Source: Trueperaceae bacterium (GTDB taxonomy: Bacteria; Deinococcota; Deinococci; Deinococcales; Trueperaceae). Taken from it: a stretch of 64,000 nt of DNA. Position 1 is the first letter of the stretch, and the number at the start of each line of letters is the position of its first letter. The translations under genes were made by a program, and so were the position numbers. The stretch is taken from positions 2,336,001 through 2,400,000 of the forward strand of contig CBDCDZ010000004.1 of NCBI GenBank assembly GCA_965215565.1. The letters are read 5' to 3'. Shown piece after piece: positions 1 through 64,000 of this stretch. The notes beneath the pieces are model-generated. The model saw only the letters and a program-made list of their open reading frames with translations. It was not told the origin of the DNA and searched no databases.

Positions 1-130
1 TGCATTAATCAGGCAGCTCGAGCATATTGAGAAGACACAAACGCGCTACTTGGCGCTCGAGTTCACCTCTTTAGACCTCTTGCGCGTTTAGTCTAAGAGC
101 CAAGAACACGACGCGCTCATCGCGAAGCTA

Positions 131-263
131 TAGCAATTAACATAAGTATTGATTGGAATAGCGCAAGTATCATTCTCAAATGTGCGTGCTGCTTACGAAG
201 TTTTCGCAAAGCGAAACGGTGTTCTACATCGTGAGAGCGTCTCAAACCAAATGATACTTGCTA
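131..263 (+). mobile_element. MITE-like element, family 1 (110-bp scaffold plus 23-nt insert at 193-215)
   Basis: TA-TAGCA...TGCTA-TA ends; near-identical to 56644-56753 and to the reverse complement of 42300-42409 except for the insert TTACGAAGTTTTCGCAAAGCGAA. Confidence 0.85.
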
Positions 264-334
264 TAGAACCTTACCGCTACCAGAAACAGCGCTCGCAAGT
301 TTTTGAAGTAGGGAAGCTTTTGTAAGCTCTCTTA

Positions 335-1300
335 CTAGGACTGCCGCCCCAGCTCGCCTTGCGCCGGGCGCTCCCCGCGCAAAAACGCCACGACTTGCCA
401 CGCGACGACGGGAAAGCTCACTAGGGACAAAAACCAGTACGCGAAGAGCGTGTAGCCGAGACCTACGAGCGTCGCCTGTTCGGGGCTCATCTGAGAGCCG
501 AGGAGCGCCACAAATGCGGCGTCGCGCGTGCCGATGCCGCTGACTGTGACGGGCACGAGCCCCGCTAGAATCGCCAGCGGAAACACAGCGTAGGCGAAGC
601 CTAAGCCTAAACCGGTGCCGAACGCTTGCGACAGCGCGAAAACAGTAAAACCGCCCAGCGACCAGGTCAGCACCGACGCGCCCAGCGTTTGTGTGATGGC
701 GGCGCGGTTTTTAAGCCAGCGGGTGAAGACGCTGCGTAAGTCCTGCAGGATTTGCGCCACCTTATCTGGCAGGGGCAACTTCTCTACCGGCAACAAGGTC
801 ACGACTAAGAAAACGCCCAAGACGCCCCCCAAGAGACCTATCCCGGCGACGAGTCCCCAAAGCGTGCCGTTTACCAGCAAGCCGAAAAGTCCGAGTGCAC
901 CTAGAACGCCTAAATCGACAAGGCGCTCCAAGATCACTGTTCCCGTTCCTTTGCTGAGCCCGCCATGTTCGCGCAGATAGACGGCTTTGGCGACGTCGCC
1001 CGACTTCGAGGGCAAAAAGCTGTTTAGCACGTTCGCCATCATCACAGCGCGAAGCGCGACGAGAAAGGGGAGCTGCGTATCTTGCGCCCGCAGTACGCCG
1101 AGCCAGCGAAACACGCTGGTGAAGGGCAGCGCGCAGGTGAGAAGCGCCGCTAACAGCAGCCAACCCCAGTTGGCGTTACTGAGCAGTTCACCCGTTTGCG
1201 CCAAGTCGATGCGGGCGAGCAGCCATACAACGAGCCCGGCTGAGACGAGGACGCTCACGAGCCCTAAGAGAGTACGTTTATTGTCGCGCATCATGGTCAT
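335..1300 (-). CDS. Lysylphosphatidylglycerol synthase TM domain / UPF0104 flippase-like membrane protein
   Basis: Multi-TM; motifs RW..VL, NSFLPSKSGDVAKAVYL, ILERLVDL, PVTVSGIGTRDA. Confidence 0.85.
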   Translation of the reverse strand: MTMMRDNKRTLLGLVSVLVSAGLVVWLLARIDLAQTGELLSNANWGWLLLAALLTCALPFTSVFRWLGVLRAQDTQLPFLVALRAVMMANVLNSFLPSKSGDVAKAVYLREHGGLSKGTGTVILERLVDLGVLGALGLFGLLVNGTLWGLVAGIGLLGGVLGVFLVVTLLPVEKLPLPDKVAQILQDLRSVFTRWLKNRAAITQTLGASVLTWSLGGFTVFALSQAFGTGLGLGFAYAVFPLAILAGLVPVTVSGIGTRDAAFVALLGSQMSPEQATLVGLGYTLFAYWFLSLVSFPVVAWQVVAFLRGERPAQGELGRQS

Positions 1301-1360
1301 AAGTTGTCGCTTTCTATGTGTAGTCTTACTACTTTTTATTGGACGTCTTTGTTGAATGTT

Positions 1361-2083
1361 TTACTTATGGGATTTGGCGAAAAAGACGCCGATGCCAGCG
1401 GCGAACGCGAGTGACAGCGCCGCATTCATCTCTAGTACCTCTTCTAAAAATACCCATTCTTGGGATATGCTACCCCGGCTGTCGATGAAGAGCGCTATGA
1501 GCGCTAAGCTTGCGGCTGACGCAACGTAGAGCCAAGCCGAGCGCGGCGCGAGGATCGCTTCAAGGATAACGTGTAGTCTGCGGCGTAAAAGCCACGCGCC
1601 CAAACCGAGCGGCAAAAGCACGCTAAGCGCAAAGCCAGCGTACCCAGGTATGCCTAGTTTCAGAAACTCCAAAACCGCGACGCGGCTAAAGTCGTGCAGG
1701 GCGTCTAAGGTCATACCGTTGGGTAAAGTTGGAAAGGGCAAGCCAGGGAAAAACCGCTGACCGTAGCTTATCTCTTCTAGCACGCCTACGAAACAGAGCC
1801 CGGCGAGGGCGCTCATCCCTCTAAAGCGGTACGCGCGGCTGCGTAAACCGAGCGCGAGGATGCCGACCCCCAAGAGGTAAAAGGCGAGACTCAAATTTTC
1901 GATCAGGGCGTCCTCGAGCACCAACGTCTTGCGAAGCTCAGGAAAGAATGCGTAAGCTATTCCGCAGAGACCAAAGCTGAGGGCGAGCAGCGCTACGTAG
2001 AGCATGACGGGCCACCAGGTTTGGGACACGCCGCGCTGCCTGGAGCGGCGGGAGGAGGGGGTAGAAAAGGATGACTGGCTCAA
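1361..2083 (-). CDS. Hypothetical integral membrane protein (about 7 TM)
   Basis: Hydrophobic helices with EDALIENLS, LEEISYGQR and EEVLEM motifs; co-oriented with neighbours; start uncertain. Confidence 0.7.
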   Translation of the reverse strand: MSQSSFSTPSSRRSRQRGVSQTWWPVMLYVALLALSFGLCGIAYAFFPELRKTLVLEDALIENLSLAFYLLGVGILALGLRSRAYRFRGMSALAGLCFVGVLEEISYGQRFFPGLPFPTLPNGMTLDALHDFSRVAVLEFLKLGIPGYAGFALSVLLPLGLGAWLLRRRLHVILEAILAPRSAWLYVASAASLALIALFIDSRGSISQEWVFLEEVLEMNAALSLAFAAGIGVFFAKSHK

Positions 2084-2336
2084 GCTAAAACCTCACGCAA
2101 TCCGTATGACATTATACTAAAGTAAAGTTTAGATGTCGTACTTTTGACATCTAAACCGCGCGGAAAAGAGCCTTTAGCTGGGCGTATTATGCCGTTATCG
2201 ACGCGCGTTGATTCAAAGATGCTACCTCTGGCTAAGGGCTTCTCAGCGCGTACCCTCAGACGCTCTCAATTTACGCCATCATTCTTTCAGTTCAGTATTA
2301 CTATGACGAAGTCATGACACTGCCATGATATTTCGC

Positions 2337-2362
2337 AGACACTTGTACAAAACAAGTGTCTG
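2337..2362 (-). terminator. Hairpin downstream of the 568-aa gene, possible terminator or RNA stability element
   Basis: CAGACACTTG-tacaaa-ACAAGTGTCTG inverted repeat; no strong U tract. Confidence 0.3.
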
Positions 2363-2390
2363 AACTCGAGGTGTCGTTGCAGCGTCCGCG

Positions 2391-4097
2391 CTAGCGGTTG
2401 AGCGGAACGCTCCGCTCTAGCTCAAACCTCTTCGTCTGATTCAGTTTAGCGAGTTGTTCGCTATCCAGCGTGACACCTGACACACCTAATTCCTGGCTTT
2501 GAAAGTAGCGCGACTGCGGTACGTAACGCACAAAGAACTCGTCACCTAGCGAGAGCGAGGTGATGTTCATCTGTCCGTCTAGCGTGAAGGCGTCTAGGAG
2601 CGTCACCTTGTCCTCTGCGAACGTGACCTGCCGCCGGAATGATAGGGGCGCGGGGCGCTGCCCCAGCATGAGCGTCTTACGAATCTGCCCTTTCAAGAGG
2701 TGCGCGAGCTTAGGGGACCACCCCGTCAAGAGGAGCACACCGCGAAAGGCTAGATTTTTAGTGAGGTTGAAGACCTTGTGCGAGGGCACCCACTGCGCCT
2801 TGCCTGAGATTTCGAAGCCCTCTTCCCCCTGCTGCACCTTGAAGCTCGGATCGATCCACTGGCTCGTAAAGGTCTTGCCCTCGTCCGACTGACCGATGAG
2901 CCCGCAGTCGTTGAAGACGAGTTCGCCTTTGCCGTCCTCGCCGGAGCGGTTGAAAACTTTCAGCACGCCGCCCTTCGCGAGGTTGGCGATGGCGTAATAG
3001 CCCTGCGCGTTCTTGACGTAGACGCGGCAGCCGGGGAAAAACTCTGTGAACGGCTCGCGCTGGAAAGGTAGCGCGGGTCGGTCGTCCGGTTTATCCGCGT
3101 AGTCTAAGTACGCGAGCAAAAACTCCGGTACGCGGTAGACCAAATAACGGTCCGAGATGATTTCGGGCGGCACGAGCTTGTCCTCAGCGAGCCCGCCCAA
3201 GAGGTGCTCGGCGATGGAGCCCGCCAGCGGGATATCGTCCGCCATCACCTCGAAGCCGTGGCAGTAGAAGTGGAGCGTGTTGCGGCTGCCCATGCTGCCC
3301 GCGTAGAAGCCGTTCGGGTAGGCGAAGTAGCTGCACTTCTCTACGGACGCCTTCATCACCTCTAGAAGCCTGGGATCGGGGTTCGTCTGGTAGATTTTCG
3401 CCAAGAAGGAGACCGTCGCCGAGAGGTAGCCGGGGTCGATGCCGTCGTACTCAATGGACCAGCCCTCGTCGGTGTGATAGCTCAAGAAGTCGGTCCAGAC
3501 CTTTTCGAAACCCTTTTCGAGCGCCTCATCGCCTAAGAGTTCGTACGATTTCCAGACCGCTAAGCACGCCATCGCGTGGTGGTTCGCCAGGTGGTCCTCT
3601 TCGGACTCGCCTGCGGCGATGAAGTGCGCGGCCTTTCTGACCGCCTCCGTGACCTTGTCGCGTACGCCCTTGGGCACTTCATCGCCGAGGATGTTGAGCG
3701 CTTCGATGGTCGTGTAAGTCGTAAAGGCGGTGGGTCCAACCCAGCCACGCTCGTAAGGATAAAACTCGTCGAACGAGCCGTCCTTGTGCTGGATGTCCAC
3801 CCAGAAGGAGAGCCCTGCGACGGTCCAGTCGCGGACCTTATCGTTCTGATAGTAGATATTGCCGGGCATATCATGCTTATAAACGAGCGCCAGCGCGTGC
3901 ACGGCGAACTGACGCACGGCGTCGGGGAAGTCGGAAGTCTTATCCAGCCAGTAGTCGCGGTGCAAGCAGCCGTACGTCGGCGAGGTCGGCGTGCGGTCCT
4001 GGTTGCTCAAAATCCTGGGAATCTGCTGCAGCGCCTTGTGCGCGTAGGTGTCTCTGAGCGCCGTTTGGCGGTCGAGCGTTGCCCCCGAAGTACTCAT
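2391..4097 (-). CDS. Uncharacterised 568-aa protein, probable alpha/alpha-toroid plus beta-sandwich (heparinase/lyase-like) fold
   Basis: Long ORF with strongly biased codons; start overlaps the GT2 stop (ATGA); motifs QHKDGSFDEFYPYE and EGWSIEYDGIDPGY; fold is inference. Confidence 0.7.
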   Translation of the reverse strand: MSTSGATLDRQTALRDTYAHKALQQIPRILSNQDRTPTSPTYGCLHRDYWLDKTSDFPDAVRQFAVHALALVYKHDMPGNIYYQNDKVRDWTVAGLSFWVDIQHKDGSFDEFYPYERGWVGPTAFTTYTTIEALNILGDEVPKGVRDKVTEAVRKAAHFIAAGESEEDHLANHHAMACLAVWKSYELLGDEALEKGFEKVWTDFLSYHTDEGWSIEYDGIDPGYLSATVSFLAKIYQTNPDPRLLEVMKASVEKCSYFAYPNGFYAGSMGSRNTLHFYCHGFEVMADDIPLAGSIAEHLLGGLAEDKLVPPEIISDRYLVYRVPEFLLAYLDYADKPDDRPALPFQREPFTEFFPGCRVYVKNAQGYYAIANLAKGGVLKVFNRSGEDGKGELVFNDCGLIGQSDEGKTFTSQWIDPSFKVQQGEEGFEISGKAQWVPSHKVFNLTKNLAFRGVLLLTGWSPKLAHLLKGQIRKTLMLGQRPAPLSFRRQVTFAEDKVTLLDAFTLDGQMNITSLSLGDEFFVRYVPQSRYFQSQELGVSGVTLDSEQLAKLNQTKRFELERSVPLNR

Positions 4098-5071
4098 CTT
4101 GGCTCCCTGTGCCTTGCGTTAGTTTTGTCGATAAGATCAGCGAGCATCCCGGTGGTGAGCACCTGAATCGCCGATACGAAGAGGATAATCCCTAAAACGA
4201 GCAGTCCCTCGCCGGAAAAGAGGCGGTACAGTAGAACTAAAAAGCTCGCGACGAAGAGCGTCAAGCTGATCGGCACGAACACCCTGAGCGGGTTGAAGTA
4301 CATGACCGTGCGCACGACGAGCTGCGTAAAGCGCACCGTGTCCTTGATGGGGCTGATTTTGGAGTCGCCCGCGCGGTGATAGTAGTCGATGGGCACGTAC
4401 TTCACGTTGTAGCCGTCCGAGAGCATAGCGAGCGTGATGGTCGTGGTGAACGAGAAGCTGTCGGGCAAAATGTGCATGAATTTCTTGACCGTCGTCTTGC
4501 GCATCACGCGCAGCCCAGAGTTGAGATCAGGGATGCTGGTGTCTGAGAGGTAGTTGGCGAGTTCGTTGAGCGCGCGCTTGGCGGGCTTGCGAATCGCGGG
4601 AATCTGCACGTTCTGCCCGGTCCGCGCGCCCACGAGCATGTCGCCGTCGCCTAGCGCCTTGACGAGTTCGGGTAGACGCTCGTTCGGGTAGGTGCCGTCG
4701 GCGTCGGTGATCGCCATAAGGTCGTACTGAGCGTTCTTGAGACCGGTCTTGAGCGCTGCGCCGTAGCCCTGGTTGACAGCGTGCTGAACGGCTTTTACAT
4801 GAGGTAGCGAGATTTTAGCGATGAGTTCGCCCGAGCCGTCCGTCGAGCCGTCGTCCACCAAGATGACTTCGTAGGTCAGCCCCGACTCGTTCATGTAGCG
4901 CGTCACATCGTGGACGGTCTCCTCGAGCGCCCCGATCTCGTTATAGACCGGAATGACGATAGAAACCGCTAGCGAACGTTCGGTCTGACCTTTCGGCAGA
5001 ACGTCCGCCGAGGGTTGCGGCGGCGCTTTAGGCGCTTCCGAGGTTCGCGGTGATTCTGATACTGAGTCCAT
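4094..5071 (-). CDS. Glycosyltransferase family 2 (polyprenol-phosphate glycosyltransferase-like)
   Basis: SIVIPVYNE, VILVDDGSTDGS, NQGYGAALKTG, DADGTYP; two C-terminal TM helices. Confidence 0.92.
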   Translation of the reverse strand: MDSVSESPRTSEAPKAPPQPSADVLPKGQTERSLAVSIVIPVYNEIGALEETVHDVTRYMNESGLTYEVILVDDGSTDGSGELIAKISLPHVKAVQHAVNQGYGAALKTGLKNAQYDLMAITDADGTYPNERLPELVKALGDGDMLVGARTGQNVQIPAIRKPAKRALNELANYLSDTSIPDLNSGLRVMRKTTVKKFMHILPDSFSFTTTITLAMLSDGYNVKYVPIDYYHRAGDSKISPIKDTVRFTQLVVRTVMYFNPLRVFVPISLTLFVASFLVLLYRLFSGEGLLVLGIILFVSAIQVLTTGMLADLIDKTNARHREPR

Positions 5072-5879
5072 AAATCATCTCCAAGTTGTGGGAAGTCTTT
5101 CGCGTAGGTCTCATGACCTTACGAAGTGCATCCGTGCTGCGATACGTGCGGTTGGGTCAGGGGACGCGCAGCGGCTCAAAGCGAGCGCCAACATGTAGGC
5201 GAGTATAACGTGTAAAGACGTGGGAATCGCAAGGGGGTCCATCCGCCGTTCTCTCATACGGATTGCGGGGGCGCTTCACCCTCATGAAATCCTCTAAACG
5301 TCCTTGCAGACGACGCCTAAATCTTATGGTCAGGTCCTGTGGACGAACGCCGCTCTTTCGTGAGGGTGCACCCTCACTCTTCACCTTTTCTTAACATGGG
5401 CGAGCGGATTCGTTCGTCTCGAGCCCTAGCGGTTAAAAGCGCACGCCCTAGCGCTGACGATATGCTACCTTAATAGTTGCATGTTCGAGACCGCCACGTG
5501 TGCACCGACAGAATCGGGAGGCTCGTCCGTTCAGCGTCGGGGTCATTCGCCCTTCTGGTTGGAGAGCACCGCCGAAGGCTACAGTCCAGCCTTGGCCCAG
5601 TGGGACGGCTTAGTGGTGAGATAATCGGTGGTGAGATAAACTGATAAGATATCCGAACATGAATTGCCACTGTCCGCAGGTGAGTCTCGCTGATACGCCT
5701 AAACGTGCGGTGAACTCGAGCTTACAGCTACGGGTTAAAGACCGCGCCGTGAACGCATTCAAACGCGACGTGTACGAGCGAACATAGCAAATATAGCGCG
5801 AATAGCGCAGAGTGATGATTTGATGACCCATCTTCTTTCACAGCACGCGGTTAGAGCACCGCAGCGCGACTAACGTTTC

Positions 5880-7031
5880 GTGCTCACGTCCGCTGTGTCC
5901 CCAACACCAACCCGAAGGATACGGGTTCTTTTCGTCTTGACAAAACTCAACAAGAACGGCGCAATCTTGAGCGTGCTAAGCACGATGAGGCATCTAGAGC
6001 CCAGTCGCTTTGAGCCCGTCCTATTTCTGGCTGAGCGCCCCGCTGACCCCGACTACTGGGACCCTCTTTTAAGGGGAATTCGCGTAGTTTACGGATTAGC
6101 GCCTGAGCGCACCTGGCCGCAGCGCTCTCCCGCTTGGTTAGGGCGACTTATCGGCGCGGCGCGGCGCGCGCACGTTTTAGTCGGCGCGCAAGAGGCGTCC
6201 TCGACGTACTTCGCGCTGCTCGCCGCCAAGCTCACGCACCGCCCCGTTTTAGGGCTTATCCAAAACTCGCTCCCGGACCACTTGGAGCATCTCCCCAAAA
6301 TTCACCGCCACCTCGTCAAGTTTCTCTATCCGCACCTTACGGGCGCGGTGGCAGTTTCTGACGGCGTCAAAGAGAGCTTGGAGCGGCTTGTGCCCGCGCT
6401 GGAGCAGCGCATCACGACGGCGTACAACCTCATCGAAGTGGAGCGGATTCGCGCAGCGTCGCGCGCGTCTATAGTGGGCGCTGCGCCGCCCTCTCACCCT
6501 TACATCATCGCGGTGGGACGACTCAGCTATCAGAAGGGATTCGACCTCTTGATCCGCGCGTACGCGGCGCTTAGGGCGCAAGGTCTTGAACATACGCTCG
6601 TCATTTTGGGTGACGGCTTAGAGGAAGACAACTTGCGGCGGCTCGCCGCGCAGCTCGGCGTCGAAGCGCACGTTCTCATGCCCGGCTTTATCGACAACCC
6701 GTACCCCTGGGTTCGCGGCGCGGCGGTGTTCGTCTCGAGTTCGCGCTACGAGGGCTTCTGCCGCGTCATCGCCGAAGCGCTAGCCGTCGGCACGCCCGTG
6801 GTTGCCACCGACTGCCCGAGCGGCCCCGCTGAAGTCTTGCGGGGCGGGCGCTACGGCGTCCTCGTCGAGAGCGGGGACCCGGCTGCGCTCGCCGAGGGCG
6901 TTCACTCGCTCCTCTGCGACCCGGCGCGGCTGCGAGCCTTGGGCGAGATAGGGCCTGCCAGGGCGAAAGCGTTCGCAGTGGGTGCAGCCCCGCACGCCTT
7001 CGAAGAGGCGATTTTGAGGGCGCTGTCTTAG
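5880..7031 (+). CDS. Glycosyltransferase family 4
   Basis: AVGRLSYQKGFDLLIRA and SSRYEGFCRVIAEALAVGTPVVATDCPSGP. Confidence 0.92.
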   Translation: MLTSAVSPTPTRRIRVLFVLTKLNKNGAILSVLSTMRHLEPSRFEPVLFLAERPADPDYWDPLLRGIRVVYGLAPERTWPQRSPAWLGRLIGAARRAHVLVGAQEASSTYFALLAAKLTHRPVLGLIQNSLPDHLEHLPKIHRHLVKFLYPHLTGAVAVSDGVKESLERLVPALEQRITTAYNLIEVERIRAASRASIVGAAPPSHPYIIAVGRLSYQKGFDLLIRAYAALRAQGLEHTLVILGDGLEEDNLRRLAAQLGVEAHVLMPGFIDNPYPWVRGAAVFVSSSRYEGFCRVIAEALAVGTPVVATDCPSGPAEVLRGGRYGVLVESGDPAALAEGVHSLLCDPARLRALGEIGPARAKAFAVGAAPHAFEEAILRALS

Positions 7032-7352
7032 TCGCTTTTAGGCTTAGCGGTTGAGGGAGAAGTTAGAAGCAAGAAGTTGGAAGTTAGAAGCGATTCTCCC
7101 TGCGTTTCACTGACGTTCGATACGCTTCCTGTCCCGTTTTCTCACGAACAGTGTAAAGCTGTCCTAAGTCGCCGTGTCTTCCTAGTCTCATACTGGGTGA
7201 CATGACCGATCCCAAGGGTGAAACAGTAAAACGAGGGAATGGTGTCTTGGCGGATGAGTCCACTGGACCTTGTAGAACCGGCGTTACGAGAGGAACCTGG
7301 CGCTCGACATCAAGTTCCGCCTCCTCTAAGCGTGGTTTTCGAAGGGCGCGTC

Positions 7353-8525
7353 ATGGCTGAACGCACTCGTCTCCTCTTGTTCACGGGTAAGGGCGGCGTC
7401 GGCAAGACCACCGTCGCGGCGGCGACGGCGTTGAGGGCGGCGCAGCGGGGCTACAAAACGCTCGTTTTATCCGTGGACCCGGCGCACAGCCTAGCGGACG
7501 CGCTCGCTATACCTTTAGGACCCGAGCCTCGAGAGGTGAGGGAAAACCTCTTCGCGCAAGAACTCGACGTGTACTACTCGATGAGCAAGCATTACGGCAG
7601 CGTCCGCGAACTGCTCCTGACCGTCTTCAAGTGGCAGGGCGTCGGGCGCGTGGAGGCGGAGGAGTTGGCTGCGTTGCCGGGGATGGAGGAGGCGTCGGCG
7701 TTTTTATGGCTCGAGCAGTTCTACCGCGAGGGCTTTTTCGACCTCATCGTGGTGGACAGCGCCCCCACGGGCGAAACCCTGACCCTCCTGACACTGCCCC
7801 AGGTGACGCAGTGGTGGCTCACCAAAGCGCTGCCGATGCAGAAGATGGCGTTCCAGTCGTTCGGCATGATGACGCGCATGACAACGGGCATCCCTTTAGA
7901 CGAGGGCTACCGCGAGTTGGATGACCTCTTCACGCGCTTAGAGCGCATCCGCGAGGTGGTGAGTGACCCTGAGGTCAGCTCGATTCGCTTGGTGACCAAC
8001 CCCGAGCGCATGGTGATTCGCGAGGCGCAGCGCACCTACACCTACTTGCAGCTCTACGGCTACCTGGTGGACGCCGTCATCACCAACCGCATCTTGCCGC
8101 CTATCAAAGACGAGATATTCGCGCCTTACCTAGAGGCGCAAGCCGCGCATTTGGAGGAGATCGAGGCGACGTTTGCGCCGCTGCCGAGCTTCCGCGTGCC
8201 GCACCTGGGGCGCGAAGTCTTCGGCTTGGACCTTTTGGAGCGCGTCGGCGAGGCGCTCTGGGGCGACATGGACCCGACTGACACGCTCTACCACGAGCGC
8301 CCTTACCGCGTCACCGAAGAGGGCAGGCGCTACCGCCTGTCACTTCACCTGCCGCTCTTAGAAGACGCGCCCGAAGTCGAGCAGATGGGGGACGCCCTGC
8401 TCATCCGCGTAGGCAAGCGGCGCAGGCACCTCGTGCTGCCGCGCTTTCTCGCGTATTACCAGATGCGGGAGTATGCGTTAGAGGACGAGTGGCTGAACGT
8501 TTGGTTCGAGGAAAGCCGGTCTTGA
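7353..8525 (+). CDS. ArsA/GET3 (TRC40) family ATPase with C-terminal HSP20-like domain
   Basis: Deviant Walker A GKGGVGKTT, SVDPAHSLAD, DSAPTG; start placed at ATG 7353 (ORF track starts 7239). Confidence 0.9.
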   Translation: MAERTRLLLFTGKGGVGKTTVAAATALRAAQRGYKTLVLSVDPAHSLADALAIPLGPEPREVRENLFAQELDVYYSMSKHYGSVRELLLTVFKWQGVGRVEAEELAALPGMEEASAFLWLEQFYREGFFDLIVVDSAPTGETLTLLTLPQVTQWWLTKALPMQKMAFQSFGMMTRMTTGIPLDEGYRELDDLFTRLERIREVVSDPEVSSIRLVTNPERMVIREAQRTYTYLQLYGYLVDAVITNRILPPIKDEIFAPYLEAQAAHLEEIEATFAPLPSFRVPHLGREVFGLDLLERVGEALWGDMDPTDTLYHERPYRVTEEGRRYRLSLHLPLLEDAPEVEQMGDALLIRVGKRRRHLVLPRFLAYYQMREYALEDEWLNVWFEESRS

Positions 8526-8580
8526 AGTAGAGAGAACCGCAGACTGCCACTAGTACCGTCCCTACGCGGTATAGACCCTC

Positions 8581-9561
8581 TTAATTGCCGCTCTCTTCCC
8601 TGAAGGGACGCTCGCTCTGCGGCTCGTCCTCGGCGTCCGCTCCCTCGCCCTGCCGCCGCTGCGACTCTTCAAAGAAGTAACGGTAGGTCTGGTTGTTCGG
8701 CTCGAGCTGCGAAGCGTTTTGATAAAAGGTCTCAGCGGCGGCGTAGTTGTTCGTTTCGAAGGCGGTGCGCCCCAGATAAGCCCACGCCGCCGGATAGCGG
8801 TCATTCAGGCTCGTCGCCCGCGCGAACTGCTCGCGGGCGGCGCGCCGTTCGCCCGCTTCGTAAAGCCGAACACCCTCTCTAAAGGCCGTAACCGCCTCCG
8901 TACCGTAACGCGCGCGCTCCTGAGCGAGCCTCAAGAAATACTCGGCGCTGGCGTCGTCCGGTTTAAGCTCGGCGACCTCTTGCCAATAGGTGATCGCTCT
9001 TTCGGGGCGGTTTGTTTCCAAGAGGATGCGCCCTGCCCAGGTGTACGCCTCGGGGTCTTCGGGAACGAGGTCAATGACCTCTGTGTAGAGGCGGAGCGCC
9101 TCGTCTTTGTCGTTTCGGCTGTAGCGCTCATACGCTAGCTCCGTGCCGACTTCGACGGCTTGCTCTCTCATCACGCGCGTGAGCGTGCCGCCCGCTTCTA
9201 AGTAGGCTTGCCAGTTTTGAAACGCGGGACCGTAAAAGTTTGTCACGCTATAGACCTCGGCTAAAAAGCGTAGCGGCTCGGGGCTGTCCGGGGCGAGTTG
9301 CGCCGCCTCGCGCCCGTAGCGAATCGCCTCTCGGAAGAGGGGCTGATCGGGGCGGTACGTGTCGTAGGTTTGGAGCGCTTCGGCGGCGTTCGCCTGGGCG
9401 CGGTCTAGGGTGCGCCTCGCCTCTTGTGAAAGTGGCGCGCTGATCTGGGCGGACGCAAAGGAGATGCAGAGCGCCAAACCTATGGTGAGCCAGCTCGAGC
9501 CTAAGCGCCGAGCACGCGCGCGCCTCTGCGCTACGTCATCCATTCTATCGTCTCGCTTCAT
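8581..9561 (-). CDS. Secreted tetratricopeptide repeat protein
   Basis: Signal-peptide-like region ending ASA; repeated helical units ending L.P.(D/N). Confidence 0.82.
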   Translation of the reverse strand: MKRDDRMDDVAQRRARARRLGSSWLTIGLALCISFASAQISAPLSQEARRTLDRAQANAAEALQTYDTYRPDQPLFREAIRYGREAAQLAPDSPEPLRFLAEVYSVTNFYGPAFQNWQAYLEAGGTLTRVMREQAVEVGTELAYERYSRNDKDEALRLYTEVIDLVPEDPEAYTWAGRILLETNRPERAITYWQEVAELKPDDASAEYFLRLAQERARYGTEAVTAFREGVRLYEAGERRAAREQFARATSLNDRYPAAWAYLGRTAFETNNYAAAETFYQNASQLEPNNQTYRYFFEESQRRQGEGADAEDEPQSERPFREESGN

Positions 9562-9907
9562 CTTTACGTTCTCCTCTACTCAGCACTTAGGTGTTGACAA
9601 GGTAGTTTGAGCACCGTAGTCACGCCGCTACATATCGCGGAACTCGCTGGGGCGGACGCCAGACCACGCTTCCTTGACTGAGAGTGTAGCAAATCAACCT
9701 CAGCTCGACCGTATGTAAAGGATGAAGGGCGCGTTTAGATTGCTCCGCTCTTGGTCACCGGCAACTCACCACGTACTGTGCGAACAGTGACACGATATCT
9801 GTAAGAGGTTGAGCAAGGGGTACAACCCCCTGTTTATCATATAGAAACGGCGCAAGAAGCGCACGTTAGCATTCGACTTGAAACTACTACCTCTATGTAA
9901 ATACCTA

Positions 9908-10148
9908 TAGCAGTTCCACTTATCGTTGCTTGAACGGAGTTATTCCCGGAGGGAAACTTCGTAAGCGAAGCAACACTTCTCCGCAGATCTCAGCCTGTCA
10001 AGGCTAGCGGAATTTCATCACCTAAAGTGCGTGCTAATTACGAAGTTTTCCGATTACGAAGTTTTCCGCAAGAAAGGAAACGATGTTCTTTTTAGTGAGA
10101 GCGTTGCTTCGCATGGCTTCGCCCAAGCTGACCAGATGATAGCTGCTA
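9908..10148 (+). mobile_element. MITE-like element, family 1, expanded to 241 bp by nested micro-inserts
   Basis: TAGCAGTTCC...GACCAGATGATAGCTGCTA ends; removing four insert blocks leaves about 107 bp that aligns with the 61330-61440 copy. Confidence 0.8.
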
Positions 10149-10698
10149 CTACTTATGTGAATACGAAGCGAGACGCCTTCTGCTAACCAGATACCAGACG
10201 TGCCGAAAACTCGTCAACATCCACGTCTCGCACTTATCCGGTAGATGTATGTGACAATCCTACGCGGGGGGTCTCTTCTCGTGAGGTATCTTGTAGAGCG
10301 TTTCGCTTAGTTTTGTGAAAGCACCTCTTCTCCTGGTGGACGTTTCACCGAGTCGCCTTTTTACTGCTACGAAACACCGCACGTGACACTGCGCGAAACA
10401 CCACTACGAAACAACTGTGAAATATTCGCCTCTGTAAAGTAGCTGGAGGATGCTTATATGAAAGGTAATCATATGAATGTAGCGTTAGAAATATGGTTTA
10501 CACTAAGGTAAAGTACGGGCGGAAGAGATTGCGCTTAGGTTGAGCGGCGAGACTTATCTAAAGCTGAGCGAGGGATTTAGGCGGCAGGGCTAAGCTGCGA
10601 AACTGAGCAGCAAAGCTGGGCAGTGAGACTTCAATAGAGAGTAGGCTCATGAGGCTGAAACGGAAATATAACGGCGCGAGCATTGTGAGCGTCAAGCG

Positions 10699-11949
10699 GT
10701 GAATATCTGGTTCGTCACCATGAATTTTCCTATCTTGGCAGAAACGTTCGCTATCAGCGACGTACGCACCCTTAAAGACGCCGGGGTTGACATCTCTGTT
10801 CACGCGCTGCGCTCCGCGCAGAGCGCCGCGCCCAAGTTGACCGAACAGCGCTTGGCGGACGTGCCGATCACGCAGAGCCACGCGGGGGCGATATTGGAGG
10901 GCGTGGCGCTCATGTTCAAACGCCCTAACGTCGCCTTTGCGCTGCTCGCTTGGATCACGCGCCACAGCCTCAAAGGTCCGAAGCGCAGCAGGCGCTTGGA
11001 GCAGCTCGTAAAGAGCGCGCTGCTCGCGCCGCGCACGCTGCAGCTTTTTGACGCACTCGAGCGGAGCAAACCCGACGTTGTCCACCTCTTCTGGGGACAT
11101 TATCCGGCGATGTTCGCGTACCTCGTGCAGCGCTATCACCCAGAAATCGTCAGCTCGGTCTTTTTGGGCGCGTATGACCTCAAAACGGCGTATGGCGGCA
11201 GCGCGCCTGTAGCGCGCCAGGCTGACGTCGTCTGGACGCACGCGCACGCCAACGTCGAGGAGATTAAACGGCTTGGGGTAGGCGGGAGCCTCATCCACGT
11301 CGCGTACCGGGGCGTCGATCTGACGCGCTTTAAGGAGGTGGATTGGCAGCGCAAGGTCAAAAGGCGCATTGTGACAGCGGGCAGGCTCGCCTCGTTCAAG
11401 AAGATGGACGACGTGCTTAGAGTCTTTCAGCAGACGCTGGAGAGGTGGCCCGACGCGACTTTGGTGGTACTCGGCGACGGACCTGAGCGCGAACGCTTAG
11501 AGGCGCTCAGCCGCTCGCTCGGCGTCGCTCACGCAGTTACCTTCCGGGGTCACGTCGCGCACGAGGACGTTTTCGTAGAGATGGCACAAGCTGAAGTCTT
11601 TTTGCTCATGTCGCAGCACAGCGCGGAGCGCCTGCCTAACGTCGTTAAAGAGGCGATGGGCTGCCGCTGCGTCTGCGTCACGACGCGGACGCCCGGTATC
11701 GAGGAGCTGCTCGTTCACGGCGAACACGGCTTCGTGGTGGCGCGAGGCGACGTGGCGGACGCCGCTCACCACGTCGCGGAGGTCTTCGCCGATATGGGTG
11801 TGGCGCAGCGGTTGACAGGAGCCGCTTACACGCACCTAAAGCGCCACTTCGACATCCACAGGCTCGCAGAATTTTATAAGGACACGTGGCGTACGCTCCT
11901 GAGCGAGAAAGGGACGCGCGACTCAGCAGCGGAGCCTCAAAGCAGATGA
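10699..11949 (+). CDS. Glycosyltransferase family 4 (WcaL-like)
   Basis: FPILAETF N-terminus, TAGRLASFKKMD, ERLPNVVKEAMGC. Confidence 0.9.
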   Translation: MNIWFVTMNFPILAETFAISDVRTLKDAGVDISVHALRSAQSAAPKLTEQRLADVPITQSHAGAILEGVALMFKRPNVAFALLAWITRHSLKGPKRSRRLEQLVKSALLAPRTLQLFDALERSKPDVVHLFWGHYPAMFAYLVQRYHPEIVSSVFLGAYDLKTAYGGSAPVARQADVVWTHAHANVEEIKRLGVGGSLIHVAYRGVDLTRFKEVDWQRKVKRRIVTAGRLASFKKMDDVLRVFQQTLERWPDATLVVLGDGPERERLEALSRSLGVAHAVTFRGHVAHEDVFVEMAQAEVFLLMSQHSAERLPNVVKEAMGCRCVCVTTRTPGIEELLVHGEHGFVVARGDVADAAHHVAEVFADMGVAQRLTGAAYTHLKRHFDIHRLAEFYKDTWRTLLSEKGTRDSAAEPQSR

Positions 11950-12081
11950 GAGGATGCGCCCCGCACTCCCTCTAACTGAGTATAGCGGCTCACCGCGCCG
12001 TCAGCGCCCCTTGCATGTTATCTTGCGTTAAGCTCTAGCCCCGCCTCCTAAAGAGCTTGGGGCGCTCTCGAGCGAGACCTC

Positions 12082-13290
12082 ATGCGCATTATCTACCTCC
12101 ATCAGTACTTTCACACCCCCGCCGTCGCGGGCAGCATCCGCTCTTACGAGATGGCGCGGCGCTTCGTAGCGTGGGGTCACGAGGTGCACCTCATCACCTC
12201 GAACCGAGAGGGAGGGGGCGCGTACAGGAGCGAAGAGGCAGGCGTTCAAGTCCACTGGCTTAGCGTGCCTTACTCGAATATGCTGGGTACCTATGGGCGC
12301 ATCCGGGCATTTTTTCAGTTCGCTTGGCGCGCAGCGCATAGAGCGGCGGCACTAGAGGGCGATCTCATCTTCGCGACGAGCACCCCACTGACCATCGCCC
12401 TACCCGCCGTCTACGCGGCGAAGCGCAAGGGCGTGCCGATGGTTTTTGAGGTGCGCGACTTGTGGCCCGAGTTGCCCGTCGCGGTGGGCACGCTTAGAGG
12501 GTATCCGCTCATCGCGGCGGCGCAGCATTTGGAGCGTTTCGCCTACCGCAACGCGGCGCACGTCGTCGCGCTCTCACCGGGGATGAAAGCGGGCGTGGTG
12601 CGCACGGGCTACCCGGCGGAGCGCGTTCACGTGATTCCGAACAGCGCGGACCTAGACCTCTTCGGCGTGCCTGCGGCGGCGGGCGCTGAGTTTCGCGCTC
12701 AATACCCTTGGCTGGGGGAGCGCCCCCTCATCCTCTACGCGGGCACGCTCGGCGCGATCAACGGCGTCGGCTACTTGGCGCGGCTCGCCGCCGCACTCCA
12801 AGAATGTGCGCCCGAGGTGTGCTTTTTGGTCATCGGTCACGGACCTGAAGAGGAGAAGATTCGCGCCCTAGCGCGCGAGCTAGGTGTGCTAGACCAGGCC
12901 TTTTTCATGATCCCCAAAGTTCCCAAATCCGCTATGCCCGCCGTTCTCTCAGCGACGACGGTAGCTACCTCGCTCTTCATCGACTTAGAGGAGATGTGGG
13001 TCAACTCAGCGAACAAGTTCTTCGACGCGCTCGCCTCGGGCACGCCCGTCGCGATCAACTACGGCGGCTGGCAGGCAGACCTTTTAAGCGAGCACGGCGC
13101 GGGTTTGGTCTTGGACCCTCACGATATAGAGGGTTCAGCGCAGCGGCTGCTCGAGAAACTCGGCGACGAAAGGTGGCTAGCCCGAGCGGGAGAAGCGTCG
13201 CGACACCTCGCCGAGACGCACTTCTCGCGCGACGAACTCGCGAAGCGGTTAGAAGAGGTGTTGGTGCGGGCGCTCGAGGCTTCACCATGA
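12082..13290 (+). CDS. Glycosyltransferase family 4 (WbuB-like)
   Basis: YLHQYFHTP...RSYEMA, FEVRDLWPE, NKFFDALASGTPV. Confidence 0.92.
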   Translation: MRIIYLHQYFHTPAVAGSIRSYEMARRFVAWGHEVHLITSNREGGGAYRSEEAGVQVHWLSVPYSNMLGTYGRIRAFFQFAWRAAHRAAALEGDLIFATSTPLTIALPAVYAAKRKGVPMVFEVRDLWPELPVAVGTLRGYPLIAAAQHLERFAYRNAAHVVALSPGMKAGVVRTGYPAERVHVIPNSADLDLFGVPAAAGAEFRAQYPWLGERPLILYAGTLGAINGVGYLARLAAALQECAPEVCFLVIGHGPEEEKIRALARELGVLDQAFFMIPKVPKSAMPAVLSATTVATSLFIDLEEMWVNSANKFFDALASGTPVAINYGGWQADLLSEHGAGLVLDPHDIEGSAQRLLEKLGDERWLARAGEASRHLAETHFSRDELAKRLEEVLVRALEASP

Positions 13291-13396
13291 GGGGCTGAAC
13301 ACGCCTATCTCTGCTCTCAACCTCTTCGAACACCACACCATCTTTTAGTGAGGCAGTTATTCCGCAGCGAAACAACCTTCCTAGACCTCTTCTGTA

Positions 13397-13492
13397 AGCA
13401 GTTCCAAAACATACTGAGACGGATGAGCGCAGCTTAACGGAACCTCATCTCAGAATGTGCGTGATTTTGTCTCAGTGTGTCGTAGAACTGCT
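13397..13492. repeat. Palindromic derivative of MITE family 1 (two left ends, inverted)
   Basis: AGCAGTTCCAAAACATACTGAGAC ... GTCTCAGTGTGTCGTAGAACTGCT; the interior matches the family 1 left half. Confidence 0.7.
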
Positions 13493-13712
13493 GACGGATT
13501 AGACCCGAGCCAACGTTTAGGTAAAGCAGACGAACCGCCGTCCCGGTCCACTTCGTAAAATTCTATCGCTCCTCTCACCCGTAAAGGCGGTAGGGTAACG
13601 TCGGTATGAACGCACACTCCTCTCAGCTTACGTGCTCCGGCGGCGAGCCGCCTCTCACATCGAAACGTTCGGCATTGAAACGCTCAGCATTACAACGTTC
13701 AAGAGGTCCGCA

Positions 13713-15482
13713 GTGAGCCTCGACGCTTGGTTCACCCTGAGCCTCGTGCTGGGTCTAGTCGGTTTGCTCAGCGCCACGAAGATAAGCCCCGACATCATCT
13801 TGAGCGCGGGGCTCACCCTCCTGCTCGTCTTCGGCATCCTCACGCCCGAAGAGGCGTTTTCGGGCTTCGCCAATCCGGGCGTGATCACGGTGGGCGTGCT
13901 CTATATCGTCGTGGCGGGCTTGCAGGAGACGGGCGGCGTCCACTGGTTGTCGCAGCGGCTCTTGGGCAAGCCTAAGTCGCTCGCCGACGCGCAACTCAGA
14001 CTCATGACGCCCGTCACGCTCATCAGCGCGTTTTTGAACAACACGCCCGTCGTCGCCATGCTCATCCCGGCGGTGAACGACTGGGCGCGGCGGCATGGGC
14101 TCGCCGTCTCCAAGCTGATGATTCCCCTCTCCTACGCCGCTATCTTAGGCGGCACCTGCACGCTTATCGGGACGAGCACGAACCTAGTCGTGAACGGGCT
14201 CCTGATCAGCCGCGCGGGGCTACCCGGACTGGGCATGTTTTCGCTCGCCTGGGTGGGCTTGCCGACGGCGATTATAGGCTTCGGTTTCATCCTCTTCGCG
14301 GGGCGCTGGCTTCTGCCGGACAACGCCTCGAGGACGCGGTGGCTCGACAACCCCAAGGAGTACAGCGTCGAGATGCTCGTCGAGAGAGGCGGACCGCTCG
14401 TCGGGCAGACCATAGAAGACGCGGGGCTGCGGCAACTCCCCGGCATGTATCTGGCTGAGATCGACCGGAAAGGTCAAATTCTGCCCGCTGTCTCGCCGCA
14501 GGAGACCCTCCACGCGGAGGACCGGCTGCTCTTCGTTGGCATCGTCGAATCGGTAGCGGACCTGCAGAAGATTCGCGGCATCACGCCCGCCACGAACCAG
14601 ATTTTTAAGCTGGGCTCCCAGCGTTCAGAGCGGATGCTCGTCGAGGCGGTGGTCTCGAGCAGTTGCCCGCTCGTCGGGCAGAGCATCCGCGAGGGCAACT
14701 TCCGCTCGTATTATAACGCGGTCATCATCGCCGTAGCCAGGAACGGCGAGCGGGTCAAGCGCAAAGTCGGCGACATCGTCTTGCGCCCCGGCGACACGCT
14801 GCTCCTAGAGGCGAAGGCGTCTTTTGTGGAGCAGCAGCGCAACTCGCGCGACTTCTTCTTGGTCAGCGGCGTCGCCAACTCCACGCCGCCGCGCTATGAC
14901 CGGGCGCTCGTCGCGGTGACGATTCTAGCCGCGATGATCCTCACCGTGATCGTCGGGTTGCTGCCGATTTTAGAGGCAGCGATGCTCGCCGCAGGACTTA
15001 TGATCATCACGCGCTGCTGCACGGGCGCGGTGGCGCGTCGGAGCGTCGACTGGCGCGTGCTCATCACCATCGCGGCGGCGTTCGGCATCGGCGAAGCGTT
15101 GGAGGTGACAGGCGCGGCGCAGTCGCTGGCGAACAGCCTCGTCGGGTTCGCAGGCAGCGAGCCGCTCGCGGTACTCGCTGTGCTCTACGCGGTCACGGCG
15201 CTCTTCAGCAGCCTGATTACGAACAATGCGGCGGCGGTACTCGTCTTCCCTATCGCGCTCTCTTTGGCAACTGACCTGGACGTGAACCTCATGCCCTTCG
15301 CCATCGGCATCATCATGGCAGCGTCCGCGAGCTTCGCGACGCCCATCAGCTACCAGACCAATCTGATGGTCTACGGACCTGGCGGCTACCGCTTCAGTGA
15401 CTACCTCAAGATCGGCTTGCCGCTCAACCTCTTGACCGCGATTATCGCGCTCCTTATCATCCCACGTATTTGGTCTTTCTAG
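13713..15482 (+). CDS. SLC13/DASS family permease with two TrkA-C domains (putative sulfate transporter)
   Basis: SAFLNNTPVVA, LGGTCTLIGTSTNL, ATPISYQTNLMVYGPGGYRFSDY; GTG 13713 follows GAGG. Confidence 0.9.
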   Translation: MSLDAWFTLSLVLGLVGLLSATKISPDIILSAGLTLLLVFGILTPEEAFSGFANPGVITVGVLYIVVAGLQETGGVHWLSQRLLGKPKSLADAQLRLMTPVTLISAFLNNTPVVAMLIPAVNDWARRHGLAVSKLMIPLSYAAILGGTCTLIGTSTNLVVNGLLISRAGLPGLGMFSLAWVGLPTAIIGFGFILFAGRWLLPDNASRTRWLDNPKEYSVEMLVERGGPLVGQTIEDAGLRQLPGMYLAEIDRKGQILPAVSPQETLHAEDRLLFVGIVESVADLQKIRGITPATNQIFKLGSQRSERMLVEAVVSSSCPLVGQSIREGNFRSYYNAVIIAVARNGERVKRKVGDIVLRPGDTLLLEAKASFVEQQRNSRDFFLVSGVANSTPPRYDRALVAVTILAAMILTVIVGLLPILEAAMLAAGLMIITRCCTGAVARRSVDWRVLITIAAAFGIGEALEVTGAAQSLANSLVGFAGSEPLAVLAVLYAVTALFSSLITNNAAAVLVFPIALSLATDLDVNLMPFAIGIIMAASASFATPISYQTNLMVYGPGGYRFSDYLKIGLPLNLLTAIIALLIIPRIWSF

Positions 15483-15544
15483 CAGGTCTCACACGGATGA
15501 AGCGTGGTGTGAGGCTCGAGCCCTGTTTGCACAACCCGCCTAAG

Positions 15545-15740
15545 TACACTGTCCGCTAAAAAATGAACCATGTCATTCTGAACGTAACGAAGTGGAGTGA
15601 AAGAATCTCGTCTTCCATTCCCAACTAGCCGAGATTGCGAGTTACGAAGTTTTGACATAGTCAACCGAGACCCTTACGCCTTCGCCGAAGCTTCACGTCA
15701 CCCCGTTCCCGCTGGCTACTTCGTGAACGGGGTGACAACA
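15545..15740 (+). repeat. REP-like/MITE element, family 2, with a 23-nt insert at 15642-15664
   Basis: Aligns with the reverse complement of 28238-28397 (GCTAAAAAAT..CATGTCATTCTGA.CGTA...GAAAGAATCTC...GAGATTGCGAG..CGAGACCCTT); right boundary uncertain. Confidence 0.75.
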
Positions 15741-15913
15741 GTATCGCATCCCTTACTTAACGATGTACTAAGTGTCAAGGTATAAACAAGAGGCTGTTAA
15801 TTTAGCTAGCGAACACGGCGATGGACAGCACGAAAAGCACTTACATTGACCCAACGCCCATCTCGAGTTGAACTCGAGCCCTCCACCATACGAAATACAT
15901 TCGAAGGAGCCCC

Positions 15914-16747
15914 ATGAACTCAGCCACAGCTCTAACAAACGAAACTTTGCAAGCCCTCGTGCCGGAACTACTCGAGGTAGCCGAGCGCGCTGGCGACACC
16001 GTTTTAGAGGTCTACAACCGCGCCGACGTAGGTGTGACCTACAAAGAGGACGACTCGCCGCTGACCCAGGCGGACTTGGCTTCGCAGAAGGTGATCGCCG
16101 AGGCGTTGGGGCGGCTCACGCCAGACGTGCCCATCCTGTCCGAAGAGTCTAAAGCCGCGCCCTTCGAGACGCGCCGAGACTGGTCCGCCTTCTGGCTCGT
16201 GGACCCTTTAGACGGCACGAAGGAGTTCGTCAAGCGCAACGGCGAATTCACCGTCAACATCGCCTTAATTGATCAGGGTGCGCCGCGCTTCGGCGTCGTG
16301 CACGCGCCCGTGCTGCGCACAACCTACTGGGCTGACTCGTCTTTGGGCGCGTTCAAAGTGGAGAACGGTGAGCAGAGGACGATTCGCGCCGCGCCGCACG
16401 CCCCAGGCGAGCCGCTCAAGGTGGTGACGAGCCGCTCTCACGCGGGCGAGGAGACGGAGGCGCTCTTGGTGCGTTTAGAAACTTACGCACCCGTCGAGCG
16501 TCTCTCCATCGGCAGCTCGCTCAAGCTCTGTTTAGTTGCGGAGGGCGCGGCGCACCTCTACCCGCGCTTCGGTCCGACGATGGAGTGGGACACCGCCGCC
16601 GCGCAGTGCGTGGCGGAGACTGCGGGCGCTCAGGTGGGCGACTTGGCGGGCGGACGTTTGCGCTACAACAAGGAGAACCTGCTCAACCCCTACTTCGTCG
16701 TCAGCTCGAGCCCAGAGCTTTATCAGCGGACGATTGCCGAGGGGTAG
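15914..16747 (+). CDS. cysQ: 3'(2'),5'-bisphosphate nucleotidase CysQ
   Basis: KEDDSPLTQAD, WLVDPLDGTKEF, SRSH, GSSLKLCLVAEG, PTMEWDTAAAQ. Confidence 0.95.
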   Translation: MNSATALTNETLQALVPELLEVAERAGDTVLEVYNRADVGVTYKEDDSPLTQADLASQKVIAEALGRLTPDVPILSEESKAAPFETRRDWSAFWLVDPLDGTKEFVKRNGEFTVNIALIDQGAPRFGVVHAPVLRTTYWADSSLGAFKVENGEQRTIRAAPHAPGEPLKVVTSRSHAGEETEALLVRLETYAPVERLSIGSSLKLCLVAEGAAHLYPRFGPTMEWDTAAAQCVAETAGAQVGDLAGGRLRYNKENLLNPYFVVSSSPELYQRTIAEG

Positions 16748-16838
16748 CGAGGGTCAAGAGCGCAATTACAGAATAGAGGAGGCAGAATCCAGACACCTTC
16801 ATTCTACATTCTCCCTTCCCCTTCTCTTATTCTTCCTT

Positions 16839-17978
16839 TCACACAGAACCCGGCATCACTTCGGCCAGAACACGTTCGAAGCGCTCTACTGTCGCCTCGG
16901 GCGTGAACTGCGCGGCGCGGCGCGGTCCCCTTTCACGCAGCGTCTGTAGCCGCGCCGGATCGCACAGCAGCGAGCGGACGCCCTCGGCGAGCGCCGCCGG
17001 GTCTTCGTTGGGCACCAAGACGCCGTAATACCCGTCCTGCAAGACCTCAGCGGGACCGCTCGGGCAGTCGGTGGCAACCACGGGCGTACCGACGGCTAGC
17101 GCTTCGGCGATGACGCGGCAAAAGCCCTCGTAGCGCGAACTCGAGACGAACACCTCCGCCTTCTCCATCCAGGCGTACGGGTTCTCCTGAAAGCCCGGCA
17201 TCACCACGTCGTCCTCTAAACCGAGTTCTTGAACGAGCGCCACAAGGCGCGCTTTCGCTTTGCCTTGACCCACCAAGACGAGTCGGTGGCGCAGCGCCGG
17301 TTCACGTCTTTTAAGTTGCGCGTAAGCGCGGAGCAAGAGGTCGAAACCTTTTTGGTACTCGAGCCGCCCCACTGCTAAGATGTAGGGTCTGGCGGCGTCT
17401 GCTTGGGGCACGTCCTCCTGCGAACGCGCCTGCGTTTTGGCGATGTCGAGCGGGATATAGACGGTGCGGGTGCGCCCCTCTAGCTGCGGCACGAGGCGCG
17501 TGACGCTCTCCTTGATGCCTTCGGAGATCGCGACGGCGCGCGTCAGGTGCGGATAGATGAGCTTCGTCAGCGTCTTGTAGCGGGCGGGCATCTGGGCTAG
17601 GTGCTCGGGTAAGGAGTTGCGCACGAAACCCACCGAGGGCTTGCCCGTGAGCTTCGCGGCGACAATGGCGAGAAACGTCGGAGCCATCTCGAGCCCGCCG
17701 ACGATCACGTCAGAACGCCGCGCCGCGCGCAGAAGTTTGGCGAAAACCTGCGGGACGTGCTGCGCATTGGGTTTGCCCTCGCTCACGCCGTAGGTGACGG
17801 GCACCCCGGAAAGCAGCTCGTGCCAAGGCTCGTCGCGGCGCTCCAAGACGAAGAGCGCGGGCGCATAGCGCGCGGGGTCTAGGTGCTTCATCGTCGTGAG
17901 CGTGCTGAGGACCGCCCCGTTGCGCTGCAGCGCGCTCAGGATGAAGAGGACGCGAACTCTGCTTGTCTCAGGACCCAT
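16839..17978 (-). CDS. Glycosyltransferase family 4, paralog of 5880-7031
   Basis: AVGRLEYQKGFDLL; identical C-terminal peptide SSRYEGFCRVIAEALAVGTPVVATDCPSGPAEVL. Confidence 0.92.
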   Translation of the reverse strand: MGPETSRVRVLFILSALQRNGAVLSTLTTMKHLDPARYAPALFVLERRDEPWHELLSGVPVTYGVSEGKPNAQHVPQVFAKLLRAARRSDVIVGGLEMAPTFLAIVAAKLTGKPSVGFVRNSLPEHLAQMPARYKTLTKLIYPHLTRAVAISEGIKESVTRLVPQLEGRTRTVYIPLDIAKTQARSQEDVPQADAARPYILAVGRLEYQKGFDLLLRAYAQLKRREPALRHRLVLVGQGKAKARLVALVQELGLEDDVVMPGFQENPYAWMEKAEVFVSSSRYEGFCRVIAEALAVGTPVVATDCPSGPAEVLQDGYYGVLVPNEDPAALAEGVRSLLCDPARLQTLRERGPRRAAQFTPEATVERFERVLAEVMPGSV

Positions 17979-17979
17979 C

Positions 17980-20115
17980 TTAAAAGCGCCGCCGCTTTGA
18001 AAAGAGCTTGCGCGACACGTTTTGAGGCAGCGTGAGCACGCGGAGCGCTAAGACCTTCTTCTCCCGGTTGAGCCGCTGCGCCTGCTCGTACACCCACAGG
18101 GTGAACTTAGCGGGCAGCCCGGAGAGCGCAACCGAACCCTCGAGCCACGAGAAACCCCAGGCGAGGTCCTTATAGAACAAGCTCGGCACCGTCTTTGTAT
18201 TTGCGGTGCGCGAATCCTTGACGCGCACCGCGACGTCTTTGGCAATCTTGTAGAGGCCAAAGACGCTCAGCGGTTTGGCGAGCTTGACCGCCCGGAGTTC
18301 GTTCGGATCGTCGCTGATAGGAGCCCAAGCGAGCGCCTTTGCCTCGCGGCGCGTCGGGTTGCCAATGAGCATCCCCGTGACGAGGTGCGCGCAGCGCTTG
18401 AGGTCATCTGCGCCCTCATGGACCAGGGGCATTTTAGCGAGTTCGGCGGCGAACGTCGTGACGGTGCGGTGCACCTGCTCTAAGAACGCTTCGCGCTGCG
18501 GGTACGGCTTGAGCTTCGAAAGAACCGGCTTGACTTCGCCGTCACGGTGCTCATACCCTCGCGTACTCCCGTGGTCCGCCATTGTGAAAATCTGATCGAT
18601 GAGCCCTTTATTCTGAAAGAGGTACTTGATGCCCGAACTCGCCACGCCCTGCTCGAACTCCTCCAACCAGAAGCCCCGCGCTTGCCCGTACTCGGTGGCG
18701 GAAAAGCGCGTTTTAGAAATCCCTAAATAGTAACCGAGTGTATGAGGTTGCCCCGCTCGCCCCAAAATCTTTCTGAACGACGCCTGTGTGCGCAGCGTCC
18801 AGCCGATGTCCACGAGCGCCCACTTGTCATCTCTCAGCAAGCCCTCTTGCTCGAAGTAGGCGAGCGCTACCTCCCTCGCCTCCTTCGCGCGCTTCAATAT
18901 GGCGGGGGCAACTTCGGGGTCGTAGATAAAGGCCCAAAACCTCGCTTCGCTCTCGTCGTCAAGCTGAGCGTCCCAAGTTTCAGGTGCGAAACCGTGTCGG
19001 CGGAGCGGTCCCTCTAAATCCTCCGGCTTGAGGTCCAAGCGCTTGAGGTTGTGCCGAGGCGCGGATGACTGACCTGTCAAGACGAGAAACGCTAGGTCAT
19101 CCCCCTCCAGTGACGCTACTGACGGCAGATACCAGGCTTGCCTCGAGCCGTAGAGGTAGTGAAGCTCGGGCGTCTCGAGCGTCTGAGCGAGTTCCTGAGC
19201 GATCTTGTGCATGATCTGCCCGTCTCTAGCGACGAAGTGCAACCGCTCGGTGCCCCGCTGCTTCGCGTCTTGCAGCGCCCAGAGGACGAAACTCGTCAGA
19301 AGCGGCGCGACGACGTTCGCGGCGATGTCGGTGACGGCGGTGTCGCCTTCGTCTTCGCACATGAGCCGCGCCGCGCGGCAGAGCCCGGCAAGTTGCGCGT
19401 AAACCCAGGGCGGCGCGTGCGAGTCGTCCAGAATGGCCCTTTCGAAGCGGTTGAGGTGCGACACGTCAAAAAGCTCCGCCTTGATACCCAGCTTGCGCGC
19501 CGCTAAAAAGTCGCCCACCATGCTGTCGCCGCAGTGGTGCAGGTCTTTCGCCTCGACGCCTTCGCGCTCTAAAACGTGCTTAAAAAGCTCGCCGGTGCGC
19601 TTGGTCATCTCCAACTCAGAGGAGACGTATAAGGGGTCATCCGCCGTCGCGACGCCATGCTCGAGCAAAACCTCTCGGATGACCTCTTCGGAAAGGTACA
19701 TGTCCGAGATGAACACGACGCGCTGACCCTCATCTTTAAGCTGCGCGACGCGCCGCTTCGTGCGGGCGATAGGGCGGAGCGAGGCTTTCTCTAAGCGCAC
19801 CTCTTCGGCGCGCATCCAGTCCGGTGAAATGCGCCACGCCTCCAACTCGGTGAAAGCGCTGTAGATATCCTCCAAGTTGATATCGCCTTTAGAGGTCTCC
19901 CGGTGCGCCCGCTTCTCGGCGGCGACACGCGCCTGCGCGAGTTCGCTCACCTCTTCTTGTCCGAACGCCTCACCACGACACGCGGTGAGGACCCGCCTTG
20001 CAAGCGCGTAGAAGAGGTCGGCGGGACGGGCGAACGTCCTGACGACGCACGTGTCGAAAACGTCGAAGGCGTAGACCTTCGTAGTGGAGGTGGGGTTCGT
20101 CGTGGAGTTCGTCAT
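17980..20115 (-). CDS. HAD-superfamily hydrolase of the type found in polysaccharide loci
   Basis: FDVFDT motif I, ISDMYL, K..G.LF, H.GD...D; later ARDGQ and VDIGW motifs; start placed at ATG 20115. Confidence 0.85.
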   Translation of the reverse strand: MTNSTTNPTSTTKVYAFDVFDTCVVRTFARPADLFYALARRVLTACRGEAFGQEEVSELAQARVAAEKRAHRETSKGDINLEDIYSAFTELEAWRISPDWMRAEEVRLEKASLRPIARTKRRVAQLKDEGQRVVFISDMYLSEEVIREVLLEHGVATADDPLYVSSELEMTKRTGELFKHVLEREGVEAKDLHHCGDSMVGDFLAARKLGIKAELFDVSHLNRFERAILDDSHAPPWVYAQLAGLCRAARLMCEDEGDTAVTDIAANVVAPLLTSFVLWALQDAKQRGTERLHFVARDGQIMHKIAQELAQTLETPELHYLYGSRQAWYLPSVASLEGDDLAFLVLTGQSSAPRHNLKRLDLKPEDLEGPLRRHGFAPETWDAQLDDESEARFWAFIYDPEVAPAILKRAKEAREVALAYFEQEGLLRDDKWALVDIGWTLRTQASFRKILGRAGQPHTLGYYLGISKTRFSATEYGQARGFWLEEFEQGVASSGIKYLFQNKGLIDQIFTMADHGSTRGYEHRDGEVKPVLSKLKPYPQREAFLEQVHRTVTTFAAELAKMPLVHEGADDLKRCAHLVTGMLIGNPTRREAKALAWAPISDDPNELRAVKLAKPLSVFGLYKIAKDVAVRVKDSRTANTKTVPSLFYKDLAWGFSWLEGSVALSGLPAKFTLWVYEQAQRLNREKKVLALRVLTLPQNVSRKLFSKRRRF

Positions 20116-20289
20116 AGCGCTGCTCCGAGTGTACCCCGTAAGGCGGGGGTGTGCGTAGAAGAGGTGGTAGGTGGGGCGAAGATAACAGGAGACAACATCG
20201 CCTCCAAGTGTAGCGGAGAGCCTCGCGCTTGTCTGTGCTAATAGGCTCAACTTACGCGCTATGCGCCGTTTTATAGGGTAAGGTGAAGG

Positions 20290-20850
20290 GTGAACAGCGC
20301 AAACAGTAAAGAAGGGCTAGACGCCTTCGAAGAGCACGACCTCGGCACCTTGAGCGTCAAACTGCGCACGGATGGGTCTGATTCGGCTCATGATATTATT
20401 ATCCTTTCCGCGCCGAGCCGCGCGACGAGAGCCGTGTGGCTTTTCGGCGCGGCGGGCTGCCTGGTGTTCCTCTACTCCGCCGCGCTGACGCTGGGCTGGT
20501 TTACGCCCTCGCCCAACCTCTCGTTCGGCAGATTGCCCACGCTCCCCGAGACCTTCTTCTGGCTCTTGCCCCTCGTCCTCTGCGCCTTTTCACTCTCGCT
20601 GGCGGTGGGCGGCACGCGCGTGATTCTCTCTGGGGAGGGGCTCGAGCTGTCCGGCTTCTGGCCCAACCGCGTGAAACACGTCTACACCTGGTCAGACCTC
20701 CTTTTAGTGCGCTTCTGGGATGAACAAACCCGCAGCCGCGAAACGCTCTACGGCGTGCGCTTCCGCTTCAAGGGGGCGAATCTGACGCTTTTTGTGGGGA
20801 ATAAAAAGGTGTGGGAGGGGTTAAAAGAGAGGTTTGAAGAGGTTGGTTAG
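20290..20850 (+). CDS. Hypothetical membrane protein (2 TM plus possible PH-like domain)
   Basis: Purine-rich RBS, two hydrophobic helices, beta-rich C-terminus. Confidence 0.6.
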   Translation: MNSANSKEGLDAFEEHDLGTLSVKLRTDGSDSAHDIIILSAPSRATRAVWLFGAAGCLVFLYSAALTLGWFTPSPNLSFGRLPTLPETFFWLLPLVLCAFSLSLAVGGTRVILSGEGLELSGFWPNRVKHVYTWSDLLLVRFWDEQTRSRETLYGVRFRFKGANLTLFVGNKKVWEGLKERFEEVG

Positions 20851-20873
20851 AGGGTGGAACTTGCGCCGTAATC

Positions 20874-20946
20874 GGCTTTTAGCTCTTAGCCTTTAGCAGT
20901 TAGCTTAAAAGCTCGTACTGAACGCTAATACCTAAAGGCTAATGGC
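20874..20946. repeat. Heptamer-built inverted repeat (NNTTAGC)4 ... (GCTAANN)3
   Basis: ttttagc tcttagc ctttagc agttagc ... gctaata cctaaag gctaatg. Confidence 0.75.
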
Positions 20947-20987
20947 TTTACGCCTATTTGCCGAATTCAAGCACAGAGGAGACTACA

Positions 20988-21683
20988 TTGCCTAACAATC
21001 TCACTGGAATTATCGGCGCGATGCCCGAAGAATTAGAAGAGCTTTTAGACGTGCTGGAAAATACGCAAGAGGAACAAAGAGGCGCGTTTACGCTCTACCG
21101 GGGAACCTTGGATGGGCAAGAGGTCTTGCTCGCGGAGTGCGGCGTCGGCAAGGTCAACGCGGCGGCGCTGACGCAGCTTCTGGTTACGCAAGAGGTTGAG
21201 AGGGTTATCTTTACAGGCGTTGCGGGGGCGGTTGACCCAACTTTGAAAGTTGGCGACATCGTCGTGAGTACCGACGCGCTGCAACACGATACGGACGTGA
21301 CCGCGCTCGGCTACGAGTTGGGGCAGATGCCGGGTGAGCCGCTCGCGTGGGGGGCGGATGAAACGTTGCGCGACTTGGCATTAGAAGCCGCGCAGTACTT
21401 GGAAGAGGTCAAAGTCCTCGCCGGGCGCGTCGTCTCGGGTGACCAGTTCATCGCCGACGCGGATAAGGTAGCGCAAATACGTGAGACCTTCGGCGCGGCG
21501 TGCGCCGAGATGGAAGGGGCGGCGGTGGCGCAGGTGTGCGCGAAAGCAGCCATACCTTTTGTGATTATCCGCAGCATCAGCGATACGGCAGACCATGACG
21601 CGGAGGTGAACTTTCGGGAGTTTACGCCCTTAGCGGCGAAAAGGGCGAAGCGGGTGGTACGGGGGATGTTGGGGAGGCTTTAA
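20988..21683 (+). CDS. mtnN: 5'-methylthioadenosine/S-adenosylhomocysteine nucleosidase
   Basis: GIIGAMPEE, GVGKVNAA, SGDQFI, EMEGAAVAQV, IRSISD; TTG start after GAGGAG. Confidence 0.95.
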   Translation: MPNNLTGIIGAMPEELEELLDVLENTQEEQRGAFTLYRGTLDGQEVLLAECGVGKVNAAALTQLLVTQEVERVIFTGVAGAVDPTLKVGDIVVSTDALQHDTDVTALGYELGQMPGEPLAWGADETLRDLALEAAQYLEEVKVLAGRVVSGDQFIADADKVAQIRETFGAACAEMEGAAVAQVCAKAAIPFVIIRSISDTADHDAEVNFREFTPLAAKRAKRVVRGMLGRL

Positions 21684-21685
21684 CG

Positions 21686-22363
21686 TTATTCTTTGACAGG
21701 CGCTATACCCAGCAAGACGGTGAACTTCTTGTTGGACTTTTCTTCACTTGAGGAGGTCTGTTCGAGCCTCTCACAGAGCGCAATCATTTCGCGCTGCACG
21801 CGCTTAGCGTCCTCTTTAGAGAGCTGATAATCCCTAAATTCGATGAGGACGGCGGGTGTATGCTCCTCTTTCAGGTAGTTGAGGAGCGTTTTGGGGTCCT
21901 CCGTGCCGGGTCCGCTGTGATGAGCTATCTCGCCGGAGGGTCCTAGAACGTAGTAGTCGCCCTCGAACTCGTCCTCGAAGGGTCTCACCGTAGCAGCAAA
22001 GTGTTGGTTGAAGCGCTCGAGCAACGGTCCATATTGGCGGTCCATCTCGCCCGCGATATCGCCGCCGACAAGGTGCGCTTTGGGCACGAAGAACGTTTGG
22101 GCGATGCTCTGGTAGAGCTTGACCGCCTTGCCCCAACGCTTGCGCTCACCCGTGCAGGTGACGAGACCGAGCTTGAGGTAGCGCGTCACGTGGTAGTGGC
22201 AGCGTTTAGGGTCTTCGTCTATATGCCGCGCAAGCTCCCCGATAGTCAATGGTTCTCGCATCAGAGGAGATAACCGCCGCTGATGCTCCAAGTTTCCCAA
22301 AACCTCAACCGCAGTAGCGTCTGTTACGGTTTTCACGTCCCTATTCAGCTCTGTCTCTTTCAT
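21686..22363 (-). CDS. ArsR-like winged-helix transcriptional regulator
   Basis: LTIGELARHI...HYHVTRYLKLGLV...VKLYQ; divergent from the hydrolase. Confidence 0.75.
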   Translation of the reverse strand: MKETELNRDVKTVTDATAVEVLGNLEHQRRLSPLMREPLTIGELARHIDEDPKRCHYHVTRYLKLGLVTCTGERKRWGKAVKLYQSIAQTFFVPKAHLVGGDIAGEMDRQYGPLLERFNQHFAATVRPFEDEFEGDYYVLGPSGEIAHHSGPGTEDPKTLLNYLKEEHTPAVLIEFRDYQLSKEDAKRVQREMIALCERLEQTSSSEEKSNKKFTVLLGIAPVKE

Positions 22364-22483
22364 CCTGAATTGATTCTAAGCTAGAGTTTTATTAGAAATT
22401 CAATTTCAGTTCTTTGCGCCGCTGTGCGACAAGGGATAACGCGCTGCTGACTTGAGTGGGAGAGAAAAGAGAAGAGGTCAAAA

Positions 22484-23557
22484 ATGATTGTGAGGGCTCT
22501 AAGAGGTTTCGGCGTAGGTGTAGGCGTGCTCGCTATCTTGGTTCTAGCGGTCTTTTCAATGCTGAGCGCGATACGCGGACGAACCCCTGCCATCGCAGGT
22601 GAAAACAGCGTCGCGACGGTGGAGATGGTAGAACTCGGCGGCGTAGAACAGTTCGTAGTGACGCGCGGCGTGGACCGCAGCAAACCCGTTTTGCTCATGC
22701 TCCACGGGGGTCCCGGTCTACCCTCAACCCTGCTCAGAAGCCTCATGTCACCCGAACTGGAGGAAAACTTCGTAGTCGTTATGTATGACCAGCGTAACGC
22801 GGGGCGCTCGGAAAAGGGCAACATTGAGGACATGACCGTGGAGCGGCACGTCGCGGACGCCCTCGAGCTTACCGATATCTTGCGCAAGCGCTTCGCTCAA
22901 GAGAAAATCTACCTGCTCGGTCACTCCTGGGGTGCACACCTCGGTCTCTTCGTGGCGCAAGCTGCGCCTGAAAAGTACCACGCGCTCGTCAACACAGGGC
23001 AAGCGCTCGTTACCGACGTTTCAGAAATTTGCGAGGTGTTCATTCGCTCGAGTGTCATAGGCACAGCACTAGAGGAGGAATACATAACCGGGTTGCGCGA
23101 GCAAAGAGAGTTGCTCAACGATCTATGGCAGGAAGGTAACTGCGTCAATGAGGTCGTCGCACCTCTAGGGGGCGAGATTCATGGTGAGACGAGAGAGGCG
23201 CTCAGGGTACTGCTCCCCGCGATGCTGCGTGCTCCAGAGTACCGTCCTCTGGATATTTTGAAAATCATGCGCTTCAATAACGAACATCGGTGGGCGCTCA
23301 CGGATCAAGCCTTTGAATTGGGGACAAATGTCGCGGAACTCGGGCTGCCCGTCTACTTCTTCTTGGGACGCTACGACTACGTGACCCCTTCACTCGCTGC
23401 AGCCGAATTTTTCAACAACCTAGAAGCGCCTTCCAAAGAGGTTGTTTGGTTCGAGGAGTCCGCCCATTTCACCTTCATGGAGGAACCTGAGAAGTTCGCT
23501 CAGGAACTCGTACGGGTTAAGCGTGAGGTGCGGGCGGCTGAGGTGGCGCTTCGCTAA
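22484..23557 (+). CDS. Alpha/beta hydrolase (prolyl aminopeptidase-like) with N-terminal anchor
   Basis: LHGGPG, YDQRNAGRS, GHSWG, D and FEESAH catalytic motifs. Confidence 0.9.
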   Translation: MIVRALRGFGVGVGVLAILVLAVFSMLSAIRGRTPAIAGENSVATVEMVELGGVEQFVVTRGVDRSKPVLLMLHGGPGLPSTLLRSLMSPELEENFVVVMYDQRNAGRSEKGNIEDMTVERHVADALELTDILRKRFAQEKIYLLGHSWGAHLGLFVAQAAPEKYHALVNTGQALVTDVSEICEVFIRSSVIGTALEEEYITGLREQRELLNDLWQEGNCVNEVVAPLGGEIHGETREALRVLLPAMLRAPEYRPLDILKIMRFNNEHRWALTDQAFELGTNVAELGLPVYFFLGRYDYVTPSLAAAEFFNNLEAPSKEVVWFEESAHFTFMEEPEKFAQELVRVKREVRAAEVALR

Positions 23558-23583
23558 AGGAGCTGAACTCGGGCCCTACTGTC

Positions 23584-25443
23584 TCAGAGCTTCAACAGGT
23601 ATAAAAGCGCCGCCGCGTCCCACGCCTGCGGACGGCACGCCACCGGATAGGGCACGGGCGGCGCGTCTGTGCGTTCATATCCTGCGACGAGTTCAGGCAA
23701 CCGCTTATCTATTTGGCTCGCTGCTAGGTCAAACGTCGCTTCACGAATCTTGGCGACCTCTTCCGAGAAGCCGTAACGCGACAAGCCCCCTGCAATGAGC
23801 GCCGTGTCGTGCGGCCAGACCGAGCCGTTGTGATACGAGACGGGATTGTAGCGTTTCTCGCCCACGCCGAGCGTGCGAACGCCCCAACCTGACCAGTTCG
23901 TATCCGAGAAGAGGGTTTTAACTAATGCAGGCGCGACCTCTTCAGGCACGACGCCCGTCCAGAGGAGTTGCCCCGCGTCGGAGTTATGCACTTTGAGTGG
24001 ACGCTTTTCACCGTCTAGCGCCATCGCGTAGGTCTGCATATTCTCTAACCAAAAAGTTTCGTGGAACTTGGTTTTGAGCGCGTCGGCTTTTTCTATGTAG
24101 CGGCTCGAGCCCCCCTCATCCCCTAACTCGCTATAGAACGCAGCCGCAGCGCGGTACGCCGCGTAGGTGTAGCCCTGCACCTCGCTCACCGCCAACGCAC
24201 CTCTTGCCAACGCCCCGTCCGCATGGCTCATCGAGTCGTGCGAGTCTTTCCAGGACTGAACCGAGAGCCCTTTCGCGCCTTCGAAGTCCGCCACGCCCTG
24301 AAACTCCACAAAGCCGTCGCCATCTACGTCGCCGTCCTCTTGCAGCCATCTGAGCGCCGCTTCCCAATTTGCTCTCAGCTCTTCAACGAGGTTAAAGTCG
24401 CCCGTCTGCTGCCACACCTCATGGAGCAGCATCACAAAGAGCGCGGGGGCGTCTACGGTTCCATAGTAGGGACTATGCGGGGTTTGCTGCGTGCGCGTCA
24501 GCTCGCCGAAGCGGAGTTCGTGCATGATCTTGCCGGGGGCTTCGGCGCGAAAGTCGTCGTAGCTTTTGCCCTGATAGCGGGCGAGGTAACGTAGCGTGCC
24601 GCGCGCCACCTCGCTCTGATGAGGAAGCATCATGAACGCGGTTAGGAGCGCGTCGCGTCCGAACGCCGCGACGTACCAAGGAATGCCCGCCGAGGGATAG
24701 AGCCCGCATTCGGTGTAGAGCAGCAGGGCGCGGAGGTCATCCACTGCCTGGTCTAAGACCTCTTGGTGGCGTTCGCTTTTTGCTTGTAGGGAGAAGCTTT
24801 CACGCCACGATTCATACGAGAGGTCGCACGGCTCGCTCCTCTCTAAAGGGTTGTCTAAAGAGATTTGGACGCGCAGCTCTGAGCGCGCTTGAGGAGAAAG
24901 CTCGAGCCTAAAGACCACGCCTTCTTCGGTGCGCTTAATGGGTGCGGGCGAAACCTCGACAGAGGTCGTGAAGTCTAAACCGTCTTTTGCTCTATAACGA
25001 AACCTCACACCCTGTTCTTCTGTCTCACGAACGACGCTGTCACGCTCAGCGACGCGCCACGCCCGCGCTTCGAAGAGGTCCGCGAAGTCAGATTCAAGGT
25101 CTAAAGCAACCTCAATAGTCTGTGACTCTGAACTGGTATTTTGGAACTCGAGCACATCCTCCAACCCTTGCGCCGACACCTTCAAAGTGCGCTGCACGCC
25201 GACCATTTGCGACGGTCCCTCGATCTTCGCGTAATGAGCGCTGAACTGGTCCGGTCTAGCGCTATGCGTGAGAAGCGTCTGAAACGCCTTGTCAAAGCGC
25301 CAGGCGTAGCGGCTCAAGAAGCGTGTATCACGGTTGTAGAGCCCGTGTTCACTCTCTAAAACCTGTCCGTCTTCTCGCCCCACAAAAAAGGTGTAGTTCT
25401 CTTTTAAGACCAAATTGTCGTTCGTATCGCGTTCGATGTGCAT
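23584..25443 (-). CDS. Amylo-alpha-1,6-glucosidase / glycogen debranching family protein
   Basis: AGIPWYVAAFGRD, EAPGKIMHELR, QSWKDSHDS, SYHNGSVWPHD, ACRPQAW. Confidence 0.92.
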   Translation of the reverse strand: MHIERDTNDNLVLKENYTFFVGREDGQVLESEHGLYNRDTRFLSRYAWRFDKAFQTLLTHSARPDQFSAHYAKIEGPSQMVGVQRTLKVSAQGLEDVLEFQNTSSESQTIEVALDLESDFADLFEARAWRVAERDSVVRETEEQGVRFRYRAKDGLDFTTSVEVSPAPIKRTEEGVVFRLELSPQARSELRVQISLDNPLERSEPCDLSYESWRESFSLQAKSERHQEVLDQAVDDLRALLLYTECGLYPSAGIPWYVAAFGRDALLTAFMMLPHQSEVARGTLRYLARYQGKSYDDFRAEAPGKIMHELRFGELTRTQQTPHSPYYGTVDAPALFVMLLHEVWQQTGDFNLVEELRANWEAALRWLQEDGDVDGDGFVEFQGVADFEGAKGLSVQSWKDSHDSMSHADGALARGALAVSEVQGYTYAAYRAAAAFYSELGDEGGSSRYIEKADALKTKFHETFWLENMQTYAMALDGEKRPLKVHNSDAGQLLWTGVVPEEVAPALVKTLFSDTNWSGWGVRTLGVGEKRYNPVSYHNGSVWPHDTALIAGGLSRYGFSEEVAKIREATFDLAASQIDKRLPELVAGYERTDAPPVPYPVACRPQAWDAAALLYLLKL

Positions 25444-25553
25444 AGATGTGCCTCACTGAATTTAACATGAGTTAGTTTGAAGTGACCACTTAACCTGATA
25501 AGCGTGTCAGCACTTCAGGCTTTTCCTACCTAGCCGAAGTGCTGACCAGCTTC

Positions 25554-26996
25554 TTACTCCTTCGACCCCCCATACGATACCCCTTCTAAAAAGTATCGCT
25601 GAAACACCACGAAGAGGATGATGATGGGGAGTGCGCTCAAAATCGCACCCGCTAAGATGAGCCCCCAGTCGCCCGTTGTGCCGTAAATCTCCCGGAAGGT
25701 GAGCAAACCGATGGGCAGCGTTTTGATGTCTTCGGGCGTGGTCAGCACGATGAAGGGCCAGAAGAACTCGTTCCAGGCCCCCTGAAAGCTGAGGATCGCC
25801 ACCGCGCCCAAAGCGGGCCGCGCCATCGGCAGCACGACGCGCCAGTAGCGCTGCCAGTGGTTCGCGCCGTCGATCATGGCGGCCTCTTCGACCTCGTTGG
25901 GGATGGACTCGAAAAACTGCTTCATCAGAAAGACCATCGCGGCGGCGACCAACGCCGAGCCGCTCGCCCCGCCGATGATCACCCCCCAGATGGAGTTGAG
26001 GAGCGTCTGCACGCCGAAGAGCTGCGTCAACCCAAAGATGCCGTCGCGCAAAACGAGATAGTTCGAGATAAAGGTGACCTGACCGGGGATCATCATGCTG
26101 AAAAGCAGTGCGAAGAAGATGAAAGTTTTCCCTGGAAACGCGAGCCGCGCCAGCGCGTAACCTGCCATCGACGCGAACAGCAGCGTCGAGAGCACCCGTA
26201 TGATCGCGACAAAAAACGAGTTGAGCGTCCAGGCCCAGAAGAGGCTCTGTCCGGTGGTGACGCTCTTGACCTCGTTGAAGACGCGCACGTAGTTGCGAAA
26301 CACGTAGCCGATCGCGCCGGGGGTGATGGTGTCGTAGGAGACGACACGGCCTCGGCGCTCGAGCCGCGAAGGTGCCAACGTCGCGTCAATATAGCGCTGA
26401 TTGACGGGCGCGGTAATGTCCACAGGCAAGGTCTCCACCTCGGGGCCATCACCCGGATACGTCACCGTGAATTCATAAGACACAATCTGCCCTTGGACGC
26501 TCTCACCACGTATCTCGCCGCTGCCGGGCTCTCTGGACGTTTCCCTAACGTCGCTCAGTTCGGCGTAGTCGGCGGCGAACTCAATTTGCTGCGCGGCCTG
26601 CAAGCCACCGCTGCGGCGGCGCGACACGACCACTTCAGGCGTCTCGGGCTCCTGCCCTTCGGGGACGAAGTAGGTGACGCTAAAGGGCACCTGTGCGCCG
26701 GGGGCGAAGCCGCCGAACCAGCGTCCGCCCTCGCCCGCCGCGCCCAAGCGCCCCGCCGCCGACCAGTTGGCCGGGGAGAGCTGCGGGATGTTGAGCGTCG
26801 GAGGGTAATCCAAGGGGTTGGTTTTGAGGCTCGAGAACGCCGCGAAGAGGATCGGGCCCAAGAGGACGACAGCGAAAAAGAGCATCGCCAGGTAGACCAG
26901 CCCGGCCCGCGCCCAGCGGCGGCGGGCGTGCCAGCGTTCGAAGTCAGCGCGAGTGGCAAAAGAACCTGCGCCCCGTGGTGCGTTACGAACGGCCAT
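25554..26996 (-). CDS. Carbohydrate ABC transporter permease (MalG-like) with large extracytoplasmic insertion
   Basis: EAA motif EEAAMIDGA, WNEFFWP; about 180-aa soluble insert after the first TM. Confidence 0.9.
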   Translation of the reverse strand: MAVRNAPRGAGSFATRADFERWHARRRWARAGLVYLAMLFFAVVLLGPILFAAFSSLKTNPLDYPPTLNIPQLSPANWSAAGRLGAAGEGGRWFGGFAPGAQVPFSVTYFVPEGQEPETPEVVVSRRRSGGLQAAQQIEFAADYAELSDVRETSREPGSGEIRGESVQGQIVSYEFTVTYPGDGPEVETLPVDITAPVNQRYIDATLAPSRLERRGRVVSYDTITPGAIGYVFRNYVRVFNEVKSVTTGQSLFWAWTLNSFFVAIIRVLSTLLFASMAGYALARLAFPGKTFIFFALLFSMMIPGQVTFISNYLVLRDGIFGLTQLFGVQTLLNSIWGVIIGGASGSALVAAAMVFLMKQFFESIPNEVEEAAMIDGANHWQRYWRVVLPMARPALGAVAILSFQGAWNEFFWPFIVLTTPEDIKTLPIGLLTFREIYGTTGDWGLILAGAILSALPIIILFVVFQRYFLEGVSYGGSKE

Positions 26997-28090
26997 CAGC
27001 GCCGCTCCGAGGGGATGAAGACGCGCTGAATGAGCACCACGATGAGCGTCAAGACCGCCAAGAACATCGCCGCCGCCGACGCGAAGCCGACCTCGGGCAG
27101 TTGCCCGCCGGGGAACATCCGGTTGTAGACGAAGTACGCCAAGGTGATGATCGACTCGAGCGGCGCTGCGTCGCCAAAAATAGCGACCTGGTCAAACATC
27201 TGCAAGGTGCCGATGAGCCCGAGCGTCACCACTAAAAAGGTCACGGGCTGCACGGAGGGCACCGTGATGTGGCGAAACTGCTGCAAAGCGGTCGCGCCGT
27301 CCAAGGAGGCCGCCTCGTAGTAGGACTTGGGCACGTCTTGAAGCGCGGCTAAAAACATCAGCATAAAGGTGGGCATGGTCGTGAAGATGTTCTGGAACAT
27401 GATGACGATGAGCGGCAGCCCGATCAGTCCGACGCTCTGCTGAGTGTTGAGCCAGATAAAGCCGATAGGCGCAATTTCCCTCGGCGCGATCACGCCGCTT
27501 ATATTGAGCAGAAAGGTCCCGGCCAGCGCCACCAAAGTCGAGATGACCAAGAGGGCGGGGTCGAGCCAGCCGGCGGGCAGGTTGCGGGCACGTTCAAACC
27601 ACACCTGCGCGAGTTGGGCGACTACCAAGATGGCTAAGAACACGGTGATAAGAGGTAGATAGGTGAGAAACTGCGTGACGAGATAGTTGATGAGGCCGGT
27701 GCGCTGAAAGAGCCACAGAAAAATGAGCGTGATGACGACGCTGCTGGTCACGCTCGGCATGTAGAACGCGGCGCGGAAAAAACCCAAGCCGCGCACCTTT
27801 TGGTTGAGAACGGACGCCATCAGCAGTGCGCCGATGGTCTGCAACGCCGTCACGACGGTTGCGAACACGACCGTGTTGAAAAGCGCGCGCAAGAAGTTGT
27901 CACTCTGAAACAGATTGATGTAGTTTTGCAGGCCGATAAATTCCAAATTGTTGATGTTGAAGAGGTTGTAGTTGGTAAAGCTAAAGACAACTGCGCGCAC
28001 GAAAGCATAGATGAAAAAGACGCCTAACGTGAGCAAGAAGGGCGCGAGGAAGAGGTAGCCTGCTAGCGCGTCCCGGAACCGCTGATTCAT
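26996..28090 (-). CDS. Carbohydrate ABC transporter permease (MalF-like)
   Basis: FIGLQNY, YEAASLDGA, LQMFDQ. Confidence 0.92.
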   Translation of the reverse strand: MNQRFRDALAGYLFLAPFLLTLGVFFIYAFVRAVVFSFTNYNLFNINNLEFIGLQNYINLFQSDNFLRALFNTVVFATVVTALQTIGALLMASVLNQKVRGLGFFRAAFYMPSVTSSVVITLIFLWLFQRTGLINYLVTQFLTYLPLITVFLAILVVAQLAQVWFERARNLPAGWLDPALLVISTLVALAGTFLLNISGVIAPREIAPIGFIWLNTQQSVGLIGLPLIVIMFQNIFTTMPTFMLMFLAALQDVPKSYYEAASLDGATALQQFRHITVPSVQPVTFLVVTLGLIGTLQMFDQVAIFGDAAPLESIITLAYFVYNRMFPGGQLPEVGFASAAAMFLAVLTLIVVLIQRVFIPSERR

Positions 28091-28157
28091 GGGGTCTCAC
28101 CTCCAAAGCTAGGGGATTTGAACTCGTGATTGATGAGCGAAGTCACGCCGTACAGAA

Positions 28158-28230
28158 GGCTGTTAGCGGTTAGCCCTCAGGTATTAGCTAGAAGCCTTTG
28201 CTAAGAGCTAATCGCTAATACCTAACGGCT
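28158..28230. repeat. Heptamer-built inverted repeat
   Basis: tgttagc ggttagc cctcagg tattagc ... gctaaga gctaatc gctaata cctaacg. Confidence 0.75.
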
Positions 28231-28237
28231 CGTTTAA

Positions 28238-28397
28238 TACACTGTCAACTAAGTTTTGCGTCATAATTGTCGCCCTGAGCTTGTCGAAGGGTCTCGTCTC
28301 GCAATCTCTGCTAGGGGAGAAAACGAATGCAGAGATTCTTTCGCTCCGCTTTGCTACGCTCAGAATGACATGACTTATTTTTTAGCTAACCCTGTGT
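28238..28397 (-). repeat. REP-like/MITE element, family 2 (uninterrupted copy)
   Basis: Contains GTCGCCCTGAGCTTGTCGAAGGG and AGATTCTTTCGCTCCGCTTTGCTACGCTCAGAATGACA; begins TACACTGTC..CTAA like 15545. Confidence 0.75.
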
Positions 28398-28446
28398 TCA
28401 ACCTGCTTTCATTTAGCTATACAACAGCGAGTAAATTGAACATGTT

Positions 28447-29670
28447 CTACTGCGCCCGCTGGACTAGCGCGTCAACCTCGCTCTGCGCCTGCTCTAGGGC
28501 GGGCGTGACGTCGGCTTGACCCGTGGCGACGGCGTTGATCGCGGTGTTGATGGGCGTCACGAAGTCGGTGCCGACCGCGCCGAACTGATAGCTCTGGACG
28601 TTGCCGCGCGTCGCGCCCTCGTAGATAATCTTGTTAGCTTGAGCTTCGGGCGTGTCCTCTTGAAAGTAGGGGTTGTCCTCTAAGCTTTCACGGCTGGGGA
28701 TGGCGAGGCCGTTCTCCAAGACCCACTGCTGCGCCTCCTCGCTGGTTAGCGCCTCTAGCACGGTCAAGGCCGCCTCTTGGTTAGGCGAGTTGGCGTTGAC
28801 GCCATACGCTACCGTATAGGTGTAGTTGCCGGTCTCACCGGAGGGCGCGACGGGCAAAAAGGTGGTGCCGTACTGCAGGTTCGGAGCCGTGTCGCGCAGG
28901 TAGCCCAAAATCCAGGCCCCTTCGATCGCCACCCCGGTGTTGCCCGTGCCGAAGCAGCCCCCCGCCCAATCCTGACCTAAATCGGTAGAGAGCACGGCCG
29001 CGCCTCCTTGCACCAGTCCGGTGTAGTAGTCGAAGGCGTCTACAAAAGCTTCGTCTTGCAGGCTCGTGGAGCCGTCCTCCGAGAACGTCTGCCAGCCGTC
29101 GGCGAAGGCGAAGGGTCCCATGCGGGCGAGGTCGGCGACGACGCACGCGCCCTCGACGTCATTGCCGAGTTCGCTGACGCCGCTCAGCTTCTCAGCAAAA
29201 GACTCCCAAGTGTCGTTTTCATTCGGATAGTCAACGCCCGCCTCGTCGAACAAGTCTTCGTTGTAAAAAACCGCCAAGGTGTTGAAATCTTTGGGGATGC
29301 CGTAGACCTGACCGTCCAAGGTGAAGGGTTCCATGAGCGTGTCTATAAACGGCTCCGTGTCTATAACGTCGTTGAGTGGAAGGACCGTGCCCGTCGCTAA
29401 GATGCCGGGCGCAGTCTCGGCGGGGATGTAGAAGATGTCGCCCGCCGTGCCCGCAGAGAGGGCGTTGAAGAGCCCGGCGTTGTAGTCACCCTCGACGGGC
29501 TCGTACTGAACGGTGATGCCCTCAGCCTGCAAATCTTCACCAATCACCTCGTTGATGAGGCGGTTGACGATAGCCGGGTCTTGCCCGCCGTAACCGGTGA
29601 TGCGGACGGTTGTTTGACACAAGGCAGTTGAAGCTAAAAGTCCCAAAAGTAGCATTACAGCAAGTTTCAC
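28447..29670 (-). CDS. Sugar ABC transporter substrate-binding protein
   Basis: Signal peptide, DGQVYGIPKDFNTLAVFYNEDLFDEAGV, AIEGAW. Confidence 0.92.
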   Translation of the reverse strand: MKLAVMLLLGLLASTALCQTTVRITGYGGQDPAIVNRLINEVIGEDLQAEGITVQYEPVEGDYNAGLFNALSAGTAGDIFYIPAETAPGILATGTVLPLNDVIDTEPFIDTLMEPFTLDGQVYGIPKDFNTLAVFYNEDLFDEAGVDYPNENDTWESFAEKLSGVSELGNDVEGACVVADLARMGPFAFADGWQTFSEDGSTSLQDEAFVDAFDYYTGLVQGGAAVLSTDLGQDWAGGCFGTGNTGVAIEGAWILGYLRDTAPNLQYGTTFLPVAPSGETGNYTYTVAYGVNANSPNQEAALTVLEALTSEEAQQWVLENGLAIPSRESLEDNPYFQEDTPEAQANKIIYEGATRGNVQSYQFGAVGTDFVTPINTAINAVATGQADVTPALEQAQSEVDALVQRAQ

Positions 29671-29746
29671 AGTGTTCCTCCAGAGTGGGTAGAGTGCGAA
29701 GTTTAGGCGGACGGGTGGACATTACAGTTGGAGCAAATTCACCTCC

Positions 29747-30733
29747 TCACCTCTTCCTCGAGGTCGTACTGCGCACCACGAGTTGCACGGGCAGAGTTTC
29801 ACTGCGAACCGGCTCACCGCGCAAGCCTTCTTGAAGGAGCGTCACCGCGGCGGCGGCGATCTGCCGAATGTCTTGGCGCACCGTCGTGAGCTTGTCCGCC
29901 ACACCAGGCAGGTCGTCGAAGCCGACGACGGACACGTCCACAGGCACGCGCAAGCCCACGTCCTCTAACGCCGCAATGACCCCCAGCGCCATCTCATCCG
30001 ACGCGGTGAACACCGCGCTAAAGCGCAGACCTCTTTCAAATGCCTTGCGAAGCGCCCGGTACGCGCCCAAAGAGGTGAATTCGCCGTCTAAAAGGTGGTC
30101 TTTAGAGAACTCGAGCCCCGCCTCCCCCAGCACCTCCTTGAAACCCTCATAACGGTCAAAGGACGCCTGCGAGTTCATAAACCCGCTCACGTGGACGATG
30201 TCTGTGTGACCCAACTTGAGCAGATGTCTCGCCGCCTGCCTGCCTCCGTCAAGGTCATCGGGCGCAACCGAGCGCACCTCTTCACCGTGACCGATGAGAA
30301 CGAAAGGCACCTCTTCTCGCTGCAGGTGCGTGACGCGCGGGTCATCTTCGTACGCGCCTAAAAGCACCACGCCGTCGGTGAGATATTCGGGCAGCCCGTC
30401 CGCCCTTGAAGGAATTTCAAACAGCCGAAAGCCGTCGTTCTGCAGTTCCTCGACGAGATGCTCTAAAAAGAGCATGAAGTAAGGGATTAAAACCATGCGC
30501 CGCTCGCCCGTCGCCACATGAAGCCCGATGCGCTTTCCCTGGTTCGCGGAGAGTTCGCGGGCAGCAGCGTCTGGTTTGTAGCCGAGTTCTTCAATCGTGG
30601 CTAGCACTTGCGCTTTGGTCTGCGCCTTCACGCCGGAGCGCCCATTCAGTACGCGGCTCACCGTACCCGTCGAGACGCCCGCCGCTTTCGCAACGTCGGC
30701 GATGGTTGCTTTATTGGGTTTAGATAGCGCCAT
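29747..30733 (-). CDS. LacI family transcriptional regulator
   Basis: TIADVAKAAGVSTGTVSRVLNG; VPVDVSVVGFDD. Confidence 0.95.
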   Translation of the reverse strand: MALSKPNKATIADVAKAAGVSTGTVSRVLNGRSGVKAQTKAQVLATIEELGYKPDAAARELSANQGKRIGLHVATGERRMVLIPYFMLFLEHLVEELQNDGFRLFEIPSRADGLPEYLTDGVVLLGAYEDDPRVTHLQREEVPFVLIGHGEEVRSVAPDDLDGGRQAARHLLKLGHTDIVHVSGFMNSQASFDRYEGFKEVLGEAGLEFSKDHLLDGEFTSLGAYRALRKAFERGLRFSAVFTASDEMALGVIAALEDVGLRVPVDVSVVGFDDLPGVADKLTTVRQDIRQIAAAAVTLLQEGLRGEPVRSETLPVQLVVRSTTSRKR

Positions 30734-30783
30734 GTGGACCTCGAGCCCATCCTTAGTTGAGAAGTGAAGTTACCACTTCTATA

Positions 30784-30801
30784 TTTTTGTAATCGGTTAC
30801 A
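30784..30801. promoter_or_regulatory. Putative LacI operator 1
   Basis: TGTAATCGGTTACA, LacI-type near-palindrome upstream of the lacI-family gene. Confidence 0.75.
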
Positions 30802-30947
30802 GTTTTACTTTAGCGGAGTCTATGCCTTTGCAGTTTAATTTGTCAAGAGGTCGAACCGATTTGCGCGGTCTTCTGTCGAATTAACAACGCTATTCGCTCT
30901 AAATTCAGATGGGCAGAAGCTGGCGTCGAACTGGAAAAATACGTTTT

Positions 30948-30965
30948 CGTAACCGATTACAAAAA
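30948..30965. promoter_or_regulatory. Putative LacI operator 2
   Basis: GTAACCGATTACAAAAA, exact 17-bp inverted copy of 30784-30800. Confidence 0.7.
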
Positions 30966-30975
30966 CGCTGTTAAG

Positions 30976-31020
30976 CAAAAGAACTCGAGCCACAACATAA
31001 TCGAGGAGTGGCTCGAGTTC
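30976..31020 (-). terminator. Rho-independent terminator of copZ-csoR
   Basis: 13-bp perfect stem GAACTCGAGCCAC/GTGGCTCGAGTTC followed by TTTT on the minus strand. Confidence 0.7.
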
Positions 31021-31067
31021 TCTAAGTTAAGGGCGGATAAACGAGTTGCGTAATCTTTAGAGGAGCG

Positions 31068-31385
31068 CTACACCCGCGCCTGATACTTCAGGGCTTCCAT
31101 CAACTCTTCGACAATCGCCTCTGCGTCGCCCCGCTCCGCCGCCGTGACGACGTGGTCGCGGATGTGCGAGCGCAGGACCTGGTCGTTGACCTTGCTGAGC
31201 GCCCCTTGCACCGCTTTGACCTGCTTCAAGACGTCTACACAGTACACGTCGGGGTCTTCGAGCATTCGCAAAACCCCCTCCAAATGCCCCTTCGCGCTCT
31301 TCAAACGGCGTGTCGCGTCTTGGCGCGTGGCTGGGTCGAGGTGCAGACAGCCCTCTTGGTGCGATTCTTTTGCCGGGGCAGCCAT
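31068..31385 (-). CDS. csoR: Copper-sensing repressor, CsoR family
   Basis: RRLKSAKGHLEGV..M...YCVDVLKQ...HIRDHV (C-H-H variant as in Thermus CsoR). Confidence 0.9.
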   Translation of the reverse strand: MAAPAKESHQEGCLHLDPATRQDATRRLKSAKGHLEGVLRMLEDPDVYCVDVLKQVKAVQGALSKVNDQVLRSHIRDHVVTAAERGDAEAIVEELMEALKYQARV

Positions 31386-31388
31386 CTC

Positions 31389-31613
31389 CTAGAGGGCGCG
31401 TTGCGTGTCGAGCGTGGCGTTGTAGCCTTCTTCTTCCACCATGCGGATGAGGAGTTGCACGTCGGGTGAGCCTTCGACCATCGCGGTGCCATTTTCGAGG
31501 TTTACGGTAGCACTTTCCGTGCCGGGGACGCCCTCGAGCGCCTCTTTGACCGCCTTCTGGCAGTGCTCGCAGGTCATTCCCTCGACGTTGAGTTTGATTT
31601 TTCTTTCTGGCAT
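31389..31613 (-). CDS. copZ: Copper chaperone CopZ (HMA domain)
   Basis: VEGMTCEHC...EEEGY; ATG 31613 after AGGAG. Confidence 0.92.
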   Translation of the reverse strand: MPERKIKLNVEGMTCEHCQKAVKEALEGVPGTESATVNLENGTAMVEGSPDVQLLIRMVEEEGYNATLDTQRAL

Positions 31614-31627
31614 TGTATACTCCTGAC

Positions 31628-31644
31628 ATACCCCTGGGGGGGTG
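31628..31644. promoter_or_regulatory. Putative CsoR operator
   Basis: ATACCCCTGGGGGGGTG C/G-tract pseudo-palindrome directly upstream of copZ. Confidence 0.7.
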
Positions 31645-31862
31645 GGTTGGTGTTTAAGCATCATGAGCTATGACGAGTATAGCAAGCGTTTTGGAGACCG
31701 TGGGTTTGCCTCGCAGCAAAACGTGGCTTTATGGGTAGCACTGCAACCAACCCTTATAGCGCTAGGGAGAGGGGAGGTTGCTTTTAGTAGCTCAGCCATT
31801 ATCAGCCATTGTCAGCAATTGAGAACTCAACAGCCGATTTTTAGCTTACTTTAGGGGGAACC

Positions 31863-32267
31863 ATGCAAGACGTTCAAACGATGCTTCAAACGCACCCAAC
31901 ACCGATAAACCTGGACGCGCAGACCTTGGCGGAATGCGTCAAAGCGTGTTTCGACTGCGCCTCAACCTGCACCTCGTGCGCCGACGCCTGTCTCGCGGAG
32001 GAGATGGTGGCGGATTTGCGCTACTGCATCCGGCAAGATTTGGACTGCGCCGACATCTGTAACGCGACGGGGCGCGTGCTCTCGAGGCAAACCGAGCCCG
32101 ACATGAAAATACTGCGCGCTCAAGTAGAGGCGTGTGCGGCTGCGTGCAAATCGTGCGGCGACGAGTGCGAAAAGCACGCCGAGATGCACGAGCACTGCCG
32201 CCTTTGCGCCGAGGCGTGCCGCCGCTGTGAGGAGAGCTGCCAACAGGTATTGCAGGCGCTGAACTGA
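31863..32267 (+). CDS. Four-helix-bundle copper-binding protein (DUF326, Csp3-like)
   Basis: Cys-rich CxxxCxxCxxxC repeats, HEHCRLCAEACRRC; no signal peptide. Confidence 0.92.
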   Translation: MQDVQTMLQTHPTPINLDAQTLAECVKACFDCASTCTSCADACLAEEMVADLRYCIRQDLDCADICNATGRVLSRQTEPDMKILRAQVEACAAACKSCGDECEKHAEMHEHCRLCAEACRRCEESCQQVLQALN

Positions 32268-32286
32268 GTATTAAACGACGACGGAG

Positions 32287-32325
32287 AGGGGGCGACGCTC
32301 GAGTCTAAAGCGCCGCCCTTTCTTT
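32287..32325 (+). terminator. Possible terminator between convergent genes
   Basis: GC-rich imperfect stem followed by TTTCTTT. Confidence 0.45.
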
Positions 32326-32339
32326 AGCTATCGGCGCAT

Positions 32340-32969
32340 CTAACTTTGCTGAGCTTGACCTTTATTTCCCCTGCTCAGCCAGCGACGCGCCGGGGGGAGC
32401 AAGAGGTAAACGAGCAGCAGGGCGTCGAGCGTAAGCTCAAAAATCGTGAACGGTATACCGTAGTGCTCGGGGTCCCAGTAGCTCACCGGGCTCTGGAAGC
32501 GCAGGCCCCAGTTGAAGGGAAAGAGGACAAGGGGTCCGTCCATTGCGTGCGTGAAGATGTCGATGGTGGTGTGGACCAAACACGCGGCGAAGAACCAGAA
32601 GAGCCAGTGGCGCAGGGAATGGGCTCGAGCCTCCGTCTGGGCGAAGTCCGGGTCTCGCCGCACCCTCCCTCTTGAACGCCAGGTGAGACCGAGCCCGGCC
32701 AACACGACGAGCGGCGCGTGCAGGAAGTTGTGCAACCCCTTCCACCACAAACTGTTGAAGAAAAGCTCATCGAACATCAGCTCAGCCGCCGCCCGCGTCT
32801 CCATCCCCACAATCTGCGTGTAGTAGAGCCCGCCCCCCACCGAGAGCAGATAAAGTGAAATATCCGGCGCAACCGAGCCCCAGAGCACTGCCGAAAGAGG
32901 GACGCCCCAGCGCTCGCCGTATCCTTTGCGGAGCGCCGCGCCGATAAGTGCGTGTGAAGGGGTATTCAA
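32340..32969 (-). CDS. Membrane-bound metal-dependent hydrolase (YdjM-like)
   Basis: MNTPSH, GSVAPD, HNFLH, HTTIDIFTH, LFPF. Confidence 0.8.
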   Translation of the reverse strand: MNTPSHALIGAALRKGYGERWGVPLSAVLWGSVAPDISLYLLSVGGGLYYTQIVGMETRAAAELMFDELFFNSLWWKGLHNFLHAPLVVLAGLGLTWRSRGRVRRDPDFAQTEARAHSLRHWLFWFFAACLVHTTIDIFTHAMDGPLVLFPFNWGLRFQSPVSYWDPEHYGIPFTIFELTLDALLLVYLLLPPARRWLSRGNKGQAQQS

Positions 32970-33014
32970 GATGCTGTATTCTACACGGTTTGTGAGAAGG
33001 GGTTGGTGGATGAA

Positions 33015-33072
33015 GCCGTTAGCTATTAGCTGTTAGCGAAAACCAAAAGCTAACGACTAAACGCTAACAGCC
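33015..33072. repeat. Heptamer-built inverted repeat
   Basis: cgttagc tattagc tgttagc ... gctaacg actaaac gctaaca. Confidence 0.75.
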
Positions 33073-33166
33073 CCGACGAGGCGACGCTCTAGCGCGAACT
33101 TCAAAGTACAACCCGTCTAACCCACCTCTCCAAACCCGTTATAGTGACGCCAGAGAGGTGAAAATT

Positions 33167-34159
33167 ATGGCTGATACATTCACGGCCTACCGGGTCGAAA
33201 AAGAGGGTGACAAGACGACGCGCTCGCTGCAAGAGCTTAACGTGAGCAATCTGCCTGAAGGAGACGTGACGGTCAAAGTTGCGTACTCGTCGCTCAACTA
33301 TAAGGACGCGCTCTCCGCTACGGGCAACCCCGGCGTGACGAAGAACTATCCGCATACGCCGGGAATCGACGCGGCGGGTACGGTTGTGTCCTCGAGCGTC
33401 GCCGACTTCAGCGAGGGCGACGAGGTCATCGTCACCAGTTACGACCTCGGTATGGAGACCGACGGCGGCTTCGGCGAAATGATCCGCGTGCCCGCTGATT
33501 GGGTCATCCCGCTGCCGCAAGGTCTGGACTTGCGCGCGTCAATGGTCCTGGGAACCGCCGGGCTCACCGCTGCGCTTTGTTTGGACGCGCTTCTAAGACA
33601 GGGTTTGACGAAAGAGGATGGACCCGTCGTGGTGACAGGCGCGACGGGTGGCGTCGGCAGCGCCGCGGTAACGCTTCTCAGCAAGCTCGGTTTCGAGACG
33701 GTGGCGAGCACGGGCTCGGAGGAGGCGCATGACCTCTTAAAATCATTAGGTGCGTCCGAAGTCATCGACCGTCATGAACTGTCTGAAGAGCAAAAGCGCC
33801 CGATGCTCAAAAGTCGCTGGGGCGGCGCAATCGACACCGTGGGCGGCTCCACCCTGACAAACGTGGTGAAGTCGCTCAAGTGGGGTGCGTCGGTGGCGGC
33901 GTGCGGGCTCGTGGCGGGGCCGAAACTGGGGCTCACAGTCTTTCCTTTTATCTTGCGCGGCGTCAACCTCTTAGGTGTAGACTCGGCGCAGTGTCCTATG
34001 GCGAAGCGCAAAGAGGTGTGGGGTAAACTCGCGGGCGAGTGGAACGTGGACCTGGACAAGATCACAAACGAAATCACGCTAGATGGACTCGACGACGCGG
34101 TGAACGCGATTTTGCAGGGGCAAACGCAAGGGCAAACGCTGGTTAGGCTAAAGGGTTAG
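33167..34159 (+). CDS. YhdH/AcuI family zinc-independent oxidoreductase
   Basis: YSSLNYKDAL, PGIDAAG, VTGATGGVGS, PFILRGVNLLGVDS. Confidence 0.92.
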   Translation: MADTFTAYRVEKEGDKTTRSLQELNVSNLPEGDVTVKVAYSSLNYKDALSATGNPGVTKNYPHTPGIDAAGTVVSSSVADFSEGDEVIVTSYDLGMETDGGFGEMIRVPADWVIPLPQGLDLRASMVLGTAGLTAALCLDALLRQGLTKEDGPVVVTGATGGVGSAAVTLLSKLGFETVASTGSEEAHDLLKSLGASEVIDRHELSEEQKRPMLKSRWGGAIDTVGGSTLTNVVKSLKWGASVAACGLVAGPKLGLTVFPFILRGVNLLGVDSAQCPMAKRKEVWGKLAGEWNVDLDKITNEITLDGLDDAVNAILQGQTQGQTLVRLKG

Positions 34160-34245
34160 GTTAGAGGCGTAAAGAGGTGGCACTTAGCCGCACAATCTTG
34201 CTAGCTTACTAGGCGCGACTTCGTTCTCTACGCACCCTTCTTACT

Positions 34246-34722
34246 ATGGTTGTATTTTCCAAAGTCTTTCTCGCACTCCTTTTGACCTTCTCTACTCACG
34301 GAGTCTCTATGTCTGAGCAAAACCAAACCGAGCAGGAACGTTCACCTAAAGACTTGGGCGTTGTGAACGGTCAATTCGCCCCCTGCCCGAACAGCCCGAA
34401 CTGCGTCTCGACCCAAGCGCCGCAGGACGACCCTACGCACTACATCGCGCCCGTTCCCTTTGAAGACGTGCCGAGCAACACGGTGAACCGCATCGTGCAA
34501 GAGGTCACGAGGATGCCGCGCACGCGCATCGTTAAGCGAGACGGCAACTACTTACGCGCCGAGTTTCGCAGCCGCATCTTCGGCTTTGTGGACGACGTGG
34601 AATTCTACTTAGACGCCGAAAACAGCCTCATCCACTTCCGCTCGGCGGCGCGACGGGGCTACGGCGACTTCGGCGTCAACCGCGAGCGGATGGAGGCGCT
34701 TTCGGAACTACTCGGTTCCTAG
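34246..34722 (+). CDS. DUF1499 domain protein
   Basis: PCPNSPNCVS, FGFVDDVEF, RSAAR.GYGDFGVNRER; true start may be 34309. Confidence 0.88.
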   Translation: MVVFSKVFLALLLTFSTHGVSMSEQNQTEQERSPKDLGVVNGQFAPCPNSPNCVSTQAPQDDPTHYIAPVPFEDVPSNTVNRIVQEVTRMPRTRIVKRDGNYLRAEFRSRIFGFVDDVEFYLDAENSLIHFRSAARRGYGDFGVNRERMEALSELLGS

Positions 34723-35222
34723 TCGGCAAGCTCATCCGGCAGGAAGACGACGTCATCTCCTACGCGAATGGTGCCGCCTTGCAAGACCCTCGCTAAAATC
34801 CCCCCGTGACCTCGCATGACGTTGTAGCCGCCTTCGCCTAGCGTCTCTTCCATCCTCGAGCACGGGTGACAGAGCCCTGACCCCTCAAAAACAACTTCAC
34901 CAATTTTGAACCGCTTGTCCTTGAGCGCTAAGAGGTTGACGCCCGACACGACCAAATTACGCCGCGTATCCTCCGGTCTGACCTCATGACCCATCATCGC
35001 CGAGAGCGCCGGGAAGTGCTCCGCCTGAATGAGCGTGACTTGGCGCTTACTCTGCATGTTGACCTCTTTGCGTTTCGTCCGGTGGTCGCCCGCCAAGCCT
35101 AGACCCGCGATGACTTCGGTTTCTTCGACGCGCTTAACCTCACCTCTTCTTTCGGTGCGCAGGGCGATGTGCCTGAGCTTTCCAGTTTGAGGCAGCGTGT
35201 TCATCAGCTCGTGAATTGTCAC
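34719..35222 (-). CDS. MOSC domain protein
   Basis: GLAGDH, RQVTLIQAEH, RRNLVVSG, CHPCSRM, RGHGG. Confidence 0.92.
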   Translation of the reverse strand: MTIHELMNTLPQTGKLRHIALRTERRGEVKRVEETEVIAGLGLAGDHRTKRKEVNMQSKRQVTLIQAEHFPALSAMMGHEVRPEDTRRNLVVSGVNLLALKDKRFKIGEVVFEGSGLCHPCSRMEETLGEGGYNVMRGHGGILARVLQGGTIRVGDDVVFLPDELAD

Positions 35223-35338
35223 GCCTTATTTTAGCCTGACCTTCGGGGTCTGATAAGCGCGTTGTTGTGGGGGTGAGGGCTGAGCTTGAAACACAAAACG
35301 GTAGGGTGACGCTCCAACAAGGTCTCAACGAAGACGGT

Positions 35339-35815
35339 TCAGTTTTCCGTATGCCACTGGTAGTCAAAGCCGTTCCACTTCACCGAGATATTTCTCTGCG
35401 CTCGCACACCTCCTGACTCATACACAATACGGGCACGGTAAGCTCGGTTCAAACAGCTACTTCGGTACACTCGGCAGGGACGGAGCGCCGTCTTCCAATA
35501 GTCAGGCTTCACCGTCACACTAATAACGTTGGTATCGACTTCAGGAAAGAGATCAAGGTATCGCACCTCTAGAGGTTCACTCGTACCATCTATTTGAGCA
35601 TTGAGATGGGCTTCTAGGTAAGAAATAGCTGAGTTTTGTATCTCATTCGGCACACTTCCAAAGCTCAACACGAGACCGAGCCACAGCAAACCGACGAAGA
35701 GGCTAACGACAATGAGCGAGCAGAAGATGAGGTGCAGGATAAACCCGCTGCCATTACTAAAGTCATTTGGTGACCTCTTCGCTTGCATAGGGTAGTTTAG
35801 GGGCTCGAGGTTCAC
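35339..35815 (-). CDS. Hypothetical protein with one TM segment
   Basis: ORF fills the gap; lower GC; no recognised motif. Confidence 0.5.
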   Translation of the reverse strand: MNLEPLNYPMQAKRSPNDFSNGSGFILHLIFCSLIVVSLFVGLLWLGLVLSFGSVPNEIQNSAISYLEAHLNAQIDGTSEPLEVRYLDLFPEVDTNVISVTVKPDYWKTALRPCRVYRSSCLNRAYRARIVYESGGVRAQRNISVKWNGFDYQWHTEN

Positions 35816-35969
35816 GTACCGCTACCAAGACTCACAGCCAACTGGGATGAAACGCCAGAAGTCAAAAATATAGCAAATCCGTATAGCTCCGGCTACAAAA
35901 CCTTATACAACCTCTATCAAGAAACCTGCCTTACATCTTTTCTCGGTGTGCCTGATACGATTGCCATAT

Positions 35970-36533
35970 ATGAATAGGATGCACGGAACAACCATCGTCG
36001 CCGTTCACAAGGACGGCGTTTCAGCCATCGCGGGCGACGGTCAGGTGACGCTCGGCGATACGATTGTCAAGCGCGGTGCGACCAAAGTACGCAGCCTGAT
36101 GGACGGGCAAGTTATCGCGGGCTTCGCGGGCGCGGTCGCGGACGCCTTTACGCTCCTAGAAAAGTTCGAAGGCTACCTCTCGTCCGCGAAGGGCAACCTG
36201 CTCAAAGCCTCCGTTGAAACCGTTAAAGAGTGGCGTTCTGACAAGATGTTGCGCAACTTAGAGGCGATGCTCATCGTCGCGGATAGCGAGCAAATCCTGA
36301 CCCTTTCGGGCGTCGGTGACGTGATTGCACCTGACGAGTCGGTGATGGCGACGGGCTCGGGCGGCGCGTACGCGCAAGCCGCCGCGATCGCCCTGATGCG
36401 CCACAGCGACATGGGCGCGAAAGAGATTGCCGAAATCGCCCTCAAGATTGCCGCCGACATCGACATCTACACGAGCGGCACGGCGACGGTGCTCACGGTG
36501 AGTGACAGTGATGAAGAGGATGGTGACGCATGA
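35970..36533 (+). CDS. hslV: ATP-dependent protease peptidase subunit HslV
   Basis: HGTTIVAV...GDGQVTLG, GFAGAVADA, GSGG; start 35970 or 35979. Confidence 0.96.
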   Translation: MNRMHGTTIVAVHKDGVSAIAGDGQVTLGDTIVKRGATKVRSLMDGQVIAGFAGAVADAFTLLEKFEGYLSSAKGNLLKASVETVKEWRSDKMLRNLEAMLIVADSEQILTLSGVGDVIAPDESVMATGSGGAYAQAAAIALMRHSDMGAKEIAEIALKIAADIDIYTSGTATVLTVSDSDEEDGDA

Positions 36534-37840
36534 CCTTAGAACTGAGCAAGCCCGCGACGGGCATGAACTTGACGCCTTTAGAAATCGTCGCCGAATTGGA
36601 CAAGCACATCATCGGGCAGCACAAGGCGAAACGCTCAGTCGCCGTCGCGCTGCGCAATCACTACCGCAGAAGGCAACTCTCCGAAGCGATGCAAGCGGAG
36701 GTGACGCCCAAAAACATCCTGATGATAGGACCTACGGGCGTCGGCAAGACCGAAATCGCTCGCAGGCTCGCCAAACTCGCCAAAGCGCCTTTTCTCAAAG
36801 TCGAAGCGACGAAATTCACCGAAGTGGGTTACGTCGGGCGCGACGTCGAGTCGATGGTGCGGGACTTGGTGCAGGCGTCGTATGTGATGGTCGAAGAGGA
36901 GCAACTTTCAGGCGTACAAGAACGCGCCGCTAGAAATGCCGAAGAAAAGCTCTTGGATTACCTCTTACCCGGCGGTACGGAAGAGGGGCGCGAGAAGATG
37001 CGTGCGCTTTTAGAAGCGGGTAAGTTGGAAGAGCGCACCATCGAAATCGAAGTCAAGGACGAGCGCCCGAATCAGATGATGATTCCGGGCATGGAAGAGA
37101 TGGGCATGAACCTTCAAGATATGATGTCGAACTTCATGCCCAAAAAGCGCACGCGCCGCAAGACGAGTGTGAAAGACGCTCGAGAAGCCCTCAAAGCCGA
37201 AGAAGCTGAAAAACTCGTGGACTACGACGATGTCTCCAGAGAAGCCATCTGGCGAGCTGAGAACTCGGGCATCATCTTCATCGACGAACTCGATAAGGTG
37301 GCGGGCAACGAGCAGGGCGGCGGCTCGGACGTCTCAGGCGAAGGGGTGCAGCGCGACATGTTACCCATCGTCGAGGGGACGCAGGTCAAGACGCGCTACG
37401 GGCAGGTCAAAACGGACCACACGCTCTTCATCGCGGCGGGCGCGTTCAACGTCTCGAAGCCCAGTGACCTCATTCCCGAGTTGCAAGGACGCTTTCCCAT
37501 TCGGGTGGAGTTAGAAGAACTCTCTGCCAACGACTTCCAACTCATCCTGACGCAGCCGCAGCACTCCCTCACAAAGCAGTACATCGAACTCCTCAAAGTG
37601 GACGGCACGCGCGTCCGCTTCGACGACTCGGGCATCGAAGCGATTGCCGAGTACAGCGCCCAAGTCAATCAAGAGGTCGAGGATATCGGAGCGCGGCGGC
37701 TGCACACGGTTTTGGAGACGGTCTTAGAAGACCTCTCGTTTGGCACAGAGCTAGGCGACGTCACCATCAACGGCGAGTATGTGACGAAGAAGCTCGAGTC
37801 CATCGTCGAAGATGAAGATTTGAGTCGCTACGTCTTGTAA
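36530..37840 (+). CDS. hslU: ATP-dependent protease ATPase subunit HslU
   Basis: GPTGVGKTEIARRLA, EATKFTEVGYVG, ELQGRFPIRVEL, EDLSRYVL. Confidence 0.97.
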   Translation: MTLELSKPATGMNLTPLEIVAELDKHIIGQHKAKRSVAVALRNHYRRRQLSEAMQAEVTPKNILMIGPTGVGKTEIARRLAKLAKAPFLKVEATKFTEVGYVGRDVESMVRDLVQASYVMVEEEQLSGVQERAARNAEEKLLDYLLPGGTEEGREKMRALLEAGKLEERTIEIEVKDERPNQMMIPGMEEMGMNLQDMMSNFMPKKRTRRKTSVKDAREALKAEEAEKLVDYDDVSREAIWRAENSGIIFIDELDKVAGNEQGGGSDVSGEGVQRDMLPIVEGTQVKTRYGQVKTDHTLFIAAGAFNVSKPSDLIPELQGRFPIRVELEELSANDFQLILTQPQHSLTKQYIELLKVDGTRVRFDDSGIEAIAEYSAQVNQEVEDIGARRLHTVLETVLEDLSFGTELGDVTINGEYVTKKLESIVEDEDLSRYVL

Positions 37841-37847
37841 AATAAAG

Positions 37848-38312
37848 ATGTCAGAGTTAGAGCATTACGAAGAGGTCTACGGCGACGCAATCTACTACGC
37901 GAGCGATGGTGACGAAGACCTTGCTTTTACGCTAAGTCAGAAGGAAACAGGCGCGAACCTCTTCGGAGGTCGCGCCTTTACGCTGGTTACGGCGCAGAAT
38001 CCGCAGAGCACGCTACTTTCGGATGAGGAGAATAGAGAGAGGAATGAGCGGCTCGAGCAACACCTCTTAGACCAGGAGTATGAATTTGGCTCGAGCACAG
38101 GCGAATCTCCCGTAGGCGATTGGCGCGAAGAGGGCTTCACCGTTTTTGACCTCTCGTTAGAGGATGCTCTAGCGCTAGGGTCTCAGTTTGGGCAACACGC
38201 AGTAGTTTATGGAAGAGGTGAGCGAGTCGCGCTGGCGTGGTGTGAGAGTGGGCGGCTCGAGTGGTTCTATCCCAAACTTTTACCTCTCGAAAACGAAAGT
38301 CTTACAAGTTGA
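37848..38312 (+). CDS. DUF3293 domain protein
   Basis: VTAQNPQS...EN..RN..L, W.EEGF, FGQHAV. Confidence 0.82.
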   Translation: MSELEHYEEVYGDAIYYASDGDEDLAFTLSQKETGANLFGGRAFTLVTAQNPQSTLLSDEENRERNERLEQHLLDQEYEFGSSTGESPVGDWREEGFTVFDLSLEDALALGSQFGQHAVVYGRGERVALAWCESGRLEWFYPKLLPLENESLTS

Positions 38313-38406
38313 CCTCTTGTCAGCCAAATAGCGCTCTTCACTATTTGCGCTCTCCTTTTCGCCTGCTAAGGTTAGGGCTAATGAACCTATTCGAGCGAGA
38401 AAACCC

Positions 38407-39372
38407 GTGAAGAGTATCCTAGTACGTGAATACGGTGAGCCGAGCGTCCTTGAAGTCGCAGACCTGCCCGTCCCTGAGCCGAGCGTCGGTCAGGTGCGCA
38501 TCAAAACGGCGTTTACGAGCGTCAACTTTGCGGATATCAAGATGCGGCGTGGAGGCGCACCGCGCCTTCCTTTCACCCCTGGGCTCGACGCGAGCGGTGT
38601 AGTGGACGCGGTTGGGGACAACGTTCAGAACTTCGAAGTCGGGCAGCGCGTGGCAGCGTACGTGGCGGCGGGCTCCTACGCGGCGTACGTTCTCGCTGAA
38701 GCTGAGCTTTGTTATCCCTTGCCGGAAGTCTCGCTCGAGCAGGGCGCAGGCATCGGCATCCTCATCACCGCGTACAACGTACTGACGAATGCAGGGCGAT
38801 TTCGAAGGGGAGAAAGTGTCCTCGTTCATGCGGGCGCGGGTGGCGTCGGGAGTACTTTAGTACAACTCGCCAAAGCGCTAGGCGCTGAGCGCATCTTTGC
38901 CACGGTTGGCAGTGACGAAAAAGCAGAAGTTGCCGCGCAACTCGGAGCCGATGAGGTCATCAACTACAGAAAAAGCGCGTTCGATGAGGTTGTGAATGAA
39001 AAAACTAGTGGAGAGGGCGTAGACCTCATCCTCGATTCGGTGGCTGGACCCAACGCCGAACGGGGGATGAACTGTCTGGCTGACTTTGGGCGCTTAGTGA
39101 TTTACGGACATACGGGCGAAGGCGGCGCGGCAGCGATTAAGAGCACGCTGCTTCACAAGAACAACCGCGCGGTAATCGGCTACAGCAGCGGTGGCTACCG
39201 CAAGGCGCGTCCCGAGGTGTTGCGAGAGGTGGCGGAGCGGGGGTTGAGGCTGCTCGCCTCCGGTGAGGTGGAAATCTTGCTGGGCGAACGCTTCAAGCTA
39301 AAGGACGCCGCCGCCGCGCACGAATTCGTGGAGAGTCGGCGGAGCGTGGGGAAGGTGTTGTTGGAACTTTGA
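38407..39372 (+). CDS. NADPH:quinone oxidoreductase (MDR family)
   Basis: VNFADI, VHAGAGGVG, ESRRSVGKVLL. Confidence 0.92.
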   Translation: MKSILVREYGEPSVLEVADLPVPEPSVGQVRIKTAFTSVNFADIKMRRGGAPRLPFTPGLDASGVVDAVGDNVQNFEVGQRVAAYVAAGSYAAYVLAEAELCYPLPEVSLEQGAGIGILITAYNVLTNAGRFRRGESVLVHAGAGGVGSTLVQLAKALGAERIFATVGSDEKAEVAAQLGADEVINYRKSAFDEVVNEKTSGEGVDLILDSVAGPNAERGMNCLADFGRLVIYGHTGEGGAAAIKSTLLHKNNRAVIGYSSGGYRKARPEVLREVAERGLRLLASGEVEILLGERFKLKDAAAAHEFVESRRSVGKVLLEL

Positions 39373-39517
39373 TTGAGCGAAGCTATCTCCGCTTCCGTAG
39401 GCTGCTCCTTTAGGGAGGAGACGGAACGAAGTAACCTGCTATGATCTGCGCCGCACACGCAAGAACGTAATCAAATACCCAACGCACCCCCAAGCTGTGC
39501 TAAACTCCTAAACAAGA

Positions 39518-40978
39518 ATGAGTGATCCTCCTTTAGACGATCCGCCTACGCGATCGCGTCGTCCCAAGCCAATCTTCCTTTTCATCCTCCTCCTACCTAG
39601 CGCGTTCGCGCAAGGCGTCGCGCCTCTGAGCTTTTTGGGTTTAGGGTTTCTAGGTGACGTGTCGGGGCAGCAAGTCGGTCTGCTCGTAGTGCTTTTGGCG
39701 CTCTCCGGGCTGATGTCGGGCTCCGAGACGGCGCTCACGGCGGTAGGGCAGTGGAAAATCCGCCAGATTCGTGAAGACGGCGAGGACCCGAGCGGCGTTT
39801 TTGCGCTTTTGGAACGTGACAGACCCCGTTTTATCACCACGCTTTTAATCGGCAACAACTTAGTCAACATCGCTGCGACCGCGCTGGTGACGCAAATTGC
39901 GCTCGAGCTTGCCGCTTCGCTCGGCACGGCGGAGTCGTTAGCGATCGCCTACGCAACAGGCTTTATGACGCTCTTGGTGCTGATCTTCGGCGAAATCACG
40001 CCCAAGTCGTTCGCGGTGCACCACTCGGTGTCCATGTCGCGCTGGGTGATTCGCCCGGTCTACTACCTCTCGGTGGTGTTTTATCCCGTCGGGATTTTCT
40101 TCACCTTTTTGGCGAACACGGTGCTGAGACTTCTGCGGCTCGAGCCCGTCGAAGGTCCCCTCATTACCGAAAACGAACTCCGCCTGATGCTGCGGAGCGC
40201 CGAAGAGTCGGGCGTCATCGAGGCGCAGGAGCAGGAGATGATTCGCGGCATCATCGACTTAGAAGAGACTGTCGTACGCGAAGTGATGACCCCCCGCGTG
40301 GACGTCGTCGCAGTGTCCGAAGGGAGCACGCTAGAGGACATTTTGGCGCTCGTCACCGAGCACGGTTACAGCCGCTTGCCCGTCTACGCCGAGTCGATCG
40401 ACAACGTACGGGGGCAGGTCTACGCGCGCGACCTCTTGGCGTATTTGGGTCACCCCGAGGAACTCGCCACGACGAGAGCCGCCGACATCATGAACGCGCC
40501 GCAGTACGTTCCCGAAACCTTGTCGATTTTGAATCTCTTAAAGGACATGCGTAGCCGCAAAAACCACATGGCTATTGTGGTGGACGAGTTTGGCGGCACG
40601 GCGGGCTTGGTCACGTTGGAGGACATCATCGAAGAGGTCACGGGCGAAATCTATGACGAGACCGACGTCGAAGAGGACGAGGAGATTCTTTCTTTGGAGG
40701 AGGGGCACTACCGCATCCAGGGCTCGGCGCACTTAGAGGATGTCGGCGTCGAACTCGATCTAGTCTTCGACGACGACGGCGAATACGACACGCTGGCGGG
40801 CTTTCTGATCAGCCGCTTCGGGTACATCCCGCAGCCCGGCGAGACGTATGATTTTAACGACTACCAGTTCATTGTCGAGGAGGCGGACGAGCGCCGCATC
40901 ATCTCGACGTTCGCGTCGCCCGTCGAGGTTGAATCCGTGGAGATGACGGACGCGGGAGAGAATCTCCCTAGTAGCTGA
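39518..40978 (+). CDS. Hemolysin/CNNM family protein (DUF21, 2 CBS, CorC_HlyC)
   Basis: SGSETAL, LLIGNNLVN, FGEITPK, VDEFGGTAGLVTLEDIIEE. Confidence 0.93.
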   Translation: MSDPPLDDPPTRSRRPKPIFLFILLLPSAFAQGVAPLSFLGLGFLGDVSGQQVGLLVVLLALSGLMSGSETALTAVGQWKIRQIREDGEDPSGVFALLERDRPRFITTLLIGNNLVNIAATALVTQIALELAASLGTAESLAIAYATGFMTLLVLIFGEITPKSFAVHHSVSMSRWVIRPVYYLSVVFYPVGIFFTFLANTVLRLLRLEPVEGPLITENELRLMLRSAEESGVIEAQEQEMIRGIIDLEETVVREVMTPRVDVVAVSEGSTLEDILALVTEHGYSRLPVYAESIDNVRGQVYARDLLAYLGHPEELATTRAADIMNAPQYVPETLSILNLLKDMRSRKNHMAIVVDEFGGTAGLVTLEDIIEEVTGEIYDETDVEEDEEILSLEEGHYRIQGSAHLEDVGVELDLVFDDDGEYDTLAGFLISRFGYIPQPGETYDFNDYQFIVEEADERRIISTFASPVEVESVEMTDAGENLPSS

Positions 40979-41055
40979 CGTGCCCTCATTACCCGGGAAG
41001 CAACGAGACAGAACGTGAAAAGGCACCGGACCACATCTGGCTCAGTGAGCGACTG

Positions 41056-41769
41056 ATGAACCTTCGAGACGCACGCGAACGAATAAGGAACGCCGGTACC
41101 ATCGCTGTTTTGACGGGCGCGGGCGTCAGCGCTGCGTCGGGCGTCGCCACCTTTCGCGGCGCGGACGGTCTGTGGCGCACCTACCGCGCTCAGGACTTGG
41201 CGACGCCGCGAGCCTACGCGAGGGACCCACAGCTCGTGTGGGAGTGGTACGCCATGCGCTTTCAAAAGGTGATGAGCGTGGAGCCGAACCCTGCGCACGA
41301 CCTCTTGTCGAGGTTAGAGGCGCAAACGCCCGAATTTACCCTCGTCACGCAGAACGTGGACGGTCTGCACGAACGCGCCGGGTCTAAAAATATCCAGGAG
41401 CTTCACGGCAACCTGACGAAGAGCCGCTGTGAGCGCTGCGGCAACTTGGACGCGCTCCCGCTCGACTTTCCCATCCCGCCGCACTGCTCTCTATGCGGGG
41501 CTCGCGCGCGTCCTAACGTGGTGTGGTTCGGCGAAACGCTGCCCGCCGCGCCTTTTCAGAGCGCTGTGGACGCTTTTGAGCGCGCCGACGTCGCGCTCAT
41601 CGTCGGCACCTCCGCCGTCGTCGAGCCCGCCGCGAGTTTAGGACGCTTAGCCGCGCGCAGCGGCGCGTACGTCGTCGAAATCAACCCCGAGGAGACGCCG
41701 CTCAGCCCTCTAGCGCACGTATCGGTGCGCGAAGACGCGGTGACGGGGCTAACAGAATTGGTGGGTTAG
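41056..41769 (+). CDS. cobB: NAD-dependent protein deacylase (sirtuin)
   Basis: TGAGVSAASGVATFRG, TQNVDGLH, CxxC..CxxC, RPNVVWFGE. Confidence 0.93.
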   Translation: MNLRDARERIRNAGTIAVLTGAGVSAASGVATFRGADGLWRTYRAQDLATPRAYARDPQLVWEWYAMRFQKVMSVEPNPAHDLLSRLEAQTPEFTLVTQNVDGLHERAGSKNIQELHGNLTKSRCERCGNLDALPLDFPIPPHCSLCGARARPNVVWFGETLPAAPFQSAVDAFERADVALIVGTSAVVEPAASLGRLAARSGAYVVEINPEETPLSPLAHVSVREDAVTGLTELVG

Positions 41770-41830
41770 GGCTCGAGAAAAACTCACCAATCTACTAAAC
41801 GCACCTCACACGCGCTGGGTAGCGTGGGGA

Positions 41831-42364
41831 ATGCTCCGCCGTCACGCTCTACCTTGTTCCCCACATAATGATTTACATGACGACCCGCACAATGACCTGC
41901 GCGACAGCTTTTACAGTAACCTCGTATCACGCTGCACCCTCGCCCTACTCGAGCGCTATTTCACCTGGCGCACGCTCGGCCTGCTCGCCTCTTGTCTGCG
42001 CCTAAGCAAACAAGAGGTTGAGACGGTCGTTCGCTACGCCGGCAGCTTGGAGGGACTCGAGGACCTCAGCTTGCAGGATTTAGAAGGGAGTGGCGTTAGC
42101 GAAAGCGCGGCGCAGAAGCTCTTCTACTTCGCGCAGTGGGACAAGCTTCAGCGTCACCTAGAATGCTACGACGCCCTGCCGGAGGACGCTGACCTCAGCG
42201 CACTTCTCGCTACCTTGACACCTATCCGCGAACGTCACTTTCGGCGCGCGCACATAAGTGCGTCGCTCATCGCTAGCTACAGGGCGTACCTCCGACATAT
42301 AGCAAGTATCATTTGGTTTGAAACGCTCTCACGATGTAGAACACCGTGCAGCACGCACATTTGA
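41831..42364 (+). CDS. Hypothetical protein (possible helix-hairpin-helix); C-terminus encoded by the inserted MITE
   Basis: GSLEGLEDLSLQDLEGSGVSESAAQKL resembles an HhH motif; last about 21 codons lie in 42300-42409. Confidence 0.55.
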   Translation: MLRRHALPCSPHNDLHDDPHNDLRDSFYSNLVSRCTLALLERYFTWRTLGLLASCLRLSKQEVETVVRYAGSLEGLEDLSLQDLEGSGVSESAAQKLFYFAQWDKLQRHLECYDALPEDADLSALLATLTPIRERHFRRAHISASLIASYRAYLRHIASIIWFETLSRCRTPCSTHI

Positions 42365-42409
42365 GAATGATACTTGCGCTATTCCAATCAGTACTTATGT
42401 TAATTGCTA
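42300..42409 (-). mobile_element. MITE-like element, family 1 (110 bp)
   Basis: Reverse complement differs from 56644-56753 at only about 3 positions; TA on both sides. Confidence 0.88.
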
Positions 42410-42428
42410 TATTGGAAAGAGGATAATT

Positions 42429-43526
42429 TTACTGCGCTGGCTCAGTGACGGGCCGAACATTGGTGATCAAGAAGACGTTGTCCTGGTAGTCACAGTTAGC
42501 GAAGCCTTCGCCGCAGCCCTGCTGCACGTAGTCCTCGGCGACGATATAAGCGTCCGCAATGACCTCACCGTCCCTACCCACAACCGGCCAAAGCCGCACG
42601 CCTAAGTTGCCATCCGTGTTCGTGCTGTACGTATCACCTACCGCGCCTACAACGATTTCGAAAGCGCCAGCGGACGTCGGAGGCAGGACTAGCTCGGCAG
42701 GACCCGTCTCGCCGGATATCGGAGGGAGCACCGACTGCCCATAGCTCGCCGCGTGAAAAAAGCTTCCTAAGCTCTCGCCACTGCGCCCGAGCAGCTCGAT
42801 GAAGTTCTCCTCGTCGCAACAGCCGTGGTAGGCGGCAAGTTGGCGCACGTAGATGGGCTCGCCCGGGTTCGCCCTCTCCCAAAAGCTAGCGCGCACCTCA
42901 TCTCCTGCGGGCACGTCGTCAGGAGATTCAGAGAGCCTTTCGCCCTCTAAGCCGATATCGGTGGTGTAGCCGAAAGCGTCTACGATCTGCTGGAGGTTGA
43001 CCTCGTCGTTGCCTTCGGGTCTTTCCATGAACACGCCGGCGAGTTGAACCTGGGCGCTGCCGCCACTCGAGCCTACTGCGAGCGCCCCTCGGCGCACTCC
43101 CCGCTCACCCTGCGACGCAGTGAATTTCACCGTAAGCTCGAACGCGCCTCCGGGCGCGATCTCTAAAGGGAGTTCGGGGCGCTGCGGCAAGGTGAACGCC
43201 ACTGTGTCCACCGCTAAGCGTGTAAGGTAAAGTGGCTCCTCGGTACTCAAATTACTCAGGCGCAACACTGCGGTATCCTGAAACTTAAGGTTCTCCCACG
43301 CAGCGCGCCCGTTGTCTTCGTCCGGGTCCGTAGGCACCCGCGCGATGCGGCTCATCGTCAGCCAGTCGTTAAAAAATCCGGGGGGCGTCTCGCCGCCGAC
43401 GTCTGCAATGAGGTTGCGAAGCTCGAGTTGCCCACTCGCTTCGGGCACACCTCTCTCGCCGCAAGCGGTGATGAAGAGGCCGAGAAGTAAGAGGCTTAAA
43501 AGGTGTAGATGACGTGATGTGCGCAT
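42429..43526 (-). CDS. Lipoprotein with Ig-like domain and probable Ca-binding C-terminal module
   Basis: Lipobox ITAC; PLEIAPGGAFELTVKF Ig-like strand; C-terminal EDY...NCDYQDNVFLITN. Confidence 0.75.
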   Translation of the reverse strand: MRTSRHLHLLSLLLLGLFITACGERGVPEASGQLELRNLIADVGGETPPGFFNDWLTMSRIARVPTDPDEDNGRAAWENLKFQDTAVLRLSNLSTEEPLYLTRLAVDTVAFTLPQRPELPLEIAPGGAFELTVKFTASQGERGVRRGALAVGSSGGSAQVQLAGVFMERPEGNDEVNLQQIVDAFGYTTDIGLEGERLSESPDDVPAGDEVRASFWERANPGEPIYVRQLAAYHGCCDEENFIELLGRSGESLGSFFHAASYGQSVLPPISGETGPAELVLPPTSAGAFEIVVGAVGDTYSTNTDGNLGVRLWPVVGRDGEVIADAYIVAEDYVQQGCGEGFANCDYQDNVFLITNVRPVTEPAQ

Positions 43527-43857
43527 GGCATTCTCCTGATGGGCTTAGGTAGCAACAAAAAACCGCGGGCAGTGTTGCGCGCAGAAACCGCAATCCTCAG
43601 TTACTGACCTTTGGCATTAAGGTAAGCTAGGCGAGAGTATAGCGGTCTCCACGGTGAGAGACAGTTATACAGCATGATACCTAACCTCTAAACGAGTGAT
43701 GGTGTAAATGACCCAGGCGTCGGAGAAGTTCCGTGTAGGCAAGTCTTACACCGACTCACCTTGAAAAGGTCGCAAAAAGTCACATCATCTCAACGAGTAG
43801 AAAGTGTTAGGAGTTCCAAGACATACCGAGACCGGGTGCCGCAGTTCTCAACTCATA

Positions 43858-44015
43858 TAGCACTTCTAGAACTTACTGAGACAGATTGCCGCAGATCTCT
43901 GTCCGCAAGGACTAGCGGGATTTCATCTCTGAAAGTGGGTGCTCATCAATGCTTTCTACAGTGAGAGTGTTGCTTTGCAAAACTTACGTACACTCAAACC
44001 AGATGATACCTGCTA
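43858..44015 (+). mobile_element. MITE-like element, family 1, with two micro-inserts (43897-43921, 43970-43990)
   Basis: TAGCACTTC...CAAACCAGATGATACCTGCTA; 158 bp minus inserts is about 111 bp. Confidence 0.8.
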
Positions 44016-44173
44016 ATAGACCGGACTTTAATACCTGCTACGTGCGCGACATAAACGAAACGAGCAGGGAGATTCATGAATTTCTCCTACATTCGCCTCT
44101 TTCTGTGGCTTTTCCAGCGCGGTTTACCAGTATAAATGTAAGTCCCTATGCAGAAATAAACCAAACTGTCAAG

Positions 44174-44230
44174 ATGGGAAGAATCAAGGTAGTCGAACTA
44201 AGCGAAGCAGAGCGCCAAGCCCTCGAACTA
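44174..44230 (+). pseudogene. IS630-like transposase N-terminal remnant
   Basis: MGRIKVVELSEAERQALE resembles IS630 transposase N-termini; ends just before the adjacent MITE. Confidence 0.5.
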
Positions 44231-44240
44231 TGCCTAATAA

Positions 44241-44351
44241 TAGCAGGTATCATCTGGTTTGAAACACTCTTACTGTAAAGAACACCATCTAGCACGCACA
44301 TTGTGAGATGACATCTGCGCTCATCTGTCTCAGTATATTTTGGAAGTGCTA
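44241..44351 (-). mobile_element. MITE-like element, family 1 (111 bp, subfamily b)
   Basis: Reverse complement TAGCACTTCC...TACTGAGACAG..AGCGCAGAT...GTGCGTGCT...CAAACCAGATGATACCTGCTA. Confidence 0.85.
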
Positions 44352-44503
44352 TAAGTAGCGTAGGCACGAAAGCAAAGTCTGGGAGACGACCCTCTTCGGC
44401 GACTTCATGAAACCCATCTGTATACTTTCAGGTTGTTCAAGCTCTTCCTTGTAAGAACCTTGTCATGATAAACTTGCTATAAAGATTAACGAGGTGTTCA
44501 TAC

Positions 44504-44779
44504 ATGAAATTATCGAAGCACCAACGAGAACAGCATAGAGGCGCGGCCCACCAGCTCATTCAGCGCATCGAAAGCCGCCTGGAACCCCAGGGGCGGCGCT
44601 ACGGCGCGAATGAGGGCGAGCGCATCGCCCAGAAGGTCAGCTTTTGCAAGGAGCGGTTGTGCCGTGACCCTAAAGATAAAGAGCTGCTCACCATCAATAT
44701 GGAGCTTGCGGACCTCTTCTACCTGACCAGCAACGCGGCGAAGAGTGCGCCGCGCCAGAAGCCTCATTACACACACTAA
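44504..44779 (+). CDS. Hypothetical helical protein
   Basis: GAGGTG RBS, typical codon usage, upstream TGCTATAAA extended -10-like motif. Confidence 0.6.
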   Translation: MKLSKHQREQHRGAAHQLIQRIESRLEPQGRRYGANEGERIAQKVSFCKERLCRDPKDKELLTINMELADLFYLTSNAAKSAPRQKPHYTH

Positions 44780-44822
44780 GCCCAACACGTACTAAACCTA
44801 GTGCTGACAGGTCTTGACGCCT

Positions 44823-45458
44823 TCAGCGCGCGTGCGCAAGCCTCTCTGCGAAGAGCGGAGGTAGAACGCCGTCGGCCGTCGGCAGCGTGCAGGGCTCCGT
44901 CAACGCATCTGTAAGTGACACGTCCGCGCTGTCTTTGGTGACCGCATCGTACCCGATGGTTAGGGCGTCGAGACCGCACCGCGCCGTATAAGCGTAACGC
45001 CAAGCTTCGGCGTACCCCTCGGCGGGTACACAGTAGTAAGCGCCGTAAGCGCAACCCTCCCGCGCAAACGCATTGTGGCTGAAGCCCAGATGCGCGGCGT
45101 CTGCGCAGTGCCCGACCTCGTGAAACACCACCGCGAGATGCTCTTCTCGACTCGCGTACTTGGCGAGCCAACTATCGATGTAGACGTAACAGGTCTGCGT
45201 TTCTCTGGCAAAGACGAAGTATCCGAGCGACGAAAACCCTTCCAAACTCACCAGATGATAGCGCAGGCGCAGCCCGCCTACCTCGGCAGACCAGGTTTCA
45301 GCGGGGAGTGCGCGCAACTGGGCAGCGTTCGGAAACTCGTAGGGCGACGCGCCCTCGGCGCGCACGTCCGACTGAGCCGCCGCGCAGCCAAAACTCAGCA
45401 GCGCGAGTAGCGCGGTACATAAACGCCGTAATGCTACCTGCCCCCTCACGGCGTTCAT
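44823..45458 (-). CDS. Secreted protein with HEXXH zinc-peptidase motif
   Basis: Signal peptide ending AAA, VVFHEVGHC, downstream EGYAE; ATG 45458 overlaps the upstream stop (ATGA). Confidence 0.65.
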   Translation of the reverse strand: MNAVRGQVALRRLCTALLALLSFGCAAAQSDVRAEGASPYEFPNAAQLRALPAETWSAEVGGLRLRYHLVSLEGFSSLGYFVFARETQTCYVYIDSWLAKYASREEHLAVVFHEVGHCADAAHLGFSHNAFAREGCAYGAYYCVPAEGYAEAWRYAYTARCGLDALTIGYDAVTKDSADVSLTDALTEPCTLPTADGVLPPLFAERLAHAR

Positions 45459-45730
45459 GGCAGCGAGATGGGCGCGAAGATATCGCCGGGCGCGTCCTTG
45501 TAACGCAGAATCGCGGCGATCATCAGCGCGGCGGTGTAGTGAAACTGCGGAAAGCCTAGGCAAAAAGCGACGAAGAAGAGCGAGACGATGGTGAGCTGCC
45601 AGGTGACTCGGGCGCTCAAGCTAGGTGCGTCCGCTTGCGGATCTACATATGGGTCTAAATACGTGTCGGCATCTGTTACCGTGCCTATTTTCAATTCTGT
45701 TTTCAGTTTCTTCCGTAAATGCGTGCTCAT
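45455..45730 (-). CDS. Small hypothetical membrane protein
   Basis: GGGGG RBS; hydrophobic C-terminal half; coupled to the next gene. Confidence 0.55.
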   Translation of the reverse strand: MSTHLRKKLKTELKIGTVTDADTYLDPYVDPQADAPSLSARVTWQLTIVSLFFVAFCLGFPQFHYTAALMIAAILRYKDAPGDIFAPISLP

Positions 45731-46065
45731 AAAACCCCCTGTTACAGTTCGGTCCGTATCGCGCCGTGCGTTCTAAAGCGTTGAGCGAGTGTACGCAAGT
45801 CGGTGTTACACCGCCGTTCCTGAGCGAGAACCCAAGTTCAAGTTCTTGTCTGCAGAAGCTAGGTGTGAAGTTTTCCACATAAGCGTACCATGAGAAGCGC
45901 GTTGTAGCCCGAACGATGAAGGAAGAGGTAATACGAGGTTGAGTTTACGGAAGAGTTGGCGGCACTGCCCACAGTCACACGAGGGGGTGCTGGGTAACCT
46001 TCTAGATAGATTTGGAGCAAGCCCCAACCCCTCGTGATCAACAAGAATTTCGCAAAAGGAGACCT

Positions 46066-48231
46066 ATGGTTCAGTACATCATGACGGTTCCGACCGGCGT
46101 GCGCGTCGGTTTGACGACGGTATCCGTGGGTCTCGTTCACGCGCTCGATAGGCGCGGCAGGGCGGTGGGCTTCGCCAAGCCCATCGCGCAGCGCCACCTT
46201 TCGGACACGGGACCAGAGCGCTCGACGCGGCTCGTGGAAATGGTCTCGAGCCTCACCCCGCCTACACCCATCGCGATGGAACGCGCCGAAGACCTGTACG
46301 GGCGCGGCGAGCAAAACCAGCTTTTAGAAGAGGTCGTCGTCCGGGCGCAAGAAGCGGCGCAGGGCGCAGACATCGTTATTTTAGAGGGGCTCGTCTCGAC
46401 GCCGCAGCAACCTTACGCGGCGGGGCTCAACGCGAGCGTGGCGAGGAGTTTAGACGCCGATATCATCATCGTCACCACGCCCGGCGAGCGTAGCCCGGAG
46501 GCACTTTCAGACGCGCTCGAGCTGACCGCCAGAGACTTCGGCGGCGTGACCCATCCGCGCGTCCTGGGCTGCGTCTTAAACCAGGTCGGCGCGCCCCAGA
46601 GCAGCGGCTTTTTGCAGCTCGATCTGCCCTCCGAAGAGGAGATGACCGAGCGGACGCGCCGCCGCACCGAAGCGCTCGCGCAAGCCGACGTCTTTAGAGG
46701 CGACTTCAAGCTGCTCGGCTGCGTCCCGTGGAGCCGTGACCTGCTCGCACCGAGAGTGCGCGACGTTGCGCGTCTATTAGACGCGCAGGTACTGAACGCG
46801 GGCGATCTGGAGCGGCGCGTCACCGACGTCGCGCTCGGCGCGAGCACGGTGCGCAACGCGGCGCAGCGGCTCCTGCCCGGCACGCTCTTTATCACAGCGG
46901 GCGACCGCGACGACCTCGTTTTAGCGGCGGCGATGGCGGCGCTGAACGGTCAGCCCATCGCCGCCCTGCTGCTGACCAACGACCGCAGACCTGACGATAA
47001 CCTCCTCGAACTCTGCCGCCAGGGTCTAGAGACGGGCTTGCCTATCCTGCTCGTGCCGCAAGACTCCTTTCAGTCGGCGCTGAACGTTCGGGAGATGAAC
47101 TTAGAAGTCCCGCTCGACGACCGCGAACGCATCGACCTCACGATCAGCAGCGTAGCGACGCGCCTCGACGTCGAGGCGCTCGAAGCCAGACTTCAGCTCA
47201 ACCCGGACGAGCGGCGGCTCAGCCCGCCCGCCTTCCGTCACCTCTTAGTCGAACGCGCTAAGGACGCGCGCAAGCGCGTCGTGCTGCCCGAGGGGAGCGA
47301 GCCGCGCACCCTGCAAGCCGCGAGCATGTGCGAAGAGCGGGGCGTCGCGCATTGCATCCTCTTGGCGGACCCAGGCGAGGTGCAGCGCGTCGCGGCGCGG
47401 CAGGGCGTCCGGCTGCACGAAGGGTTGGAGATCATCTCGCCGCAAGAGGTCATAGGCGACTACGTTGCGCCGCTCGTCGAGCGGCGCAAGCATAAAGGGA
47501 TGACGGCCGCCGTCGCTGAAGAAGCGCTGCAAGACACCGTCATGTTGGGAACGATGATGCTCGCACAGGGCGAGGTGGACGGGCTCGTCTCGGGCGCGGT
47601 CCACACCACCGCCAACACGATCCGCCCCGCCTTTCAGCTCATCAAGACCGCGCCCGAAGTCAAGGTGGTCTCCTCCGTGTTCTTCATGTGCTTGCCCGAG
47701 CAGGTCTTGGTCTACGGCGACTGCGCGGTGAATCCTGACCCCAACCCCGAAGAGCTGGCGGACATCGCTGTGCGCAGCGCCGAGTCCGCGCACACCTTTG
47801 GCATCGAGCCGCGCGTGGCGATGCTTTCGTACAGCACGGGCACCTCGGGCACCGGAAGCGACGTGGAAAAGGTTGTGGAGGCCACCCGACTTGCCCAAGC
47901 CGCCCGCCCCGACCTCTTGATCGACGGACCTCTCCAGTACGACGCGGCGGCGATTCGCGCCGTCGCCGAGAGTAAAGCGCCTGACAGCCGAGTGGCAGGG
48001 CGGGCGACGGTCTTCATCTTTCCCGACCTCAACACGGGCAACACCACCTACAAAGCGGTGCAGCGCAGCGCAAACGTGATCAGCATCGGCCCAATGCTCC
48101 AGGGCTTGCGCAAACCCGTCAACGACCTCTCGAGAGGTGCCCTAGTCGAAGACATCATCTATACGGTTGCCCTCACTGCGATTCAGGCGGCGCAGGTGGA
48201 AGAAGTGGAGGAGGCTCGAGTCGAGGTTTGA
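46066..48231 (+). CDS. pta: Phosphate acetyltransferase (long form: BioD-like, DRTGG, PTA domains)
   Basis: VGLTTVS.GL, GDRDD, VLPEGSEPR, DGPLQYDAA, FPDLNTGNTTYKAVQR, VNDLSRG; ATG 46066 after AGGAG. Confidence 0.96.
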   Translation: MVQYIMTVPTGVRVGLTTVSVGLVHALDRRGRAVGFAKPIAQRHLSDTGPERSTRLVEMVSSLTPPTPIAMERAEDLYGRGEQNQLLEEVVVRAQEAAQGADIVILEGLVSTPQQPYAAGLNASVARSLDADIIIVTTPGERSPEALSDALELTARDFGGVTHPRVLGCVLNQVGAPQSSGFLQLDLPSEEEMTERTRRRTEALAQADVFRGDFKLLGCVPWSRDLLAPRVRDVARLLDAQVLNAGDLERRVTDVALGASTVRNAAQRLLPGTLFITAGDRDDLVLAAAMAALNGQPIAALLLTNDRRPDDNLLELCRQGLETGLPILLVPQDSFQSALNVREMNLEVPLDDRERIDLTISSVATRLDVEALEARLQLNPDERRLSPPAFRHLLVERAKDARKRVVLPEGSEPRTLQAASMCEERGVAHCILLADPGEVQRVAARQGVRLHEGLEIISPQEVIGDYVAPLVERRKHKGMTAAVAEEALQDTVMLGTMMLAQGEVDGLVSGAVHTTANTIRPAFQLIKTAPEVKVVSSVFFMCLPEQVLVYGDCAVNPDPNPEELADIAVRSAESAHTFGIEPRVAMLSYSTGTSGTGSDVEKVVEATRLAQAARPDLLIDGPLQYDAAAIRAVAESKAPDSRVAGRATVFIFPDLNTGNTTYKAVQRSANVISIGPMLQGLRKPVNDLSRGALVEDIIYTVALTAIQAAQVEEVEEARVEV

Positions 48232-48786
48232 ACCACAAGTCGCAATGAAGAGGTCAGCCTTGGGTTCCGTGATCTCGTCCGCGTATTCCTGCGAAGGCGC
48301 GCCCGGCAGCGACACCCCGAGCAGAGTAGCGCACCATTCCTCACTTAGAAAAAGGGTAGTACCAAACTCCAAACGCTTTACCTCATCCTCTAAGGAGAGC
48401 TGCACCTCTTCCGCCCTGATGCGTTCAATTCGCCACTCCGCCACGAGGTCCGCGCCGCGCGGGGCGTTGTCCAAGAAGATGAGGTGCGTGTCAGCGTGAC
48501 GAAGCTCGAGCCGCTGCGTCAGACCGTCCGGCATCAAGTGGCTCGAGCCGCGCGCCCGCCACCTCTTCCCCGGTTCTACCTCACTTAGTTCCACCTCGTC
48601 AGGCCAGAACGAGAGGGAAACCGTGCGCTTTCCTCTTTCAGTGCGAAGCTCGAGCGTAACCTCTTCCTCCGAGTGTTCCTTCCAAGCCTCTCCCGCAAAT
48701 TCTCCTAAAGGAAGACCGGAGATGACCAGGCCCTCCCCGCGCTGTTCGCCTTGAAGGGCGAAGAAGAGTAGCGCGAGGAGTGCCAC
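48142..48786 (-). CDS. Hypothetical exported protein
   Basis: Starts 2 nt after the large lipoprotein stop; hydrophobic N-terminus; 3' end overlaps pta by 90 nt. Confidence 0.55.
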   Translation of the reverse strand: MALLALLFFALQGEQRGEGLVISGLPLGEFAGEAWKEHSEEEVTLELRTERGKRTVSLSFWPDEVELSEVEPGKRWRARGSSHLMPDGLTQRLELRHADTHLIFLDNAPRGADLVAEWRIERIRAEEVQLSLEDEVKRLEFGTTLFLSEEWCATLLGVSLPGAPSQEYADEITEPKADLFIATCGSNLDSSLLHFFHLRRLNRSEGNRIDDVFD

Positions 48787-48788
48787 GC

Positions 48789-51700
48789 TCAGGGGGTCAG
48801 GAGCGCGGGCTCGTCGGCGACGGGCTGCCTGTCGTCTTGGAGGGGCTCGAGTACCTCTTCGGTGTTCAGCACCGAAATCGCGTCCTCGCCGCCCTCCGCG
48901 TTGCCAAAGGGGAGCGCGAGGCTGCCCCAGTCATCATGGTCACGCAAGGTGCTCAAGTCGTCGTCGTCGTTGAGATCGAACTCGAGGTTGCTCTGCGCCG
49001 CGCCGTCGTTGTTGAAGTCGACGAACGCCGCACCCCGCCCGAGCCCACCATTTTCATTTAAGCTGCGTTCATTGAGAGGCGCGCCGCTGCCGTCCGAGTA
49101 GTCGATAACGAAATCGTCGCCGAAGGGCGAGTTGGCGAAGTCGCGGAGGTCGCCCTCGAAGTAGCGGCTGTAGAGGTAGCGCTCCCCGGCGGCGTCGCCC
49201 GTCGCGGGTCCGATGCCCGCCACGGTGTAGAGGTAGTTCATCACGCTCAGGTAGTTGGGCTTGTCGTTCGTGTCGTCGTCGCCACCATGCTCCAAGCCTA
49301 AGTTGTGCCCGAGTTCATGCATGAACGTACCAGCCTGAAAGTTCGCCATAACCGCTTCGCTGTAGCCTAAGTTACCCAGGGTCACGAAGAAGTCGTTGCC
49401 GCCCACCTCGCCCCTGCCCACGGAGCCGGGCGCGCCGTTCACCTGCTGCGACAGCGCGAACACCGCGTAGTGAAACACTTGGCGGCGCGTGATGTCCATG
49501 TATTCGGCTTTGATCTCAAAGAAGTTGGCGTGTCCTTCGCCCGTTTCGAAGAAAGCAATGCCTTGACTGAGGGGCACTACGGGTCTGCCGCCGCCTAAAT
49601 TATAGGCGTCCGGCGAGAACGACGCGCTGAAGAGTGTGCCCGCGTCGAGGTGAAGGCTGATGTCTTCCTTCGCAAAGGCGGCGACAACCTTATTCAGCGC
49701 GGCGCGTTGCGGCACTACGCCCGTGTCGGCGATGTTCATATAGTCCACCTCGACAAAGATGTCGGACTGCGCGGTGCGCGCGCCCATTGCGAAGAGGTCG
49801 AGCCCCGCGAAGGTGCCACCCGCGGCTTCGGCGCTGTCGGGGATGCCGTCGTCGTCGTCGTCACGCGCGCCATTAGGCACGTCGTTCGGACCGCCCGCCG
49901 TCGCGAAGGTGTTCAGGCTCCAGTCGTCCGCAGCGTCCGTGTCGGTATTGTCTTCGTCTCTCGCTAAAGATTCAGCGCCGCCTAACGCGGGCGCACCGCC
50001 GCCGCCCCACGCGCCCGCGCTCGCGGGCTCCTCAGCGCTGTTGCCAAAGCGCACGAAGTCGAGCGTCGCGCCGTCCTCTAGGAGTTCGGCGAAGCCGTCC
50101 TCACTCCAAGCGGGCACGGCGTCGCCCTCACGCACGTGCACGTGACGCGGGCCACCAAACATCTCATCGTCCACTTCGCTGATGATGAGCGCGTAGCCGC
50201 CCGCGGAGATATTGAGGGGCGGCAGCGAGAAGACTGCGTTGCCTCTCGCTCTGAAAGGCGAGGTGCGCCCGCTCGAGGGGCTGCGCAGCGCGTAGTCCTC
50301 CAAGTTGAGGGTGTCATCCGAAGCGTTGTAGACCTCTACCCAGTGGGCGCTGCCGGGACCTGAGTTGCTCACTTCGGTGATGACGAGCGTCGGCTCGGCG
50401 GCGCTCGGCGCGTCCGGCTGGACCACCTCGACGAACTTGCTCGCCGTCGCGCGCGCCCCGTCGTCGTCCTCTAAGGTGAGCGTGACGGTGTAGTCACCTG
50501 CTTCTTCGTAGACATGCTCGACTTGGACGCCTTCGCCCGCTTCGCCGTCGCCGAAGTCCCAGGTGTAGGCGGCGACGCGGCCGTCCGGGTCTGTTGAGGC
50601 GGAGGCATCGAAATTCACAACGAGGGGCACGTCGCCCTCACTGGGCGCGAAGCTGAAGAGAACGCTCGGCGCTTGATTGGGCGTTTCGGGCGGCGGGGGC
50701 GGCGCGGCGCTCACCTCGAAGGTTTTCTCTGCTTGGGCGCTCTTGCCGCCGTCGTCGGTCACGGTGAGCCCGACGGTGTAGGTGCCCGCTTCGGCGTAGG
50801 TGTGGCTCACGCTCTCGCCCTCGCCCACTTCGCCGTCGCCGAAGTCCCAGGTATAGGAAACGACGCGGCCGTCCGGGTCTTCCGAGGCTGAGGCGTCGAA
50901 CGCGCCTGCTAGTTCGTCAAAGGTTGCGCTAAAGGCAGCTTGGGGGGCGCTGTTCTCCGGCGGCGTCTGCGCCACCTCAACGGACTTCGTTACCTGTGCA
51001 CTCGCGCCCTCGTCATCGGTGACGGTGAGGGTCACGTCGAACGTGCCCGCGGCCGCGTAGGTGTGGCTCACGCTCTCGCCTTCACCTGTTTCACCGTCGC
51101 CGAAAGTCCAAGTGTAAGCCTCAACACTACCGTCCGCATCTTCCGAGGCGGAGGCGTCAAAGCTCACTGACAGCTCAGCCGCCGAAAAGGTGAAGTCGGC
51201 GCTCGGCGCTTCGTTGAGGTCGGGCGTGCCGGGCGGAGACGCGCTCACCACCTGAACGGACTTCTCCACTGTGCTGCTTTTACCCTCGTTATCCGTAACG
51301 GTGAGCGTGACGGCATACGTGCCCACCGCTGCGTAAACGTGACTCACGCTTTCGCCCTCGCCCGTTGCGCCGTCGCCGAAGGTCCAAGTGTAGGCGGCGA
51401 CGCTACCGTCCGCGTCCGCCGAGGCGGAGGCGTCGAACGTCACACTCAACGGGTTAGCCTCAGCCGCCGAAAAGGTGAAGTCGGCGCTCGGCGCTTCGTT
51501 GAGGTCAGGCGTGCCGGGCGTGTCCGGCGCGTCGCTCACGATGATAGTGGCAGTGGCGCTCTTGCTGGAGTCGGCGACGCTCGTCGCCGTAAGAGTGTAT
51601 TCGCCGGACGCAGTCGGTGCGGTGTACGTCGCCGCTGTCCCGTCCGCCGTGAAGCTCGAGTCCCCGCTGCTCGCCGCCCACGTCACCTCGGCGTTATCCG

Positions 51701-52403
51701 TCCCCATGACCTCTGCGCTAAAGGTGCGGCTCGCTCCCGGCTCGAGCGTCTCGCTCGCCGGAGTGATGCTCACGCCGATTTCGCTCACCGTAATGGTGGC
51801 CGTGGCGCTCTTGCTGGAGTCGGCAACGCTCGTCGCGGTGAGCGAATACGTACCTGGTGCATCCGGCGCGGTGTACGTCGCCCTTGCGCCGTCGGCCTCT
51901 ACCGCGCCGCCCTCCACTTGCCAGGTGACGCTCTGGTCGTCCGCTTCGGTCACGGACGCCGTGAAAACTTGCGTCTGCCTCGGCGCGAGCGCCACCACAC
52001 CTGGGCTCAGTGTGACGTTGACCTCGCCCGGCGGCAACACGATGGGCTCCGACACGCTGACCTCTACCGTCTGCTCGGCGCTACCTAGCTCATTGGTTGC
52101 ACGGAGCGTGTAGAGCGTGCTTTCGCTCGGCGAGACGACGACGTTGTCGCTTCCCGTTACGTCGCCCAGTCCCGACGTAGCCGGTTCTGATGCGAGCGTG
52201 ACCTGGGGCGGCGGCTCGCCGGTGACACGCCAACTCAGCTTCGTGGAGCCTCCCTGATCGAGCGTCTCCGGCTCAGCGCTAAACGCGCCGATCTCCGGCG
52301 CTTGGTCTGGGATAAAGGGGGCGGAGGTCTCCTCGTCGTCCGAACAAGCGACGAGAGAGATGAGCAGGAGGAAAACTAGGTAGAACCAGCGAATATGCAA
52401 CAC
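48789..52403 (-). CDS. Large surface lipoprotein: Ig-like repeats, four PKD domains, lamin-tail-like domain, metzincin-type protease domain
   Basis: Lipobox LVAC; 4x FDASAS.D.DG....YTW.FGDG; LVITEV..HWVEVYN; HELGHNLGLEH followed by SVMNY Met-turn. Confidence 0.9.
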   Translation of the reverse strand: MLHIRWFYLVFLLLISLVACSDDEETSAPFIPDQAPEIGAFSAEPETLDQGGSTKLSWRVTGEPPPQVTLASEPATSGLGDVTGSDNVVVSPSESTLYTLRATNELGSAEQTVEVSVSEPIVLPPGEVNVTLSPGVVALAPRQTQVFTASVTEADDQSVTWQVEGGAVEADGARATYTAPDAPGTYSLTATSVADSSKSATATITVSEIGVSITPASETLEPGASRTFSAEVMGTDNAEVTWAASSGDSSFTADGTAATYTAPTASGEYTLTATSVADSSKSATATIIVSDAPDTPGTPDLNEAPSADFTFSAAEANPLSVTFDASASADADGSVAAYTWTFGDGATGEGESVSHVYAAVGTYAVTLTVTDNEGKSSTVEKSVQVVSASPPGTPDLNEAPSADFTFSAAELSVSFDASASEDADGSVEAYTWTFGDGETGEGESVSHTYAAAGTFDVTLTVTDDEGASAQVTKSVEVAQTPPENSAPQAAFSATFDELAGAFDASASEDPDGRVVSYTWDFGDGEVGEGESVSHTYAEAGTYTVGLTVTDDGGKSAQAEKTFEVSAAPPPPPETPNQAPSVLFSFAPSEGDVPLVVNFDASASTDPDGRVAAYTWDFGDGEAGEGVQVEHVYEEAGDYTVTLTLEDDDGARATASKFVEVVQPDAPSAAEPTLVITEVSNSGPGSAHWVEVYNASDDTLNLEDYALRSPSSGRTSPFRARGNAVFSLPPLNISAGGYALIISEVDDEMFGGPRHVHVREGDAVPAWSEDGFAELLEDGATLDFVRFGNSAEEPASAGAWGGGGAPALGGAESLARDEDNTDTDAADDWSLNTFATAGGPNDVPNGARDDDDDGIPDSAEAAGGTFAGLDLFAMGARTAQSDIFVEVDYMNIADTGVVPQRAALNKVVAAFAKEDISLHLDAGTLFSASFSPDAYNLGGGRPVVPLSQGIAFFETGEGHANFFEIKAEYMDITRRQVFHYAVFALSQQVNGAPGSVGRGEVGGNDFFVTLGNLGYSEAVMANFQAGTFMHELGHNLGLEHGGDDDTNDKPNYLSVMNYLYTVAGIGPATGDAAGERYLYSRYFEGDLRDFANSPFGDDFVIDYSDGSGAPLNERSLNENGGLGRGAAFVDFNNDGAAQSNLEFDLNDDDDLSTLRDHDDWGSLALPFGNAEGGEDAISVLNTEEVLEPLQDDRQPVADEPALLTP

Positions 52404-52647
52404 GAAAAATATCTCCTCAACCTAAAATTATGACGGCGACGTCCCTGTAGCACATCTCATAGAACACGCAGCGTACGCCGTAAACACCGCCATTGACGCT
52501 TACTTAAAGACCTTATAGTGCCGAATCGCTCACGGTGAGTGAAAAATGCCATAAAGCTTCAGGAAAGCTTAACAGAGCTTCGGTGAGGAATGCTACCAAA
52601 TTGTATGCCTGGCTCGCGACAGACTCTGCTCCAGAGGCTGCTACTTA

Positions 52648-52839
52648 TACAGAATTGTACGTTTTACTTATTACTTATCCTTACTAAGGGCGTTGCTTCG
52701 CCCAGCGGGAGCAGAGCGACTTTACTTCGTGCATAGAGCTTTTCAGCGGCTCAGCTTTAGCTAGCGGGTTCGGGCCGAGTTTACGTCCCATCCGTGACGG
52801 GCACGAGATAGTTTGCAAACTATCTCGTGCAACCGTGTA
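52648..52839. repeat. Degenerate TA-flanked repeat (family 3) containing a micro-module and a 30-bp perfect palindrome
   Basis: Imperfect TIR TACAGAATTGTACG / CGTGCAACCGTGTA (10/14); single copy in this window. Confidence 0.4.
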
Positions 52840-52868
52840 TTAGAAGTTTCTTCTGTTAGCATGAGCGT

Positions 52869-54038
52869 ATGCCTCGCCCCCTCATCCTCTTCGCAACGAT
52901 TGCCGCTGGCGGGTCGCACGTTTCTTCAGCAGAGGCGATGGCGCAAGCGGTTGAAGCGAGTTACCCCGGAATGTACCGCTTGGAGCTGTCCGACCTCATG
53001 AAAGACCTGGGCTTCAGTCGCTTCGACGCGCTGCATAAGCGCTCCTGGCGACGCGCGTTGGAGAATCCTTGGACCGTCACCTGGGGACAGCGCCTGATCG
53101 ACTCTATGCCGAGTCTCACCGTCAGGGCGCACCGCACGCTGCTGCGCCGCTTCGCCGAGGCCGCTGCGGCGCGCCTACGCGAGCGCCGCCCCAAACTTAT
53201 CGTCGCCAATCACGGCTGGCTCACTACAGCGCTGACGCTGGCTCAGCGCCGCTTCGCTCTGGACGTTCCCGTGCTCACCTTTCAAACTTCAACGCTCGAC
53301 GCCAGCGCGCTCTGGGCCGACCCGCAAGCCGAACGCTTCATGCTCGGCTCGCCCGTTGCCAAAGAGATGTTAGTGCGGCTCGGCGTGAACCGCGACAAAA
53401 TAGACGTGGTCGGCTACCCCGTCAAGCAGTCGTTCATTCACGCGCCCGATAAAGGGCGCGCCAGAGAGACGTTGGGGCTCAAAAACCTCTTCACCTGCCT
53501 CATCTTGCTGGGCGGCGAAGGGGTAGGCGGGCAGCCTACGGCGCTCATACGCGCTCTGCGCAGCTTGGACTTCCCTGTTCAGATCGTCGTCATCGCGGGG
53601 CGCAACGCCGCCCTGAAACGCACGTTGGACAGCTTGAGCGCCAGTGACCCTCTACTATGCCCACAAGGATTCGTGAGCAACGTGGCGGACTTTGTAGCGG
53701 CTAGCGACGTCGTCATCGGTAAAACCGGACCGGCAACAGTATTTGAAAGCTTGGCGGTGGGGCGTCCGGTCTTAGCGCCGCGTCTCTCGGGCGGCAACGA
53801 GAACCGGATGCTCCGCTTTTTAGAAACGCACGAACTCGGGTGCTATGTGCCGACCGCGGACACCTTAGAAGAGACGCTCAGCCGCTACTACCATGAACCC
53901 GAACAGCTCACCCGAGTCGAGTTGCGAGCGCAAGCCTTCGACTTTCCCGGCATGACCGAGCGCGTCGCCCGCTACATCGTCCACTACGCCGAGACGCGCC
54001 GCCCCGACCCGGCACTTCTAGGTCAGGGGATAAGCTGA
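52869..54038 (+). CDS. MGDG synthase family glycosyltransferase (GT28)
   Basis: GGSHVSSAEA, VGYPV, GGEGVG, IAGRN, GKTGPATVFESL. Confidence 0.88.
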   Translation: MPRPLILFATIAAGGSHVSSAEAMAQAVEASYPGMYRLELSDLMKDLGFSRFDALHKRSWRRALENPWTVTWGQRLIDSMPSLTVRAHRTLLRRFAEAAAARLRERRPKLIVANHGWLTTALTLAQRRFALDVPVLTFQTSTLDASALWADPQAERFMLGSPVAKEMLVRLGVNRDKIDVVGYPVKQSFIHAPDKGRARETLGLKNLFTCLILLGGEGVGGQPTALIRALRSLDFPVQIVVIAGRNAALKRTLDSLSASDPLLCPQGFVSNVADFVAASDVVIGKTGPATVFESLAVGRPVLAPRLSGGNENRMLRFLETHELGCYVPTADTLEETLSRYYHEPEQLTRVELRAQAFDFPGMTERVARYIVHYAETRRPDPALLGQGIS

Positions 54039-55031
54039 GTGCGTAGATTCTGGCAAACGCTCCTCATCTCCCTCTTTCTAGGCCTCGGCAGCCTCTATCT
54101 CATCCTCCCTGAGACCTTTCAGTGGGAGACGCTGCGCACGTTAGGAACGTTGGGGATACCCCAACTCGCGCTCCTAGTCAGCGTGCTCGCCCTGCGTTGG
54201 CTCGTCGGCGGTTGGCGCACCGCGCTGCTCGTGCGGCTGAGCGGCGCGTCCCTCTCGCTCTGGCAAGGCGTAAGAGCGCACGTCGTCGGGATTTTCGCTT
54301 CGGTCATTACGCCAGCGGGAGGCGGCAACGCGCTCGGCGTCACCTGGCTCCTGACCCGTTACAACGTGCCCTTACAAAACGCAGTGATGACGAGCGTGCT
54401 CGTGACGGTGCTCGACATGGCGTTTTTCGCCTGGGGCGTGCCCGTCGCCTTTCTCTACCTCCTGCACGTCGGGACGTCCTTACCCTTGGCGGGGCTCGGC
54501 TGGTTGGTGGCGCTCTTCTCGACGGTTGTCTTTTCGCTGAGCTTTCTCGTGACGTTTCGCCTGCGCCTCTTTATCAAAGGGGTTCGCGCCCTGTTTCGGC
54601 TCCCTGGGCTGCGCCGCTACGCGGAGAGGATCAGCACTTTTCTCACGAATTTGGAGTCTGCGAGCCGCACGTTCGCCAGGGCACCTTGGTACGTTCACCT
54701 CGCTATGCACGCCTGCTCCGCGCTTTTTTGGGTCGTCAGCTTCGCCTTTCTCAACGCGGTCGCGCTCGCCTTGCAGCTCGGCGTGCCGCAGCTCGAGCTG
54801 CTCGCCATCCGCACCCTCATTCACGCCTTCGCCTTCGCCGTGCCGACGCCGGGCGCGAGCGGCTACATGGAGGGCGCGCTCTCGCTCGCCTTGGCCGGAC
54901 GCGCCACCCCGCAACTCGTCTCGACAACCGTGCTCGTGTGGCGCTCGCTCACCTATTACCTCTACTTCGTGCTGGGCCCGCTCATCAGCGGGCGGGCGCT
55001 GACGAAGCGTAGGGCGGTGGGGCTCGAGTAA
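54039..55031 (+). CDS. Lysylphosphatidylglycerol synthase TM domain / UPF0104 flippase-like protein
   Basis: FASVITPAGGG, PTPGASGYME, VWRSLTYY; abuts the GT28 gene. Confidence 0.85.
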   Translation: MRRFWQTLLISLFLGLGSLYLILPETFQWETLRTLGTLGIPQLALLVSVLALRWLVGGWRTALLVRLSGASLSLWQGVRAHVVGIFASVITPAGGGNALGVTWLLTRYNVPLQNAVMTSVLVTVLDMAFFAWGVPVAFLYLLHVGTSLPLAGLGWLVALFSTVVFSLSFLVTFRLRLFIKGVRALFRLPGLRRYAERISTFLTNLESASRTFARAPWYVHLAMHACSALFWVVSFAFLNAVALALQLGVPQLELLAIRTLIHAFAFAVPTPGASGYMEGALSLALAGRATPQLVSTTVLVWRSLTYYLYFVLGPLISGRALTKRRAVGLE

Positions 55032-55043
55032 ACGCGCGCTTGG

Positions 55044-56555
55044 CTATTCCTTGCCCAGCCGCTGCGGTCTCACCCAGCTACGTCCGTCCCTCGCGATGAG
55101 TTCGGTAGCGCTGTCCGGTCCCCACGTGCCCGCGTCGTATGTGGAGATACCGGGGCTCCGCTGCCAATATTCCAGCACAGGCATCACGATTTCCCACGCC
55201 TTCTCCACCTGGTCGCTGCGCATAAAGAGCGTCGCGTCGCCGCGCATGGCGTCTAGGAGCAGGGCTTCGTACGCTTCGGGTGAGGCAGTCTGAAAGGCGT
55301 TTTTGTAACTAAACGTCATGTCCACGCCGCCGAGCTGCATCTCTAGGCCCGGCACCTTCGCCTGCATCCGAATGGCGATTCCCTCGTTCGGCTGCAAAAA
55401 CATCAAGAGGTCGTTGGGTTGCCAGTGCGAGGAGAGCGTCTCGGGAAAGGCTTGGTGCGGCACCGGCTTAAAGCGGATGACCACCTCCGAGACGCGCTCG
55501 CTGAGCCGCTTGCCGCTACGCAGATAGAAGGGCACGCCGCGCCAGCGCCAGTTGTCGATGTAGAGTTTTAGCGCGGCGAAGGTTTCCGTCGTGGAGCCTT
55601 CCGCCACGTCGGGCTCGTCACGGTACGCCGGGGCGTGGTCGCCGTGGATCCAGCCGTCGCCGTATTGACCTCGCGCCGCCATGTCGGGTACGTCCCCCAG
55701 TTCGAGCGGCCTTACCGCCCGCAGCACGTCCACCTTGCGGCTGCGAATCTCGTCCGCGCCGAACGAGACGGGCGGCTCCATCGCGACGAGGCAGAAGACC
55801 TGCATGAGGTGGTTCTGCACCATGTCGCGCAGCGCACCCGCGTGGTCGTAGTAACCGCCCCGGTGCCCCACGCCGACGCTCTCGGTCACGGTAATCTGCA
55901 CGTGGTCGATGTAGTTGCGGTTCCAGATGGGCTCGTAGAGGGCGTTCGCAAAGCGAAAGGCGAGAATGTTCTGCACCGTCTCCTTGCCCAGATAGTGGTC
56001 GATGCGGTAAATCTGCTCCTCGGGACAGATGTTGAGGAGCTTGCGGTTCAGCTCTCGAGCGGACTCCAAGTCATGCCCGAACGGTTTCTCCACGACGATG
56101 CGGCTGCGCACGTGGTCGTTTAAGAGCCCTGCCGCGTTGAGGTTTTCCGCGATGGTCTCCACAAAGGTCGGCGCGGTGGCCAAGTAGAAGATGTGATCGG
56201 CCTCGAGCCCCCACGCTTGGTCACACGCCTCCAACCTCTTGTCAAGCGCCTGATAGGTCTCCGCTTGGCTGAAGTCACCCTGCAAATAGCTCAGCTTCTC
56301 CGCGAACGCCTCCCAAGTCTCCTCTATCTTCTTCTGATAGCGAGCGTGCTTGTTCACGCCGTCCTTCGCGTGCGCCTTGAAACCTGCGTCGTCAAACTCC
56401 CGAATATCTACGCCGATGATGTTCACCTCGTCGGGCAAGTAGCCCGCCGCGTAGAGGTCGAATAGAGCTGGAACGAGCTTGCGCCAGGTGAGGTCGCCGC
56501 CTGCGCCGAAGATGGTGATGATATTGGGTGGTGGTTGGATGCTCTGGTGTGCCAC
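55044..56555 (-). CDS. zwf: Glucose-6-phosphate 1-dehydrogenase
   Basis: IFGAGGDL..RKL, EKPFG, RIDHYLGKETVQN, RDMVQNHL. Confidence 0.97.
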   Translation of the reverse strand: MAHQSIQPPPNIITIFGAGGDLTWRKLVPALFDLYAAGYLPDEVNIIGVDIREFDDAGFKAHAKDGVNKHARYQKKIEETWEAFAEKLSYLQGDFSQAETYQALDKRLEACDQAWGLEADHIFYLATAPTFVETIAENLNAAGLLNDHVRSRIVVEKPFGHDLESARELNRKLLNICPEEQIYRIDHYLGKETVQNILAFRFANALYEPIWNRNYIDHVQITVTESVGVGHRGGYYDHAGALRDMVQNHLMQVFCLVAMEPPVSFGADEIRSRKVDVLRAVRPLELGDVPDMAARGQYGDGWIHGDHAPAYRDEPDVAEGSTTETFAALKLYIDNWRWRGVPFYLRSGKRLSERVSEVVIRFKPVPHQAFPETLSSHWQPNDLLMFLQPNEGIAIRMQAKVPGLEMQLGGVDMTFSYKNAFQTASPEAYEALLLDAMRGDATLFMRSDQVEKAWEIVMPVLEYWQRSPGISTYDAGTWGPDSATELIARDGRSWVRPQRLGKE

Positions 56556-56643
56556 GTTTCCCCCTATAAAAGCTCAGTTGTAAGTATCAGAAGTTTGGTC
56601 TTTATTGGATGAGGCAGGAACCTTGATCGAGTTCGGTTGAATA

Positions 56644-56753
56644 GAGCAATTAACATAAGTACTGATTGGAATAGCGCAAGTATCATTCTCAAATGTGCGT
56701 GCTACACGGTGTTCTACATCGTGAGAGCGTCTCAAACCAAATGATACTTGCTA
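56644..56753 (+). mobile_element. MITE-like element, family 1 (110 bp)
   Basis: Near-identical to 131-263 minus its insert; TA flanks. Confidence 0.88.
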
Positions 56754-56780
56754 TAGAGGATAACACCTGTAAAATCGAGG

Positions 56781-57587
56781 ATGACGAAGAACCATGACCC
56801 TTATGATGCCGCTAAGGACGTCGCGGCGCAATTCGCCAAGCTTGGTGAAGTCGAAGTCGTGTGGCTCGGCGGCTCACAAGCGACGGGTCGAGCCAATGCT
56901 CACTCCGACATCGACCTCTACATCTATTCTCAGGATGCGTTGTCTGTAGAGGCTCGAGCCTCCATTACCAAACCCAGGGCGAGAGAAGCACAACTCGACA
57001 ATCCTTTTTGGGAGGTCGAGGACTTTTGGCTCGAGCGAGAGAGCGGCACTAAAGTCGAAGCGATGTACCGCAAGCTCGACTGGGAAATCGACTATCTCGA
57101 GGACTTATTCCGCAACAACCGCGCCCAGATGGGTTTCAGCACGAGCCGCTGGCACGCGATTCGTACGGCTAAAATTTTATTTGACCGCGAAGGACGGGCG
57201 GCGTCACTTCAAAGGTCAGCGGACGTCCCCTATCCCGACGCACTTGCCCACGCCATCATCAAAACGAACTTCGCCCTGCTCCGGGGGAGTTTGGCGGCGC
57301 ACCCCAAACAGATAGCAGCGGCTACCGCGCGTGATGACCTCGTCTTCGTCCACAGCCGCATCGACGCCCTGCTCGACAGCTATTTCGACGTCGTCTTCGC
57401 GCTCAACCGAGCCCTGCACTCCGGCGCGAAGCGGCAACTCACCTATGCTGAAGAACTAAGGCTGAAACCAGAGAGGATGAGAGAAGACGTCACCGCGCTG
57501 CTCACCTACCGTGACCCTCAACAGGTCGTTGGCAACGTCGAGGTGCTGATTGATCGCCTCGAGGCGCTGTTAGTGGCGCATTCCTAA
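56781..57587 (+). CDS. Nucleotidyltransferase domain protein (DUF4037-like)
   Basis: LGGSQATG.A..HSDIDLYIY Pol-beta motif; SYFDVVFALN. Confidence 0.85.
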   Translation: MTKNHDPYDAAKDVAAQFAKLGEVEVVWLGGSQATGRANAHSDIDLYIYSQDALSVEARASITKPRAREAQLDNPFWEVEDFWLERESGTKVEAMYRKLDWEIDYLEDLFRNNRAQMGFSTSRWHAIRTAKILFDREGRAASLQRSADVPYPDALAHAIIKTNFALLRGSLAAHPKQIAAATARDDLVFVHSRIDALLDSYFDVVFALNRALHSGAKRQLTYAEELRLKPERMREDVTALLTYRDPQQVVGNVEVLIDRLEALLVAHS

Positions 57588-57618
57588 GTACGTTTTGACT
57601 CTGTTGCAATTCTCGAGC

Positions 57619-59223
57619 CTAACTCTCACCCTCCTCACCCCAGCCGCCCCCGCCCGGCGAGGCAATCACCAAACGGTCTCCGGGCTCCGCCCGAAAACTC
57701 ACTTTGCCCTCGAGCTTTTTCTCCTCACCGTTTCGGTAAAGCCTGTTCTCACCTCTCGCCCCCGCTTGCCCGCCTTGCAGACCATAAGGCGACCGCTTGC
57801 GCCGCTCGCTTAAAATCGTCACGTCGGCAGGCACTTCGAAGGTCAACTCGCGCTCTAAACCGTCGCCCCCTCTCGCTTCGCCTTTTCCGCCAGAATCACT
57901 GCGCAGCCGATACGCTGTAATTCGCATCGGATAGGCGTACTCGAACGCCTCGATGGGCGTATTCAGCGTATTGCTCATGTGCGTGTGGACGCCGGAGAGC
58001 CCGTCCATGTGAGGACGCGCGCCCATGCCGCCACCCATCGTCTCGTAGTAGGCAAACGTCGCACCCGTATGCGAGTCCACACCGCCCGCCGTCACGTTGT
58101 TCATCGTGCCCTGGCTCGCTGCCGGAACTCTCTCGGGGAGCACTTTGGCAAGTGCGCCGAAGACGACATCGGTGATGCGCTGCGAAGTCTCGACGTTGCC
58201 TTGCGCGACAGCGGCGGGTTCTTGCGCGTTTACCACGGTTCCTTTTGGCGCGATAACCTCGACGGGCGCAAACGTTCCGTGGTTCGTCGGCGCGTCCTCA
58301 GGCATGAGACAGCGCACCACATAGTAGGCCGCCGACTTCGCCACCGCCGCCACCGTGTTCACGTTGCCGCGCACCTGAGGGCTACTGCCTGTGAAGTCCA
58401 CGGTGAGGTCGCTTCCTTGTACAGTTAGTTTGACGCGGATAGGGACGACATCATCCGTGACGCCGTCGCTGTCTAGGGCGTCTTCGAAGCTATATTCACC
58501 GTCGGGGACCTCTTCCAAGGCGCTTCTCGTCAAGCGCTCGGTGTAGGCGATAAGTTCGTCCACGTGGGCTCGGACGGTCTCCAGACCCCACCTCGAAACC
58601 AGCTCCTGCAACCGTTTGTTCGCCGTGCGGTTTGTCGCAATCTGCGCGTTCAAGTCCCCGCGCCGCTCGCCTGGCGTACGCACGTTGCGGTAGATGAGCC
58701 CCAACACGCCCTCGTTCGCCTTACCTGCTTCGTAGAGTTTCGTCGGCGGAATGATGATGCCCTCTTGATACAACTCCGTCGCTTTCGGCATCGAGCCCGC
58801 CGACATACCGCCCACGTCCGAGTGGTGGGCGCGGTTCGCGGCGTAGCCGATGAAGACCTTTTCGTTATCCAGCTCCACGTACATCGGCGAAACAACGGTG
58901 ATGTCCGGTAAGTGCGTCCCACCCAAAAAGGGGTCATTAAGCGCCACCACATCGCCCTCGTCCAGCTTGCCGAAAACCTCCACCGCCGCCGTGACCGAGT
59001 CGGGCATCGAGCCGAGGTGCACGGGCATATGCGCCCCCTGCGCAATCATGCGAGCGTCCGCGTCGTAAATCGCGCAGGAGAAGTCGCGCCGCTCCTTGAT
59101 GTTGGGCGAGTACGAGGTGCGTGTCAAGACCGCGCCCATCTCCTCGGCGATGGCGGTCAAGCTGCTGCGAAAGATTTCTAAGCTTACAGGTGTGACTTTT
59201 GGGTCTACTTTCGCTTTGCTCAC
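57619..59223 (-). CDS. Hydantoinase B / oxoprolinase subunit
   Basis: SPNIKERRDFSCA, NDPFLGGTHLPD, HHSDVGG, SPGGGGWG. Confidence 0.95.
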   Translation of the reverse strand: MSKAKVDPKVTPVSLEIFRSSLTAIAEEMGAVLTRTSYSPNIKERRDFSCAIYDADARMIAQGAHMPVHLGSMPDSVTAAVEVFGKLDEGDVVALNDPFLGGTHLPDITVVSPMYVELDNEKVFIGYAANRAHHSDVGGMSAGSMPKATELYQEGIIIPPTKLYEAGKANEGVLGLIYRNVRTPGERRGDLNAQIATNRTANKRLQELVSRWGLETVRAHVDELIAYTERLTRSALEEVPDGEYSFEDALDSDGVTDDVVPIRVKLTVQGSDLTVDFTGSSPQVRGNVNTVAAVAKSAAYYVVRCLMPEDAPTNHGTFAPVEVIAPKGTVVNAQEPAAVAQGNVETSQRITDVVFGALAKVLPERVPAASQGTMNNVTAGGVDSHTGATFAYYETMGGGMGARPHMDGLSGVHTHMSNTLNTPIEAFEYAYPMRITAYRLRSDSGGKGEARGGDGLERELTFEVPADVTILSERRKRSPYGLQGGQAGARGENRLYRNGEEKKLEGKVSFRAEPGDRLVIASPGGGGWGEEGES

Positions 59224-61220
59224 GCCGTTTCTCCAACTTCGATGATGAGGTTCTTGACGGCGTCTACTTTCGCGTGCCAGCCTGGAGGAATTACGGTTGT
59301 GGTGTCGTACTGTGTGACGACGGCGGGACCATCAAAGCGTGCGCCCGGCTTTAAGTCATCACGTTCAAAGATACCTGTTTTCAACCGCTCAACCTCTCCC
59401 TCTTTTTCGAACACAACCTCTTGCACGCTGCTGGGTTCCGCCTCACGCTCCGAGACCTCTTCTGTGGGAAGCTCCGGTTTCTCCGCGCTCGCTTTCGCCT
59501 TCAATCTCGCGTTGACAATTTGCACCCGCTCCTCTTCGTTGCTGTGACCAAAGCGCTGTTCGTGGGCGTCGTGAAAAACCTTTACCGCATTTTTCACATC
59601 GCCTTCATAGGGCACGACCAACTCAAAGGATTGACCCTGATAGCGCAAGTCTAAGAAGGGCTCCAACGCCATCTCCTCATCCGAAAACCCTTCGTGCTCC
59701 AACTCACCTCTTCCCTGTTCGTACAACCCTTCAAACGTCCTCTCGACCTCTTCTTGCGCTTCGTCCGCGGGGCGCATCACGGTCTGCACGTAGTCCTTTT
59801 TCACGTCCGCCGCGAGCATCCCTAATGCGGATAAAACGCCTGCCGCGTTGGGGATAAGAACTTTGGGAATACTTAGAGCGGAGGCGAGTTCGCACGCTTG
59901 AAGCGGTCCCGCCCCGCCAAACGCCGTGAGCGTACATTCGCGCTGGTCCACGCCGCGCTCCACGGTGATGACGCGAATCGCCGCCTCCATGTTCGCATTC
60001 GCCACGCGGACGATGCCGAGTGCGGCGTCTTCGGAAGAGGTCCCCAACCTCTCTGCAATTTTCTCAACCGCTCTTTTTGCTGCCTCTTGCTCGAGCCTCA
60101 TCTCCCCGCCCAGAAAGTTATCGGGTAAGAGCCGCCCCAACACCACGTTCGCGTCTGTGAGCGTCGCCTCCTCGCCCCCGTTGCCGTACGCCGCCGGTCC
60201 CGGCTCCGCGCCCGCCGACTTTGGACCTACGCGGAGCGCCCCGCCCGCGTCGAACCACGCCACGCTGCCGCCGCCCGCCCCAACCGTGTGAATGTCGATC
60301 ATCGGCAGCTTGCAGGGATAGCCGCCTACTTTACCTTCCGTCGTCTCGCTCAGCTCACCGTCAATCAGCGCCACATCCGAAGAGGTGCCGCCCGTGTCGA
60401 AGCTGATGACCTTGTCGAATCCAGACGCGCCCGCCACAAACGCCGCGCCGACGACGCCCGCCGCCGGACCGGACAAGAGGGTGCGGGCGGCGTTTTGACG
60501 CGCCGTTTGGCTCGAGATAGACCCCCCGTTACTCTGCATCACCCGGAAGGGAAGCTTGTTGGGTAGTGCTCCCTCGAGCCGCTCCAAATACCGCCCCATC
60601 ACCGGCGCGACGTAAGCGTTCAGAACGACTGTGCTGGTGCGTTCGTATTCTCTAAATTCGGGGACGACTTCGGAGGAAACGGAGATAGGCACACCTAGAG
60701 ACTTCGCAGCTTTGGCGACCTCTTGCTCGTGTTCAGGATTCGTGAAGCTGAAGAGCAAGCAGATGGCGACAGACTCGACCTCTTCATCTTTCAACGCTTG
60801 GACGGCTTTTTCCAACGACGCTTCATCTAATTCCGTCATCACCTCGCCGCGCTCGTTCAACCTCTCCGTGACCTCGATGCGGCGTTCACGCGGCACCAAA
60901 GGCGGCTCCTTCTCCTGGCGCAAGTCGTAAAGTTTAGGGCGAGTTTGGCGTCCTATCTCTAAAACATCCCGAAAGCCCGCCGTCGCGATGAGCCCCGTTC
61001 GTGCACCTCGGTGCTCCAATACGGCGTTCGTCGCCACCGTCGAGCCGTGGACTAAAGCGTCCAACTCGCCCAGCGTCCCCAACGCCTTTAAGCCCTCTAA
61101 AATCGCTTTAGACGGGTCTTCTGGCGTTGACAGCACCTTGTGAACGCGCAGCTCACCTCTTTCAAACCAGACGATATCCGTAAATGTTCCGCCCGTGTCT
61201 ACCCCGACAAGAACGCTCAC
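59220..61220 (-). CDS. Hydantoinase A / oxoprolinase subunit
   Basis: VDTGGTFTD, HGSTVATNA, SGPAAG, GAGGGS, FGGAGPL. Confidence 0.95.
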   Translation of the reverse strand: MSVLVGVDTGGTFTDIVWFERGELRVHKVLSTPEDPSKAILEGLKALGTLGELDALVHGSTVATNAVLEHRGARTGLIATAGFRDVLEIGRQTRPKLYDLRQEKEPPLVPRERRIEVTERLNERGEVMTELDEASLEKAVQALKDEEVESVAICLLFSFTNPEHEQEVAKAAKSLGVPISVSSEVVPEFREYERTSTVVLNAYVAPVMGRYLERLEGALPNKLPFRVMQSNGGSISSQTARQNAARTLLSGPAAGVVGAAFVAGASGFDKVISFDTGGTSSDVALIDGELSETTEGKVGGYPCKLPMIDIHTVGAGGGSVAWFDAGGALRVGPKSAGAEPGPAAYGNGGEEATLTDANVVLGRLLPDNFLGGEMRLEQEAAKRAVEKIAERLGTSSEDAALGIVRVANANMEAAIRVITVERGVDQRECTLTAFGGAGPLQACELASALSIPKVLIPNAAGVLSALGMLAADVKKDYVQTVMRPADEAQEEVERTFEGLYEQGRGELEHEGFSDEEMALEPFLDLRYQGQSFELVVPYEGDVKNAVKVFHDAHEQRFGHSNEEERVQIVNARLKAKASAEKPELPTEEVSEREAEPSSVQEVVFEKEGEVERLKTGIFERDDLKPGARFDGPAVVTQYDTTTVIPPGWHAKVDAVKNLIIEVGETA

Positions 61221-61329
61221 GCGACACCTCTCGTGTTGATAATTTTCATGTCCACACTATACGGCGTCGTGCGAACGCGCTTAGCCTCGAGCTTTTCAAA
61301 ATGCTATCTTAGCGCCATGCTGCAAATAG

Positions 61330-61440
61330 TAGCAGTTCCACGACATACTGAGACAGTTGAGCGCAAATATCATCCCTCGAAGTGCGTGCTAGACTGTTCA
61401 TCTCTCACTAAGGGTGTTTCTGACCAGATGATACCTGCTA
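61330..61440 (+). mobile_element. MITE-like element, family 1 (111 bp, subfamily b)
   Basis: TAGCAGTTCC..ATACTGAGACAG.TGAGCGCA...GTGCGTGCT...GACCAGATGATACCTGCTA-TA. Confidence 0.83.
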
Positions 61441-61465
61441 TAGTAAAGATAATCTCGAGGACTCC

Positions 61466-62437
61466 ATGCGCTTCGACCTCCCGTTAGAAGAACTCCAAGT
61501 TTATAAGCCGCCGCGCCAAGAGCCAGACGACTTCGATACCTTTTGGCAGCGTTCATTAGAAGAAGCACGTCAGTTCGACCTCAACGCGGTTTTTGAGCCC
61601 GTAGATTACAATTTAGTCACCATAGATACCTTCGACGTGACCTTTTCGGGCTACGGCGGGCAAAGAATCAAGGGCTGGTTTCTACTCCCGAAGCAGCGCC
61701 GCGCACCTCTTCCCTGCATTATCGAGTACATCGGCTACGGCGGTGGACGCGGCTTTCCTACGGACTGGCTCTTCTGGGCGAGCATGGGTTACGCCTACTT
61801 TGTGATGGACACGAGAGGTCAGGGGAGCGCGTGGCGGCAAGGGGATACGCCGGATTTACACGAGGGCTCGAGCCCTCACCACCCCGGCTTCATGACTTTA
61901 GGAGTTTTAGACCCCGAGACGTACTATTATCGCCGTTTATTCATAGACGCTGTACGCGCTTTGGACGCGGTGAAGGAACGCGAAGAGGTCGACTCGAGCA
62001 AACTTATTGTTACAGGTGCGAGTCAAGGCGGCGGCGTTTCACTAGCCGTTGCTGGACTTGTCCAAGAGGTCAGCGCCGTCATGCCCGACGTGCCCTTCTT
62101 ATGTCACTACCGCCGCGCCACTGAGATTACAGATAACACGCCCTACTCCGAAATCGCGCACTTTTGCAAAATCCACCGCGATAAGGTGGAGACGGTATTT
62201 CAAACGCTTAGCTACTTCGATGGGGTGAACTTCGCCTCGAGAGCCAAAGCTAAAGCCCTCTTCTCCGCCGCGCTGATGGACCTCACCTGTCCGCCTTCGA
62301 CGGTTTTTGCAGCGCACAACCACTACGCGGGGGAGAAAGATATTCGCGTTTATCCCTATAACAATCATGAGGGTGGAGAAAGTTTTCAGAGGTTGGAGCA
62401 GGTGAGGTGGTTGAAAGGCGTTTTAAACGGAAAGTGA
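61466..62437 (+). CDS. Acetylxylan esterase / cephalosporin-C deacetylase (CE7)
   Basis: RGQ motif, GASQGGG, D.TCPPST, HEGG. Confidence 0.93.
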
Positions 62438-62447
62438 ACTGAAAACC

Positions 62448-62789
62448 TCAAGGCAAGTCACCTATCTCCACGAGGTTTTCACCTGATTCGAGCAGCACCA
62501 AAGCCTTCTCAAACGTCCTCTTCAGTACGAACTTCAGATGGGTATTCGTCGTATTGCCGAGGGTTAGCCAGATAATTTGGGGAGGTGGACCGTACTGCTC
62601 GAGCATCGCAACAAAATCAGCGTCTTTAGTGATGACCACAGCAGACGCTTCCCTAGCAGCTCCAAAAATCACCTTATCTGCTGCGTCTCGGTAGCCGAGA
62701 AATTTAACCGAATAGGCTTCTACGCCGAAGGTCTCAGTGAGCCAAGGTGCTAACGCAGGTGAGAGTTGCGCGTCAATCCAAAAGGTCAC
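62448..62789 (-). CDS. DUF5615 PIN-like putative toxin
   Basis: FWIDAQLSP, ITKDADF, PPQIIWL..GN. Confidence 0.9.
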   Translation of the reverse strand: MTFWIDAQLSPALAPWLTETFGVEAYSVKFLGYRDAADKVIFGAAREASAVVITKDADFVAMLEQYGPPPQIIWLTLGNTTNTHLKFVLKRTFEKALVLLESGENLVEIGDLP

Positions 62790-62799
62790 GCCCGAAAGA

Positions 62800-63036
62800 T
62801 CAAGCTGCGAGCACGGGGTGGTCTAATCTCCGTGACGCGAACATGAGCGAGGCGGTAATATCCTCAGCTTCTAAGTCGGGTAGCTCCTCAAGAACTTGCT
62901 CGTGAGATAGACCAGCAGCCAGCAAGTCGAGCACATCAATGACACGAATCCGCATACCCCTGATGCAAGGGCGTCCTCCGCACTGTTCGGGGTTGATGGT
63001 GATTCGTTTTAGTAGGTGGCTCGAGTCGTTGCTCAT
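62800..63036 (-). CDS. DUF433 putative antitoxin
   Basis: RITINPEQCGGRPCIRGMRIRV..VL.LLA; ATG 63036. Confidence 0.92.
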   Translation of the reverse strand: MSNDSSHLLKRITINPEQCGGRPCIRGMRIRVIDVLDLLAAGLSHEQVLEELPDLEAEDITASLMFASRRLDHPVLAA

Positions 63037-63161
63037 AAAGGTATTGTACGTAATGGCAGAGAAAGAAAACAAGCATTGGAGGTTGGAGCGGGTGAGGGGG
63101 TTAGATGATACGCTATAGCGATACCAAAGTAACTGACAAGCACTACGGGTACACTGATTGC

Positions 63162-63740
63162 ATGAAAAACACCATCATCTATCTTTTGGGTCACGAAGGA
63201 GTTGGTAAATACACCATCGGCAAAGCGCTTGCTGCTTTAACGGGTGCAAAATTGGTGGATAATCACAGTATCAACAATCCAATTTTTAGCGTGATACATA
63301 CGGACGGAAAGAATACCTTGCCATCAGGTGTATGGCACCGAGTAAGACAAATTCGCGCGGCTGTTTTCGAAACGATTGCAACGCTTTCACCTCCCGAGTA
63401 TAGCTTTATCTTCACCAACGCTTCTACAGGGCGACCCAAAGACATCGTGGTTTACAATCAGATACTCGAGATTGCGACCTTACGCTCGAGTCTTTTTGTC
63501 GTGGTGCGTTTGGCTTGTAGCACAGAGGAAATAACCAAAAGAATCGTAAGAGATGACCGAAAAGCTCGCTATAAATCGATAAATGCTGTTGCGGCGAAGT
63601 ACCGTAATGAAAACGAAGAAGTTTACAGCCCACCGCATGAGCATGTATTTGACCTTGATGTTTCAACTTTATCGCCAGAAACCGCTGCAAAAGAAATTGT
63701 AAATTTTGTAAAAGAATGCAGAAAGGCGTCAGTGTTTTGA
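63162..63740 (+). CDS. P-loop small-molecule kinase-like protein
   Basis: YLLGHEGVGKYT Walker A, DNH motif, R....R lid; AT-richer than the genome core. Confidence 0.75.
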   Translation: MKNTIIYLLGHEGVGKYTIGKALAALTGAKLVDNHSINNPIFSVIHTDGKNTLPSGVWHRVRQIRAAVFETIATLSPPEYSFIFTNASTGRPKDIVVYNQILEIATLRSSLFVVVRLACSTEEITKRIVRDDRKARYKSINAVAAKYRNENEEVYSPPHEHVFDLDVSTLSPETAAKEIVNFVKECRKASVF

Positions 63741-63757
63741 CACCTCAAGACGCTCCA

Positions 63758-63982
63758 TCAAGGTTGTGCGACAGGGCGAAGCTCATAAATCTGCCCATAC
63801 CGAGCCGCCGAGTCTAAATCGTTCTGGCGAAGCGCATCTCTCACGTCGTCCAATCTGTACGCATCCTCGACGCTCAAGAGGGGCGACCAACCGGTTTCGT
63901 CCTCAACGAATGTGACTTCAACCTCTGCTACGTATTGCCCTTCGTGCACGTACTTCGTTTTCAGCCGCCGTTTCATCTTCAC
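63758..63982 (-). CDS. Small conserved hypothetical protein (HicB-like antitoxin candidate)
   Basis: HEGQYVAEVEV...WSP.LS.EDAYRLDDVR; start overlaps the stop of an upstream ORF ending GFTKRR at the window edge. Confidence 0.7.
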   Translation of the reverse strand: MKMKRRLKTKYVHEGQYVAEVEVTFVEDETGWSPLLSVEDAYRLDDVRDALRQNDLDSAARYGQIYELRPVAQP

Positions 63983-64000
63983 CGCCTTTTCGTGAAACCT

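Follow-up and report, generated by a model that had tools for sequence, protein, structure and literature searches.

Module A, a non-coding unit of 21-24 nt that recurs about 170 times in a Trueperaceae genome (172 copies were counted), is probably a non-autonomous mobile element that a host-encoded enzyme would copy or move in the form of a folded DNA single strand. This reading, in which we place reasonable though by no means full confidence, would likely place module A among the smallest mobile DNA elements known. Clean inserts of the unit are present at some forty kinds of site, among them other repeats, further copies of module A, a transposase gene and a toxin gene. The unit was found in the window, i.e. 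the whole 64-kb stretch of DNA that was analysed, and was followed through the corresponding genome (G000; 4.49 Mb, 58% G+C, 99.99% complete, 4 contigs) and through two sister genomes (G001 and G002).

The unit consists of a head, TTAC-G-N-A-GT, followed by a hairpin that can be written as TT-stem/loop/stem-AA with a loop of 2-4 nt. A sequence-only reading of the window had proposed a mobile-looking unit of 21-23 nt with a constant head, and the counts agree with it: the window contains the exact head TTACGAAGT seven times, more often than any of 100 shuffles and than the 0.47 expected, and the genome contains it 114 times. The constancy of the head needs correction at one position. Genome-wide, the head variants with TT behind them are GAA (88 sites), GCA (42), GTA (15), GGA (10) and ACC (10), which gives the head as TTACGNAGT, that is, nine bases fixed except for position 6. 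Empty sites read X^A-Y and filled ones X-TTAC...AA-A-Y, without duplication of the target; thus, the last A of the 6-bp stem is supplied by the target, and the 3' end of the insert itself is AA.

Hairpins follow this head much more often than they follow comparable sequences. A perfect stem of at least 5 bp, with a loop of 2-8 nt and a start within 1 nt of the head, is present at 61 of the 88 TTACGAAGTTT sites in the genome. The same criterion picks out 150 of 9,869 control sites (2%), which have any other seven bases in front of GT and TTT (the other NNNNNNNGT+TTT sites), and 39 of 1,180 other TTACNNNGT sites. Stems no more complementary than chance, which the sequence-only reading had named as an outcome that would speak against it, are therefore not what the genome contains.

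The variability of the stem was assessed with 130 simple copies that have a stem of at least 5 bp beginning with TT. Their 5' arms are of 20 kinds, and arms and loops combine in 53 ways. All 20 arms are Watson-Crick paired, the three innermost pairs being altered on both sides: the loop-closing pair is C-G in 115 of the 130 copies, the next two pairs are C-G, G-C, A-T or T-A and always matched, and the outer pairs are T-A. The sister genomes add the stem classes TTGGC/GCCAA, TTAGC/GCTAA and TTGAC/GTCAA. As far as a comparison between copies can tell, the stem is a covarying one, in discrete classes rather than freely; the earlier claim of covariation thus stands with regard to pairing with changed letters, but the changes amount to about 20 discrete arm types. 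Taken singly, the copies have weak predicted DNA folding energies (-1.1 to -4.6 kcal/mol, z from -2.1 to +0.35), so that the case for the hairpin rests on the comparison between copies and not on thermodynamics.

The loops of the same 130 copies include GCA (34 copies) and GAA (14 copies), all 48 of them closed by C-G. The TCC loop, present in 12 of the 130, reads GGA on the opposite strand. Many module A loops are accordingly of the C-GNA-G type, and the head can be written in a similar way, as AC-GNA-GT with the variable base as N. DNA folding of single copies did not predict a mini-hairpin in the head. The sister family A' is made of two such mini-hairpins, the first of which has a covarying stem. 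Another unit, B, consists of TCTGAAAG and a hairpin; its position in the head of module A is between TT and AC, which is also 5' of an A.

Two kinds of search showed that module A is present or absent as a discrete piece. For each of 144 simple copies, the 30 nt on the left and the 30 nt on the right were used as separate queries, and their matches were then paired. The distances between paired flanks peak at 0-3 nt (528 pairs) and at 21-25 nt (518 pairs), with additional peaks at 40-47 nt and 63 nt. Of the 144 copies, 97 have one or more paralogous sites that are empty, which extends to the whole genome the earlier statement that empty-site siblings exist. The second search, a k-mer indel scan, is free of any motif: two exact 12-mers had to adjoin at one locus and be separated by 8-69 nt at a second. 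This gave 1,650 strand-specific events, 560 of which are 21-24 nt long; most of the latter are module A and the sister family A'.

Target preferences were derived from 208 empty sites representing 77 distinct 8-mer contexts. Position +1 is an A in 88% of the distinct 8-mers. The empty sites also have a purine at -2 (93%), a pyrimidine at -3 (91%) and a purine at +3 (96%), but these three figures are dominated by one host family and, therefore, only the A is trusted among the site preferences. The inserts are thus found directly 5' of an A. No pairing rule between head position 6 and the flanking bases emerged across contexts, and the empty targets showed no excess of predicted single-strandedness (unpaired probability 0.52 and 0.43 versus 0.52 in the surroundings). 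Replication-strand bias was likewise absent (85 of 172 copies), in what is a weak test given oddly placed GC-skew extremes and a poor origin call.

Module A also inserts into itself. Fifteen of 20 outer copies with long loops house an inner module A copy, in either orientation. In 13 of these 15, the loop bases GA, GG or GC precede the inner copy, whose end is a stretch of A; its place is thus between N and A of a G-N-A triloop. Tandem copies begin at the A behind the preceding copy.

The features of the window are listed in Table 1, together with one copy from elsewhere in the genome. Five of the seven exact heads in the window (193, 9956 on the minus strand, 10038, 10054 and 15642) are followed by a hairpin. 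The remaining two, at 5119 and 13550 (minus strand), have folding z values of -0.14 and +0.61 and are read as chance matches rather than modules; the former had been listed as a weaker candidate and is no longer kept. The copy at 193-215 had been described as a clean insert relative to its siblings. Indeed, when the repeat at 129-267 is aligned with three sibling repeats (at 56642, 42300 and 44240), all three show the same single clean gap of 23 nt. The k-mer indel scan recovered this copy with shift 0, and the best empty partner has 129 nt of flank in common with it. Four further copies are as the sequence-only reading described them. The one at 9944-9964 has four empty paralogues for its context. 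The composite insert at 10038-10079 occupies the main host site (see below), and the copy nested in it at 10054-10074 is a 21-nt insert with 12 empty partners in the k-mer indel scan. The TTGAC stem class of the copy at 15642-15664 is common in G001 and G002 and occurs only once in G000. Finally, the minus-strand copy previously placed at 43970 is a real insert, with two empty partners in the same scan, but belongs to the sister family.

Table 1. Module A copies, related units and host repeats
Feature	Position	Strand	Description
Module A copy	193..215	+	TTACGAAGT head + TTTCGC-AAA-GCGAA; 23-nt insert; target A at 216
MITE-like host repeat carrying the 193-215 copy	159..266	+	Repeat families D3, D8, D9 and alignment; insert site GTGCGTGCTNN^A
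Sibling host repeat, empty site	56642..56757	+	Junction 56705^56706, ...GCTAC^ACGG...; families D3, D8 and alignment
Sibling host repeat, empty site	42299..42380	-	Family D5 and alignment
Module A copy	9944..9964	-	TTACGAAGT + TTCCC-TCC-GGGA(A); 21-nt insert at a different host position, GTTGCTTCGC^A
Outer module A copy	10038..10079	+	TTACGAAGT + TTTCC..GGAA; GAA loop houses a second copy; composite insert of 42 nt
Inner module A copy	10054..10074	+	Nested in the loop of the outer copy, between its second and third base (GA^A)
Module A copy, rare stem	15642..15664	+	TTGAC-ATA-GTCAA
Sister family A' copy	43971..43992	-	TGTACGTAAGT + TTGC-AAA-GCA(A); 22-nt insert
Exact head without hairpin	5119..5127	+	No stem
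Seventh exact head, without hairpin	13550-13558	-	No stem
Module A copy inside hicA-like gene	G000 C4:643214-643237		24 nt, in frame

For two copies the other species give the direction of change. The first is the copy within a hicA-like gene of G000. The G002 ortholog is without exactly these 24 nt (a 1.5-kb region was compared, 85% identity). In G000 they lengthen the protein by 8 residues, in frame. The Pfam HicA_toxin profile aligns collinearly with the G002 product (positions 2-57 of 58, 41.5 bits); against the same profile that of G000 obtains 23.7 bits, under the cut-off. In both genomes a hicB-like gene comes after the hicA-like gene. With the family profile as an outgroup, the difference is an insertion in G000. 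The second case is a 21-nt module in the transposase gene of the single IS1-family copy of G000. G001 has at least eight related IS1-family copies (InsA and DDE_Tnp_IS1 domains were detected on one of them), and the two that were aligned have no module, their sequence being continuous through GGCTT^CCCAG. Judged by the other species, both the hicA and the IS1 copies are insertions.

The same IS1 copy of G000 bears three other small inserts.

A third copy, at G000 C4:104823-104845, has an orthologous counterpart in G001 that differs by one stem change; thus, some copies predate the split of the species and are old and static. Several other comparisons had to be set aside. At loci L045, L046 and L049 the module lies within larger species-specific segments, which makes a clean comparison impossible. 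Around positions 9900-10150 of the window, identity to the sister genomes is only about 80% in the genes on either side, and the repeat cluster that lies between these genes is not retained. The region is contained in two public sequencing runs of one sample, with weak matches in two more, and present-day polymorphism was not readable from the Logan contigs of these four runs: the contigs break at repeats, ending at 9936-10112, 13397-13434 and 15599-15665, and the joints are paralogous.

Most copies appear to have multiplied together with their hosts. The 172 copies fall into 51 flank contexts, among them unrelated repeats (a handful of singleton contexts are chance matches inside long genes), and one site of the main MITE-like host, GTGCGTGCTNN^A, accounts for 59 of the 172. 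Genome-wide, a regular expression for this site has 277 matches, including 113 empty sites, 60 with one module A, 9 with two and 25 also with unit B. A given exact module sequence is, for the most part, found in a single context, which means that most copies were carried along with the host repeat; four such sequences recur in 2-3 contexts that are unrelated to each other. At the main host site, 20 of the 60 filled copies have an empty copy within two mismatches over the 53-nt flank and 18 of the 60 have an equally close copy with a different stem, the median distance among host copies being 16 mismatches over such flanks. Head position 6 tracks the two upstream bases of this host: AA is accompanied by A in 14 of 15 copies and AG by C in 29 of 32. 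The stem classes are common to both the AA and the AG host lineages. We read the position-6 pattern as linkage, in which heads and stems are shuffled as host copies convert one another over short tracts or as the hairpin alone is replaced. Gene conversion or in-place change, and not new insertion, may accordingly account for much of the variety seen at the main host site. The linkage weakens the count of independent insertions at this site and leaves the other contexts unexplained.

It might be argued that module A is not mobile in its own right but an old part of its MITE-like hosts, so that the whole pattern results from amplification, ectopic conversion and precise deletion. The heavy use of a single site, the attachment of exact module sequences to one context and the dependence of head position 6 on the host dinucleotide are all in keeping with this explanation, as is the observation that hosts within the genome are all short repeats with a homology span of at most 154 nt. 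We nevertheless regard it as unlikely, since it has to cope with some 51 contexts that include unrelated repeats, with identical modules shared by unrelated contexts and present in single-copy DNA, with nesting in the module's own loops and tandem copies, and with AG and GC host classes that have no direct repeat to drive a precise deletion. Both 60-nt flanks are single-copy for 9 of the 144 simple copies, and about six of these nine are good modules. The hicA and IS1 cases weigh in the same direction and contradict the pure form of a history that the sequence-only reading had considered damaging to its proposal, namely that the module is ancestral and was merely deleted from the short copies. 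The core of that proposal, a very small mobile element, is thus supported by empty paralogous sites, nesting, single-copy sites and the two gene insertions, with the amendment that most copies spread passively with their host MITE and probably also through gene conversion.

Module A has a narrow distribution. The pattern TTACGNAGTTTYSS has 118, 59 and 89 matches in three genomes of one Trueperaceae genus and 0-3 matches per genome in 28 others of the family and order, where a reversed control is equally frequent. One stem class was searched for exactly in 185,579 species genomes and was found at 13 places, all in two Trueperaceae metagenome-assembled genomes. A scan of metagenome contigs, also with one stem class, produced two matches without similarity to G000, which is about the chance level. 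Within the genomes covered by these scans, module A is a family restricted to a single Trueperaceae genus, and its stem classes are particular to each species. For example, G000 has no copy with the TTAGC stem and two with TTGGC, both of which are among the commonest stems in G001 and G002 in our reading of the matches listed. Identical 23-mers, such as the TTTGCC-TCC and TTGCT-GCCT units, are nevertheless present in all three species, and so is the TTTCAC-GCA unit, with different head variants, while the flanking genes are only 76-88% identical between the species. This distribution fits lineage-specific bursts from conserved source copies.

A co-distributed nuclease, HUH transposase or reverse transcriptase had been suggested as a possible mover. 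Family searches for Y1_Tnp, RVT_1 and GIY-YIG revealed no enzyme specific to the three carrier genomes, and movement in trans by an enzyme is accordingly kept here as a supposition. TTAC, with which the module head begins, is the target of IS608. The unit could then be REP-like or derived from IS200/IS605 and be moved by a Y1-HUH transposase (RAYT/TnpA) that cuts single-stranded DNA beside the hairpin; a conserved head followed by a hairpin also resembles the tagged REPs outlined in the available text of PMC3733652 and PMC3116915. This origin seems very improbable to us. The transposase family (PF01797) has no match in G001 or G002, and its only match in G000 is a domain (aa 707-811) of a 1,319-aa Eco57I/MmeI-like methylase beside an SNF2 helicase. 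Moreover, TTAC lies within the insert and is missing from the empty sites, and no REPIN-type inverted doublets were noted.

We consider it extremely improbable that module A spreads through an RNA copy and reverse transcription. Although the AA at the end of the insert beside the target A is readable as priming microhomology, the reverse transcriptase family RVT_1 (PF00078) has no match in the 99.99% complete G000 or in G002; G001 alone among the carriers has copies, and these are group-II-like. In addition, Rfam returned no family at threshold anywhere in the 64-kb window.

The GIY-YIG search led to a small protein that deserves separate consideration. All three carriers have a syntenic gene for it, with a single GIY-YIG domain and open frames of 91, 97 and 153 aa; the 91-aa frame is that of G000 (C4, L034:1474-1749, minus strand). 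According to the accessible part of PMC11893778, the Ssn family comprises GIY-YIG nucleases of about 94 aa that bind an oriented hairpin repeat as a single strand only and cut a few bases upstream of the motif, which has a conserved upstream flank and occurs in hundreds of copies. Ssn proteins (cd10448) have a single domain, and the motif typically lies on either side of their genes. Module A might be what a small Ssn-like nuclease recognises, its spread being tied to that nuclease, e.g. in the control of transforming DNA. A module about 150 nt from the gene in G002 would agree with such a role; in G000, however, none is found within 1.5 kb of it. The best solved relatives of the protein are the UPF0213 proteins 1zg2 and 1ywl, NCBIfam has no name for it, and no test run here assigns it to the Ssn family. 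The module-free Trueperaceae genomes G005, G016, G017 and G028 have comparable small GIY-YIG genes, and a nuclease by itself would leave insertion unexplained. On balance, the recognition-motif explanation is distinctly unlikely, and the small GIY-YIG protein is a putative candidate for the mover, no more.

Returning to a mobile module A, we find several indirect hints of a single-stranded substrate, namely the C-GNA-G loops, the AC-GNA-GT form of the head and the mini-hairpins of A'. The head hairpin that folding failed to predict, the empty targets with no predicted excess of unpaired bases and the missing replication-strand bias speak against such a substrate. Loops of the d(GNA) type closed by C-G form unusually stable DNA hairpins, as far as the available text of PMC3201870 and PMC13037366 describes them. 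That work, in the same portions, is concerned with the physical chemistry of oligonucleotides such as d(GCGNAGC) and not with a genomic element. In the mechanism that we envisage, the folded single strand of module A would be the substrate, and a single enzyme would perform both the cutting and the joining. Insertion would take place directly 5' of an A, including the A of G-N-A loops and that of single-copy DNA. Most of the approximately 170 copies would be due to host MITEs that carried them along and to short-patch gene conversion between MITE copies, and a few dozen insertions would suffice. A broader idea can be offered only tentatively, as possible yet rather doubtful: module A, A' and B may all be substrates of an undescribed insertion machinery that involves neither a Y1-HUH transposase nor a reverse transcriptase and pastes folded strands of about 20 nt 5' of an A, even into genes, and that would stand for a widespread class of minimal transposons.

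The small dispersed repeats (SDRs, especially SDR4-6) of Nostoc punctiforme and other Nostocaceae appear, by analogy, to be the closest described case. As reportedly described by Elhai et al. in 2008 (Genome Res 18:1484), they are 21-27 nt long, dispersed and gene-less; they are also said to occur within other repeats and within each other and to form a hairpin with compensating changes, the mover being unknown. To our knowledge, no enzyme has been tied to such elements since that cyanobacterial report. The likeness pointed out by the sequence-only reading extends to size, nesting and the covarying hairpin. Both are dispersed non-coding units (21-24 nt and about 172 copies here), both form precise inserts within other repeats and their own copies, and both have a conserved hairpin with compensating changes (20 paired arms here). 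They differ in phylum, ours being Deinococcota, and presumably in sequence. Here, in addition, a target rule (5' of an A; N^A of G-N-A loops) and two gene insertions are documented.

Other known systems share fewer features with module A. REP and REPIN sequences are short extragenic hairpins associated with RAYT transposases, according to the parts of PMC3116915 and PMC3733652 available. Like them, module A is a short oriented hairpin with a conserved head and many copies. Unlike in REP/REPIN, two of the three carriers have no RAYT/Y1 gene, the stem sequence is not fixed, and single units nest in loops or sit in tandem; a REPIN replicates as an inverted doublet of hairpins, and the repeats usually flank the RAYT gene. 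Several class assignments were tried and rejected. Membership in the REP/REPIN-RAYT system was dismissed in view of the RAYT gene absent from G001 and G002 and the G000 match within a methylase. A miniature IS200/IS605 element (PATE), with a hairpin at either end and insertion 3' of a fixed tetra- or pentanucleotide that the empty site retains, was dismissed because the module has one full hairpin only, TTAC is inside the insert and absent from empty sites, and TnpA is not shared. A MITE in the sense of a cut-down DDE element, which has terminal inverted repeats and a target-site duplication, does not fit ends that are only TT...AA and the absence of target duplication in 208 empty/filled comparisons, and a retroelement-driven repeat does not fit the absence of PF00078 from G000 and G002.

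The motifs of the Ssn nucleases (NTS/dRS3) are, like module A, oriented hairpin repeats with a conserved 5' flank that lie mostly outside genes, and some of the stems are alike (TTCCC...GGGAA). Stems vary in module A, whereas altering the palindromic sequence of NTS with the fold kept abolishes SsnA activity, as stated in the accessible part of PMC11893778. The local GIY-YIG protein also differs in being UPF0213-like and, in G000, not flanked by modules. Insertion of repeat into repeat does not figure in that part of the source.

Within the phylum, Deinococcus radiodurans has small repeats (SNRs) in 295 copies and at least 9 types, with an 'unusual, mosaic structure' (PMC1978522). These, too, are short non-coding repeats that form mosaics of smaller pieces; in the available text of PMC1978522, micro-insertion is not given as the cause of the mosaics. 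Literature searches found no description of inserts such as those of module A in Trueperaceae or Deinococcus. Micro-insertions could be the source of the mosaic structure of Deinococcus small repeats.

A mobile DNA of about 23 nt would be near the lower size limit for recognition and movement. The system is well defined in that it offers exact boundaries, an N^A target rule, nesting in G-N-A loops and stem classes that differ among three species. It also includes two insertions of known direction, one of them in frame in a toxin gene, and several usual suspects are already excluded. Units of this kind can lengthen a protein by 7-8 codons and leave its reading frame intact.

Module A, the 21-24-nt head-plus-hairpin unit, itself holds inserts. 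We found in the genome that holds the window (G000) a second micro-unit, B, which consists of TCTGAAAG followed by a small hairpin of variable sequence (CCC-GTA-GGG, CTGC-GAA-GCAG and also longer nested forms). Unit B is inserted into the module A head, where it splits TT from AC. Genome-wide, TTTCTGAAAG occurs 56 times in G000, and the composite pattern, B within an A head, matches at 23 sites.

There is also a sister family, A', of 21-22 nt, typified by TGTACG(T)AAGT followed by TTGC-GAA-GCA. Its variants across the genome, including TGGAC-GAA-GTCA, TGCGC-GAA-GCGA and TGAGT-GCA-ACTA, show compensating changes in the stem of the first mini-hairpin, while the second mini-hairpin is constant. 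Insertion of A' is again 5' of an A, and empty paralogues of its inserts exist. Coordinates of these and the other features are compiled in the table.

Coordinates of inserted units and other features (C4, a G000 contig)
Feature	Excerpted locus or contig	Position in C4 or window	Strand	Basis
Unit B example, main host site		C4:663235		inserts at main host site
A' copy		window 43971-43992	-	
A' copy		window 45790-45813	+	
IS1-family element	L048:540-1360	C4:3037839-3038659		
hicA-like toxin gene of hicAB pair	L047:627-866	C4:643126-643365		
1,319-aa Eco57I/MmeI-type methyltransferase	L030:2708-6667	C4:3784707-3788666	-	
Metagenome match	L043:270-294			
Metagenome match	L044:1501-1524			
Tandem array, ~208-nt units, and following pair of 117-nt units		window 50407-51897		

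The main host site, the single position in the MITE-like host repeat that holds 59 of the 172 module A copies, is also occupied by an element of ~105 nt that has inverted ends of its own, TAATCTAAACTA...TAGTTTAGGTTA (two entries on C4). Its host position is exactly identical to that of module A and it also ends in a run of A; insertions in general may favour this site as a hot spot.

Small inserts are present in other contexts as well. Compared with two aligned copies from the sister species G001, which has at least eight related copies, the sole IS1-family element of G000 carries four inserts (21, 42, 41 and 14 nt). These include module A and a repeat of the GGTTAGAGCAAAGCTCA type that also occurs elsewhere in the genome. 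In the hicA-like gene, a 24-nt module A lies in frame and adds eight residues; the 3' end also diverges from the ortholog in the second sister species, G002. The toxin may be inactivated, since the Pfam score of its product falls under the cut-off.

Perfect strings of TTACGAAGT plus TTTCGC-loop-GCGAAA were found in two metagenome contigs having no similarity to G000, and these matches are consistent with chance, given the collection size.

A family search for Y1_Tnp gave zero matches in G001 and G002. In G000, an IS200-like Y1_Tnp domain is embedded in the methyltransferase (residues 707-811), whose gene directly adjoins that of a SNF2-family helicase. The fusion is unusual and may represent a defence system.

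Repeat families D1, D2, D6 and D7 cover the tandem array in the window, whose units are spaced 261-288 nt apart with 68-73% identity, and the pair that follows it, in which two 117-nt units have a spacing of 249 nt.

Follow-up and report, generated by a model that had tools for sequence, protein, structure and literature searches.

In a genome of the Trueperaceae, a 111-bp MITE has repeatedly taken up SDR-type hairpin inserts of 17-28 nt, which were likely carried as single-stranded DNA and joined at a nick beside an A by a putative lineage-restricted enzyme, an account of their movement to which we give about an even chance. The source genome (G000; 4.49 Mb, four contigs), whose same-genus relatives belong to the Trueperaceae (phylum Deinococcota), contains the window C4:2336001-2400000, i.e., the whole stretch of 64,000 nucleotides that was analysed. 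The copy in focus lies at 9908-10148 of this window, in the divergent intergenic gap that separates a TPR gene from a glycosyltransferase gene, and is the only one among 256 parsed copies in which all four main insertion sites are filled. The evidence supports a role of the MITE scaffold as a landing pad, since each of its roughly 300 copies is neutral intergenic DNA with several targets.

The 241-bp copy and its scaffold family

The first-pass annotation had described this copy as one MITE with six modules, two of them nested in others. All six are present, with boundaries, set here by comparison with empty copies, that shifted by 1-2 nt for three modules. The features of the copy and of related elements in the window are as follows.

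9905..9907, + strand, left 3-bp target-site duplication CTA
9908..10148, + strand, whole element: 111-bp non-autonomous MITE scaffold with ends TAGCAG...CTGCTA and four filled sites
9908-9930, 9973-9988, 10014-10037, 10080-10104 and 10126-10148, scaffold blocks
9931..9972, + strand, site 1: module C (21 nt) interrupted by a nested A; double GNA mini-hairpin on the + strand
9944..9964, - strand, nested module A (21 nt) within the site-1 C; 6 copies have this A variant, in 4 different C variants
9989..10013, + strand, site 2: module B (net 25 nt), a hairpin with a GTCA loop
10038..10079, + strand, site 3: module A (21 nt), whose GAA loop holds a second A
10054..10074, + strand, inner module A (21 nt); no identical contig over it
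10105..10125, - strand, site 4: module C (21 nt); hairpins GGC-GAA-GCC / TGC-GAA-GCA on the - strand
10149..10151, + strand, right target-site duplication CTA
131..263, + strand, sister MITE with one A module (193-215) at site 3
43858..44015, + strand, sister MITE with B (43897-43921) and a 22-nt C (43971-43992)
42300..42409, - strand, empty MITE
44241..44351, - strand, empty MITE
56644..56753, + strand, empty MITE
61330..61440, + strand, empty MITE
15642..15664, + strand, module A (23 nt) in an unrelated REP-like repeat; empty forms of the site occur elsewhere in the genome

Scaffold blocks and inserts (21+21, net 25, 21+21 and 21 nt) add up as 23+42+16+25+24+42+25+21+23 = 241. The scaffold itself had been recognised, at a length of about 107 bp that comparison with empty copies corrects to 111 bp; it differs from the empty copy C4:196433-196543 by 9 mismatches, of which the outer blocks hold 0 and 2. 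The C that had been placed on the minus strand at 9929-9972 starts at 9931 (21 nt plus the nested A), the nested A starts at 9944 instead of 9943 and measures 21 nt instead of 22, and the last C ends at 10125 instead of 10127 (21 nt instead of 23). The coordinates of B (9989-10013), of the A/A block (10038-10079) and of its inner A (10054-10074) stood unchanged. The base after B (10014) is T, where empty copies have A. The site beneath the A/A block, GTGCT(AA/GC)^ACG, is indeed filled in the 131-263 copy as well, by a 23-nt A at 193-215 with a different stem.

Several other features were observed in the window. A partial left end (43808-43857) lies directly upstream of the 43858-44015 copy, and a truncated scaffold with a B'-like remnant (13397-13494) stands head-to-head with a second left end. 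Positions 9804-9892 belong to a second repeat family of ~89 bp, in which 13 of 20 blast hits are near full length. A pair of inverted GT4 glycosyltransferase paralogues (5880-7031 and 16839-17978) shares a 212-bp stretch that is 88% identical, and 48789-52403 codes for a PKD-repeat surface protein with a metallopeptidase-like end. An Rfam search of the whole window gave no match.

Read support was assessed with the assembled contigs of two runs made on a single sample, which is probably the source. Contigs enter the element from both unique flanks without differences (9300-9936 and 10112-10800) and one matches 9983-10051 exactly, while none from these two runs crosses the entire 241-bp element. 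At 10071 and 10073 all overlying contigs, most likely derived from other copies, read G, so that the innermost A (10054-10074) has no read confirmation. No polymorphic or intermediate state of the locus was seen in the sample contigs, and the orthologous spacer in the sister genome G001 (~377 bp) is without the element. An assembly artefact or a plain IS end is ruled out by the length ladder of the family, the target duplication and the recurrence of the nests.

The family was collected with a scaffold profile seeded by 131 near-full empty copies. Its 283 end-to-end matches form a ladder with steps of ~21-25 nt (peaks at 110-113, then 132-136, 153-164, 172-191, 197-208 and 215-267 nt), in which some of the longest matches are spurious spans over two copies. 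Removal of duplicates and of spans >270 bp left 270 copies, 154 of them with the 3-bp target duplication. Parsing of 256 copies (14 irregular ones were left out) showed 117 to be empty at sites 1-4, and 62, 40, 36 and 1 to have one to four sites filled; intermediates therefore exist.

The scaffold is a MITE by its TAGCAG/CTGCTA terminal inverted repeats, its lack of coding sequence and its copy number (211 exact right ends), and its empty form folds unremarkably (z +0.96). No cognate or autonomous IS with these ends was found in the source genome, the fetched relatives, plasmids or viral contigs. Right ends also form tandem arrays with a period of 23-27 nt (G000 C4:179865-179946 and 1994337-1994383; G238 C160), and two copies (C4:3659042 and 4098703) hold a 103-104-nt inverted-repeat element at site 3 (TAAGTACT...CTACT).

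Insertion and structure of the modules

Single inserts peak at 21-25 nt (189/297 inserts). Besides A, B and C there are the module families D, E, B', G and H (17-28 nt), and compounds reach ~100 nt; the scaffold has four main insertion sites plus the right end. The C pattern has 73 genomic matches against 1 in an order-4 Markov genome, and the strict A pattern 36 against 0 for the reversed control.

Insertion of A and C is precise and without duplication. Site 3 is filled in 76 of the 182 copies with ^AC(G/A) and in 0/74 without it, and site 4 in 65/216 with the target motif against 1/40 without, where the AC(G/A) rule was derived from the data on which it was scored and the copies are kin. 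Over 38 context clusters, the bases downstream of A are A in 29, C in 21 and G in 28, i.e., A(C/G)G, the count of 29/38 being partly forced by the search grammar. Module B uses the GCAGRTATCATC motif at two places, within the scaffold and in reversed form at its right end, and it nearly always replaces the target A: T or C stands there in 75/79 B-filled copies against 11/177 others, and A is retained in 161 of these 177.

Three pairs with identical scaffolds differ in occupancy, as do 91/118 pairs with <=2 differences (7 columns beside site 2 masked). Parsimony changes relative to filled copies number 69/94, 54/76 and 58/66 for sites 2, 3 and 4, on a weak tree of 104 columns without shuffled control. 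The proposal of repeated, site-biased insertion into a landing pad is thus borne out by the target rule, by identical filled and unfilled scaffolds, and by an IS110 element that lands there too.

Modules also enter unrelated repeats. Module C occurs in a second MITE family, where an empty copy of the site is 100% identical over 58 nt, and within IS-end repeats of G001 and G002. Whereas 67/98 strict A modules adjoin the scaffold, 6 of the 31 others lie near period-7 (heptamer) repeats, against a 2.7% background, and A modules enter heptamer repeats of the kind that flank PF05635 genes. Long ORFs make up 78% of the chromosome and hold few modules (4/101 A, 3/67 C, 4/89 B).

Old, immobile scaffold copies have received modules as well. 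A survey of orthologues in 2.15 Mb of G001/G002 (about a quarter of the two genomes) reduced 118 and 385 module hits to 15 and 16 locally alignable orthologous sites, mostly noise. One A module is common to both species at an orthologous site, and about six old orthologous scaffolds, judged by eye, carry different inserts in different species. A stricter filter gave 40 ends with 3 orthologues, all empty. The flanking genes at 124 metagenome loci are 68-80% identical, which places these loci too far away for orthologous tests. Related MITEs of other lineages in metagenomes (L044-L166, e.g., L067, L077, L129, L144) carry hairpin inserts of their own, some replacing ~12 nt of scaffold.

The scaffold right end occurs in 9/201 genomes of the order, all of this family, and in metagenome contigs, which show other hairpin inserts. 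The A pattern was found in 3/301 genomes of the phylum, all of this genus, C in 5/128 genomes of the family, and B in 0/5 scaffold-bearing genomes of other genera. Two module-poor genomes, G210 and G238, are rich in scaffold ends (71 and 42), with no B and 1 and 0 C, which points to a lineage factor for the modules. G005 and G235 are likewise rich in scaffolds and poor in modules. A search of GTDB for the A pattern gave 47 hits, including one cyanobacterial hit with a poor stem; wider spread was rejected, as the 43 non-Trueperaceae hits are single-copy, near the chance estimate (~50) and mostly without full stem. Four viral hits were likewise at chance level.

Module structure follows one plan. 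The other strand of C reads TG-[3-bp stem, GNA]-N-[TGC GAA GCA], an A-like double hairpin, and A and C are accordingly not independent families. Of 24 C variants gathered solely through their scaffold context, 24/24 have GNA in loop 1 and 23/24 have it in loop 2, and the outer pairs of stem 1 are Watson-Crick in 40/48 cases against 19.1+-3.1 after shuffling, a comparison that overstates significance because the variants are related. Loop 1 of A (n=154) uses all four middle bases (GAA 67, GCA 39, GTA 15, GGA 8) over a stem of only 2 bp (AC/GT), and its loop 2 is more varied (GCA 33, AAA 16, GAA 15, TCC 14). B variants with intact stems have GNA in 14/16 triloops and GNNA in 14/17 tetraloops; nine of these GNNA loops are not GNRA and have a pyrimidine in third position, which RNA GNRA loops exclude.

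Mini-hairpins of this kind are known from DNA. According to passages of PMC13037366, GNA is the only one of 64 triloops that forms the DNA mini-hairpin, which resists exonuclease, binds SSB poorly and melts at 76.5 C, compared with 39 C for its RNA form. The loops of the modules follow the DNA (GNA/GNNA) and not the RNA (GNRA) pattern, and, together with the covarying stems, this DNA mini-hairpin signature suggests a single-stranded DNA stage. For the same reason small RNA, proposed earlier as the molecule to sequence, is probably the wrong one to look for. Conservation of GNA could instead stem from selection after insertion.

Under the favoured account, the MITE would receive 17-28-nt hairpins again and again at short sequence targets, the hairpins likely travelling as single-stranded DNA stabilised by GNA/GNNA mini-hairpins. 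The base of the module stem (GT or terminal T) may pair briefly with the target A(C), and a putative lineage-restricted enzyme would likely join the insert at a nick beside an A. Compounds may then be copied between copies, sometimes with some flank, and 'hot' copies may gain several modules. Against this account stands the absence of strand or transcription bias, which a target in fork- or transcription-exposed single-stranded DNA might predict. No leading/lagging bias was found (p 0.08-0.8; origin placement uncertain), and codon-model gene calls gave no sense/antisense or transcription-context bias. An excess between co-oriented genes, seen with crude ORFs, vanished with these calls (p 0.10-0.46). 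Targets are not enriched in hairpin loops (13/38 against 28%) or at GN^A.

Spread between copies and candidate mobilisers

The first-pass annotation had also read the inserts as an ordered record of events. Order can be read inside nests, and the four sites give no order information relative to one another; the record is limited to nests because compounds also spread as units. A-in-A at the site-3 location occurs in 12 copies, including the 241-bp copy, and A-in-C in 6. A 52-nt B+E compound sits on 23 scaffolds that are a median of 20 differences apart; 18 of these scaffolds hold 11 different site-3 variants, and 5 are empty at site 3. Occupancy is clumped (odds ratios 12, 4.0 and 3.2 in 172 copies competent at both sites), which gene context, chromosomal neighbourhood and mosaicism did not account for.

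A rival account holds that the inserts, rare one-off events with little mobility of their own, spread among the MITE copies mainly because filled MITEs transposed and because copies underwent homologous recombination or gene conversion. Copies with the same variant share flank on one side to 12-36 nt, more than would be expected from distant positions: the variant at site 2 goes with the left arm, and those at sites 3 and 4 go in part with the bases downstream (p 0.001-0.003). Part of the spread is therefore inheritance or recombination and not fresh insertion. The drop of r2 with distance (0.146 to about 0.07), the fixed A-to-T/C change beside B, the recurrence of the same long site-2/site-3 inserts in one subfamily, and a fixed C variant inherited in 5 copies of G199 agree with this. 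However, recombination does not readily place modules in repeats whose match to the scaffold site is limited to 3-10 nt, nor one A variant in 4 different C variants whose copies differ directly beside the junction. Mosaicism is no higher in filled than in empty copies (all 256 pooled), 77 multi-filled copies show 74 distinct combinations, and compensatory stem variants require selection on the module itself. As the main explanation recombination is therefore rather unlikely, though it deserves weight as a contributor.

Fresh insertion as single-stranded DNA, the account preferred here, calls for an enzyme, and no mobiliser common to the carrier genomes G000, G001 and G002 was found among RT, Y1 and the other enzymes tested. 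GxxExxY gave 0/8, and in a Y2 search even the controls gave no match. Small GIY-YIG proteins were rejected since they also occur in module-poor genomes. All three carriers have a four-helix-bundle gene, but so does G235, and the gene is not flanked by modules; these genes (PF05635; L411-L416 in G000, G001, G002 and G235) lie between inverted heptamer repeats. Among 40 candidate genes nested in or flanked by modules, judged by eye, none was convincing.

HUH transposases act on single-stranded hairpins, make no duplication and use a short target on one side. This chemistry suits the modules, which might accordingly be minimal, tiny-REPIN-like substrates cut and pasted in trans by a Y1/RAYT or Y2-like enzyme, and the source genome does encode a RAYT-like Y1 domain. 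That domain is embedded in a 1322-aa frame, presumably of restriction-modification type by its motifs, and goes with a different REP family than the modules. Moreover, Y1 had no match in G001 or G002 (96-97% complete) and is thus present in one carrier out of three, no RAYT gene in the carrier genomes is flanked by modules, and the modules have neither a GTAG/CGTC tag nor a strand bias, which makes an HUH transposase an improbable mobiliser. The Y1 gene (C4:3784710-3788675; L017, L022) contains in-frame REP-derived peptide repeats. The AAGGGG...CCCCTT hairpin, of which the chromosome has 88, is present in this gene and forms the core of the ~89-bp repeat family at 9804-9892.

Strand-specific structure with pairs tolerant of G-T/G-U, the 5/17 B tetraloop variants that are GNRA and the RT genes of G001 would suit movement via RNA, by reverse splicing, RNA-templated repair or reverse transcription of structured transcripts. 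Such a route is distinctly improbable, as GNA triloops with a free middle base and mostly GNYA tetraloops are a DNA pattern, neither G000 nor G002 has an RT, and there is no sense/antisense bias.

The scaffold has a second tenant that brings its own recombinase.

G000 C4:638752-639877 and six more copies (L018-L021), IS110 element with a ~312-aa DEDD recombinase (PF01548, E 3.5e-22)

All seven near-identical copies (1126 bp) are inserted at the right end of the scaffold and have a GA core. This element had been considered as the autonomous parent of the MITE and turned out to be an IS110 inserted in the scaffold. Its left end folds well (z -3.5) and contains bridge-RNA-like putative guides that match the scaffold end and the IS junction, where there is promoter-like sequence. 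The orthologue in G002 (L197) is also inserted in the MITE right end, some IS110 gene is present in all three carriers, and short H and B modules use the same right-end site. That the recombinase and its bridge RNA also mobilise modules as mini-donors is nevertheless highly improbable, because the putative guides match neither module ends nor the ACG target, the modules lack a duplicated 2-nt core, and a length of 21 nt does not suffice for a double-stranded circle. The element confirms that the scaffold is a landing pad, and it does not fit the modules. Deletion remnants of IS110 lie at C4:160183 and 3341776, and a second IS110 family in G002 (L187, L189, L194-L196; ~1175 bp, 8 copies) apparently has another repeat target.

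Comparison with known systems

As far as excerpts of PMC3184786 describe them, bacterial MITEs such as Nezha, RUP and Correia resemble the scaffold in being short, non-coding, multi-copy and intergenic, with inverted ends and a target duplication. The scaffold differs in its asymmetric ends, which match over 6 bp, in having the GCAGRTATCATC motif a second time, 33 bp in from the left end, in the micro-inserts present in more than half of its copies, and in that no cognate transposase was found. The IS110 element resembles IS621 in REPs, as presented in part of PMC11208160, by its DEDD recombinase, 2-nt core and structured end with putative guides that match the target; here the target is the terminal motif of a MITE, of which the element is a co-tenant.

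REPs and REPINs with RAYTs, as covered in sections of PMC3116915 and PMC3733652, are likewise small, palindromic, strand-specific intergenic hairpins that are probably handled as single-stranded DNA, and the CGTC-tagged REPs mentioned there also have no dedicated transposase. In contrast, the modules have no GTAG/CGTC tag, are half as large, enter 3-nt targets one at a time and nest. The d(GCGNAGC)/d(GCGNNAGC) mini-hairpins in the consulted part of PMC13037366 match the modules closely, in that C contains GCGAAGC and module loops are GNA/GNNA, mostly closed by C-G. The natural cases given in that part are replication or transcription origins, whereas the modules are mobile inserts, and the first hairpin of A with its 2-bp stem is absent from the stable forms tabulated there.

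Fungal mitochondrial double-hairpin elements share with the modules two adjacent hairpins, mobility and the lack of a coded enzyme; they are organellar, and there is no evidence of homology. Those of Paquin (2000) are reportedly larger and GC-rich. A citing passage is found in PMC5910586.

The closest likeness is to the SDRs of the Nostocaceae. SDR1-8, reportedly described by Elhai and co-workers in 2008, are said to form compensatory hairpins, to nest in themselves and to reside in minitransposons and heptamer repeats, and we know of no enzyme for them. The claim of an undescribed system was overstated, as nested 21-27-nt repeats in minitransposons had reportedly been described in Nostoc as SDRs. 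The passages on SDRs in PMC5861425, PMC4390886, PMC2884548 and PMC3116915, which touch on them in passing, give a size of ~20-27 nt and precise, site-specific insertion, and PMC5861425 mentions that no SDR was found in HIP1-rich cyanobacteria outside the Nostocaceae. In the literature outside subscription papers, no description of SDR-like elements in Deinococcota was found.

The modules share with SDRs their size (the 21-25-nt insert peak), precise insertion at a short target with empty sites in existence (B instead replaces one base), compensatory stem changes (40/48 against 19.1+-3.1, in related variants), self-nesting (A-in-A in 12 copies, A-in-C in 6) and residence in MITE scaffolds and near heptamer repeats. 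With SDR1-8 compared by description, they appear to work like SDRs in all features tested except host range. Differences are the host, which belongs to the Trueperaceae (Deinococcota) and not to the cyanobacteria, the targets, which are ^A(C/G)G and the MITE end motif and not HIP1, and, against SDR1-8 as described, loops that obey the DNA mini-hairpin rule. The modules were not filed as an SDR1-8 family because the same-genus relatives of their host are Trueperaceae and not Nostocaceae-type cyanobacteria.

How ~20-nt repeats move has been a question since SDRs were described in 2008. The source genome offers hundreds of sites, some filled and others empty, together with a 3-nt target rule and a structural rule pointing to DNA, and relatives with the same MITE and no B serve as natural controls, all of which makes the question testable. 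A bolder, doubtful but possible proposition is that the modules are selfish DNAs of 17-28 nt, the smallest mobile elements, existing transiently as nuclease-resistant single-stranded mini-hairpins whose own stem bases choose a target of 3 nt; a single Trueperaceae lineage would have at least seven families of them and one putative insertion enzyme that would also explain the cyanobacterial SDRs. For genome editing, an enzyme able to write short structured oligonucleotides into DNA with no duplication would be of interest; should conversion between repeats account for most of the spread, the system is a well-documented curiosity. To what has been described for SDRs, the modules add rules for the target and for DNA mini-hairpins, together with the natural controls.
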